From a virus (Duplodnaviria > Heunggongvirae > Uroviricota > Caudoviricetes): a DNA stretch of 46,534 nucleotides. Where the stretch lies: IMG/VR virus record IMGVR_UViG_2667527666_000009. One strand, written 5' to 3'. Both the position numbers and the translations under genes were made by a program. A model generated the notes under the pieces. The model saw nothing but the letters and a program-made list of their open reading frames with translations. It was not told the origin of the DNA and did not search any database. Of the stretch, positions 1 to 46,534 are shown one piece after another. Position 1 is the first letter of the stretch; each line of letters starts with the position of its first letter.

Positions 1-1284
1 TTACAGACTTCTGGAAGGTTGCGCAGCTCTTACAACACGCGGTTGATCTTCCGCAGCGTCTTCCAGCGCACTTAAATCACGGTCTTTCACCTCTGGCATT
101 TTCAGCGCAGAGATTAAACCAATCACTGAATATGCCATGATCATAATGGCGATCGGATACCAGGATTCCGTCATGGTGCAGAAAATACCCGCCAGGATAG
201 GACCAAAACCGGAAGCGATAAGACCACCAATTTCTTTAGAAATAGCCATCCGGGTAAAGCGGTTTTTACAGCCGAACATTTCTGCCATGGTAATGTTTTC
301 CAGAGCAAATAATCCCAGCACCGCACAGTTATGAATCACAATCAGTGCAACCATAATGGTGCTCGGGGCATAGCTTTTATCTACAATGATAGAAAGCATT
401 GGCCATGCCAGCACAATCGCGGAGGTATTCATAATAATATACGGGATCCGGCGACCAATTTTATCGGATAACCAACCAAGGAACGGAATGGTCATAAAGC
501 CGAGAATCGAACTGATCATCAATGCATCTGTTGGAATTGCTTTGTTAAACAATAACGTCTGCACTAAATAGCCTGCAAGGAAAGTCTGAATTAACCCGGA
601 GTTACCCGCCTGACCAAAACGCAGCCCTGTTGCCAGCCAGAAGGATTTGCTCTGGAACATGCTACCAGCAGGTGCAGGTTTTGCTGTCGGTTGGTTACTG
701 TCGTTAACCTTCTCAAAGACCGGGCTTTCTTTCAGATTCATACGCAACCAGATAGCAAAGACCATCACGACAACGCTCGCCAGGAACGGTATACGCCATC
801 CCCACGCCAGCAGTTCCTCTTTACTGAGAATGAAGAACATAAAGGCCCAGATTGCCGTTGCGCTCAAGGTTCCGCAGTTAGTTCCCATAGCCACAAATGA
901 GGAGATAATTCCGCGCTTACCTTTTGGCGCATATTCCGCCAGCATCGTACCGGCACCGGAAATTTCCGCACCTGCACCCAACCCCTGAATAATACGCAAC
1001 GTCACCAGCAAGATGGGTGCAAAAACACCAATCTGTGCATAGGTCGGTAACACACCAATTAAGGTGGTACAGATCCCCATCATGGTGATGGTAATAAAGA
1101 GCACTTTTTTACGCCCTATTCTGTCGCCCATTTTGCCGAAAATAAATGCTCCGACAATACGCGCCACATAACCTGCACCGTAGGTTCCCATTGCCAGAAT
1201 TAACGCCATTGCCGTTGATGATTCAGGAAAAAATATTTCATGAAACACTAACGCTGCGCCGAGCGAATATAACTGGAAATCCAT
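1..1284 (-). CDS. ydfJ: MFS-family transporter, host gene lacking its N-terminal region at the prophage boundary
   Basis: 427-aa ORF with MFS transporter character (many hydrophobic segments, GxxxDRxGRK-like motif); compared with sugar/shikimate-type MFS proteins the first transmembrane segment appears missing, consistent with interruption by prophage insertion. Confidence 0.75.
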   Translation of the reverse strand: MDFQLYSLGAALVFHEIFFPESSTAMALILAMGTYGAGYVARIVGAFIFGKMGDRIGRKKVLFITITMMGICTTLIGVLPTYAQIGVFAPILLVTLRIIQGLGAGAEISGAGTMLAEYAPKGKRGIISSFVAMGTNCGTLSATAIWAFMFFILSKEELLAWGWRIPFLASVVVMVFAIWLRMNLKESPVFEKVNDSNQPTAKPAPAGSMFQSKSFWLATGLRFGQAGNSGLIQTFLAGYLVQTLLFNKAIPTDALMISSILGFMTIPFLGWLSDKIGRRIPYIIMNTSAIVLAWPMLSIIVDKSYAPSTIMVALIVIHNCAVLGLFALENITMAEMFGCKNRFTRMAISKEIGGLIASGFGPILAGIFCTMTESWYPIAIMIMAYSVIGLISALKMPEVKDRDLSALEDAAEDQPRVVRAAQPSRSL

Positions 1285-2069
1285 AATTCACAGGTGTTTT
1301 TTCCCATCCTGTGGTTCCCTTGGCGTTTTCTAGGTTTTTTCAGATAGTTGCATTTTTTAAAAAGCATCCTGAGTTCGATCTCAGTGTCTATCTGGGGCCT
1401 ATTTCTGTCCCATATATGCCCCAAAAAAACTCCCCAACAGATAAGTGGTTTTTTCATGGATTTATGCGTAAAATCAAGAACGGCTGGAAATCATTCAATA
1501 CACACACTATCGAAAAATTTACCAGCCAACCGCAGCACGTTCTTGCATAAGGCGTGTCTGCGGTTTTTCAACTATTCAGATACATCACTCCCATCACATT
1601 CATTCCTCCGCATCAAAGGCATATAGGCTATATCACCTTGATATTTTTCTTCTTCAGATAAAAACTGTTATCTATGTATACTTTTAAACCCAATCCGTGT
1701 AGAGTCTCTGCATAAGATAGTTTGCAGTTGCCGCTTCAGCTTGCGCCATAAACCGCCTGATTTTTGCTGCCACCTGTTAGCATTCCTGTATACCTGAAAC
1801 GACAATGTTTATCTACGAACTTTAAGAACACCCAAGATAAAAATCGTCAACTATATCATATATAACACATTACTAATTCGAGGCTATATGAACAGCATAC
1901 TGATAATCACTTCTCTCCTTATCATATTCAGCATTTTTAGTCATGCCCTAATAAAATTAGGGATTGGCATATCCAATAACCCAGACAAAACCGATGTATA
2001 AGTCAACATATCCTGAATCAGACATACAATATCGCAATGAAAATCAATAATATTTTAAGGAATATCTTC

Positions 2070-2303
2070 ATGAAATCAAAAGACACCCTAAAGTGGTTCC
2101 CTGCGCAGCTTCCTGAAGTAAGAATTATCCTAGGGGATGCTGTAGTGGAAGTAGCAAAACAGGGAAGACCTATCAATACCAGAACATTGCTTGATTACAT
2201 TGAAGGAAACATAAAGAAAAAATCATGGCTGGATAACAAAGAATTATTACAAACAGCGATATCAGTTCTTAAAGACAACCAAAATTTAAATGGTAAAATG
2301 TAA
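2070..2303 (+). CDS. ydfK: small cold-shock-associated prophage protein YdfK/YnaE family
   Basis: ORF 2037..2303; internal ATG at 2070 preceded by AAGGAA; product MKSKDTLKWFPAQLPEV... matches recalled YdfK. Confidence 0.7.
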   Translation: MKSKDTLKWFPAQLPEVRIILGDAVVEVAKQGRPINTRTLLDYIEGNIKKKSWLDNKELLQTAISVLKDNQNLNGKM

Positions 2304-2618
2304 TATAATTAACTTACTTTTTTATCATTTTCCACTTTAACAACATTTTGCTCCACTTTTCCACGACCAAACAACTTGAAATCTGGTTAAAATAACACGC
2401 AACACTATTCTTCTTCCTTGAGTCCGCCTGGAACTCGAAAAACAAACCGAATTAAAGCCATTTTTCACAAAATCGATTTTGGGTCTCACCAAAATTACGG
2501 GGTTGCATACGCATTCGTTTATTTTCGAACGTGTACATACAAATATGCACAAAAATAATCAAAATTATTTTCTGAGATGCATTATGATATGAACACCAAT
2601 TTCGTATAGAGTCTCACT

Positions 2619-3209
2619 ATGTCTCGAATTTTTGCTTACTGTCGGATATCAACGCTGGATCAGACCACCGAAAATCAACGCCGGGAAATCGAAAGTGCAG
2701 GTTTTAAAATCAAACCTCAGCAAATAATCGAAGAACACATTAGCGGCTCAGCAGCAACCAGTGAGCGTCCTGGTTTTAACCGGTTGCTTGCTCGCCTGAA
2801 ATGTGGTGATCAATTGATTGTGACAAAATTGGATCGCCTTGGTTGTAATGCAATGGATATCAGGAAAACAGTGGAACAACTGACCGAAACAGGTATCAGA
2901 GTGCATTGCTTAGCATTGGGGGGCATTGACCTGACCAGTCCAACAGGAAAAATGATGATGCAAGTAATTTCAGCAGTCGCTGAATTTGAACGAGACCTTT
3001 TACTTGAACGCACTCATTCCGGGATAGTAAGAGCCCGGGGCGCAGGGAAACGTTTTGGTCGACCACCTGTGTTAAATGAAGAACAGAAACAGGTGGTATT
3101 CGAACGGATTAAGTCAGGTGTAAGTATAAGTGCCATTGCCCGGGAATTCAAAACCTCGCGGCAAACCATTTTAAGAGCCAAAGCAAAACTTCAGACACCT
3201 GACATATAA
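2619..3209 (+). CDS. pinQ: serine-recombinase DNA invertase (Pin/Gin/Hin/Cin family)
   Basis: 196 aa; N-terminal catalytic motif YCRISTLDQ (resolvase/invertase active-site Ser) and C-terminal HTH. Confidence 0.9.
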
Positions 3210-3436
3210 AAAATAATCTCGGTGTGAGATGCTTTACGTCTTCCAAGCCCCCTTCCTTGCCGTAAATGGAAAGATACATCTAATTATAGAATTTATATGT
3301 TTTACCCTACGGCAGTGCTGGCCATTCAATATCCTGTGCAGTTGACGTATCAACACGGTTCAGCAACACCCGATACTTTTTCCTGGCTTCCAGCAACGGG
3401 GTTTCTTCCTCCGTTGCATATACAGCTCACCTTTTT

Positions 3437-3730
3437 TCACCCACGATTAACCAACAGCCAGATCAGCAGACACGCCACCACCGGCACAGCAAAATCCATC
3501 AGGCTTGCCACATCCCAAACACGCGGATCAAAACCGCCCCACCACGGCATGTTAATCCGCTTGCCATGCCCGAACATTTCAATCCAGCGATATTCTGCCT
3601 GGGTGTGTTCACGCGCAATGAAGAACGTACAACCAGCTATCGCCCCATAAGCCCAGTTTCCGGTAAAAAGACCAACCAGTGTCTGCGCAGCCACAGCACA
3701 AAGCGCATGAAGAAAAGGTGTTATATCCAT
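3437..3730 (-). CDS. hypothetical small inner-membrane protein, last gene of the tail-fibre operon
   Basis: 97 aa with two or three hydrophobic helices; starts 11 nt after the upstream gene; no family recognised. Confidence 0.45.
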   Translation of the reverse strand: MDITPFLHALCAVAAQTLVGLFTGNWAYGAIAGCTFFIAREHTQAEYRWIEMFGHGKRINMPWWGGFDPRVWDVASLMDFAVPVVACLLIWLLVNRG

Positions 3731-3740
3731 TACTCCTCCT

Positions 3741-4445
3741 TTATCTAATATCGCTTCGGGAAGTTAATAACAACTTTAATTCTGACTCAAGTTCATCAAC
3801 TCTTTCAGTCAGTTTCTGGATATGGTGAATCAGTGGAACAACCAGACGTTCGTACATTACACCTTCGGCAACAAGGCCATTGCTGGAAATAGCTTCAGGA
3901 GCATCATCTTCGTTAGCTGGTCGCCAGTGTACAAACTGAGGAGCAATTTCTCCTACTTCCTCGGCAATCAATCCGTAGAATCCCCAGTCACGCCTGTCAT
4001 TTTCGCATTGCGACCTGTACCACACAGGGCGCATCCTGAAAATGAGATCGGCGTGCTCTGAATCTATTGTCTCTACTGAATGTTTATAGCGGATAGACGA
4101 TGTTGACCGCAGCACAGACGAAATTGCACGGTCAGGATTAAGATAAAGGTTTGCCGCCGCTGTAGTCGTGGCCAAATTCCATAAATAAAACGCTTCACGA
4201 CCTGTCAGTGGATAAAAATCTCCGCCATAACGACCACTTTCCAGATCGTTCACTTCCACTTTGTTTTTCAGCTTATTATCAACTTCAGTTTTTGTGTATC
4301 TGGAGCTGATATCCTGCTTTGCACTGGTCATCTCAGTCTGAAGCGTTGATACTTTTCTGCTAATTGATGAAATATCTTCCTTAGCTTTACTGACATCCCC
4401 CTTTAGCTTGGTGATATCTCCTGGAATTACTGTCGATGTAGCCAT
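3741..4445 (-). CDS. tail-fibre-like protein with coiled-coil N-terminus and peptidase-S74-type intramolecular chaperone domain
   Basis: 234 aa; N-terminal heptad-rich region (KLKGDVSKAKEDISSISRKVSTLQTEM) then a C-terminal segment resembling the autoproteolytic chaperone domain of tail spikes/fibres (SSIRYK..., GFYGLIAEEV..., terminal coiled coil). Confidence 0.6.
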   Translation of the reverse strand: MATSTVIPGDITKLKGDVSKAKEDISSISRKVSTLQTEMTSAKQDISSRYTKTEVDNKLKNKVEVNDLESGRYGGDFYPLTGREAFYLWNLATTTAAANLYLNPDRAISSVLRSTSSIRYKHSVETIDSEHADLIFRMRPVWYRSQCENDRRDWGFYGLIAEEVGEIAPQFVHWRPANEDDAPEAISSNGLVAEGVMYERLVVPLIHHIQKLTERVDELESELKLLLTSRSDIR

Positions 4446-4454
4446 TTTCCTGCC

Positions 4455-4736
4455 TCACATCCAGCCACGAAGTTGATGCTCAACAACAACCGCGTATTTA
4501 TCGAATATTGACGATTTTTTTGCATCATTAATGATGCGCACGTTTACAAAATATCCGTCTTCCTTAACACATACCGGCTCGCCATCTTCAGTAAGTTCTC
4601 CGGTTTCTTTGTACACGTTACCTATCACGTCAATAAGAATATCATCCTGCATCGACTCGTCATCATAATAGCCAGCACTCTTCATAAAGGCCGAAAAGTC
4701 GGCCTTGTCTGTGAATTTGATAATTAAATCTCGCAT
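4455..4736 (-). CDS. hypothetical protein translationally coupled to the side tail fibre gene (possible fibre assembly factor)
   Basis: 93-aa ORF; its ATG overlaps the stf stop codon (TAATG on the minus strand at 4734..4738). Confidence 0.45.
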   Translation of the reverse strand: MRDLIIKFTDKADFSAFMKSAGYYDDESMQDDILIDVIGNVYKETGELTEDGEPVCVKEDGYFVNVRIINDAKKSSIFDKYAVVVEHQLRGWM

Positions 4737-7120
4737 TATATTATCTCTCCCATTTGCGCATCGGTTAATTCTTTATGCCATATTCTAAAATTCCTGATAT
4801 AACCAAATAAATGACGTAAGCCGGCTGTAGTCTGGCCTCCAATCCTTATACCTGTAGCACCACTAACACTCTTCCACGTTGTTGATGCTGGTGTTGATAA
4901 AACCCCATTGCAGCCAGCCTGAAACTTGCCATCGCTTTTTATTCTATATACAGCGATAATCTTTCTTGGGTAATTTCCAGGTGGAAATGATATTGGATTA
5001 CCAAATTGAACATATGGAGTTCCTACACTACCTGCTGTATTTCTGAATGCAAAAACAAAAGCGTCGTCTTTTGTTTTAAATCCTGTTATATCATAAATTC
5101 TAGGCGCGGAATTTGGTGCTATAGACCAATTTTTATTCACTTCAACCATGCAGGTTAAAGGTTTGCTGGCCATGTTATTTTTACAAGGCAATGTAACAAT
5201 ATCGCTTGCTCGCGTTGATGCAACTGTATCGGAAATGATAAAAGATGATGCGCATGAGCCGCCTTCAAATTGTGGTGTCGTAACATCCAAATATTCCCCG
5301 CCCAAATAAGTTCCAGGTGAAACAGGTGGAGCAATTTGGATCTGAGAGCCAACCATATTATCAATAGCTTCAGATTGATATGTAACCTCGAAATAAATCC
5401 ATCCATTAGATTCTTTCTCCGCTCGGGCGGTTATTCTTGCAGCCCCTCCTCCCGTTTTCCTAATGGACATATCTGTTATATTAAGATATGCATCTGCCAG
5501 ATAAAAATATGCGGACCCGTCATATCTTTCAAATCTTATACGACATTGTATATTAGCACTATCGCTTTTTACACGACATGATGTTGTAACATACTTTTCA
5601 GTTCCAGTAACATCGACACCTCTTCCTCCTGAAACCGCAGCGATATTCATTGTCGTATTTGTCCCAATTTTTTCGTCCTTTATTTGAAACCGCCCATAAG
5701 TAAAGCCAAACTCATCAACACCACTTTCTGTTATAGTTACACTTGTTGTAGCTCCCCACTTAGATGGCGTAAGTGAATTAAGATGATAGTTGGTTCTTTG
5801 TCCTTCAATCAGCAAACCTTCTCGTTCAAATCGCGGTTCGTCAACTTCAGCAACGGTTAATACTCCTGATTTATTAATGTATGTTGCACCTGATGCGCGT
5901 TTGAAGCTAACAACCTTATCGGATGGCATTTTAATAACATCATCACCTACAGTTATTTGCTTATAACCAGGCGAAAAGCCAGCAAGCATATCCAGTGAAT
6001 CGTTAAACGGTATCCACACATCGGGAAGCGGCTGCAAAACTTGTTTATACGGCTCCGCAGCCTGGCTTGCATACTCTCTGGCTGCGTCTTCACTTGCTTT
6101 TGCAGCCGTCTGGCTTGCAGCGGATGCTTTCGCCGAGTTAGCCGCCGCAGTCTCGCTCGCCTTTGCGTTGGTTTCACTGGTTTTTGCAGCTTTTTGACTG
6201 TTGGCTGATGCAGTGGCAGAAGAAGCCGCCGCACTTGCAGAACCAGCTGCGGCACTCTCGCTTTGGGCCGCTGCATCCTGACTGTTTTTCGCCGCAGTTT
6301 CGCTGGCTTTGGCATTCGTTTCGCTGGTCTTCGCTGCCGTCTGGCTGGACTTTGCGTTAGTTTCACTCGTCTTCGCTGCTTTCTGACTGTTAGCCGCAGC
6401 AGTTGCTGATCCAGCTGCTGAAGTCGCAGAACCGGCTGCCGCGCTCTCGCTTTGGGCTGCTGCAACCTGGCTGTTTTTTGCCGCAGTTTCACTGGCTTTG
6501 GCATTCGTTTCGCTGGTCTTCGCTGCCGTCTGGCTGGACTTTGCGTTGGTTTCGCTCGTCTTTGCGGCTGTCTCGCTGTTTTTCGCGTTGGTTTCTGATT
6601 TTTTGGCTGCTGTCGCGGAGTTTGCCGATGCAGTCTGTGAGGTCGCTGCCGCCTGTGCGCTGTTAGCTGCATTCGTTTCTGAGGTTTTCGCCGCGTTCTT
6701 CGATGATGCCGCTGCAGTTTCGGATTTCTTTGCCGCCGCTGCGCTCTGAGAGGCGGCTTCGGCGTTGCGTGCCGCTTCTTCCACCATTTCCTCAAAACGG
6801 CGCAATGCCTCCGGCATGACATCATCTTCCGTCATGGCACCGAGAAAATCATTCAGCGTACCTGGTCTGGAACCTTCATAGACGGTAATGGTCCCGGCAT
6901 GTGAAGGCGGAAAACCTTCAACCAGCAGGGTGACGCTGTACTGGCCATACTCAACATCCATGCTGTAACGTCCGGCTTCATCCGGATTTTCAGAAGCCAC
7001 CGTGTTCACCAGTACCGTGGTGCTGTTACGCTTTGCCTTCAGTTGAATAGTGCAGTTCTGTATTGGTTTTCCCGCACCATCTTTCAGCACACCTGAGATT
7101 TTTACTGCTGCCATATCCAC
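4736..7120 (-). CDS. stf: side tail fibre protein (lambda Stf-like N-terminus, Ala/Ser/Thr-rich repeat shaft, lectin-like C-terminal domain)
   Basis: 794 aa; N-terminus AVKISGVLKDG...GRYSMDVEYGQYSV...HAGTITVYE matches lambda Stf; central low-complexity repeats; C-terminus has a laminin-G/concanavalin-like motif (FRIWHKELTDAQM). Confidence 0.85.
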   Translation of the reverse strand: MDMAAVKISGVLKDGAGKPIQNCTIQLKAKRNSTTVLVNTVASENPDEAGRYSMDVEYGQYSVTLLVEGFPPSHAGTITVYEGSRPGTLNDFLGAMTEDDVMPEALRRFEEMVEEAARNAEAASQSAAAAKKSETAAASSKNAAKTSETNAANSAQAAATSQTASANSATAAKKSETNAKNSETAAKTSETNAKSSQTAAKTSETNAKASETAAKNSQVAAAQSESAAAGSATSAAGSATAAANSQKAAKTSETNAKSSQTAAKTSETNAKASETAAKNSQDAAAQSESAAAGSASAAASSATASANSQKAAKTSETNAKASETAAANSAKASAASQTAAKASEDAAREYASQAAEPYKQVLQPLPDVWIPFNDSLDMLAGFSPGYKQITVGDDVIKMPSDKVVSFKRASGATYINKSGVLTVAEVDEPRFEREGLLIEGQRTNYHLNSLTPSKWGATTSVTITESGVDEFGFTYGRFQIKDEKIGTNTTMNIAAVSGGRGVDVTGTEKYVTTSCRVKSDSANIQCRIRFERYDGSAYFYLADAYLNITDMSIRKTGGGAARITARAEKESNGWIYFEVTYQSEAIDNMVGSQIQIAPPVSPGTYLGGEYLDVTTPQFEGGSCASSFIISDTVASTRASDIVTLPCKNNMASKPLTCMVEVNKNWSIAPNSAPRIYDITGFKTKDDAFVFAFRNTAGSVGTPYVQFGNPISFPPGNYPRKIIAVYRIKSDGKFQAGCNGVLSTPASTTWKSVSGATGIRIGGQTTAGLRHLFGYIRNFRIWHKELTDAQMGEII
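6060..6760. repeat. tandem repeat array inside stf; two near-identical 189-bp units (core 6291..6358 and 6480..6547) flanked by diverged copies
   Basis: direct comparison of the two cores shows a near-exact match at an offset of 189 bp (63 codons), giving repeated KTSETNAKSSQTAAKTSETNAKASETAAKNSQ-type peptide units. Confidence 0.8.
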
Positions 7121-7130
7121 TCCACAAAAA

Positions 7131-7152
7131 AGCCCGCCTGAACCGGCGGGCT
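7131..7152 (-). terminator. rho-independent terminator downstream of lom
   Basis: GC-rich hairpin (AGCCCGCC/GGCGGGCT) followed on the minus strand by a T-run (plus-strand A-run 7125..7130). Confidence 0.6.
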
Positions 7153-7178
7153 GTCATAACACTGTGTTACCTGGCTAA

Positions 7179-7778
7179 TCAGAATTTATAACCGACACCC
7201 ACGATGAAACCGTCAGTGCGCCAGTCACCACTGCCGGAGCCTTCATAAGCAATATCAATGGCCACGGATTCGGTCGGGTTAAACTGCACGCCAGCTCCCC
7301 ACGCCAGAGACGTGTTGCTGTGGCGATCATCATCACTTCCGGTCAGCACATCGTGCGTTTTCCCCTTGTTGTCAGTTACGCGGAGATAATCCCCGGAGAA
7401 CGTCGAAACACGGCTGTAAGCCATACCTGCCATCGCATAAGCACTGAACCATTCATTCACGCGTACAGATGGCCCCGCCATCATGCTGAACCAGCGGTTA
7501 CGCACTGAATCTTCATGCCAGCGGGTATCGCTGTAATGCGTTTTTTGCTCATCTTTGGCATTGGCATAACTGAATGACGTCACCAGCCCCAGCGTGTCCG
7601 TAAATTCATAACGGTATTTCACGTTAATCCCGTTCAGATTATCGCTGCCGGGAACGTTCGTCGAGGCATGAAGATACCCCGCGCTCAGCGTGGACTGATG
7701 TTCAGATGCCCATGCAGGCGCACCGGATACGGCCAGACAAATGGCTGCGGACAAAATGGCGGCATAAAGTTTACGCAT
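7179..7778 (-). CDS. lom: Lom outer-membrane protein (Ail/Lom/PagC beta-barrel family)
   Basis: 199 aa with signal peptide, alternating beta-strand pattern and terminal aromatic residue (GVGYKF); position immediately downstream of J as in lambda. Confidence 0.85.
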   Translation of the reverse strand: MRKLYAAILSAAICLAVSGAPAWASEHQSTLSAGYLHASTNVPGSDNLNGINVKYRYEFTDTLGLVTSFSYANAKDEQKTHYSDTRWHEDSVRNRWFSMMAGPSVRVNEWFSAYAMAGMAYSRVSTFSGDYLRVTDNKGKTHDVLTGSDDDRHSNTSLAWGAGVQFNPTESVAIDIAYEGSGSGDWRTDGFIVGVGYKF

Positions 7779-7808
7779 AATTACCTCTCGCTTTTCTGCA
7801 ATAAAAAA

Positions 7809-7826
7809 GGCACCATTTCTGGTGCC
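7809..7826 (-). terminator. hairpin plus T-run between J and lom
   Basis: GGCACCA-TTTC-TGGTGCC hairpin followed on the minus strand by T6 (plus-strand A-run 7803..7808). Confidence 0.5.
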
Positions 7827-7847
7827 CTTATATGGGTTATAACAATT

Positions 7848-10800
7848 TCAACGAATACTGATGCCGGAAGCGGCTTTTTTGGTCACAATCACCGTACAGT
7901 CGGTGATATTACCTGCCCGCTGATTGCCTTTATGGAAAACCTTAAACTCCAGAGTGACGCTTCCCCTGCCACTCGGCATATCAATAACCGCACTGTAGCT
8001 ACCGGGAATGGCCCCTTTAGTTTCTCTGGATGCGATTAATACACCGTTTTTGCGAACTTCAAAACCATAACCCGTGTATCTTGTACCTCCCGGGTTATTA
8101 CCACTTCCCGGATCGCTATACGCTATTCCGTTAAAGATAATGGGCGGAATAATGATTTGACGGTCAAAGTTATGATCATCGCTGATGGTGACTGTAACCG
8201 TCCCGTTTGGTGTTTCCGTGTTACCCCACGTACCAGCCTGTTTCGGAAATGATTTGGATACAGCTTTAACGAAGTCACCTCTGACCTGAGTCGCCTCCAG
8301 CATGCCCTTAATCGTACAGTTTTCATTTACCGTGACATTGTTGAGCGTCCCGGCGTTCGCATTCACACTGCCACTGATATCCGCATTTTTAGCGGTCAGC
8401 TTTCCGTCCGGTGTCAGGGAAAATGCCGGTGGATTTCCACCACTGGTAATGGTCGGGGCCGTCAGGCGTTTCAGGAACACGTCGTTCATGAATATCTGAT
8501 CGCCCTGACCAACAAACATCGGTTTTGTGTTGCCATTCGCAGGATTAACCATCGCAATCCTGTCCGCCGCCAGCAGCACCTGACTCTGCATGCCGTCAGG
8601 GGTGTTCTCAATACCGGCACCAATACCCGCGATATAAAGGCGTCCGTCCTGCATCTGCTGCAGCTTCACAGCCCACATGCTGTTCAGGTTATTATTTGTA
8701 TCAACCTGAACCTTCTGTATCTGCTGAATTGCCGCACTCTGGTCTTCCAGTTTCTTATTGACGGTCTGCGTGATTTCATTGCTGACATGCGTAATGGACG
8801 TCCTGATTTCAGCCAGGTCAGGCGCAAGCTGACCGTTATCAATCTGCGTCCACAGCTCCTGAGCCAGATGGGTTTTCCCTATCTCGCCTTTGAAAAAATC
8901 CAGATAACCGGATGCATCATCACTCGGCTGACCAACAGCCTCCACGAATGCCGATTTGCCGACGGTGTTCACACTGCGAACGTAAAAATAATAATCATGG
9001 CCCGGTTTGATATTGATACTGGCAGCTATCCAGTACAGCGCCGTACCAAGATAGCGGGCTGTGGTTTCAACCTGCCTGATATCCGCAATCCGCTTTTCCG
9101 AGAACCAGAACTCAAACTGTACCGTCGGATCATAAACGGCAAGATGCGGCGTTGCGGTTATCTGAAAATAGCCCGGCGTCAGCTCAATCCGCGACGGTGC
9201 TGCCGGTGCGGCAATCCGGAACGATACCGATGCCGGATCGCCCTGCTGCCCCCAGGCATTTGCCGCCCGGACTGTCAGCCTGTAGTTTCCCAGCGCCAGT
9301 TGCGTGAAGCGGTATGTGGTTTCCGTCGTCCGGGCCGTGCTGACCAGCCGCTCACTGCCGTCGTCTGCTGCCACAGTCAGGCGAAGCATAAAGCTCACAC
9401 CCTTCACCACCTTCGGCGTGTCCCATCGCGCCAGCACCTGATATTCCCCGCTGTCTGCAGTGACTTCGGCGGTCAGATGCTGCACTGCTGGCGGCGTGAC
9501 ACCATTCACCGTGCCGCTCTGGTCACCGTCAAAGTGCGCCCCGTTATCCACGATGGCCTCTTTCTCCGGCACATGCTGCACGGCAGTGATGGCATACGTG
9601 CCGTCGTCGTTCTCACGGATACTCACGCAGCGGAACAGGCGCTGGCGCAGCGTCGGCAGCTTAAGCCCCCACACGCTGTATTCAGCAACACCGTCAGGAA
9701 CCCGGCTCACTTTTACCTTCACGCCGTCGGTGACGGACTGAACCTCCACGCTGACCGGACTCCCCTGCCCGTCAACCAGGCTTATCAGCGTGGTGCCGGA
9801 GGCTGGCAGCGTGATTTCACGGTCGAGCGTCAGTGTCCGCGTCTGGCTGTTCACCGCCAGCACGCGCCCACCGGTGCTGATGCCCGCATAGTCATCATCG
9901 CAGATTTCAATGACATCGCCCGGTACATGGCGAAGCCCTTCGGCACCCACGCTGAAGTCCACGGTCTGCGTTTCCAGCAGTTCTGTTTTAATCAGCCACA
10001 GCCCGGCTCGGTGCGCCTGCCCCCGACTGGTACAGCCAAACGCATCCATCTTCGTGACGTTACGACCGTAACGGGCAATGGCCTGCGTGTCCTCCACAAG
10101 CTCTGTCGCCGTCTCCCAGCCGTTATCCGGGTCAATCCAGTTCACCTCAACGGCATTATGGCGGTCCTTGAGGGCGCTGAAGCTGTAGCGGAACGGCGCG
10201 CCATCATCCGGCATCACCACATTACTGCGGTTATAGGTCCACACCTTATCCGACGGCCGGTCCTGCACGAACGTCAGCGTCTGCCCGTTCCATACCGGCA
10301 TACAGCGCATCGCCGAGCAGAAATCACTGAGCACATCCCACGCCTTGCGCTGTGTGGTCAGGTACGCATTACAGGTGATGCGCGGCTCCGTGCCGCCAAA
10401 GCCGTCCGGCACTGACTGGTCGCAGTACTGGCCGATGACATACAGCGCCCATTTGTCCACATCCGCCGCACCAAGACGTTTCCCCATGCCGTAGCGTGGA
10501 TGGGTCAGCATATCCCACAGACACCAGGCCATGTTATTGCTGTATGCTGGCTTAAACGTTCCGTCCCAGATACCGCTGTATTGCCGCGTCTGCGGGTTAT
10601 AGTTCGACGGCACCTGCAGAATGCGCCCGCGAAGATGATAATTACGGCTCACCTGCTGGCTGCCGAACTGCTCCGAGTCCACCTGCACGCCGACCAGTGC
10701 CGTGTTCGGGTAGCACTGTTTCACATCGATGATTTCTGTGTATGACGACCAGAGCGTTTTGTTCTGCAGCTGGTCTGTGGTGCTGTCCGGCGTCATCCTG

Positions 10801-11345
10801 CGCATCCGGATATTAAACGGGCGCGGCGGCAGGTTATCCACCACCACCGAGGCCAGATACTGCGACGTGGTTTTGCCCTTAATGGTGATGTCTTTTTCCG
10901 TCACCCAGCCACCGTTACGCTGTATCTGAACCAGCAGACGGACTTCCGACGGATTCCTGTCACCCTTTGAGGTGGTTTCCACCAGTGCCTGCACACCGAA
11001 GGTAAAGCGCAGACGGTCGATGTTTGCAGACGTGATGGTCCGGGTAATCGGCGTGTCGTACTTCACTTCCGTACCCAGCACCGTCTCGGAGCCGGAGGAT
11101 TCAAACCCCTCCGGCGGTGTCTGCTCCTGCTCACCTGCCCGGAACACCACCGTGACGCCGGAGATATTGGTATTCCCCTCACTGTCCAGCACTGGCGTAC
11201 TGTTCAGCAGCACACTTTTTAATCCGTCCACCGGACCTTCAATCGGCCCTTCACTGATGGCGTCTATCACGCTCAGCATCTGGGATGATTTCAGGTTGTC
11301 CTTCGCTTCGCGCGGGGTATGCCCCTTACTGCTGCCTTTACCCAT
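7848..11345 (-). CDS. J: tail tip host-specificity protein J (central fibre)
   Basis: 1165 aa; N-terminus [20 protein letters not shown]... and overall length match lambda gpJ; position between I and lom. Confidence 0.9.
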
Positions 11346-11405
11346 TCCTCACGCTCCAGAAACGACAAAACCGCCCGCAGGCGGTTTCACATAAAACATT
11401 TTGCA

Positions 11406-12077
11406 TCAGCGACCAATCACCACAACCTGACCACCATCCCCTTCGTCTGCCGTGCTGATCTCCTGAGAGACCACCCGCGACCCCACGCGCATTTCACCGT
11501 ACAGAACCGGCAGAACATTGCCCTGGGCAACCATGTTATCCAGTGAGGAGAAATAGGTGTTCTGTTTGCCGTTATCCGTTGTCTGTGTACGGGGAGTTCT
11601 GGCTTTCGGTGCCAGCATCTGCGCCACACCACCGAGCACCATACTGGCACCGAGAGAAAACAGGATGCCGGTCATACCACCGGCCCCAATGGCTGCCCCC
11701 CATGCTGCAAGGGTGGCCCCGGCGGTAAAGAATGATCCGGCAATGGCGGCAGCCCCCAGGACAATCTGGAATACGCCACCTGACTTGGCCCCGGCGACTC
11801 TGGGAACAATATGAATCACAGCGCCATCAGGCAGAGTCTCATGTAACTGCGCCGTTAATCCGGACGTGCTGACATCCTGCCCGGCAATCCGTACCTGATA
11901 CCAGCCGTCGCTCAGTTTCTGACGAAACGCCGGGAGCTGTGTGGCCAGCGCCCGGATGGCTTCGGCTCCCGTTTTCACACGCAGATCGATGCGGCGACCA
12001 AATCGTTGTAAATCCCCGTAAAGGCAGATGCGTGCCATGCCCGGTGACGCCAGAGGGAGTGTGTGCGTCGCTGCCAT
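11406..12077 (-). CDS. I: tail assembly protein I
   Basis: 223 aa; MAATHTLPLASPGMARICLYGDLQRFGRRIDLRV... matches lambda gpI. Confidence 0.9.
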   Translation of the reverse strand: MAATHTLPLASPGMARICLYGDLQRFGRRIDLRVKTGAEAIRALATQLPAFRQKLSDGWYQVRIAGQDVSTSGLTAQLHETLPDGAVIHIVPRVAGAKSGGVFQIVLGAAAIAGSFFTAGATLAAWGAAIGAGGMTGILFSLGASMVLGGVAQMLAPKARTPRTQTTDNGKQNTYFSSLDNMVAQGNVLPVLYGEMRVGSRVVSQEISTADEGDGGQVVVIGR

Positions 12078-12718
12078 TTGTCGGTATACCTCTCTCGTTT
12101 GCTCAGTTGTTCAGGAATATGGTGCAGCAGCTCGCCGTCACCACAGTAAATGGCGGCATGATTCGGCACCGATGAACCAAAACAGCACAACAGCACATCG
12201 CCCGGTTGTGCTGATGACAACGGCACCTGATACAGCCCCGTGGCCTCCAGATTATCCAGATAGAGATTCTGACCGTTACGCCACCAGTCATCCCCGCGAT
12301 GAAAATCCGGCATCTCAATCCCCGCCAGATGATAAGCATCCCGGAACAGCGTGTAACAGTCCGTCACCCCGTGCTCAAAGCGCCGCCCGGTGAGATGCGG
12401 CACACAGCGGAACTTATGAATCGTCCCCCGGCAGACCAGCCACCACGGCAAATCACTCTGCACCTGCAGCCGCCGGTCGGCCTCACTCAGCCAGGGCAGA
12501 CCACCGGGGTGGCTGTGGACCAGCGCCACAATCTCACCCTGCATTTCTGCCTGCAGCCAGTCTTCCGGCGACAGCCTGAAATACGCCTCCGGCTTACCGG
12601 AGATATTCACACAGGGAAAATATCTTTCCCCTTCCGGCGTTCTCACCACGAAGCCGCACGACTCCGCTGGCGCACATCGCCGGGCGTGCGCCAGAATCGC
12701 TGATTCTGTCTCTGTCAT
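11975..12718 (-). CDS. K: tail assembly protein K (JAB/MPN plus NlpC/P60-like domains)
   Basis: ORF 11975..12760; start taken at MTETESAILAHARRC (ATG 12716..12718); HSHPGG metalloprotease-like motif; overlaps the start of I. Confidence 0.85.
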   Translation of the reverse strand: MTETESAILAHARRCAPAESCGFVVRTPEGERYFPCVNISGKPEAYFRLSPEDWLQAEMQGEIVALVHSHPGGLPWLSEADRRLQVQSDLPWWLVCRGTIHKFRCVPHLTGRRFEHGVTDCYTLFRDAYHLAGIEMPDFHRGDDWWRNGQNLYLDNLEATGLYQVPLSSAQPGDVLLCCFGSSVPNHAAIYCGDGELLHHIPEQLSKRERYTDKWQRRTHSLWRHRAWHASAFTGIYNDLVAASICV

Positions 12719-12722
12719 GGGT

Positions 12723-13421
12723 TTACTGCGAAAGTTTGTTAATGGAAAGGAAGCCGCCAAAGTTACCGACGTTATTGCGGAACTTACATCCGCTCAGGCA
12801 TTTGCTGCATTTATCCTTCGTGATATCGGACGTTGGCTGGTCATATTCATCCGCGACCGCCGGACCGTGATAACCGCACTCATCGCCGCGATAGGTCCAG
12901 GTGCAGGTGTTGGCCAGCATGATACGTCCCGGAAAAACAGCGCCGTCCGTTTCCGTCGACGTGGCCAGTACAAAGGAGGCACTGACCGCGCTCAGTTCGC
13001 TGCACTGCTCGATGCGCCAGTGGCTGATCACCTCCTGCTCCGGATCGGCGTCTCTGTTTCCGTTGACGAAGTTCACCGCATCCAGAAAACGGGCGTAAAC
13101 CTTACGCCTGACCACCGTTCCGCCGACCAGACTCTGCAGGTCTTCCGCCATCCCGGTGACCATGCCGTGCAGGTTAGAAACCGTCAGTGTCGGACGGGCA
13201 GCACTGCCCTTGCCATTCAGTTCAAATCCCGTCCCCTGAATGGGGTATGCCTGATACTGCCGCCCCTGCCAGGTAACCGGCTCACCTTTTTCGTTCTGCT
13301 CATTACAGAAAAAATAACGTTCTCCACCGACCTCTGTCAGATCGATTTCCCAGAGCACCACGCTGGCCGACTGCTCCGCACGGGTGCATTCATTCAGTGT
13401 TTCCTGCCGGATATCCTGCAT
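12723..13421 (-). CDS. L: minor tail protein L
   Basis: 232 aa; MQDIRQETLNECTRAEQSASVVLWEIDLTEVGGERYFFCNE... matches lambda gpL. Confidence 0.9.
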   Translation of the reverse strand: MQDIRQETLNECTRAEQSASVVLWEIDLTEVGGERYFFCNEQNEKGEPVTWQGRQYQAYPIQGTGFELNGKGSAARPTLTVSNLHGMVTGMAEDLQSLVGGTVVRRKVYARFLDAVNFVNGNRDADPEQEVISHWRIEQCSELSAVSASFVLATSTETDGAVFPGRIMLANTCTWTYRGDECGYHGPAVADEYDQPTSDITKDKCSKCLSGCKFRNNVGNFGGFLSINKLSQ

Positions 13422-13750
13422 CAGTTCACCACCTGTTCAAACTCTGCGCTGAACTCAACACGCAGCATACTGACCCGCGACGACCATTTTGCGCAGGTCA
13501 CCTTTATCTGCCGCCACTCATAAGGCGGCGTCCACAGAAAGGATTTCCAGCCCCCGTGCTCAGCCAGAAACGACTCAAGCGCCGTGGCCTCCCAACGGGG
13601 AACAGAAAGCGTCACGCTGTACGTTTTCAGGTCAGCGTTCAGCCCGGCAGGCGCTCGCTGGGAATAGCCATCACCAAAGCGCACCTTTCTTACAGAAGGG
13701 ACCGAAGCCACATCCATACCGGGTTTCACTTTCCAGCGGAAGGTCTTCAT
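13421..13750 (-). CDS. M: minor tail protein M
   Basis: 109 aa; MKTFRWKVKPGMDV... matches lambda gpM; start overlaps the H stop. Confidence 0.9.
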   Translation of the reverse strand: MKTFRWKVKPGMDVASVPSVRKVRFGDGYSQRAPAGLNADLKTYSVTLSVPRWEATALESFLAEHGGWKSFLWTPPYEWRQIKVTCAKWSSRVSMLRVEFSAEFEQVVN

Positions 13751-16326
13751 CGTCCACCTCCGGAGAACAGGCCACCATCACGCATCTGTGTCTGAATTTC
13801 ATCGCGGGCACCCTTGCGGGCCATGTCATACACTGCTTTCATCATCTGTGGACCTGGCAGACCATTCGTACCGTCGTTCTGAATCACCACGTTGTTGTTC
13901 TGCTCAAACCTGATACCCTCTGAACGCCGCATTTGCGCCGGACTTCCGGTGCCACCGACATAACCGCCGGTGGCATAGCCGCGCATCAGCCGGTAGAGAT
14001 TTCCCACGCCAATCCGGCTGGTTGCCTCCTTCGTGAAGACAAATTCACCACGGTGAACAATCCCCGCTGGCTCATATTTGCCGCCGGTTCCCGTAAATCC
14101 TCCGGTTGCAAAATGGAATTTCGCCGCAGCGGCCTGAATGGCTGTACCGCCTGACGCGGATGCGCCGCCACCAACAGCCCCGCCAATGGCGCTGCCGATA
14201 CTCCCGACAATCCCCACCATTGCCTGCTTAAGCAGAATTTCTGTCATCATGGACAGCACGGAACGGGTGAAGCTGCGCCAGTTCTGCTCACTGCCGGTCA
14301 GCATCGCCGCCATATTCTGTGCAATACCATCAAAGGTCTGCGTGGCTGCACTTTTTACCTGCGACATACTGTCCGTGGCGCTCTCTTCCCACTCTCTCCA
14401 GCCGGACTTCAGGCCTGCCATCCAGCTCCCGCGAAGCTGGTCTTCAGCCGCCCAGGTCTTTTTCTGCTCTGACATGACGTTATTCAGCGCCAGCGGATTA
14501 TCGCCATACTGTTCCTTCAGGCGCTGTTCCGTGGCTTCCCGTTCTGCCTGCCGCTCAGTCAGCCCCCGGCTTTTCGCATCAATGGCGGCCCGTTTTGCCC
14601 GTTGCTGCTGTGCGAATTTATCCGCCTGCTGCGCCAGCGCGTTCAGGCGCTCCTGATACGTAACCTTGTCGCCAAGTGCAGCCAGCTGGCGTTTGTACTC
14701 CAGCGTCTCATCTTTATGCGCCAGCAGGGATTTCTCCTGTGCAGACAGCTGGCGACGTTGCGCCGCCTCCTCCAGTACCGCGAACTGACTCTCCGCCTTC
14801 CACAAATCCCGGCGCTGCTGGCTGATTTTCTCATTTGCTCCGGCATGCCTCTCCAGCGTCCAGAGTTCAGCCTGAAGCGTCAGCAGGGCAGCATGAGCAC
14901 TGTCTTCCTGACGATCGCCCGCAGACACCTTCACGCCGGACTGTTTCGCCTTTTTCAGCGTCGCTTCATAGTCCTTTTTCGCCGCCGCCATCAGCGTGTT
15001 GTAATCTGCCTGCAGAATTTTCCCGTCCTTCAGTGCCTTGTTCAGTTCTTCCTGACGGGCGGTATATTTCTCCAGCGGCGTCTGCAGGCGTTCATAAGCC
15101 TTCTGCGCCTCTTCGGTATATTTCAGCCGTGATGCCTCAGACTCGGCCCAGTCCTTTGCTGCCATCTCTCTGGCCTTTTCAAGATCGGCCTGCAACGTGG
15201 CGGCTGAAAGCCCAAGTTGCGCATTCGCTCTGTCCTCCCATGCTCCCCGGAGATTGGCAAGAAATGCGGATGTTTTACCGCGCCGGTGGCTCCGGCTCTG
15301 ATACCACTGCCATTTTTTGTCCGCCTCATCAAAAGCCTTTTCTGCTTTCTCCAGCATTTCCCGGGCAGTGTCCGGGCGACCAATATCCAGCACCGAATCC
15401 CACATGGATTTGAATGCCCGTGCTGTCCTGTCTGCCCAGGTCTCCAGCGTGCCCATGTTCTCTTTCAGGCGGCGGGTCTGGTCATCAAACCCTTTCGTTG
15501 CGGCCTCGTTCGCCGCCTGCAATGCCCCGGCTTCATCTCCGGAACGCTGCAACTGAGCAACATACGCAATCTGCTCCGCCGTCACGTTATGGAACTGACG
15601 TGCCATCGCTGTCAGTCCCGACGTCGGGTCTGTGGTCAGCTTCCCGAAGGCTTCAGCGACCTTGTCCACCTCCACGCCGGATGCAGAGGAGAAACGCGCC
15701 ACACTCTGGCTGATCGCCTCAAACTGCTCACCACCACGCACACCGGCATTCACCAGCGCCGTCAGTGACTCGCTGGTCTGGTTAAACGTCAGCCCTGCCG
15801 CCTGCCCGGCTCTGGACAGGGCCAGAATACGATCTGCCGTCAGTCCCGCCTGATTGCCGGAAAGGACCAGCGTTTTGTTGAAATCGGACAGGGTTGAGTT
15901 GCCCTGATACCAGGCATACGCCAGCGCACCGGTCGCCACCGCCAGCGAGGTGGCCCCCACCATCGGCAGGGTGATCGCACCGGCAAGCCCCCTGAACATG
16001 GGGATCATCCCGCCGAAGGAGTCCTTAACCTGACCACCCTGTTGCAGCAGGATCAGCCACGGACTTTGCCCGCCTGCAAGCTGCGTGGCCACGTCGGTGA
16101 ACTGTGCAGGCAGCATACGCATGGCGGCTTTATACTGCCCGACGGAAATCCCCGCTTTCTGTGCAGCCAGCGCCTGTCGGCTCAGCGACTGTTCAACGAC
16201 TGCCGCTGTTTTTTTCGCATCACTTTCCGTACCGGAAAAATGACGCCTGACTCTGGCCATCTGCTCGTCAAATCTGGCCGCATCCAGACTCAAATCAACG
16301 ACCAGATCGCCTACCGGTTCAGCCAT
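13747..16326 (-). CDS. H: tail tape measure protein H
   Basis: 859 aa; lambda gpH-like N-terminus, long helical central region, Gly-rich C-terminal part. Confidence 0.9.
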   Translation of the reverse strand: MAEPVGDLVVDLSLDAARFDEQMARVRRHFSGTESDAKKTAAVVEQSLSRQALAAQKAGISVGQYKAAMRMLPAQFTDVATQLAGGQSPWLILLQQGGQVKDSFGGMIPMFRGLAGAITLPMVGATSLAVATGALAYAWYQGNSTLSDFNKTLVLSGNQAGLTADRILALSRAGQAAGLTFNQTSESLTALVNAGVRGGEQFEAISQSVARFSSASGVEVDKVAEAFGKLTTDPTSGLTAMARQFHNVTAEQIAYVAQLQRSGDEAGALQAANEAATKGFDDQTRRLKENMGTLETWADRTARAFKSMWDSVLDIGRPDTAREMLEKAEKAFDEADKKWQWYQSRSHRRGKTSAFLANLRGAWEDRANAQLGLSAATLQADLEKAREMAAKDWAESEASRLKYTEEAQKAYERLQTPLEKYTARQEELNKALKDGKILQADYNTLMAAAKKDYEATLKKAKQSGVKVSAGDRQEDSAHAALLTLQAELWTLERHAGANEKISQQRRDLWKAESQFAVLEEAAQRRQLSAQEKSLLAHKDETLEYKRQLAALGDKVTYQERLNALAQQADKFAQQQRAKRAAIDAKSRGLTERQAEREATEQRLKEQYGDNPLALNNVMSEQKKTWAAEDQLRGSWMAGLKSGWREWEESATDSMSQVKSAATQTFDGIAQNMAAMLTGSEQNWRSFTRSVLSMMTEILLKQAMVGIVGSIGSAIGGAVGGGASASGGTAIQAAAAKFHFATGGFTGTGGKYEPAGIVHRGEFVFTKEATSRIGVGNLYRLMRGYATGGYVGGTGSPAQMRRSEGIRFEQNNNVVIQNDGTNGLPGPQMMKAVYDMARKGARDEIQTQMRDGGLFSGGGR

Positions 16327-17157
16327 ACCGGACTCCTCCTGCGATCCCTTCTGATACTGTCATCAGCATTACGTCATCCTCCGTCATGTCCGCCACATCC
16401 GGGGAAGTAGGGATAACTTCATTCCCGTCCGGGCCAAAGCGGACACCTCCGGCAAGCCCTGCCGCTTTCTGCATCAGCACATCATCTTCAGGCTCCTCGT
16501 CAGCCTCGCGCCGGTTCAGCAAACTGAAATCCAGCGGATGCATATCCGGATCGCTGAAAAACAGGCTGAGCACGGTGTACGTCAGCCCGGAAAAGTGCAT
16601 ATCCAGCAGAACATCATGAAAATAATGGGTACTGTAAAAGCGGTGCCAGTCGGCATACTCCGTGGATGACATCCCGGCAAGCATGGCACGCCAGTCGGGT
16701 CGCCCCATCTCACGCGCCAGTTTCAGGGCAAAACTCAGCTCACCGTCGAACACTTTCCCGCAGAAACAGGCTCTGCAGGCCCGGCGTCCTCTGTCTGTTC
16801 AGGGGTATTATTCACAACAAACTCATACATACCAGACAGCCGGTACACCACGTTTTCAGCATGAGAAATTGCCTCCGTGGGCCAGGTGGTAAGCACTTCC
16901 TGCTCAATCTGTTTAACGGCTTCATTCATGGACGGCATCTGCGTCTTCTGCGGATGGTTATGCCACAGGGACATCGCCACCAGAAACGCGCCGGTTCTGA
17001 TGGCGTCTTCCACAGTAAACTTCCGGTTGCTGTCTGACTCCGCCTGTTCTGCCTGCCGTTTCATCAGGGCGAGATGCTCAATACGCTGCAGGGCTGACAG
17101 TTCAGAAAGCGTGACGGTCACACCGTTATGTTCAAATGATTCGGTTTTCAGGAACAT
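16319..17157 (-). CDS. GT: tail assembly chaperone G-T fusion made by programmed -1 frameshift
   Basis: T-frame ORF 16319..16753 has no conventional start and overlaps the 3' end of G; slippery heptamer GGGAAAG present at the overlap. Confidence 0.8.
16735..17157 (-). CDS. G: tail assembly chaperone G
   Basis: 140 aa; MFLKTESFEHNGVTVTLSELSALQRIEHLALMKRQ... matches lambda gpG. Confidence 0.9.
   Translation of the reverse strand: MFLKTESFEHNGVTVTLSELSALQRIEHLALMKRQAEQAESDSNRKFTVEDAIRTGAFLVAMSLWHNHPQKTQMPSMNEAVKQIEQEVLTTWPTEAISHAENVVYRLSGMYEFVVNNTPEQTEDAGPAEPVSAGKCSTVS
16753..16759 (-). other. -1 ribosomal frameshift slippery heptamer G GGA AAG
   Basis: plus-strand CTTTCCC at 16753..16759 is GGGAAAG on the minus strand, in frame as G-GGA-AAG in G, 16 nt before the G stop. 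Confidence 0.8.
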
Positions 17158-17172
17158 CTCTGACTCTCCGGA

Positions 17173-17913
17173 TTAACTGGCGGTGACGGTGATTTCTGCA
17201 ACCGCAGCAAACTCACCATTACCGGATACGACCGGAATGTTGACCTTACCTGCAGCAACGCCATTCACGGTGATGGTCATACCACTGACCGACACGGTGG
17301 CTTTTGTTTTATCCGCTGACACCGCACGGAAGCTCTTGTCGGTTGCGCCTTCCGGCTGGAATGCCACGGTCAGCGTGGTGCTCTTCCCTTTCACTACGGA
17401 AGCGCTGGCTGGCGTCACGGTCATACCGGTTGCCGCTGTTACCGTGCTGCGATCTTCTGCCATCGACGGACGTCCTACGTTGGTGACTTTCACCGTGCGG
17501 GTGATCACGTCCTTCGCCGTCACCGCCTTACCGATACTGCTGACCCAGCCGCGGAACACATCGACCGTGCCGTTCGGGAAGCGGATTTTATAGGCACGGG
17601 TATCACCTTCATTAAACCACGCCAGCAGCGCCTGCTGCCCCTGCTCTCCGGGCATCCACGCCAGCGTGAAGCTGGTATCTCCGGCAGATTTCTGCCCCTG
17701 TCCGGTCGCGGTCCAGTCCGCATCTTCATCATCGAGATAACTGTCGTCATAGGACTCAGCGGTCAGTTCGCCGGGCGTCAGGTCTTTAACCTTTGCCAGA
17801 CGCGACCAGTCATTGTCTGAAAGCGGGTTTGCATAAGGGTCGCCGCTCCCGTTATAAACCCACAGTGTGGTCCCGGCCCCTTTCACCGGTGCCAGAGGAT
17901 TTGGTGTTGGCAT
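17173..17913 (-). CDS. V: major tail tube protein V
   Basis: ORF 17173..17943; start taken at [20 protein letters not shown] (ATG 17911..17913), giving 246 aa as in lambda gpV; C-terminal Ig-like region. Confidence 0.9.
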
Positions 17914-17920
17914 ATCGTCC

Positions 17921-18316
17921 TCACATTTCATAGGTAATGACATAAGTCAGATCGGCTGAACTCCACAGGCCCGCATCATCGTCGCGCCGGTAGTCATAGC
18001 CACTGGCCACCATACTGGTGATCAAATCTGACAGTGCCGGGATATCGCTCATCACCGGATAAATCCGGGACTCCATCCACGAATCCAGCTCTGAATCCGG
18101 CACCTGAGCAGGCAGGAAAACTTCAATATGCAGCTCCGCCTGCCAGGTATCGCTGTCCAGCTCTTCGCCCGTGTATTCAGCGCCGGTGAGATAAACGGCA
18201 ATTGCCGGAAAATCTTCCTCATCAAAAACAGCGGGGCGACCATCAAAAAGCGTCGCCCCGGTGTCATGCTTCTCCAGTGCATCCAGTACGGCTGCACGGA
18301 GTTCAGTATGTTTCAT
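17921..18316 (-). CDS. U: tail terminator protein U
   Basis: 131 aa; [35 protein letters not shown]... matches lambda gpU. Confidence 0.9.
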
Positions 18317-18891
18317 CGCTTTATTACCATTCTCAGTTGATGCTGCAGCGCATAGCCCAGCTCTTTCGGAAGACGCTCACGCCGTATCCGCTCAATATTC
18401 TGTTTAAACGCCGTGGTCAGCGGCACCGCCATCGGAATTTTCACCACATCAATGGGGTAACGGTTTTTCCCGGCCACACGCTGCATGACATGCCACCGGC
18501 CATTTTTCAGTTGCTGAATAAACGCGCCGGGAATACGACGGTTTCCCACCACAAGCACGCTGCCGCCACCTTTCAGGGATGAACGCTGCCCCTTTTTACG
18601 ACGCCTGCGGCGGGACAGGACAACCCGCGCATTACCCAGCTTGATTACGGGCAAATCCCCCCGGTTAACCCTGATTCTGGCCTGCGGATTTTTGACCGTG
18701 GCCCTTTTCAGCCTGGCCCTTTCCTTTACCAGTTTCCGGCGTACCTTTGTCTCACGGGCAACCTGTGACGCCGACTGCGATATCGCGGATGAAGCAACGC
18801 GGTTAATGGCCATTGCGGCGGCACCGGGCACCGCCGTTTTGCTGATACGGCTGAGGTTTTCAACGGCCTGCTCAAGACCTTTTATGGCCAT
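18313..18891 (-). CDS. Z: tail completion protein Z
   Basis: 192 aa; MAIKGLEQAVENLSRISKTAVPGAAAMAINRV... matches lambda gpZ. Confidence 0.9.
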   Translation of the reverse strand: MAIKGLEQAVENLSRISKTAVPGAAAMAINRVASSAISQSASQVARETKVRRKLVKERARLKRATVKNPQARIRVNRGDLPVIKLGNARVVLSRRRRRKKGQRSSLKGGGSVLVVGNRRIPGAFIQQLKNGRWHVMQRVAGKNRYPIDVVKIPMAVPLTTAFKQNIERIRRERLPKELGYALQHQLRMVIKR

Positions 18892-18902
18892 ACATCCCCC
18901 TT

Positions 18903-19256
18903 TCAGCGGCGACGGTTAACGGCAGGCGGTACGCCCCGCCCAAGCCAGAGATGACAGCTTCCGCCATCATCCGGCGAAATCCGGTCTATCCAGAAGTTTT
19001 CCTCACCGATGGTCAGCGTGTCGCCGCGCCGCAGCTGCCGCACATCATCAGTCCGGACAAACAGGGACGGGCTGGAGCCTTCAACGCGTACGCCCTGTCC
19101 GGCATAGCTGATATTTTCAGGGTCATCAAAAACACCACGTATTACTGCGCCGGACTGCTCACCGGATGTCATGGTGGCTGACGTTCCCATGTACCCGCGT
19201 ATCGTTTCATCGGCGCGGGCAATGGCAGCATCGAACAGGTTATCGAAATCAGCCAC
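18903..19256 (-). CDS. FII: head-tail connector protein FII
   Basis: 117 aa; MADFDNLFDAAIARADETIRGYMG... matches lambda gpFII. Confidence 0.9.
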   Translation of the reverse strand: MADFDNLFDAAIARADETIRGYMGTSATMTSGEQSGAVIRGVFDDPENISYAGQGVRVEGSSPSLFVRTDDVRQLRRGDTLTIGEENFWIDRISPDDGGSCHLWLGRGVPPAVNRRR

Positions 19257-19267
19257 AGCGCCTCCCG

Positions 19268-19663
19268 TTATTGCATTCTGGCCAGGCCACGTTCTGTCAT
19301 TTCGGCTGCCACACCGGCAGAGACACGAAACGCCGTTCCCGGCAGCACAAATGCCACAGCCTCATCCCGCGTGACGTGAAGTGCATCGGTATGCAGCGTC
19401 ACCAGTGCCACAACCGTGACCAGAGCAGCCGTATCAGTCACGGAATCCGGCTGTGCTGATACCACCTCATTTTCATGTCCGGTCAGCGCATTTTCCGGGC
19501 TGACAGACGTGTCCTGACCGGCTGCGTCATCCGTGTCATCAAGCTCCTCTTCCAGCTCTGCCACACGGAGCGCCAGTTCTTCTTTCGTCCCCGTCAGGCT
19601 GACATCACGGTTCAGTTGCTCACCCAGCGACCGGAGACGGGCAATCAGTTCATCTTTCGTCAT
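19268..19663 (-). CDS. FI: DNA packaging protein FI
   Basis: ORF 19268..19702; start taken at MTKDELIARLRSLGEQLN (ATG 19661..19663), giving a lambda gpFI-like 131 aa. Confidence 0.85.
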   Translation of the reverse strand: MTKDELIARLRSLGEQLNRDVSLTGTKEELALRVAELEEELDDTDDAAGQDTSVSPENALTGHENEVVSAQPDSVTDTAALVTVVALVTLHTDALHVTRDEAVAFVLPGTAFRVSAGVAAEMTERGLARMQ

Positions 19664-19704
19664 GGACTCCTCCACAGAGAGAAAATGGCCCCGAAGGGCC
19701 ATGA

Positions 19705-20730
19705 TTACGCCAGTTGAACGGACACGAACTCATCAGGGTCAGCCAGCAGCATCAGCGGTGCTGACTGAATCATGGTGAACTCACGCGCCGGGTCGCCGGT
19801 GGTCACCCAGTTTTTCGGGTAACGGGCAGAGGCGTTAATGCCTTCGCGCTGTGCGTCCGCATCCTGAATGCAACCATAGGTGCGCAGACCGCGTGCCTGA
19901 GTGTTCCCCAGCACCATCGTGTTGTCCGGCAGGAAGTTCTTTTTGACGCCGTTTTCCACGTACTGTCCGGAATACACGACGATGGCCACATCGCCATACA
20001 TTCCCTTATAAGACACCGCTTTGCCCAGGTCTTTTACCGCTGTCTCCAGCTCGGAATGAGAGCCGCGACGGGTATCCAGCTTCTCCTTGACGGCCTTGAA
20101 GGAACGGAACAGCGCCCAGCCTTTCGGATCAAACACGATGATATTCACCACACCGCTGGCGTTCAGCGCGTAGGCTTCGATATCGTCGGTCGGGTCATAC
20201 GTGGACTTGTCACGCTTGCTCCACTCTGTGCCGCCGGACTGCGTGATGTTATTCGCCGCACTGCGGCCCATATCCACCTCAACCGGATCGAAGGCTTCAC
20301 CGGTCATGGTGTATTTGCCCTTAAGCACGGCAGAAACTGCCTGCATCTCTTCGACCTGGGCAATCGCCAGATTTTCATCCAGCATATTCTGCCGAATAAT
20401 ACGGCGACGACGGTAAGCCGGGTCAGCCAGGTTCTGCGGATCTTCATCCGGCAGGCGACGCAGGGTCATCTGCGGATTCACCTCATGCTTGGGTTTGACA
20501 TAACCCGGCGTAAATTCAGAGGTGGAGCCGCCACGGGATCGGATAACCTCACCGGAAACAATCGGCGAAACGTACAGCGCCATGTTTACCAGTCCCGGAA
20601 TTTGTGAGAGATAGACTTTTTCCGTGGTGAAAGGATAGGTTTCACGGAAAAACAGGCGCAGAAACAGCGGATCGAACTTAAAGTGATGCTGGGTCGATGC
20701 CAGTAATTCTGCAGTTGTATATACAGACAT
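19705..20730 (-). CDS. E: major capsid protein E
   Basis: 341 aa; MSVYTTAELLASTQHHFKFDPLFLRLFFRETYPFTTEKVYLSQIPGL... matches lambda gpE. Confidence 0.95.
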   Translation of the reverse strand: MSVYTTAELLASTQHHFKFDPLFLRLFFRETYPFTTEKVYLSQIPGLVNMALYVSPIVSGEVIRSRGGSTSEFTPGYVKPKHEVNPQMTLRRLPDEDPQNLADPAYRRRRIIRQNMLDENLAIAQVEEMQAVSAVLKGKYTMTGEAFDPVEVDMGRSAANNITQSGGTEWSKRDKSTYDPTDDIEAYALNASGVVNIIVFDPKGWALFRSFKAVKEKLDTRRGSHSELETAVKDLGKAVSYKGMYGDVAIVVYSGQYVENGVKKNFLPDNTMVLGNTQARGLRTYGCIQDADAQREGINASARYPKNWVTTGDPAREFTMIQSAPLMLLADPDEFVSVQLA

Positions 20731-20750
20731 AAATTATTTCCATAAAAAAA

Positions 20751-20764
20751 GCCGCACAGGCGGC
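20751..20764 (-). terminator. hairpin plus T7 between D and E (possible attenuator or RNA-stability element)
   Basis: GCCGC-ACAG-GCGGC hairpin followed on the minus strand by seven T (plus-strand A-run 20744..20750). Confidence 0.4.
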
Positions 20765-20785
20765 CTTTGTTGATGAAGGGGAAGA

Positions 20786-21118
20786 TTAAACGATGCTGAT
20801 TGCCGTTCCGGCAAACGCGGTCCGTTTTTTAGTCTCGTCGCTGGCAGCCTCCGGCCAGAGCACATCCTCATAACGAAACGAGCCGGACTTGTAGAACGTC
20901 AGTGTGGTGCTGGTCTGGTCAGCAGCAACCGCCAGAATGCCAACGGCTGCACCGTCGGTGGTGCCATCCCACACAACCAGCTTACGGGTAGTGCCATCCA
21001 GCATCAGCGGGGTCATTGCAGGCGTTTTCGCACTCAATCCGCCAGGCGCAATTGCTGTATGAGCCGGATCACTGTTACCCAGCGGCTGGTAATGGTTAAA
21101 CTCTTCTTTTGTCGCCAT
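20786..21118 (-). CDS. D: capsid decoration protein D
   Basis: 110 aa; ...[33 protein letters not shown]...[39 protein letters not shown] matches lambda gpD. Confidence 0.9.
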
Positions 21119-21127
21119 AACTGCCTC

Positions 21128-21535
21128 TTATACCGGTAAAGCTTCAGGTGTATTAAGTAATTCTTTATTGGTATCAGATGCCAGGTTACCTGCAGCCAGC
21201 GGTGCCGGTGTACCCTGCATCAGACGATCCAGCGCAGTGTCACTGCGCGCCTGTGCACTCTGTGGTGCTGCAGCCAGAATGCGGCGGGCCGTTTCCACGG
21301 TCATTCCGGGGGTTTCTGCCAGAACGCGCGCCTGTTCTTCGCGTCCGTGAGCCTCCTCACAGTTGAGGATCCCCATAATGCGGCTGTTTTCTGCCGCAAC
21401 CGCTGCGGTGATCTGCGCGTTCACGTCCGGCTGCGCCGCGCTGGCGTTTTCGCCCTCCGTCGCTGGCACCACGTCAGTAACGTCAGCCTGCGAAGCAGTG
21501 GCTGAAACAGTTGTTGATTGAGTCTCTTTGGTCAT
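21128..21535 (-). CDS. nu3: scaffolding protein Nu3 (in-frame internal start within C)
   Basis: internal ATG at 21533..21535 (MTKETQSTTVSATASQ...) in the C frame, as in lambda. Confidence 0.7.
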   Translation of the reverse strand: MTKETQSTTVSATASQADVTDVVPATEGENASAAQPDVNAQITAAVAAENSRIMGILNCEEAHGREEQARVLAETPGMTVETARRILAAAPQSAQARSDTALDRLMQGTPAPLAAGNLASDTNKELLNTPEALPV

Positions 21536-22439
21536 TCGCCCTCCTGAGAGACGGGATTTACGCGCATCCAGTGCATCACGCATGACGGTGATCGCATCGG
21601 TGCTGTTAACAAGTTCATCAGCCAGTCCGGCATCAATGGCCTCCTGACCGCTGTACACTGCAGCCTCGGTATCCAGCACAGCCTGCACAGACAGGCCGGT
21701 ATATGCCGACACCTTCTGCGCAAACATCTGGCGGGTTGCGTCCATCCGGGACTGCAGTGTCTCCCGGACGTCATCCGGAAGATGGCTGTAGGGATTGCCA
21801 TCCACCTTATGGCTGCCGCTGTAAATCAGCGTGATTTCCACACCCTGTTTCTCCAGGGCAGCACCGTAATTACTGTGAGCCATCATGACGCCGATGGAGC
21901 CTGTCCGGGCGGTCTGCGTGACCAGACGCCGGGAGGCGGCACTGGCAAGCAGCTGACCTGCACTGCAGTTCATGTCGTTGGCCAGCGCCCATACCGGTTT
22001 TATGTCACGCACACGGGCGATGATGTCAGCGCAGTCAAATGCCCCCGCCACCATTCCGCCTGGCGTGTCCATATCGAGCAGAATGCCGTCCACCATCGGG
22101 TCGCTGGCAGCCTGTTGCAGACGGGCGATAATGCCGTTGTAACCGGTCATCCCCGAGTACGGCTGCAGCGCCCGCGTCCGGCTGACCAGCGTGCCGGACA
22201 CCGGCAGCACGGCGATGCCGTTCATGACCTGATAACTGCGGGCCTGTCGTGGTCCGTCATCATCACCGGATAATGCCAGCGTCGCGAGTGCCTCCTGGGC
22301 AGTCAGGCTGTCGCCGGACACCGCATCCGTCAGGCGGCTGATCCCAAGCTGGCCTGCAAGCGCACAAAAGAAAACCCGCGCATAGGCGGGTTCAAGCATC
22401 AGCGGCTCATTAAAGGCCATGCTGGCAATATGCGGGAGA

Positions 22440-22459
<20 letters not shown>
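21128..22459 (-). CDS. C: prohead protease C (ClpP/S49-like)
   Basis: ORF 21128..22606; start assigned to GTG at 22457..22459 (VTAELRNLPHIASMAF..., lambda gpC N-terminus) preceded by strong SD AGGAGGAGAAGA; overlaps the end of B. Confidence 0.85.
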
Positions 22460-26140
<3,681 letters not shown>

Positions 26141-26166
<26 letters not shown>

Positions 26167-26686
26167 TCAGCAACCCCGGTATCAGTTCATCCAGCGCGGC
26201 TGCTTTGTTCATGGCTTTGATGATATCCCGTTTCAGGAAATCAACATGTCGGTTTTCCAGTTCCGGAAAACGCCGCTGCACCGACAGGGGGATCCCGTCG
26301 AGAATACTGGCAATTTCACCTGCGATCCGCGACAGCACGAAAGTACAGAATGCGGTTTCCACCACTTCAGCGGAGTCTCTGGCATTTTTCAGCTCCTGTG
26401 CGTCGGCCTGCGCACGCGTAAGTCGATGGCGTTCATACTCAATAGTCCCTGGCTGGAGATCTGTCTCGCTGGCCAGCCGCAGTTCTTCAACCTCCCGGCG
26501 CAGCTTTTCGTTCTCAATTTCAGCATCCCTTTCGGCATACCATTTTATGACGGCGGCAGAGTCATAAAGCACCTCATTACCCTTGCCACCGCCTCGCAGA
26601 ACGGGCATTCCCTGTTCCTGCCAGTTCTGAATGGTACGGATACTCGCACCGAAAATGTCAGCCAGCTGCTTTTTGTTGACTTCCAT
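26141..26686 (-). CDS. nu1: terminase small subunit Nu1
   Basis: 181 aa; MEVNKKQLADIFGASIRTIQNWQEQGMPVL... (winged HTH) matches lambda gpNu1. Confidence 0.95.
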
Positions 26687-26863
26687 TGCTCATTCCACGG
26701 ACAAAAACAGAGAAAGGAAACGACAGAGGCCAAAAAGCTCGCTTTCAGCACCTGTCGTTTCCTTTCTTTTCAGAGGGTATTTTAAATAAAAACATTAAGT
26801 TATGACGAAGAAGAACGGAAACGCCTTAAACCGGAAAATTTTCATAAATAGCGAAAACCCGCG

Positions 26864-26875
26864 AGGTCGCCGCCC
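26864..26875. other. cos site: 12-nt cohesive-end sequence (cosN) with flanking lambda left- and right-end sequences
   Basis: plus strand AGGTCGCCGCCC is the reverse complement of lambda GGGCGGCGACCT; flanked by CGCGGGTTTTCGC and GACAGGTTACG as at the lambda termini; Nu1 starts about 180 bp away. Confidence 0.9.
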
Positions 26876-27074
26876 CGTAACCTGTCGGATCACCGGAAAG
26901 GACCCGTAAAGTGATAATGATTATCATCTACATATCACAACGTGCGTGGAGGCCATCAAACCACGTCAAATAATCAATTATGACGCAGGTATCGTATTAA
27001 TTGATCTGCATCAACTTAACGTAAAAACAACTTCAGACAATACAAATCAGCGACACTGAATACGGGGCAACCTC

Positions 27075-27308
27075 ATGTCAACGAAGAACAGAACCCGCAG
27101 AACAACAACCCGCAACATCCGCTTTCCTAACCAAATGATTGAACAAATTAACATCGCTCTTGAGCAAAAAGGGTCCGGGAATTTCTCAGCCTGGGTCATT
27201 GAAGCCTGCCGCCGGAGACTGTGCTCAGAAAAAAGAGTTTCTTCTGAAGCAAACAAAGAAAAGAGTGACATTACTGAATTGCTCAGAAAACAGGTCAGAC
27301 CAGATTGA
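27075..27308 (+). CDS. ribbon-helix-helix (CopG/Arc-like) DNA-binding protein, lambda right-end ORF homologue
   Basis: 77 aa; basic N-terminus then RNIRFPNQMIEQINIALEQKGSGNFSAWVIEACRRRL (beta-strand plus two helices typical of RHH); lies in sequence collinear with the lambda right end. Confidence 0.6.
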   Translation: MSTKNRTRRTTTRNIRFPNQMIEQINIALEQKGSGNFSAWVIEACRRRLCSEKRVSSEANKEKSDITELLRKQVRPD

Positions 27309-27365
27309 AGCAATTTAGATAATCGTGCAGACTACGCCCCCTCATATCACATGGAAGGTTTATCT

Positions 27366-27776
27366 ATGGATCAGGTAGTCATTTTTAAACAAATATTTGA
27401 TAAAGTTCGAAACGATTTAAACTATCAATGGTTTTATTCTGAGCTAAAACGTCACAATGTCTCACATTACATTTACTATTTAGCCACAGAGAATGTTCAT
27501 ATTGTATTAAAAAATGATAATACAGTGTTATTAAAGGGCCTAAAAAACATTGTGTCTGTCAAATTTTCAAAGGATAGGCATCTTATAGAAACGACCTCTA
27601 ATAAGCTGAAATCCAGAGAGATCACATTTCAGGAATACAGAAGAAACCTTGCTAAAGCAGGAGTTTTTCGGTGGGTTACAAATATCCACGAACAAAAAAG
27701 ATATTACTATACCTTTGATAATTCATTACTATTTACTGAAAGCATCCAGAAAACTACACAGATCTTACCACGCTAA
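27366..27776 (+). CDS. ydfO: DUF1398-family prophage protein (YdfO/YbcV-like)
   Basis: ORF 27351..27776; start at ATG 27366 preceded by GGAAGG; product [38 protein letters not shown]... matches recalled YdfO. Confidence 0.7.
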
Positions 27777-27927
27777 ACCATAACGTCCGGCTTCTCTCAC
27801 TCCTGAGCCGGACTGCATTGGTTTAATAAAAACCATCAACAATTGTGATTTAGATATTCGGAACCATTCAAATATAACAAAACCCCGTAAAAACGAGGTT
27901 TATGGATAAATTTTATTATTGAATACA

Positions 27928-28102
27928 TCAGATTAAATTAATCTTGACATCATAGCTTTCAAGACCCGTCATTTTTTCCCGTGCGGTAAACTGAATACTG
28001 GTAACTTCTTTCCCGGTCTTTTTCTTAAGTTCAATAATTTTTTTTTGTTATATATTCAGAAATATCTGCTTCTGCTTTTGTTTTTAAGTTTTCAATATTC
28101 AT
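27928..28102 (-). pseudogene. gnsB: gnsB-like gene interrupted by a frameshift in a 9-nt homopolymer
   Basis: minus-strand translation from ATG 28100..28102 gives MNIENLKTKAEADISEYITKK then a stop after the run of nine T (plus 28038..28046); the other frame continues IIELKKKTGKEVTSIQFTAREKMTGLESYDVKINLI, GnsA/GnsB-like to the stop at 27928..27930. Confidence 0.6.
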
Positions 28103-28273
28103 CATTTCCTCTTTTAGTCTGTTATGACTTTCCAGTTACACAGTAAGTCGATTATATGGTGCAAACGTGTAAAAGATAAGATGAAACATCGCAATAATCA
28201 ACATACGATAGTCTAAATTTTACACAAACAGACAAAGAGAATTTTCCTGAATTATCAATGCAATAGCATCAAA

Positions 28274-28504
28274 TCAACTCAAGAGCCTTATTGCTGCTTC
28301 CAGAATTTCTTCTGAAGTAACATGTCGATCCGCGGCTACATAAATGACTTTATGATCTCCGGTCAGAGATGGAAACCCTGCGGCCATTACAGTAAGGTGT
28401 GTTTTTTCGCCATTTGGATATTCACGCATGATGGTGTTAACTCCAGTCATCGCTGGCACTACCACTGCTGGTTCAGAGTTAAAAAAAACTATGATTTTTT
28501 TCAT
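28274..28504 (-). CDS. hypothetical protein
   Basis: ORF 28274..28546; start taken at MKKIIVFFNSEP (ATG 28502..28504); no family recognised. Confidence 0.4.
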   Translation of the reverse strand: MKKIIVFFNSEPAVVVPAMTGVNTIMREYPNGEKTHLTVMAAGFPSLTGDHKVIYVAADRHVTSEEILEAAIRLLS

Positions 28505-28775
28505 GATGTTACCGTAGTATGTGAGTATCCATCGAATAGACACCAAGCAAAAAAGCTCCCGAAGGAGCCTTCATTTTCACTTTTTTAAATCCAACGACAG
28601 ACGGCTGGCATTTAAGTATTGTGAAATATTATCAAATGTAATCATCATTGATTTACAAAAGATACATTTTGCCCCGAAAGGATTCATGTCAGAAACATCA
28701 AAAGATGATGTTCTATACTGGGAACCATGACAACACGGGCATCTAAAGTGAATATGGTTTGTAATATTGTCTACC

Positions 28776-28988
28776 TCAAAGCGCCACAACATGAACAGCG
28801 GCAGGACCTTTAGGTCCGTTCTCAATACCAAATTCAACTTCCTGATTCTCAGTTAATGTTTTGAAATCGTTGCTCTGAATTGCTGAGAAATGGACAAACA
28901 CATCTTTGCTGCCATCTTTCGGCGTGATGAAACCAAAACCTTTTTCAGGGTTAAACCATTTCACTAAACCAGTCATTTTGTTAGACAT
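28776..28988 (-). CDS. cspI: cold shock protein (CspA family)
   Basis: 70 aa; [38 protein letters not shown] with RNP1/RNP2 motifs. Confidence 0.9.
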
Positions 28989-29350
28989 AATTATTACCTT
29001 TTGAAGAAATTAGCCCTTGGGCAGAATGGTCCGAAAAAAAATATCAGAGAGAAAAACCAACAAGGAAATCTCAAGAGGTACAAATAATAAAATTATAACA
29101 ATGACTGCTTCAGATAAATTTGTAACAAACCAGAACACCATTAACGCATGATTAACCACCCATAGCAAGGATTACTTTTGTAAAGAAAAACACAGCAATG
29201 AAAGAATAGCTTTATTTATTAATAAAACGTGTCATTCTGATTAAGACCTTTTATCTTACCCTTAAGATTTCAGGAATTTTGGCTCATGGAAGAGTCCTTT
29301 TTATTTAAATTTTACATTCCGCGATGTAAATGTTCCGATTTAATATTACC

Positions 29351-30374
<1,024 letters not shown>

Positions 30375-30378
<4 letters not shown>

Positions 30379-30686
30379 AGATATTTATGATGAGGACGCT
30401 CGTGCTTATTGGCAGGATTTTCAATCTTAAAGGAGTACTGATGCTGCAGATAAGACTCAACTTTTTCTGACAATTTTTCTGCTACTTCCAGGAAGACTTG
30501 CCGGACGCTCCTTCTGGCTGCTGCCTCATAAAACTCCAGCGCAGCTCCTTCAACACGGTCCATGGCGACATCCAGGTCAAAAATTTCACCGTCAAAGCGT
30601 TCTTTGTCCTGTAAGGCTACAGTTACCGTAACTTTATTCTCAAAATTACGGACTCCTTTCACAACCAGTTCATAGTCTTGAGTCAT
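30375..30686 (-). CDS. ydfR: DUF1327-family protein between holin and endolysin
   Basis: 103 aa; MTQDYELVVKGVRNFENKVTVTVALQDKERFDGEIFDLDV... matches recalled YdfR. Confidence 0.7.
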
Positions 30687-30690
30687 TGGA

Positions 30691-30906
30691 TTACTCTCCT
30701 CTCGCAGCCTTACGCCTGTCTTCTTTAATCTTGAAATAAAGATTTGTCAGATACGTCAGCAGGCCAAAAACCAGGCTACCCAGCACACCGATTGCAGCCC
30801 ACTGTGACGGAGTTACTTTATCGAGTAACTGCAATGCCCAGAAACCAGCATTACCCGCCGATGTGCCATAGGCAACACCTGTTGTTAACTTATCCATTGA
30901 TTTCAT
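30691..30906 (-). CDS. essQ: pinholin (phage 21 S-type class II holin)
   Basis: ORF 30691..30981; start taken at [18 protein letters not shown] (ATG 30904..30906); two transmembrane helices and charged C-terminus ([10 protein letters not shown]) as in S21. Confidence 0.8.
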
Positions 30907-31125
30907 ATCCTCACCCCGATGTACACGGATGGTGCAATATGTTTGAAAAGATCGGAGTCTACGGGGTAGTTTTGACAGCACACGTTGTTCTCAACGGCGC
31001 TAAAAAAACATACACATTAAAAATGTGGGTAATTATTTTGAAAGAAAGTCATATATAAAATAATAATACGAGAAATGTTTTCATATTTAGTGTACTGTAT
31101 ACGGCCATTTATACAGGAAAAGCCT

Positions 31126-31296
31126 ATGTCAGAACGTAAAAACTCAAAATCACGCCGTAATTATCTCGTTAAATGTTCCTGCCCAAACTGCACCCAAGAG
31201 TCAGAACACAGTTTTTCAAGAGTACAAAAAGGTGCCCTTTTGATCTGCCCTCATTGCAACAAAGTATTCCAGACAAATCTTAAAGCTGTAGCCTGA
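31126..31296 (+). CDS. small zinc-ribbon protein (YlcI/DUF3950-like)
   Basis: ORF 31075..31296; start at ATG 31126 preceded by AGGAAA; two CxxC pairs (CSCPNC, CPHC). Confidence 0.55.
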   Translation: MSERKNSKSRRNYLVKCSCPNCTQESEHSFSRVQKGALLICPHCNKVFQTNLKAVA

Positions 31297-31659
31297 TTGA
31301 TTTTATTAGTAACAAGTATTTTTTATATTTTAATAATATATTTAAAGCAGATAATAAAAAACCCGCCTGAGCGGGTTTGAGATTGTGGTGCTTTTTGTGG
31401 GAGTCATCCACTTACGCACTTTGTTTTGCCATGCCAGCAGTTAGCTTCTGCTGTAAAACTATTCATGCAGCAAACCTGCACTTCACCACAATGGTTAGCA
31501 TACTTTTCCTGATTAAGATTTTGCCAAATATGCTAGCCATTGTTTCATGTATTGGACCTCCTTACTTTTTATTAAAGAGATCCAATATTCACTACTCTGT
31601 CCGTATCTCTACTCAGGCATCAGCCTTCTTCGTTATCGTATACAGACGAGCGATGAATT

Positions 31660-31875
31660 TTAATCAGTAATGATGACATTTGCTGCTGCAGGACCTTTAG
31701 CACCACTCTCTATAGAGAAGGTAACCTTTTGACCTTCAAATAAGGTTCGATAATTATCATTCTGAATCGCAGAAAAATGCACAAACACATCTTTACTACC
31801 ATCAACAGGAGAAATAAAGCCGAAACCTTTATCAGCGTTAAACCATTTTACTAAACCAGTCATTTTATTTGACAT
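31660..31875 (-). CDS. cspB: cold shock protein (CspA family)
   Basis: 71 aa; [67 protein letters not shown]... Confidence 0.9.
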
Positions 31876-32175
31876 TCTACATTCCTTAACTTGAGCCTTT
31901 CGGCATAAATGGTTTGCATAACAGAAACGACTTCGTACTTAATTGGAGAGACTCAAAGAAGGAATAAGTGAATAACACCTGAAATGAGAACTGCTTTAGT
32001 AAACTACTTCGTATATCGTCTGTTCTTCAAACCGACGCAATCATTAACGCATAGTTGAACATATGAAGCAATGTTTATTTTAGACATCCAGCCATCTTCA
32101 ACCCCATCAAAAAACTATAGCTTTCTTCAGGAACGTGTGTATAGTGCGCCAAGTTATCAGTATTAAGGAATTTTT

Positions 32176-32388
32176 TTGTCCCGTAAAATGACAGGAATTG
32201 TCAAAACCTTTGACGGCAAAAGCGGCAAGGGTCTTATCACCCCATCCGATGGTCGTATCGATGTCCAGCTTCATGTTTCAGCGCTCAATCTCCGCGATGC
32301 AGAAGAAATTACCACCGGATTACGCGTGGAATTTTGCCGGATAAATGGTCTGCGTGGCCCTTCAGCTGCCAATGTTTACCTTTCATGA
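32176..32388 (+). CDS. cspF: cold shock protein paralogue (CspA family)
   Basis: 70 aa; [44 protein letters not shown]... Confidence 0.85.
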
Positions 32389-32809
32389 GCTATATTAAAG
32401 CTTTAATTTCAGGCCCCATCGGATCACACATGGAGAGTTTTTATGAATAACCCCGTCTGTCTTGATGACTGGTTGATTGGCTTTAAAAGCTTATGCTGTA
32501 CTTTGGCCGTAATAGCTCTGCTAATAATATAATAAGCAGACTCATTGTGTTTAGGGACATTGTACTGGAAGAAAACATTTTAAACATCAGGCAAATAACC
32601 AAGTCACCAGCTAAATAATAAGTTAACAGACATGAGTCCCGGGATGAGATTCAACATTACCATTGCCCCATTTAAAGCACAAAACCCGCTCATCAGCGGG
32701 TTTTCTACTTTTTCTTAACGTCGGGTATACAAAGCCCATCGTTGAAAAAATTTTATCCATATTTTTTGAAAAATGCAAACATCATGTCGCCATCTTCAGC
32801 AAAAATCAT

Positions 32810-33116
32810 TTATCTCGTCACCTTCCTCAATTGCGCTTCCGCGTATGCTTCTTCCTGCCAGCACTTTGTTACCAGTTTACCAATGACGTCCGCATACCCC
32901 TTATACCACTGATAATCGGTCAGGTCTGGTACCAGCTTCTGGACATGACGTCGTGCCAGCGTGGTCGGTAAACGACTAAACCGGTTTCCATTACAACGCC
33001 CACAAATCTTATATACCGGTACGCCATGAAACCGGGTTCTTTTTTCATCCAGAACAATCCCTTTACCCTTACACCCTCTGCACGCTGTGCTGGCTTCGCC
33101 CTTACCATGGCAATGC
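32810..33116 (-). pseudogene. quuQ: late-gene antiterminator Q, C-terminal fragment truncated by IS629
   Basis: minus-strand frame ending at the TAA at 32810..32812 encodes ...CRGCKGKGIVLDEKRTRFHGVPVYKICGRCNGNRFSRLPTTLARRHVQKLVPDLTDYQWYKGYADVIGKLVTKCWQEEAYAEAQLRKVTR, parallel to the lambda Q zinc-finger C-terminus; the frame runs into the IS629 inverted repeat at 33117 with no start codon. Confidence 0.75.
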
Positions 33117-33170
33117 TGAACCGCCCCGGGAATCCTGGAGACTAAACTTCCTGAGAAAGAGGTAAACAGG

Positions 33171-33497
33171 ATGACTAAAAATACTCGTTTTTCCCCCGAA
33201 GTCCGTCAACGGGCAGTCCGTATGGTTCTGGAAAGTCAGAGCGAATATGACTCACAATGGGCGACAATTTGTTCCATTGCTCCAAAGATTGGCTGTACGC
33301 CGGAGACTCTGCGTGTCTGGGTTCGCCAGCATGAGCGGGATACCGGGGGCGGTGATGGAGGGCTCACCACCGCTGAACGTCAGCGTCTGAAAGAGCTGGA
33401 ACGTGAAAATCGTGAACTGCGCCGCAGTAACGATATCCTTCGCCAGGCTTCCGCTTATTTTGCGAAGGCGGAGTTCGACCGCCTCTGGAAAAAATGA
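33171..33497 (+). CDS. IS629 transposase OrfA (HTH)
   Basis: 108 aa; [23 protein letters not shown]... matches recalled IS629 OrfA; ends at an A6 tract (33489..33494) where the -1 frameshift to OrfB would occur. Confidence 0.85.
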
Positions 33498-34384
33498 TGC
33501 CACTGCTGGATAAGCTGCGTGAGCAGTACGGGGTCGGACCGCTATGCAGCGAACTGCATATTGCCCCGTCAACGTATTACCACTGTCAGCAACAGCGACA
33601 TCATCCGGATAAACGCAGTGCCCGTGCGCAGCGCGATGACTGGCTGAAGAAAGAGATACAGCGCGTATACGATGAAAATCACAAGGTATACGGTGTGCGT
33701 AAAGTCTGGCGTCAGTTGTTACGGGAAGGTATCAGAGTGGCCAGATGCACTGTGGCACGTCTCATGGCGGTTATGGGACTTGCCGGTGTTCTCCGGGGTA
33801 AAAAGGTCCGTACGACCATCAGCCGGAAAGCCGTTGCCGCAGGCGACCGCGTAAACCGTCAGTTCGTGGCAGAACGACCTGACCAGCTGTGGGTGGCTGA
33901 TTTTACTTACGTCAGCACATGGCGGGGCTTCGTCTATGTGGCGTTCATCATTGATGTGTTTGCCGGATACATCGTGGGGTGGCGGGTCTCATCGTCCATG
34001 GAAACGACATTCGTGCTGGATGCACTGGAGCAGGCGTTATGGGCCCGTCGACCGTCCGGCACGGTCCATCACAGTGATAAAGGTTCTCAGTATGTATCGC
34101 TGGCCTACACACAGCGGCTTAAGGAAGCCGGATTACTGGCATCAACAGGAAGTACAGGCGACTCGTATGACAACGCGATGGCGGAGAGCATCAATGGTCT
34201 TTACAAAGCGGAGGTAATACACCGTAAGAGCTGGAAAAACCGTGCAGAAGTGGAACTGGCCACACTCACGTGGGTGGACTGGTATAACAATCGACGATTG
34301 CTGGAAAGGCTGGGCCATACTCCTCCGGCAGAAGCAGAAAAAGCTTATTATGCTTCCATCGGAAACGATGATCTGGCAGCCTGA
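33494..34384 (+). CDS. IS629 transposase OrfB (DDE integrase core)
   Basis: 296 aa in the -1 frame relative to OrfA; DDE-type catalytic region. Confidence 0.85.
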
Positions 34385-34718
34385 GTTCACAGATAAAACA
34401 CTCTCCAGGAAACCCGGGGCGGTTCACCACGAGTTTAACTGACAACCCATGATCAATTATGAATTGCAACTATTTCTGTAGTCACTTTTGTGGGGACAGT
34501 CCACAAAACTGCCAACTTCCGCTTCTTGCTCTTAGCGGACATTAGCATAGGCTATTTACCATAACGCCTCATTACGCGCACCGCCCAGACTGACTCAGCG
34601 CGTTTCTGGCATATCCCCGGTAAAACAAGTAACAAACCACCCGAAAATGAACACCAGAAACGCGACTTAAGAATCTACCCTATGAATGGATATGCACTCA
34701 ACCGAATCGATCTTGGTT

Positions 34719-36032
34719 TCAATCTTTTTTATCGGGATCAGGCTTCTTTTTAGGTAACTTCGGGGGCTTAACTTGCTGATGACTTTGCGTTCGGCGCGTA
34801 AGCCAGGGATGGTCAGCTTTAGGTTTAACATAGTATTTTGAGCGTAAATCAATACGGGCATTATCCACTCGTTCATGGACACTCTTTTCATCATCCAGTG
34901 GTATAGGCTCCGGGCCATCAACATACTTTTCCCAGCCCAGCGCTTTCCCGTCATACAGAACGTTAATTTCACCGTCAAAGTTCTCGCATACAGTAACAAC
35001 CGAATGCCTAAGTCGATATCCCCGGCCCTCACTGCGTACCTGAAACGCACTGCTTTTGTACTGGAAAGTGAGATTTTTAGACAGAACGCGCTTCGCCTGT
35101 AGGCTGAAGATATAACCCAGTTCCTCTTCAGAATGGTGCACATCAAGATGAGCATTATCAGTAGTACGAGGCGACGTAGCGAACCGGTTGTTATAGGCTT
35201 CAATAAAGGTCGGCAACCATGCATTTGCTGTTTCAATATCACTGATATTCTGAAGCCGCATTTCTTTGACCAGCCTGTCCTGTAGTGTCTGATTGGCGCG
35301 CTCTACCCGCCCTTTTGCCTGCGGGCTGTTGGCATGGATTGGCTCGATGCCCAGTGTCTTTATCGCACGAGTGAACTGGGTCAGCTCACCTTCCCGCTCT
35401 GGGTTATTTACCCTGAATATACTGTGTCTATCAGAGTAGAGAGCGAGCGGTACGCCATGATCATTAAGGTAACCCCGGAGGGTTTCCATGTAAGCCCGGG
35501 TTGTTTCAGCAGGCACAAAACGCAACGCCATCAACGCACTGGTGGCATCATCAATGAAAACGATCAGTGTACATCTGGGGCCTCGATTTTCAAACCAGTC
35601 ATGAGGTGAGCCATCAATCTGGATCAGTTCACCGTAAGATGGTCGTCGCATGCGGCGTTGATATATACGGGCAATTTTACGACGGCGTTCACGCCATAAC
35701 CCCTCTTCTATCATCCACTTTCTGAGAGTTTCAACGGATAAAGATAAACCGTGTATCTCGCGCAATTTTTCGCACGCAAACGTAGGTCCAAAATCAGCGT
35801 AACGGCCTTTGAGGAGTGAAATTACTGTTGCTCTGAATTCAGTAGAAAAGGAATTATTAGGACGCTTTCCACGTCGGTGGGAAACCAGACCAGAAGGCCC
35901 TTCATTTCTATACCGTTGCACCAGACGTTTAACCTGCCGAATAGAAATGCCAATGCGTGCCGCAGCTTGTTCCTGAATAATCTGAAGTCGGTGGAGTTCC
36001 TTATGACTCATCGTAACAGTCTCTTTGATCAT
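34719..36032 (-). CDS. single-ORF DDE transposase (HTH plus rve integrase core; IS481- or ISNCY-like)
   Basis: 437 aa; N-terminal HTH, central DDE region with D...D...E(x)K/R signature, basic C-terminal tail; element boundaries not resolved. Confidence 0.7.
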   Translation of the reverse strand: MIKETVTMSHKELHRLQIIQEQAAARIGISIRQVKRLVQRYRNEGPSGLVSHRRGKRPNNSFSTEFRATVISLLKGRYADFGPTFACEKLREIHGLSLSVETLRKWMIEEGLWRERRRKIARIYQRRMRRPSYGELIQIDGSPHDWFENRGPRCTLIVFIDDATSALMALRFVPAETTRAYMETLRGYLNDHGVPLALYSDRHSIFRVNNPEREGELTQFTRAIKTLGIEPIHANSPQAKGRVERANQTLQDRLVKEMRLQNISDIETANAWLPTFIEAYNNRFATSPRTTDNAHLDVHHSEEELGYIFSLQAKRVLSKNLTFQYKSSAFQVRSEGRGYRLRHSVVTVCENFDGEINVLYDGKALGWEKYVDGPEPIPLDDEKSVHERVDNARIDLRSKYYVKPKADHPWLTRRTQSHQQVKPPKLPKKKPDPDKKD

Positions 36033-36366
36033 GAAAAATCCCCCAGAGAATTGTCTGGGGACATTTTAGAATGGTTCAAAGGGGACATTACAGCTTGGTG
36101 TTAACAATAGCCTGCTTCTCCGTGCCTTTCGGCACGTAAGAGGCTAACCTACATGTGTCTAGCATGAAATTGGCCTCAGATTAATGTTAAGCGTCTTGCA
36201 GGACGCGTAATGTTAACTGGGGCTTTTCTCTATCTGCCGTTGGTGTCCATGCCCGAGGCAGATAGCCTCAAGCACCCGCAGTCATTCTACTTAACTAAGA
36301 TTTCCCCGCAAACCGTTTTTGTCCAGCACAGTAAATATCCAACTAAACCAATGGAGTTCGCTGTAT

Positions 36367-36546
36367 TTACCGCCAGTATTCAATGCACATGACCGCCATG
36401 AACACCCCTAAAAAAAGGGCATTTATATATCCAAATATTAATATCAAAACATCAACTTTTTCCATATACCTTGCTGTGAAGATGATGGGCATACATGATG
36501 CGAACAACCAGAACGCAACAAACAAAAACTGCAATGCGTTTTTCAT
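36367..36546 (-). CDS. hypothetical small two-helix membrane protein
   Basis: ORF 36367..36585; start at ATG 36544..36546 preceded by strong SD GTAGGAGGAATA; 59 aa, strongly hydrophobic. Confidence 0.5.
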   Translation of the reverse strand: MKNALQFLFVAFWLFASCMPIIFTARYMEKVDVLILIFGYINALFLGVFMAVMCIEYWR

Positions 36547-37698
36547 TATTCCTCCTACAATCAATGTGCAATTACATTTAAACACACCTCAATTTGGCCG
36601 GACATATAAATATCTAAACCAGAAAAAATCACTTACATAGCGTTACAAACTCTTTAGTCTAAAGGTTCATCGTAAAACATTCCCCATACTTATCAGTCCG
36701 TTCCGCGCCAGGTAGCTCATTGCCTTATCTGGCAACCTGTAATCAGGTTTCCGCTTTTTCAGTTGGCTGGTCGTTTAACCGACATAGTTAATCCATTAAT
36801 CTAGTTGCCGGATGTTGGTGGATTTTCGCGTTTTAGTTGTTCATAAAAGTGCACAGCTTTAACCAGTTCTTCTGATGTAACTGGGACTGGTGAGGCAGTG
36901 AATAAGGCCTGAATTTGATAGTTCGGCCTGTCGTTACAATCCTCTTTTTTCGGTACATATTTCCAGTCACCAGACCACTACTTCCCCTGAAAGTCCGTAA
37001 CGCCTTTTTTCACGTAGCGATATCGCCATGCCACTGGTTTTGCTTGCCCCGCCGTTTCATGCCCTTCCTGATAATTAATCTCGCTCATTCATCGCCCCAC
37101 TCATCACAATATGCTTCGACCGGAGTTTTTCCCGCTTCATAGTCATCACGCTAGGATTCGACATCAGCAGCACTTCCACCGCGTAACTCACCATAGTCCA
37201 TTAATAGTTCATCCCGCTCTTCAAAACTGATGTTATATTTAGCTGAACAAAAATCAGCCACTTTGTTCTTCCTCATCGTCTTTTATTTCGTGGTATGAGT
37301 AATTGCAGTAGTTAAAGAAAATTTCTTATGCTCCGTCATGAATTTCCTCAGGTGTTGCGTCATCGTCCACTTCGAATACATCCTCAAAATCTCCACCAGC
37401 TATTCCCGTTTCAATAATAATTTTGAACTTTCGCATTTCACTACCGCCCTTTCGGGCGGCCTCCTGATGTTCTGAGGGTGCAGAAATCCATCCGGTTAAG
37501 GATTAAATTTTATTTACAGAACTGAATTTAATTATTCAGATATACGTATCTGTAGCCTTACGAATCTACTCACTGGATGCCTCTTTCATAAAAATAATCC
37601 AGTGGGTTTTATCGTTTTTTCCCTGTTCGTTGACAGATAACAGGTTTTCTGTCTGTCAGTGCCAGAATCTGGCTTACCGGTATTTGCGTTTCATTCCA

Positions 37699-38055
37699 TT
37701 AAAAAATCAGAACGCCGTGCGGCCTCAACACCCGAAAGGCTTCTTTAAATCTCTGTCGCGAATCATCACGCCAGGCATCTTTATTCAGCCGTCCATATTT
37801 CTTTCCCATCCAGGCGTTATCACCAACACTCTCAAGATGCGGAGGGTCTAATACAACCATCGAAAAAGATGCGTCTGCAAATGATAATGCACGAAAATCT
37901 GCGATAATGTCAGGGCTGATAATCAAGCGTCTCCCATTGCGTAATGTGTATCCTTCTTTTCTGATATCGCTGAATATCGCCCGTTCGTCAGACTTATCGA
38001 ACCAGAACATGCGGCTGCCACAGCACATATCAAGAATGGTTGCCGGTGCACTCAC
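37699..38055 (-). CDS. SAM-dependent methyltransferase, probably C-terminally truncated
   Basis: 118 aa; motif-I-like DMCCGS and catalytic-type VLDPPH; stops shortly after a strand-5-like GVLIF; ATGA overlap with the upstream gene. Confidence 0.55.
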   Translation of the reverse strand: MSAPATILDMCCGSRMFWFDKSDERAIFSDIRKEGYTLRNGRRLIISPDIIADFRALSFADASFSMVVLDPPHLESVGDNAWMGKKYGRLNKDAWRDDSRQRFKEAFRVLRPHGVLIF

Positions 38056-38474
38056 TGCGCCACGTCCTGAAAATTACCCTGATAGAAAGCCAGTATGCGC
38101 TGCATAACTTCGCTCTTCCGGCACTCGCGACAGATTATGTTTAGGCGACTGTCGTAGCGACGTATTTCTCCGTCAGGTGATGACCAGATAAGGTCCGGAT
38201 CAACCACAGCAGGTTTCTTCACCTTTGCCCTCGAGAGTTTTTTGCGGGCGTTTTGCCAGTCCTTACGCGCCTGTTCAGAGGGGAATAACCCGTAGCCGGA
38301 GTTGTATACATCGCCACTGGCTACCAGCTCTCTGGCAAGAACGCTCATCAGATATCTAGTCGCACCTGTTTTAGCTTCCAGTTGCCGTAACGTCTCACGG
38401 CCGCTCTGGCGCACGAGTTCCACCACCTGCCATTTAATTTTTTCCCGCTCTTCTTGTGTAAAAACTTTTGCCAC
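38052..38474 (-). CDS. hypothetical protein, possible winged-helix DNA-binding protein of the replication region
   Basis: 140 aa; translationally coupled to the downstream methyltransferase gene; no confident family. Confidence 0.4.
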   Translation of the reverse strand: MAKVFTQEEREKIKWQVVELVRQSGRETLRQLEAKTGATRYLMSVLARELVASGDVYNSGYGLFPSEQARKDWQNARKKLSRAKVKKPAVVDPDLIWSSPDGEIRRYDSRLNIICRECRKSEVMQRILAFYQGNFQDVAQ

Positions 38475-38514
38475 AAGTCCCCCTTAAAATTACCTCATGA
38501 CCTGAAATCAACAC

Positions 38515-39480
38515 TTATCCTCTGAAACCAGGCGGAATTTCTGTATCCGGTTCAGAAATATGATTAACACAACGCTGTACAGGTGAACGTCCCAGGCGGA
38601 TGACCAGTTCGTCCCATTTTTCGCGGAGCTTTGACGGGCTCATGATGTTTTTTACCCAGAATGGATCTCGCTGAACCCGACCAAACATTTCGCAAATTTG
38701 TCTGTGGCTTCTGCCATCCAGCATCCGCATTGTGCGCACGTCATTGGCCCAGGCAGTCCAGTTAGGCTCTTTTGGTCGCATGATCTCGCCATCATCACTG
38801 GCTGCCTGTTCGTAGAGACCCACGATCCGCCCCCAGATCCACTGCGCACACGCCAAATCCTCCCTGCTACCCCACTGGCGTTTTTTCGCACTAAACACAA
38901 CCGCGTCGGAGTTCCGGGTTAAAAAATCCTGTTCAGTCGTCTGCGGGTCCGGTTGCGAAGCTTCCGGACGAAAAGTGTTTTTATTCTCTGTAGTAATCTC
39001 TGTTGTATTCTCTGTAAGATCATCAGGCCATTTTGACCCGATGACATTGGGTCGTTTTGAACCAATGGAGCGTTTCATTTTGACCTCTTCCATCGTGTCA
39101 TTTTGACCTGATGGAGCGGCGCATTTTGAACCGATGGATTCGCTCAATTTGCCACCATCTAAAAGCTCGCTCCCATAGTTGATCGTGTAGAAATTGGTCA
39201 TATCGCGCTTTGATTTATTGAGCTTTTCACAACGCAAAAGCCCCAGCGTTTTCAGACTTACAAACGCGCGCTTTAACGTTGACTCTGACCAGAATGGGAA
39301 CTGTTCCAGCCATTGTTCCGTTGTGTTATAAATCCAGCGAACACCATCACATTCCATGCCGGAGTTGGTATCTCTCAACCAGTAGTGCAGTTGTTGCAAA
39401 ACAATGGCTTCGTTTAAGCCAATTTTCATTGCCAGCTGCGTGTTTATAACCAGTGGGCGTTCAGCAAAAAGAAGGCTCAT
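38515..39480 (-). CDS. phage replication initiator / replisome organiser (O-like)
   Basis: ORF 38515..39534; start taken at ATG 39478..39480 (MSLLFAERPLV...); N-terminal HTH replisome-organiser-like region; position downstream of cro-like and cII-like genes. Confidence 0.6.
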   Translation of the reverse strand: MSLLFAERPLVINTQLAMKIGLNEAIVLQQLHYWLRDTNSGMECDGVRWIYNTTEQWLEQFPFWSESTLKRAFVSLKTLGLLRCEKLNKSKRDMTNFYTINYGSELLDGGKLSESIGSKCAAPSGQNDTMEEVKMKRSIGSKRPNVIGSKWPDDLTENTTEITTENKNTFRPEASQPDPQTTEQDFLTRNSDAVVFSAKKRQWGSREDLACAQWIWGRIVGLYEQAASDDGEIMRPKEPNWTAWANDVRTMRMLDGRSHRQICEMFGRVQRDPFWVKNIMSPSKLREKWDELVIRLGRSPVQRCVNHISEPDTEIPPGFRG

Positions 39481-39982
39481 AATTCCATCCAGCTTTTTGT
39501 TGGTATTGCTGTCGATACGCAAGTTTGAAAGCAATTGCTTTTTCTATAAGTTCGTCAGTTTCACGATCCACTACGGCAGGATCAGCAAAAAGCAGTCCGG
39601 ACTCCACCACATCGCCATATTCTTTGTTTAACCCGGCGATCATGCACGTGATGCTTTTTCCGTCAGTAATTTCACGATACAACCTGAAATCATTAATCCG
39701 GATAGCCTCCATAATTGCAGGCACTAGCGCCGTGAACTTTTCACGCTTATCCCTGGTGTCGATAGCCTTCCAGCGTTCAAATATCTTCACTCGATTAACG
39801 CCAAGCGCTCGCTGATCAATCGCGCCACCTTCATATGTGACACGCTGAACATCGATGTTCGGGCGCTCTTTCAAAGCCCAGAATGCTTCAGTGATTAATA
39901 TCGTCGCCTGCTCCTGTGTCATTCCTGGTCGACATATCCAGGCATCCAGAGCCTCACGAGCCTGTTCAGGAGTGATTTTCAT
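39461..39982 (-). CDS. YdaT-like protein (CII-analogue position)
   Basis: 173 aa; segment DTRDKREKFTALVPAIMEAI resembles YdaT-family proteins; immediately downstream of dicC. Confidence 0.5.
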   Translation of the reverse strand: MKITPEQAREALDAWICRPGMTQEQATILITEAFWALKERPNIDVQRVTYEGGAIDQRALGVNRVKIFERWKAIDTRDKREKFTALVPAIMEAIRINDFRLYREITDGKSITCMIAGLNKEYGDVVESGLLFADPAVVDRETDELIEKAIAFKLAYRQQYQQKAGWNYEPSFC

Positions 39983-40196
39983 TGTTCAACCGCCCCGCCC
40001 GCTTCGTCTTACGATATTCATCATAAACTTTGGGATCATACTGAAGCTCCCCGCCAGATGCCTCCTGTAGACGCATCGCGCGACCTTCGGGAACTAAATC
40101 CCCTTTCCAGCTATAAAGCGAAGCCAAACGAATACCTGCTGCTTGTGCAAGTTTTGTTTTTGAACCGAAATACAAAAGAGCGTCAGTTTTAAGCAT
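39966..40196 (-). CDS. dicC: Cro-like HTH regulator DicC
   Basis: 76 aa; MLKTDALLYFGSKTKLAQAAGIRLASLYSWKGDLVPEGRAMRLQEASGGELQYD...; divergent from dicA. Confidence 0.8.
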   Translation of the reverse strand: MLKTDALLYFGSKTKLAQAAGIRLASLYSWKGDLVPEGRAMRLQEASGGELQYDPKVYDEYRKTKRAGRLNNENHS

Positions 40197-40210
40197 TTAA
40201 AACACCTTTA

Positions 40211-40230
40211 TTGTTAGTCATAACTAACAA
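40211..40230. promoter_or_regulatory. operator palindrome in the dicC-dicA divergent promoter region
   Basis: TTGTTAGTCATAACTAACAA, 8-bp inverted arms around a 4-bp centre. Confidence 0.65.
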
Positions 40231-40279
40231 GATAGATGTTAACAAAAACATAGTCAATACGATTTAGCATTAGCTAACT

Positions 40280-40687
40280 ATGGAAACAAAAAATTTAACT
40301 ATCGGCGAACGCATCAGGTATCGTCGGAAAAACCTCAAACACACCCAAAGGTCTCTTGCTAAAGCCCTGAAAATCTCCCATGTGTCTGTATCACAATGGG
40401 AACGGGGTGATAGTGAACCTACAGGGAAGAACCTTTTTGCCCTCAGCAAAGTATTGCAATGCTCACCAACATGGATTCTATTTGGCGATGAAGACAAGCA
40501 ACCAACACCACCTGTTGAGAAGCCAGTTGCCTTATCCCCCAAAGAACTAGAGCTCCTTGAGCTGTTTAATGCACTGCCAGAATCAGAACAGGATACCCAG
40601 CTCGCCGAAATGCGAGCTCGAGTAAAAAACTTCAATAAACTCTTTGAAGAATTACTAAAAGCCCGTCAGCGGACAAATAAAAGATAA
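40280..40687 (+). CDS. dicA: repressor DicA (cI/C2-like HTH)
   Basis: 135 aa; METKNLTIGERIRYRRKNLKHTQRSLAKALKISHVSVSQWERGDSEPTGKNLFALSKVL... matches recalled DicA. Confidence 0.9.
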   Translation: METKNLTIGERIRYRRKNLKHTQRSLAKALKISHVSVSQWERGDSEPTGKNLFALSKVLQCSPTWILFGDEDKQPTPPVEKPVALSPKELELLELFNALPESEQDTQLAEMRARVKNFNKLFEELLKARQRTNKR

Positions 40688-40720
40688 CATCATCAATGAG
40701 TTATCTTTTACCACATCAAT

Positions 40721-40773
40721 TATGTTAGCTATAACATACAAAATCACTTGACCGATATGTTAGTCATGGCTAA
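40721..40773. promoter_or_regulatory. two operator-like imperfect palindromes upstream of ydfA (dicB-operon promoter region)
   Basis: TATGTTAGCTATAACATA (40721..40738) and TTAGTCATGGCTAA (40760..40773), both related to the 40211..40230 operator. Confidence 0.5.
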
Positions 40774-40853
40774 TCTTGTTTGCATCAACACACCGCACGG
40801 TGTTCTCAGCAAACAGTTCCGCTACCCCAGCGTTAAGGGGAAATGAGGTCAGC

Positions 40854-41009
40854 ATGGATACTATCGATCTTGGCAACAACGAATCTCTGGTGTACGGCGT
40901 GTTTCCAAACCAGGACGGCACGTTCACCGCAATGACGTATACCAAAAGCAAAACGTTTAAAACCGAAAATGGTGCCCGTCGCTGGCTGGAAAGAAACTCA
41001 GGTGAGTGA
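40854..41009 (+). CDS. ydfA: small protein YdfA
   Basis: ORF 40776..41009; start at ATG 40854 preceded by GAGGTCAGC; MDTIDLGNNESLVYGVFPNQDGTFTAMTYTKSKTFKTENGARRWLERNSGE. Confidence 0.8.
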   Translation: MDTIDLGNNESLVYGVFPNQDGTFTAMTYTKSKTFKTENGARRWLERNSGE

Positions 41010-41010
41010 T

Positions 41011-41139
41011 ATGGATTTCGACACAATCATGGAAAAGGCTTACGAAGAATACTTCGAAGGCCTTGCCGAAGGCGAAGAAGCTCTCAGCTTCAGTGAGTTT
41101 AAACAGGCGCTTTCCAGTTCGGCAAAATCTAACGGCTGA
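41011..41139 (+). CDS. ydfB: small protein YdfB
   Basis: manual translation MDFDTIMEKAYEEYFEGLAEGEEALSFSEFKQALSSSAKSNG (42 aa); below the ORF-track size cut-off. Confidence 0.7.
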   Translation: MDFDTIMEKAYEEYFEGLAEGEEALSFSEFKQALSSSAKSNG

Positions 41140-41168
41140 TAAGCGAAACAGCACCGCGAGGAATCAGT

Positions 41169-41387
41169 ATGCAGAAACGAGAACCCGTCATCATCGCGCC
41201 AGACTATACCGATGATGAACTTTATGAGTGGATGCGCCAGAAAATTAATGCAGCGCAGGATCTGAAATGGGCTAATGAAGCCAGGGCTAAGCAGGCTGAA
41301 AATCTGTCCGCTCTGGAGCAGGATATCACCAATCTGGAAAAAGCAGCGGCATTAAGCATTGCCAGAATGATTACATACCCGCGTTAG
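41169..41387 (+). CDS. ydfC: small protein YdfC
   Basis: 72 aa; MQKREPVIIAPDYTDDELYEWMRQKINAAQDLKWANEARAKQ... Confidence 0.8.
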   Translation: MQKREPVIIAPDYTDDELYEWMRQKINAAQDLKWANEARAKQAENLSALEQDITNLEKAAALSIARMITYPR

Positions 41388-41727
41388 TAGCTAATCAACA
41401 AAGCTAAGGTTAGTAATTAAGGAGTTCTCCACGGGTGAGGTGGAGTGCGTGCGCCGGACACGGGTGCGCATCCGGAACTGACAGTTTACTGAAAGGATAT
41501 TTCCCTGAAAAGTCAGACCATAACGCGAAAGCGCACGGCGAGGTAGCTGGTTCATAGATAGCCTGTCGTTAAATTTTCGTCGACCGTGCGCTTCCGGTTG
41601 TGGCAACCCGCGAAATGGCGCGGCGGTAAGTATGGCGGGGTTATTCCTTCCCCGTTGAGGACACCGGGTTGTCAGGTTGACCATACGCTTAAGTGACAAC
41701 CCCGCTGCAACGCCCTCTGTTATCAAT

Positions 41728-41780
41728 TTTCTGGTGACGTTTGGCGGTATCAGTTTTACTCCGTGACTGCTCTGCCGCCC
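41728..41780 (+). ncRNA. dicF: DicF small regulatory RNA (ftsZ-targeting), followed by T-run
   Basis: TTTCTGGTGACGTTTGGCGGTATCAGTTTTACTCCGTGACTGCTCTGCCGCCC matches recalled 53-nt DicF, followed by TTTTT at 41781..41785; lies between ydfC and dicB. Confidence 0.85.
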
Positions 41781-41954
41781 TTTTTAAAGTGAATTTTGTG
41801 ATGTGGTGAATGCGGCTGAGCGCACGCGGAACAGTTAAAACCAAAAACAGTGTTATGGGTGGATTCTCTGTATCCGGCGTTAATTGTTAACTGGTTAACG
41901 TCACCTGGAGGCACCAGGCACTGCATCACAAAATTCATTGTTGAGGACGCGATA

Positions 41955-42143
41955 ATGAAAACGTTATTACCAAACGTTAATACGTCTGAAGGTTGTTTTG
42001 AAATTGGTGTCACTATCAGTAACCCAGTATTTACTGAAGATGCCATTAACAAAAGAAAACAAGAACGGGAGCTATTAAATAAAATATGCATTGTTTCAAT
42101 GCTGGCTCGTTTACGTCTGATGCCAAAAGGATGTGCACAATGA
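41955..42143 (+). CDS. dicB: cell division inhibitor DicB (MinC-interacting)
   Basis: ORF 41850..42143; start at ATG 41955; MKTLLPNVNTSEGCFEIGVTISNPVFTEDAINKRKQERELLNKICIVSMLARLRLMPKGCAQ (62 aa). Confidence 0.9.
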   Translation: MKTLLPNVNTSEGCFEIGVTISNPVFTEDAINKRKQERELLNKICIVSMLARLRLMPKGCAQ

Positions 42144-42331
42144 ATTCAGCATTTGTGCTTGTTCTGACAGTTTTTCTTGTTTCCGGAGAGCCAGTTGATA
42201 TTGCAGTCAGTGTTCACAGGACAATGCAGGAGTGTATGACTGCAGCAACCGAACAGAAAATTCCCGGTAACTGTTACCCGGTCGATAAAGTTATTCACCA
42301 GGATAATATCGAAATCCCGGCAGGTCTTTAA
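42140..42331 (+). CDS. ydfD: small membrane lysis-associated protein YdfD
   Basis: ORF 42086..42331; start at ATG 42140 overlapping the dicB stop (ATGA); MNSAFVLVLTVFLVSGEPVDIAVSVHRTMQECMTAATEQKIPGNCYPVDKVIHQDNIEIPAGL. Confidence 0.85.
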   Translation: MNSAFVLVLTVFLVSGEPVDIAVSVHRTMQECMTAATEQKIPGNCYPVDKVIHQDNIEIPAGL

Positions 42332-42423
42332 AACAGTTCCGTAATAAATATCCGGTTTCATTCTTATATGCCAGCAATGGCAGGGATTTGTTCATCCTTA
42401 AATCTGTCATGAGGTTAAAACAA

Positions 42424-44895
42424 ATGAGTAAAGTCTTTATTTGCGCCGCTATTCCTGACGAACTGGCAACAAGGGAAGAAGGCGCTGTGGCTGTAGCCAC
42501 AGCCATTGAAGCTGGCGACGAACGCCGTGCTCGAGCAAAATTTCACTGGCAATTCCTGGAACATTATCCGGCTGCTCAGGACTGCGCTTATAAATTTATT
42601 GTCTGCGAGGATAAACCTGGCATACCCCGCCCTGCCCTCGATTCATGGGATGCTGAATATATGCAGGAAAACCGCTGGGATGAGGAGTCTGCTTCTTTTG
42701 TCCCGGTTGAGACTGAATCCGATCCGATGAACGTCACTTTTGACAAGCTGGCCCCTGAAGTACAGAACGCTGTCATGGTTAAGTTCGACACATGTGAAAA
42801 CATCACCGTTGATATGGTTATTAGCGCACAGGAATTGTTGCAGGAAGACATGGCAACATTCGACGGACATATCGTTGAAGCGTTGATGAAAATGCCAGAA
42901 GTTAACGCCATGTATCCGGAGCTTAAGTTGCACGCCATTGGGTGGGTTAAGCATAAATGTATTCCTGGTGCTAAATGGCCCGAAATTCAGGCAGAGATGC
43001 GCATCTGGAAAAAACGTCGCGAAGGTGAACGCAAGGAAACCGGAAAATACACGTCTGTTGTTGATCTCGCCCGCGCCAGAGCCAATCAACAGTACACTGA
43101 AAATTCAACAGGAAAAATCAGCCCGGTCATTGCTGCCATTCATCGCGAATACAAGCAGACATGGAAAACACTGGATGACGAACTGGCCTACGCTCTCTGG
43201 CCTGGTGATGTGGATGCCGGAAACATTGACGGCAGCATCCATCGCTGGGCAAAAAAAGAAGTTATCGACAACGACCGCGAAGACTGGAAGCGTATCTCGG
43301 CATCAATGCGCAAACAGCCTGATGCCCTTCGCTACGACCGCCAAACTATTTTTGGCCTTGTCCGTGAGCGTCCGATCGACATTCACAAAGATCCCGTAGC
43401 ACTGAACAAATATATCTGCGAATACCTGACGACAAAGGGCGTGTTTGAGAATGAAGAAACAGACCTGGGCACTGTTGATGTTCTCCAGTCATCAGAAACA
43501 CAAACTGATGCAGTGGAAACTGAGGTATCTGATATCCCAAAAAATGAAACCGCGCCGGAAGCTGAACCATCTGTAGAGCGTGAGGGGCCGTTCTATTTCC
43601 TCTTCGCAGATAAGGACGGAGAAAAATACGGTCGCGCAAACAAACTCTCTGGTCTGGATAAGGCACTGGCTGCTGGCGCCACTGAAATCACAAAAGAAGA
43701 ATATTTTGCCCGAAAAAATGGCACATACACGGGCTTACCGCAAAATGTAGATACCGCTGAAGATTCAGAACAACCAGAGCCGATAAAAGTTACCGCTGAC
43801 GAAGTAAACAAAATTATGCAGGCAGCCAATATCAGCCAGCCTGACGCCGATAAGTTGCTTGCTGCATCACGTGGTGAATTTGTTGAAGGGATTAGTGACC
43901 CGAATGATCCGAAATGGGTTAAGGGGATCCAGACCCGCGATTCTGTGAACCAGAACCAGCATGAATCGGAACGGAACTACCAAAAAGCGGAACAAAACAG
44001 CCCAAATGCGTTACAAAACGAGCCAGAAACGAAACAGCCTGAACCAGTGGCGCAACAGGAAGTGGAAAAAGTCTGCACCGCCTGCGGTCAGACCGGCGGC
44101 GGCAACTGCCCTGATTGTGGCGCGGTGATGGGCGACGCAACATACCAGGAAACATTCGATGAAGAGTATCAGGTTGAAGTTCAGGAAGATGATCCGGAGG
44201 AAATGGAAGGCGCTGAACATCCACACAAGGAGAACACTGGCGGCAATCAGCATCACAATAGCGATAATGAAACTGGCGAGACGGCAGATCACTCAATTAA
44301 GGTGAACGGTCATCACGAAATCACATCCACCAGCAGGACGTGTGACCATCTAATGATCGACCTTGAAACCATGGGAAAAAATCCTGATTCCCCGATCATC
44401 TCAATAGGTGCAATATTTTTCGATCCGCAAACCGGAGATATGGGACCGGAATTTAGTAAGACTATCGATCTGGAAACTGCTGGCGGAGTCATTGATCGGG
44501 ACACCATTAAATGGTGGCTTAAGCAATCACGCGAAGCGCAATCTGCCATTATGACCGATGAAATCCCGTTAGATGATGCACTGTTACAATTGCGGGAATT
44601 TATCGACGAAAACTCCGGTGAATTTTTTGTTCAGGTTTGGGGAAATGGAGCCAACTTCGACAACACGATTTTGCGCCGTTCATACGAACGGCAGGGGATC
44701 CCCTGCCCGTGGCGTTACTACAACGATCGCGATGTACGCACAATCGTTGAGCTGGGGAAAGCCATAGAATTCGATGCCAGAACGGCTATTCCATTCGAAG
44801 GTGAGCGCCATAATGCACTTGATGACGCCCGTTACCAGGCAAAATACGTTTCAGTTATCTGGCAAAAACTGATCCCGAGTCAGGCTGATTCTTAA
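42424..44895 (+). CDS. ydfE: YdfE, full length: N-terminal domain, acidic linker, CxxC-x-CxxC zinc ribbon, C-terminal DEDDh 3'-5' exonuclease-like domain
   Basis: ORF 42388..44895; start taken at ATG 42424 (MSKVFICAAIPDELATREEGAVAVA...); C-terminus has Exo I (MIDLET), Exo II (WGNGANFD) and Exo III (HNALDDARYQA) motifs. Confidence 0.75.
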   Translation: MSKVFICAAIPDELATREEGAVAVATAIEAGDERRARAKFHWQFLEHYPAAQDCAYKFIVCEDKPGIPRPALDSWDAEYMQENRWDEESASFVPVETESDPMNVTFDKLAPEVQNAVMVKFDTCENITVDMVISAQELLQEDMATFDGHIVEALMKMPEVNAMYPELKLHAIGWVKHKCIPGAKWPEIQAEMRIWKKRREGERKETGKYTSVVDLARARANQQYTENSTGKISPVIAAIHREYKQTWKTLDDELAYALWPGDVDAGNIDGSIHRWAKKEVIDNDREDWKRISASMRKQPDALRYDRQTIFGLVRERPIDIHKDPVALNKYICEYLTTKGVFENEETDLGTVDVLQSSETQTDAVETEVSDIPKNETAPEAEPSVEREGPFYFLFADKDGEKYGRANKLSGLDKALAAGATEITKEEYFARKNGTYTGLPQNVDTAEDSEQPEPIKVTADEVNKIMQAANISQPDADKLLAASRGEFVEGISDPNDPKWVKGIQTRDSVNQNQHESERNYQKAEQNSPNALQNEPETKQPEPVAQQEVEKVCTACGQTGGGNCPDCGAVMGDATYQETFDEEYQVEVQEDDPEEMEGAEHPHKENTGGNQHHNSDNETGETADHSIKVNGHHEITSTSRTCDHLMIDLETMGKNPDSPIISIGAIFFDPQTGDMGPEFSKTIDLETAGGVIDRDTIKWWLKQSREAQSAIMTDEIPLDDALLQLREFIDENSGEFFVQVWGNGANFDNTILRRSYERQGIPCPWRYYNDRDVRTIVELGKAIEFDARTAIPFEGERHNALDDARYQAKYVSVIWQKLIPSQADS

Positions 44896-44967
44896 TGTTC
44901 AACTGTCGCCGGTTGTGACTGGTATTCTGCAACCGGCGCTCGTCTGATGTAAGAGATAAAGAAATCG

Positions 44968-45219
44968 ATGAGCGAAGTAATCATGATTGTCTCTCCCGGC
45001 AAATGGGTATCCGAAGAGCAGTTAATTGCGCTGAAAGGAATAAAAAAAGGTACGTTAAAAAAGGCCCGGGAAAAATCGTTTATGGAAGGAAGGGAATATA
45101 AGCATGTCGCTCATGACGGTATGCCATGGGATAACAGTCCATGCTTTTACAACCTAGAAGAAATTGATCGCTGGATTGAGCGCCAGGCATCAGCGAGACC
45201 AAGACGTCATCTTACTTGA
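44968..45219 (+). CDS. putative excisionase-like protein
   Basis: 83 aa, basic, immediately upstream of the integrase gene; no confident family. Confidence 0.45.
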   Translation: MSEVIMIVSPGKWVSEEQLIALKGIKKGTLKKAREKSFMEGREYKHVAHDGMPWDNSPCFYNLEEIDRWIERQASARPRRHLT

Positions 45220-45238
45220 CTAAAAGCCACACTAACTA

Positions 45239-46534
45239 ATGAGAGAAGTTGAAATGAAATATCCGACAGGCGTGGAAAACCATGGAGGGAAATTACGTAT
45301 CTGGTTTGTTTATAAAGGCGTAAGAGTCAGGGAAAATCTGGGGGTTCCTGACACAGCAAAAAACAGGCGCGTTGCAGGTGAACTACGCTCCTCTGTTTGT
45401 TACGCAATAAAAACTGGTGTTTTCGACTATGCAAAACAGTTTCCCTCCTCACGCAATCTGGAAAAATTTGGTGAGGCCCGACAAGATTTAACCATAAAAG
45501 AACTGGCTGAAAAATTTCTGGCACTGAAAGAAACTGAAGTCGCCAAAACATCACTCAACACATACCGTGCCGTCATCAAAAATATCCTGAGCATAATCGG
45601 TGAAAAAAATCTTGCCTCATCGATTAATAAAGAAAAATTACTGGAGATTCGTAAAGAGCTACTGACTGGATACCAGATCCCCAAAAGTAACTATATTGTT
45701 ACACAACCAGGGAGATCGGCTGTAACTGTAAATAATTACATGACAAATCTTAACGCCGTGTTCCAGTTTGGTGTTGATAACGGTTACCTGGCAGATAATC
45801 CGTTTAAGGGGATCTCGCCATTAAAGGAATCAAGAACCATTCCGGATCCTCTTTCGCGGGAGGAATTTATCCGTCTTATCGATGCGTGCAGAAATCAGCA
45901 AGCAAAAAATTTATGGTGTGTTTCTGTTTATACTGGCGTTCGCCCTGGTGAGCTGTGTGCACTTGGATGGGAGGACATAGATCTGAAAAATGGAACAATG
46001 ATGATCAGGAGAAATTTAGCAAAAGACCGTTTCACGGTACCAAAAACACAGGCGGGAACCAATCGGGTCATTCATCTTATTAAGCCAGCAATCGACGCTC
46101 TCCGGAGTCAGATGACATTAACGAGACTGAGCAAAGAGCATATCATTGATGTTCACCTCAGAGAGTATGGCAGAACAGAAAAACAAAAATGCACCTTTGT
46201 TTTTCAACCTGAAGTGTCAGCGAGAGTAAAAAATTATGGTGACCATTTTACCGTTGACTCAATAAGGCAGATGTGGGACGCAGCGATAAAACGTGCCGGA
46301 CTCCGCCATCGAAAATCATATCAGTCGAGACATACTTATGCCTGCTGGTCGCTGACAGCTGGTGCTAACCCGGCATTTATAGCAAACCAGATGGGCCATG
46401 CAGATGCGCAAATGGTATTTCAGGTATACGGAAAATGGATGTCTGAAAACAATAATGCACAGGTAGCTTTGTTAAATACACAGTTAAGCGAGTTTGCCCC
46501 AACCATGCCCCATAACGAAGCAATGAAATATTAA
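45239..46534 (+). CDS. intQ: tyrosine site-specific integrase
   Basis: 431 aa ending at the last base of the window; C-terminal catalytic region with R...HxxR...Y-type pattern (RHTYACWSLTAGANPAFIANQMGHADAQMVFQVYGKW); alternative start ATG at 45254. Confidence 0.85.
   Translation: MREVEMKYPTGVENHGGKLRIWFVYKGVRVRENLGVPDTAKNRRVAGELRSSVCYAIKTGVFDYAKQFPSSRNLEKFGEARQDLTIKELAEKFLALKETEVAKTSLNTYRAVIKNILSIIGEKNLASSINKEKLLEIRKELLTGYQIPKSNYIVTQPGRSAVTVNNYMTNLNAVFQFGVDNGYLADNPFKGISPLKESRTIPDPLSREEFIRLIDACRNQQAKNLWCVSVYTGVRPGELCALGWEDIDLKNGTMMIRRNLAKDRFTVPKTQAGTNRVIHLIKPAIDALRSQMTLTRLSKEHIIDVHLREYGRTEKQKCTFVFQPEVSARVKNYGDHFTVDSIRQMWDAAIKRAGLRHRKSYQSRHTYACWSLTAGANPAFIANQMGHADAQMVFQVYGKWMSENNNAQVALLNTQLSEFAPTMPHNEAMKY

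Follow-up and report, generated by a model that had tools for sequence, protein, structure and literature searches.

The stretch of DNA analysed here (the window, 46.5 kb) very probably belongs to a lambdoid E. coli prophage of the Qin type and carries its immunity region together with its early-left, PL-like operon. Over positions 39966-42331, 2362 of 2366 bases were identical to E. coli K-12 MG1655 (99.8%), and the four SNPs were either synonymous (40447 within dicA and 42053 within dicB) or non-coding (40734, A here and G in K-12, within the distal dicBp operator's variable spacer; 41536, C here and T in K-12, in the DicF-precursor duplex). The gene set, gene order, operators and DicF are all shared with the dicC-dicA/ydfABC-dicF-dicB-ydfD segment of the cryptic K-12 prophage Qin (b1569-b1576), and hundreds of complete genomes annotate the region as dicC, dicA, ydfABC, dicB and ydfD. 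The earlier note on this DNA had read the ydfABC-dicF-dicB-ydfD operon as intact, and it was: all genes, including dicC and dicA, are intact and near-identical to their K-12 counterparts. This is a division-inhibitor locus whose interpretation has already been published; the observation itself is real, and ordinary.

The prophage around the locus is less decayed than K-12 Qin. On the plus strand beyond the operon, an 823-aa exonuclease gene (42424-44895; Pfam Rv2179c-like domain, 225 bits; annotation taken from near-identical genomes) is the full-length counterpart of ydfE, which in K-12 is an IS2-truncated pseudogene. It is followed by xis and int, annotated as intact in genomes near-identical to the window, whereas int is a pseudogene in K-12. 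To the left of dicC, the window has YdaT-like, replication, DUF977 and methyltransferase genes where K-12 retains only the ydfX and ydfW remnants. Escherichia phage PhiR42_1 (ECOR13; PV340562) is 99.7% identical to the window over dicC-dicA-ydfA and also has DicF, with exonuclease, xis and int downstream; unlike the window prophage, it was deposited as a complete phage genome, and its automatic annotation mislabels ydfA as 'head-DNA stabilization protein D'.

The two regulatory genes are divergent and lie 83 bp apart. dicC (39966-40196, minus strand) encodes a Cro-like repressor of 76 aa that is identical to that of K-12 (NCBIfam NF007282, 159.5 bits, cut-off 130; Pfam P22_Cro, 44.1 bits). The opposite strand carries dicA (40280-40687), a CI-like repressor of 135 aa which matched NCBIfam NF007257 over residues 4-135 (234.3 bits, curated cut-off 101) and, at its N-terminus, Pfam HTH_3 and Phage_CI_repr; a Pfam search for an S24 self-cleavage (peptidase) domain in the 135 aa returned only HTH domains. 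Overlapping the dicA stop codon is an inverted repeat, TAAAAGATAAC-N11-GTTATCTTTTA (40678-40710, plus strand), that folds at -11.4 kcal/mol and is probably the dicA terminator; relatives at 93% identity have changes that give a longer stem (-16 kcal/mol) and an added T-run. The operon then runs on the plus strand through ydfA (40854-41009, 51 aa, DUF1391 = PF07151, 98.5 bits, identical to K-12), ydfB (41011-41139, 42 aa) and ydfC (41169-41387, 72 aa), the last two being ORFs identical to the annotated K-12 genes with no family match in the Pfam search. Further downstream, dicB (41955-42143, 62 aa, with its one synonymous SNP) scored above the cut-offs over the full 62-aa model (Pfam PF05358, 136.8 bits; NCBIfam NF049927, 132.8 bits). 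It is directly followed by ydfD (42140-42331, 63 aa, identical to K-12), the ATG of which overlaps the dicB stop and the product of which matched Pfam DUF1482 (91.1 bits, cut-off 25); a lysis-protein role for YdfD is published, in agreement with the lysis association that had been proposed for it. A scan found a weak terminator-like hairpin after ydfD (42369-42382, plus strand), and its position would fit the end of the 1,608-nt ydfABC-dicFB-ydfD transcript, the longest one observed in K-12.

Between dicC and dicA, the 20-mer TTGTTAGTCATAACTAACAA (40211-40230) is exactly the operator Oc shown to bind DicA in vivo (Yun 2012; PMC3441716). The claim of a perfect 20-bp palindrome at this place was correct as to location and wrong as to perfection: Oc consists of 8-bp arms, TTGTTAGT and ACTAACAA, flanking a non-symmetric CATA, and differs at 2 positions from its own reverse complement, while the perfect form (with a CATG centre) is present in related prophages. 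Its conserved core is TGTTAG-N6-CTAACA (40212-40229). Published work has established that DicA on Oc shuts off dicC and activates dicA, and that one A-to-C change, in the CTAACA half-site of Oc, abolishes repression by DicA in vivo (PMC3441716). Our promoter scan placed a dicC promoter-like site at 40229-40257 on the minus strand (-35 TTGACT, 17-bp spacer, -10 TATCTT), with Oc overlapping the -10, a placement in accord with what PMC3441716 describes for its Fig. 5B. Two weak operator-like sites in the same spacer, ATGTT-N6-AACAT (40236-40251) and ATTTAG-N6-CTAACT (40262-40279), lie ~23-27 bp away from Oc, a spacing like that of lambdoid OR1-3, and are probably the sites called 'Om' and 'Oa' in published work. 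Because Om and Oa, recognised from sequence alone, failed to bind DicA in vivo (PMC3441716), resemblance to an operator does not by itself prove binding.

On the other side of dicA, the promoter dicBp can be read at 40748-40776 on the plus strand (-35 TTGACC at 40748-40753, 17-bp spacer, -10 TAATCT at 40771-40776). Its -10 is weak and a consensus promoter scan missed it; it was located by its layout, which recurs across 5 operator types, together with published transcript coordinates. A start at ~40783-40784, as this promoter implies, is consistent with the 190-nt DicF precursor and with the RNase III site published at +813/814. The two related imperfect palindromes reported between dicA and ydfA are real and flank or enter this promoter as putative operators, a distal one upstream of the -35 (TGTTAG-CTATAA-CATACA, 40723-40740), with a right half, CATACA, that matches CTAACA poorly, and a proximal one between the -35 and the -10 (TGTTAG-TCATGG-CTAATC, 40758-40775). 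When the whole window was searched on both strands for TGTTAG-N6-CTAACA with up to 2 mismatches, the only 3 matches were Oc and the two dicBp sites. The motif count by itself is not significant (3 seen against 1.36 expected); the location is, with the two extra matches falling within the 167-bp dicA-ydfA spacer (Poisson P ~1e-5).

Across 50 haplotypes, the half-sites of all three operators were nearly fixed while the central 6 bp varied, the minor-allele fractions being 0.000 versus 0.167 for Oc, 0.018 versus 0.173 for the distal dicBp site and 0.012 versus 0.130 for the proximal one. Relatives with a different repressor carry other half-sites (CTTAG, TTGAG/ATGAG) at equivalent promoter positions and keep the 35-36 bp spacing. 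In O157 PPompW the half-sites are CCTTAG-N6-CTAAGG and in mEp460 they are of the ATTGAG/CTCAAT type, compared with TGTTAG/CTAAnn in the window; where the dicC-dicA spacer of these two was read, the half-sites of their own dicBp recur there. The operator reading is thus supported, because the TGTTAG/CTAAnn half-sites are near-invariant, the centre varies and the heteroimmune half-sites differ in the same positions. These patterns suggest that a DicA-type operator consists of conserved TGTTAG/CTAAnn half-sites around a free 6-bp spacer, a definition that would place the two dicBp sites, and we infer that these are the actual contact points of DicA. DicA is known to repress dicBp 22-fold, with Rem relieving the repression, and both intergenic regions have been reported to contain operator sequences like lambda PR and PL. 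Repression by DicA in both directions, as had been proposed, agrees with the published control of dicC through Oc and the published repression of dicBp, the sites at the latter being putative.

The A at 40734 turns the distal site into a perfect 7-4-7 palindrome (TATGTTA-GCTA-TAACATA), and this SNP was considered as creating a stronger operator. That idea was rejected; the register conserved across the 50 haplotypes is TGTTAG-N6-CAtACA, and the SNP is not functionally notable because it lies inside the central 6 bp, which vary freely and in all three sites often show A/G polymorphism. The exact 55-bp haplotype with A at 40734 occurred in 2 of 5426 complete genomes and the K-12 form in 603, counts that refer to exact 28-mers of the haplotype and not to base 40734 itself.

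The dicF sRNA gene (41729-41786, plus strand), which includes the intrinsic-terminator hairpin (-15.9 kcal/mol) and the U-run that follows it (UUUUU), is 100% identical to K-12 dicF. The earlier note had named an absence of DicF similarity in an Rfam scan as refuting; the scan instead matched the full length of RF00039 (model 1-52/52) at 41729-41780 with 76.7 bits (gathering 48; E = 2.6e-15). A permissive Rfam search of 40150-42450 gave, besides DicF, only a sub-threshold STnc100 match in the dicF-dicB spacer. Upstream of dicF, a structured untranslated spacer with the DicF precursor extends over 41388-41728 on the plus strand (fold of 41388-41800, z = -2.3). In it, the duplex 41531-41538/41584-41591 adjoins the published RNase III site (~41596/41597), and the C at 41536 makes a C-G pair in this duplex where K-12 has a U-G wobble; processing of the DicF precursor by the RNases III and E is published. 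Published work on the identical K-12 RNA has also established that DicF is an antisense inhibitor that pairs with ftsZ mRNA, and that DicB inhibits division through MinC independently of DicF, in line with the two independent division inhibitors that had been ascribed to the operon.

Could the palindromes be chance features of AT-rich intergenic DNA? The window total is not far above expectation, but all three matches fall in the two spacers that flank dicA, their half-sites are essentially invariant across the haplotypes and one of them, Oc, has been validated experimentally (PMC3441716). We give a chance origin next to no credence; the in vivo test of Oc, the conservation across 50 haplotypes and the comparison of heteroimmune half-sites effectively refute it. 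A different reading takes Oc as the sole true DicA site and the dicBp palindromes as DicC sites or relics, with control by DicA being indirect or exerted through an unrecognised site. It draws on the lack of DicA binding to Om and Oa in vivo (PMC3441716), on the Reg-Seq summary of prior evidence at dicB, which lists the DicA site as low-evidence and of unknown location (PMC7567609), and on DicC ChIP-seq, which infers DicC sites flanking dicA with a motif, TT(A/C/T)G...C(G/A/T)AA, that fits the dicBp palindromes. However, the proximal site is placed between -35 and -10 of dicBp, and its conserved half-sites are altered in heteroimmune relatives in step with the Oc-type site. Moreover, CI and Cro share operators in lambdoid switches, so binding of DicC at the dicBp sites does not exclude DicA. 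We therefore regard this reading as improbable.

It also seems quite improbable that internal promoters of their own account for most expression of dicF and dicB, with DicA control of dicBp being minor and the genes not forming one DicA-controlled operon. A transcription-unit list (reference 12 of a 2024 preprint) does place promoters upstream of dicF and of dicB, and the operon has the DicF terminator within it. Against this, internal promoters left no trace in published primer-extension, Northern-blot and RT-PCR work, the 5′ end of the 190-nt DicF is an RNase III cut, and derepression of dicBp induced by Rem leads to filamentation that depends on DicB and DicF. Between ydfC and dicB, our promoter scan likewise picked up no sigma-70-like site on the plus strand. 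A single operon read from dicBp under DicA control remains the reading that we prefer.

The 5′ leader of the dicBp transcript (40783-40853, plus strand) is conserved, nearly invariant across the 50 haplotypes. It contains a 14-bp palindrome (ACACCG-CA-CGGTGT, 40790-40803), a boxA-like TGTTCTCA (40801-40808) and a small hairpin (CGCT-ACCCC-AGCG, 40820-40832). We also observed ~60 nt of leader conserved behind at least 5 operator/promoter sets and ahead of at least 6 different first genes. The hairpin was dropped as an established structure, the covariation being limited to a single pair (T-A, T-G and C-G occur, C-A never), which is too little. The permissive Rfam search gave no match in the leader, and no second copy of its motifs (a nutR analogue) was present across the window at up to 3 mismatches. 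A literature search for dicB and nutL together found no paper. The leader (~40783-40842) might act in cis as a module of its own, at the RNA or DNA level, such as a nutL/put-like element, a stabiliser of the 5′ end or the target of a regulator common to heteroimmune phages, a suggestion that we consider unlikely. If it were true, a nut/put-like leader would let RNA polymerase pass the DicF terminator to reach dicB.

The locus shares divergent repressor and cro genes with the immunity regions of lambda and P22 (cI/c2, cro, OR, OL, PR, PRM, PL) and, like them, has operators on either side of the repressor gene that overlap the leftward and rightward early promoters of a bistable arrangement: Oc lies on the -10 of dicCp and the proximal site between the -35 and -10 of dicBp. 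Unlike the lambda and P22 repressors, the 135-aa DicA has no LexA/S24-type cleavage domain and is not SOS-inducible, being inactivated instead by the Rem antirepressor. The literature already describes this departure (no Ala-Gly cleavage bond in DicA, no induction of dicBp by mitomycin C and RecA-independent spontaneous induction), and membership of the Qin/DicA subgroup is unaffected. In place of three operators per side, one strong and two weak sites were recognisable on the dicC side and two sites, 35 bp apart, on the dicBp side; the literature speaks of three operators. A recognisable N-like gene does not head the PL-like operon here, unlike in lambda and P22. The heteroimmune relatives (O157 PPompW, mEp460/HannyBb and further IMG/VR types) share with the window the gene layout, a 135-aa repressor, dicF, dicB, the placement of the operators against the -35 and -10, and the transcript leader, and differ in repressor sequence, the PPompW region being ~70% identical in DNA.

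The mechanism that we propose combines properties computed here (sequence identity, gene and RNA families, where the sites lie, how they are conserved and how they covary with repressor type) with activities taken from the literature (DicA-Oc binding, dicBp repression, RNA processing and the functions of DicF, DicB and YdfD). A dimer of DicA, a short CI-like HTH repressor, would bind TGTTAG-N6-CTAAnn sites. On Oc it would cover the -10 of the leftward dicC promoter, so that dicC is off and dicA is activated, the activation being published; at the two dicBp sites it would exclude RNA polymerase and keep ydfA-ydfB-ydfC-dicF-dicB-ydfD silent. The Cro-like DicC would use the same region in the opposite sense, giving a bistable switch. 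Inactivation of DicA (in published work brought about by heat, urea, the Rem antirepressor or stochastic switching) would release a polycistronic RNA from ~40783. [quoted passage not shown]

The locus has been under study since 1985-1990, and again in 2012-2024, and the finding as stated brings nothing new; the locus serves as a positive control, in that a reader without tools correctly picked out an sRNA as well as a prophage switch with its operators. The half-site definition and the siting of the putative dicBp operators go beyond the published literature that we consulted. The conservation of the leader may also be new, and the leader could bear on how dicB comes to be expressed beyond the DicF terminator.

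After reading 39200-43200 of the window, we listed its open reading frames. On the minus strand, a 76-aa ORF at 39966-40196 matched DicC (NF007282, 159.5 bits; Pfam P22_Cro), and on the plus strand a 135-aa ORF at 40280-40687 matched DicA (NF007257, 234.3 bits; Pfam HTH_3). Further along the plus strand came YdfA (40854-41009, DUF1391 profile match), two small ORFs known from the listing (41011-41139 and 41169-41387), 340 nt in which the listing gave no credible ORF, DicB (41955-42143; PF05358, 136.8 bits; NF049927) and YdfD (42140-42331, DUF1482 profile match). An Rfam scan at the gathering threshold, covering the whole window, recovered the DicF that the earlier note had claimed, at 41729-41780 (RF00039, full-length model, 76.7 bits against a threshold of 48). 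That note had also spoken of two independent division inhibitors and a lysis-associated ydfD; these roles are published, DicF blocking translation of ftsZ, DicB working through MinC and YdfD being a lysis protein (PMC10448788). When 39900-42400 was searched by megablast against 5,426 complete E. coli genomes, 763 of them gave a near-full-length match, the best matches being 99.9% identical and annotated as dicC, dicA, ydfC, dicB and ydfD. Compared with the Qin prophage of K-12 MG1655 (b1569-b1576), the aligned stretch 39966-42331 differed at 4 of 2366 positions: 40447 and 42053, synonymous in dicA and dicB respectively, and the non-coding 40734 and 41536. Because these differences are few, silent or non-coding, and DicF is identical in both sequences, the description of the operon as intact stands.

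The operator between dicC and dicA, Oc, corresponds to the 20-mer TTGTTAGTCATAACTAACAA at 40211-40230. It had been put forward as a perfect 20-bp palindrome, but the asymmetric CATA at its centre leaves two positions at which it departs from its reverse complement; its arms are 8 bp, and the perfect form, with a CATG centre, was found in related prophages. Letter for letter, it is the Oc that Yun et al. cloned before a reporter, where repression was DicA-dependent and was lost on a single A-to-C change; DicA bound there represses dicC and activates dicA, and two more sites predicted from sequence, Om and Oa, showed no DicA binding in vivo (PMC3441716). In a promoter scan, the -10 of a promoter-like site pointing leftward (TTGACT, 17 bp, TATCTT) abuts Oc.

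On the other side of dicA, dicBp, the promoter of the ydfABC-dicF-dicB-ydfD operon, is derepressed 22-fold by deletion of dicA (Ragunathan et al., PMC10448788). The proposal that DicA represses in both directions is supported. The same work by Ragunathan et al. reports lambda PR- and PL-like operator sequences in both intergenic regions (citing Bejar 1988), a DicA without a RecA cleavage site, and induction of dicBp by the Rem antirepressor, urea and heat (PMC10448788). From ChIP-seq, DicC sites have been inferred to either side of dicA (PMC11430063), and the exact DicA site at dicBp has been graded as low-evidence, its location being unknown (PMC7567609). A search for TGTTAG-N6-CTAACA with at most two mismatches, on both strands of the 46.5-kb window, gave three matches, at 40212, 40723 and 40758, against 1.36 expected; the count alone is unremarkable. 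All three fell inside the two spacers flanking dicA, and the Poisson probability of two extra matches falling within the 167-bp dicA-ydfA spacer is ~1e-5. The two related imperfect palindromes noticed earlier in this spacer are thus present, the distal site (40723-40740) just upstream of the dicBp -35 and the proximal site (40758-40775) between the -35 TTGACC (40748-40753) and the -10 TAATCT (40771-40776).

Eighty IMG/VR loci with DicA at 93-100% identity were reduced to 50 distinct haplotypes of 40197-40860. Over all intergenic DNA the mean minor-allele fraction was 0.047, and in the half-sites and central 6 bp it was 0.000 and 0.167 for Oc, 0.018 and 0.173 for the distal dicBp site, and 0.012 and 0.130 for the proximal one. 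Half-sites are conserved and centres variable, and the conserved unit is therefore TGTTAG-N6-CTAAnn, its spacer being free to vary, which is the pattern to be expected of a dimeric HTH repressor. Base 40734, in the distal operator, is A in the window and G in K-12, and the A makes the site a perfect 7-4-7 palindrome; MS 21-1 and PEC1011 are the only 2 of the 5426 complete genomes with the exact 55-bp haplotype containing A, and 603 have the K-12 form. We rejected it as a notable operator change since, in the conserved N6 register, it belongs to the variable spacer, where A/G changes are common; this SNP is probably neutral.

Heteroimmune relatives with the same gene layout carry different half-sites at the same promoter positions. 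The O157 prophage PPompW (~70% DNA identity) has CCTTAG-N6-CTAAGG adjoining dicC and, at its PL-like promoter, CTTAG-type sites with a spacing of 36 bp; phage mEp460 has ATTGAG/CTCAAT-type sites at both places; and a scan of viral contigs gave at least five operator types with this layout. That the sites change together with the repressor and yet keep their promoter positions supports the operator assignment made earlier for the candidate dicBp sites. A further operator type, TTGTTAGATCAATCTAACAA, was seen in four IMG/VR contigs (L092, L152, L168 and L204), where it occupies the distal PL-like position and is followed by the conserved transcript leader described below; its half-sites are those of Oc, and it may share DicA specificity.

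When the published RNase III cut at +813/814, which yields a 190-nt DicF precursor ending at the DicF terminator (PMC10448788), is combined with window coordinates, transcription would start at ~40783-40784, 7-8 nt past the proposed -10. At the DicF 3' end a hairpin of -15.9 kcal/mol is followed by a U-run, and the operon therefore holds an intrinsic terminator upstream of dicB. The right-hand boundary given to the operon is reasonable, because the longest transcript seen in K-12, 1,608 nt (PMC10448788), would end at ~42391, just past a weak terminator-like hairpin detected by scanning at 42369-42382. Compared with shuffled controls, the ydfC-dicF spacer has a somewhat better fold (z = -2.3). 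Base 41536, C in the window and in CP026085 (the only other genome aligned) and T in K-12, forms a C-G pair in the duplex 41531-41538/41584-41591, as against a U-G wobble in K-12, and this duplex adjoins the site at which RNase III is reported to cut the DicF precursor. The stop codon of dicA falls within an 11-bp inverted repeat (40678-40710), the probable terminator of this gene; in DicA relatives at 93% identity, changes lengthen the stem to ~13 bp and add a T-run. Spanning the dicF-dicB spacer, a full-length but sub-threshold match (41778-41987; 34.4 bits against a gathering threshold of 47, E = 3e-5) to the Salmonella sRNA candidate STnc100 (RF02076) suggests that STnc100 is itself the homologue of this prophage region.

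The prophage around the switch is much less decayed than K-12 Qin. A full-length gene for an 823-aa exonuclease, with an Rv2179c-like 3'-5' exonuclease domain at its C-terminus by profile search, lies 3' of ydfD at 42424-44895 and is followed by xis and then int, the stretch reaching ~46500, whereas the K-12 counterparts of exonuclease and int are the IS2-truncated ydfE and the intQ pseudogene. To the left of dicC are YdaT-like, replication, DUF977 and methyltransferase genes. The window prophage closely resembles PhiR42_1 (ECOR13), deposited as a complete phage genome, whose switch region is 99.7% identical. There a ydfA-region gene (L005 7835-8044) is labelled 'head-DNA stabilization protein D', as is the ydfA region in vB_EcoS-689R5 and vB_EcoM-606R7; the label looks like an annotation error. 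Other Rfam matches in the window (28749-29134, 31644-32036, 33452-33568 and 36106-36277) are two cspA-type thermoregulator leaders of prophage cold-shock genes, an ALIL frameshift pseudoknot from an IS3-family transposase and the sok antitoxin RNA of hok/sok, adjoining relBE.

The dicBp transcript begins with a leader of ~60 nt (CATCAA-ACACCGCACGGTGT-TCTCAGCAAACAGTTCCGCTACCCCAGCGTTAAGGGGA; within 40783-40853) that hardly varies. Among viral contigs and phages it is kept after operator/promoter sets of at least five different kinds and ahead of first genes of at least six, and both its edges are mosaic junctions, the left one at the predicted start site. Its elements are a perfect 14-bp palindrome (ACACCG-CA-CGGTGT), the boxA-like TGTTCTCA and a small hairpin (CGCT-ACCCC-AGCG) whose closing pair is T-A, T-G or C-G and never C-A. 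The leader matched no Rfam family, the window holds no second copy of it, and the literature searched contained no publication pairing dicB with nutL. It may be a nut/put-like element; it could be a 5' stabiliser, a site for a shared regulator or a mere recombination linker. The DicA/DicF/DicB system is already known in detail, and to it our comparison would add an operator footprint and a conserved leader, both minor and both candidates only.
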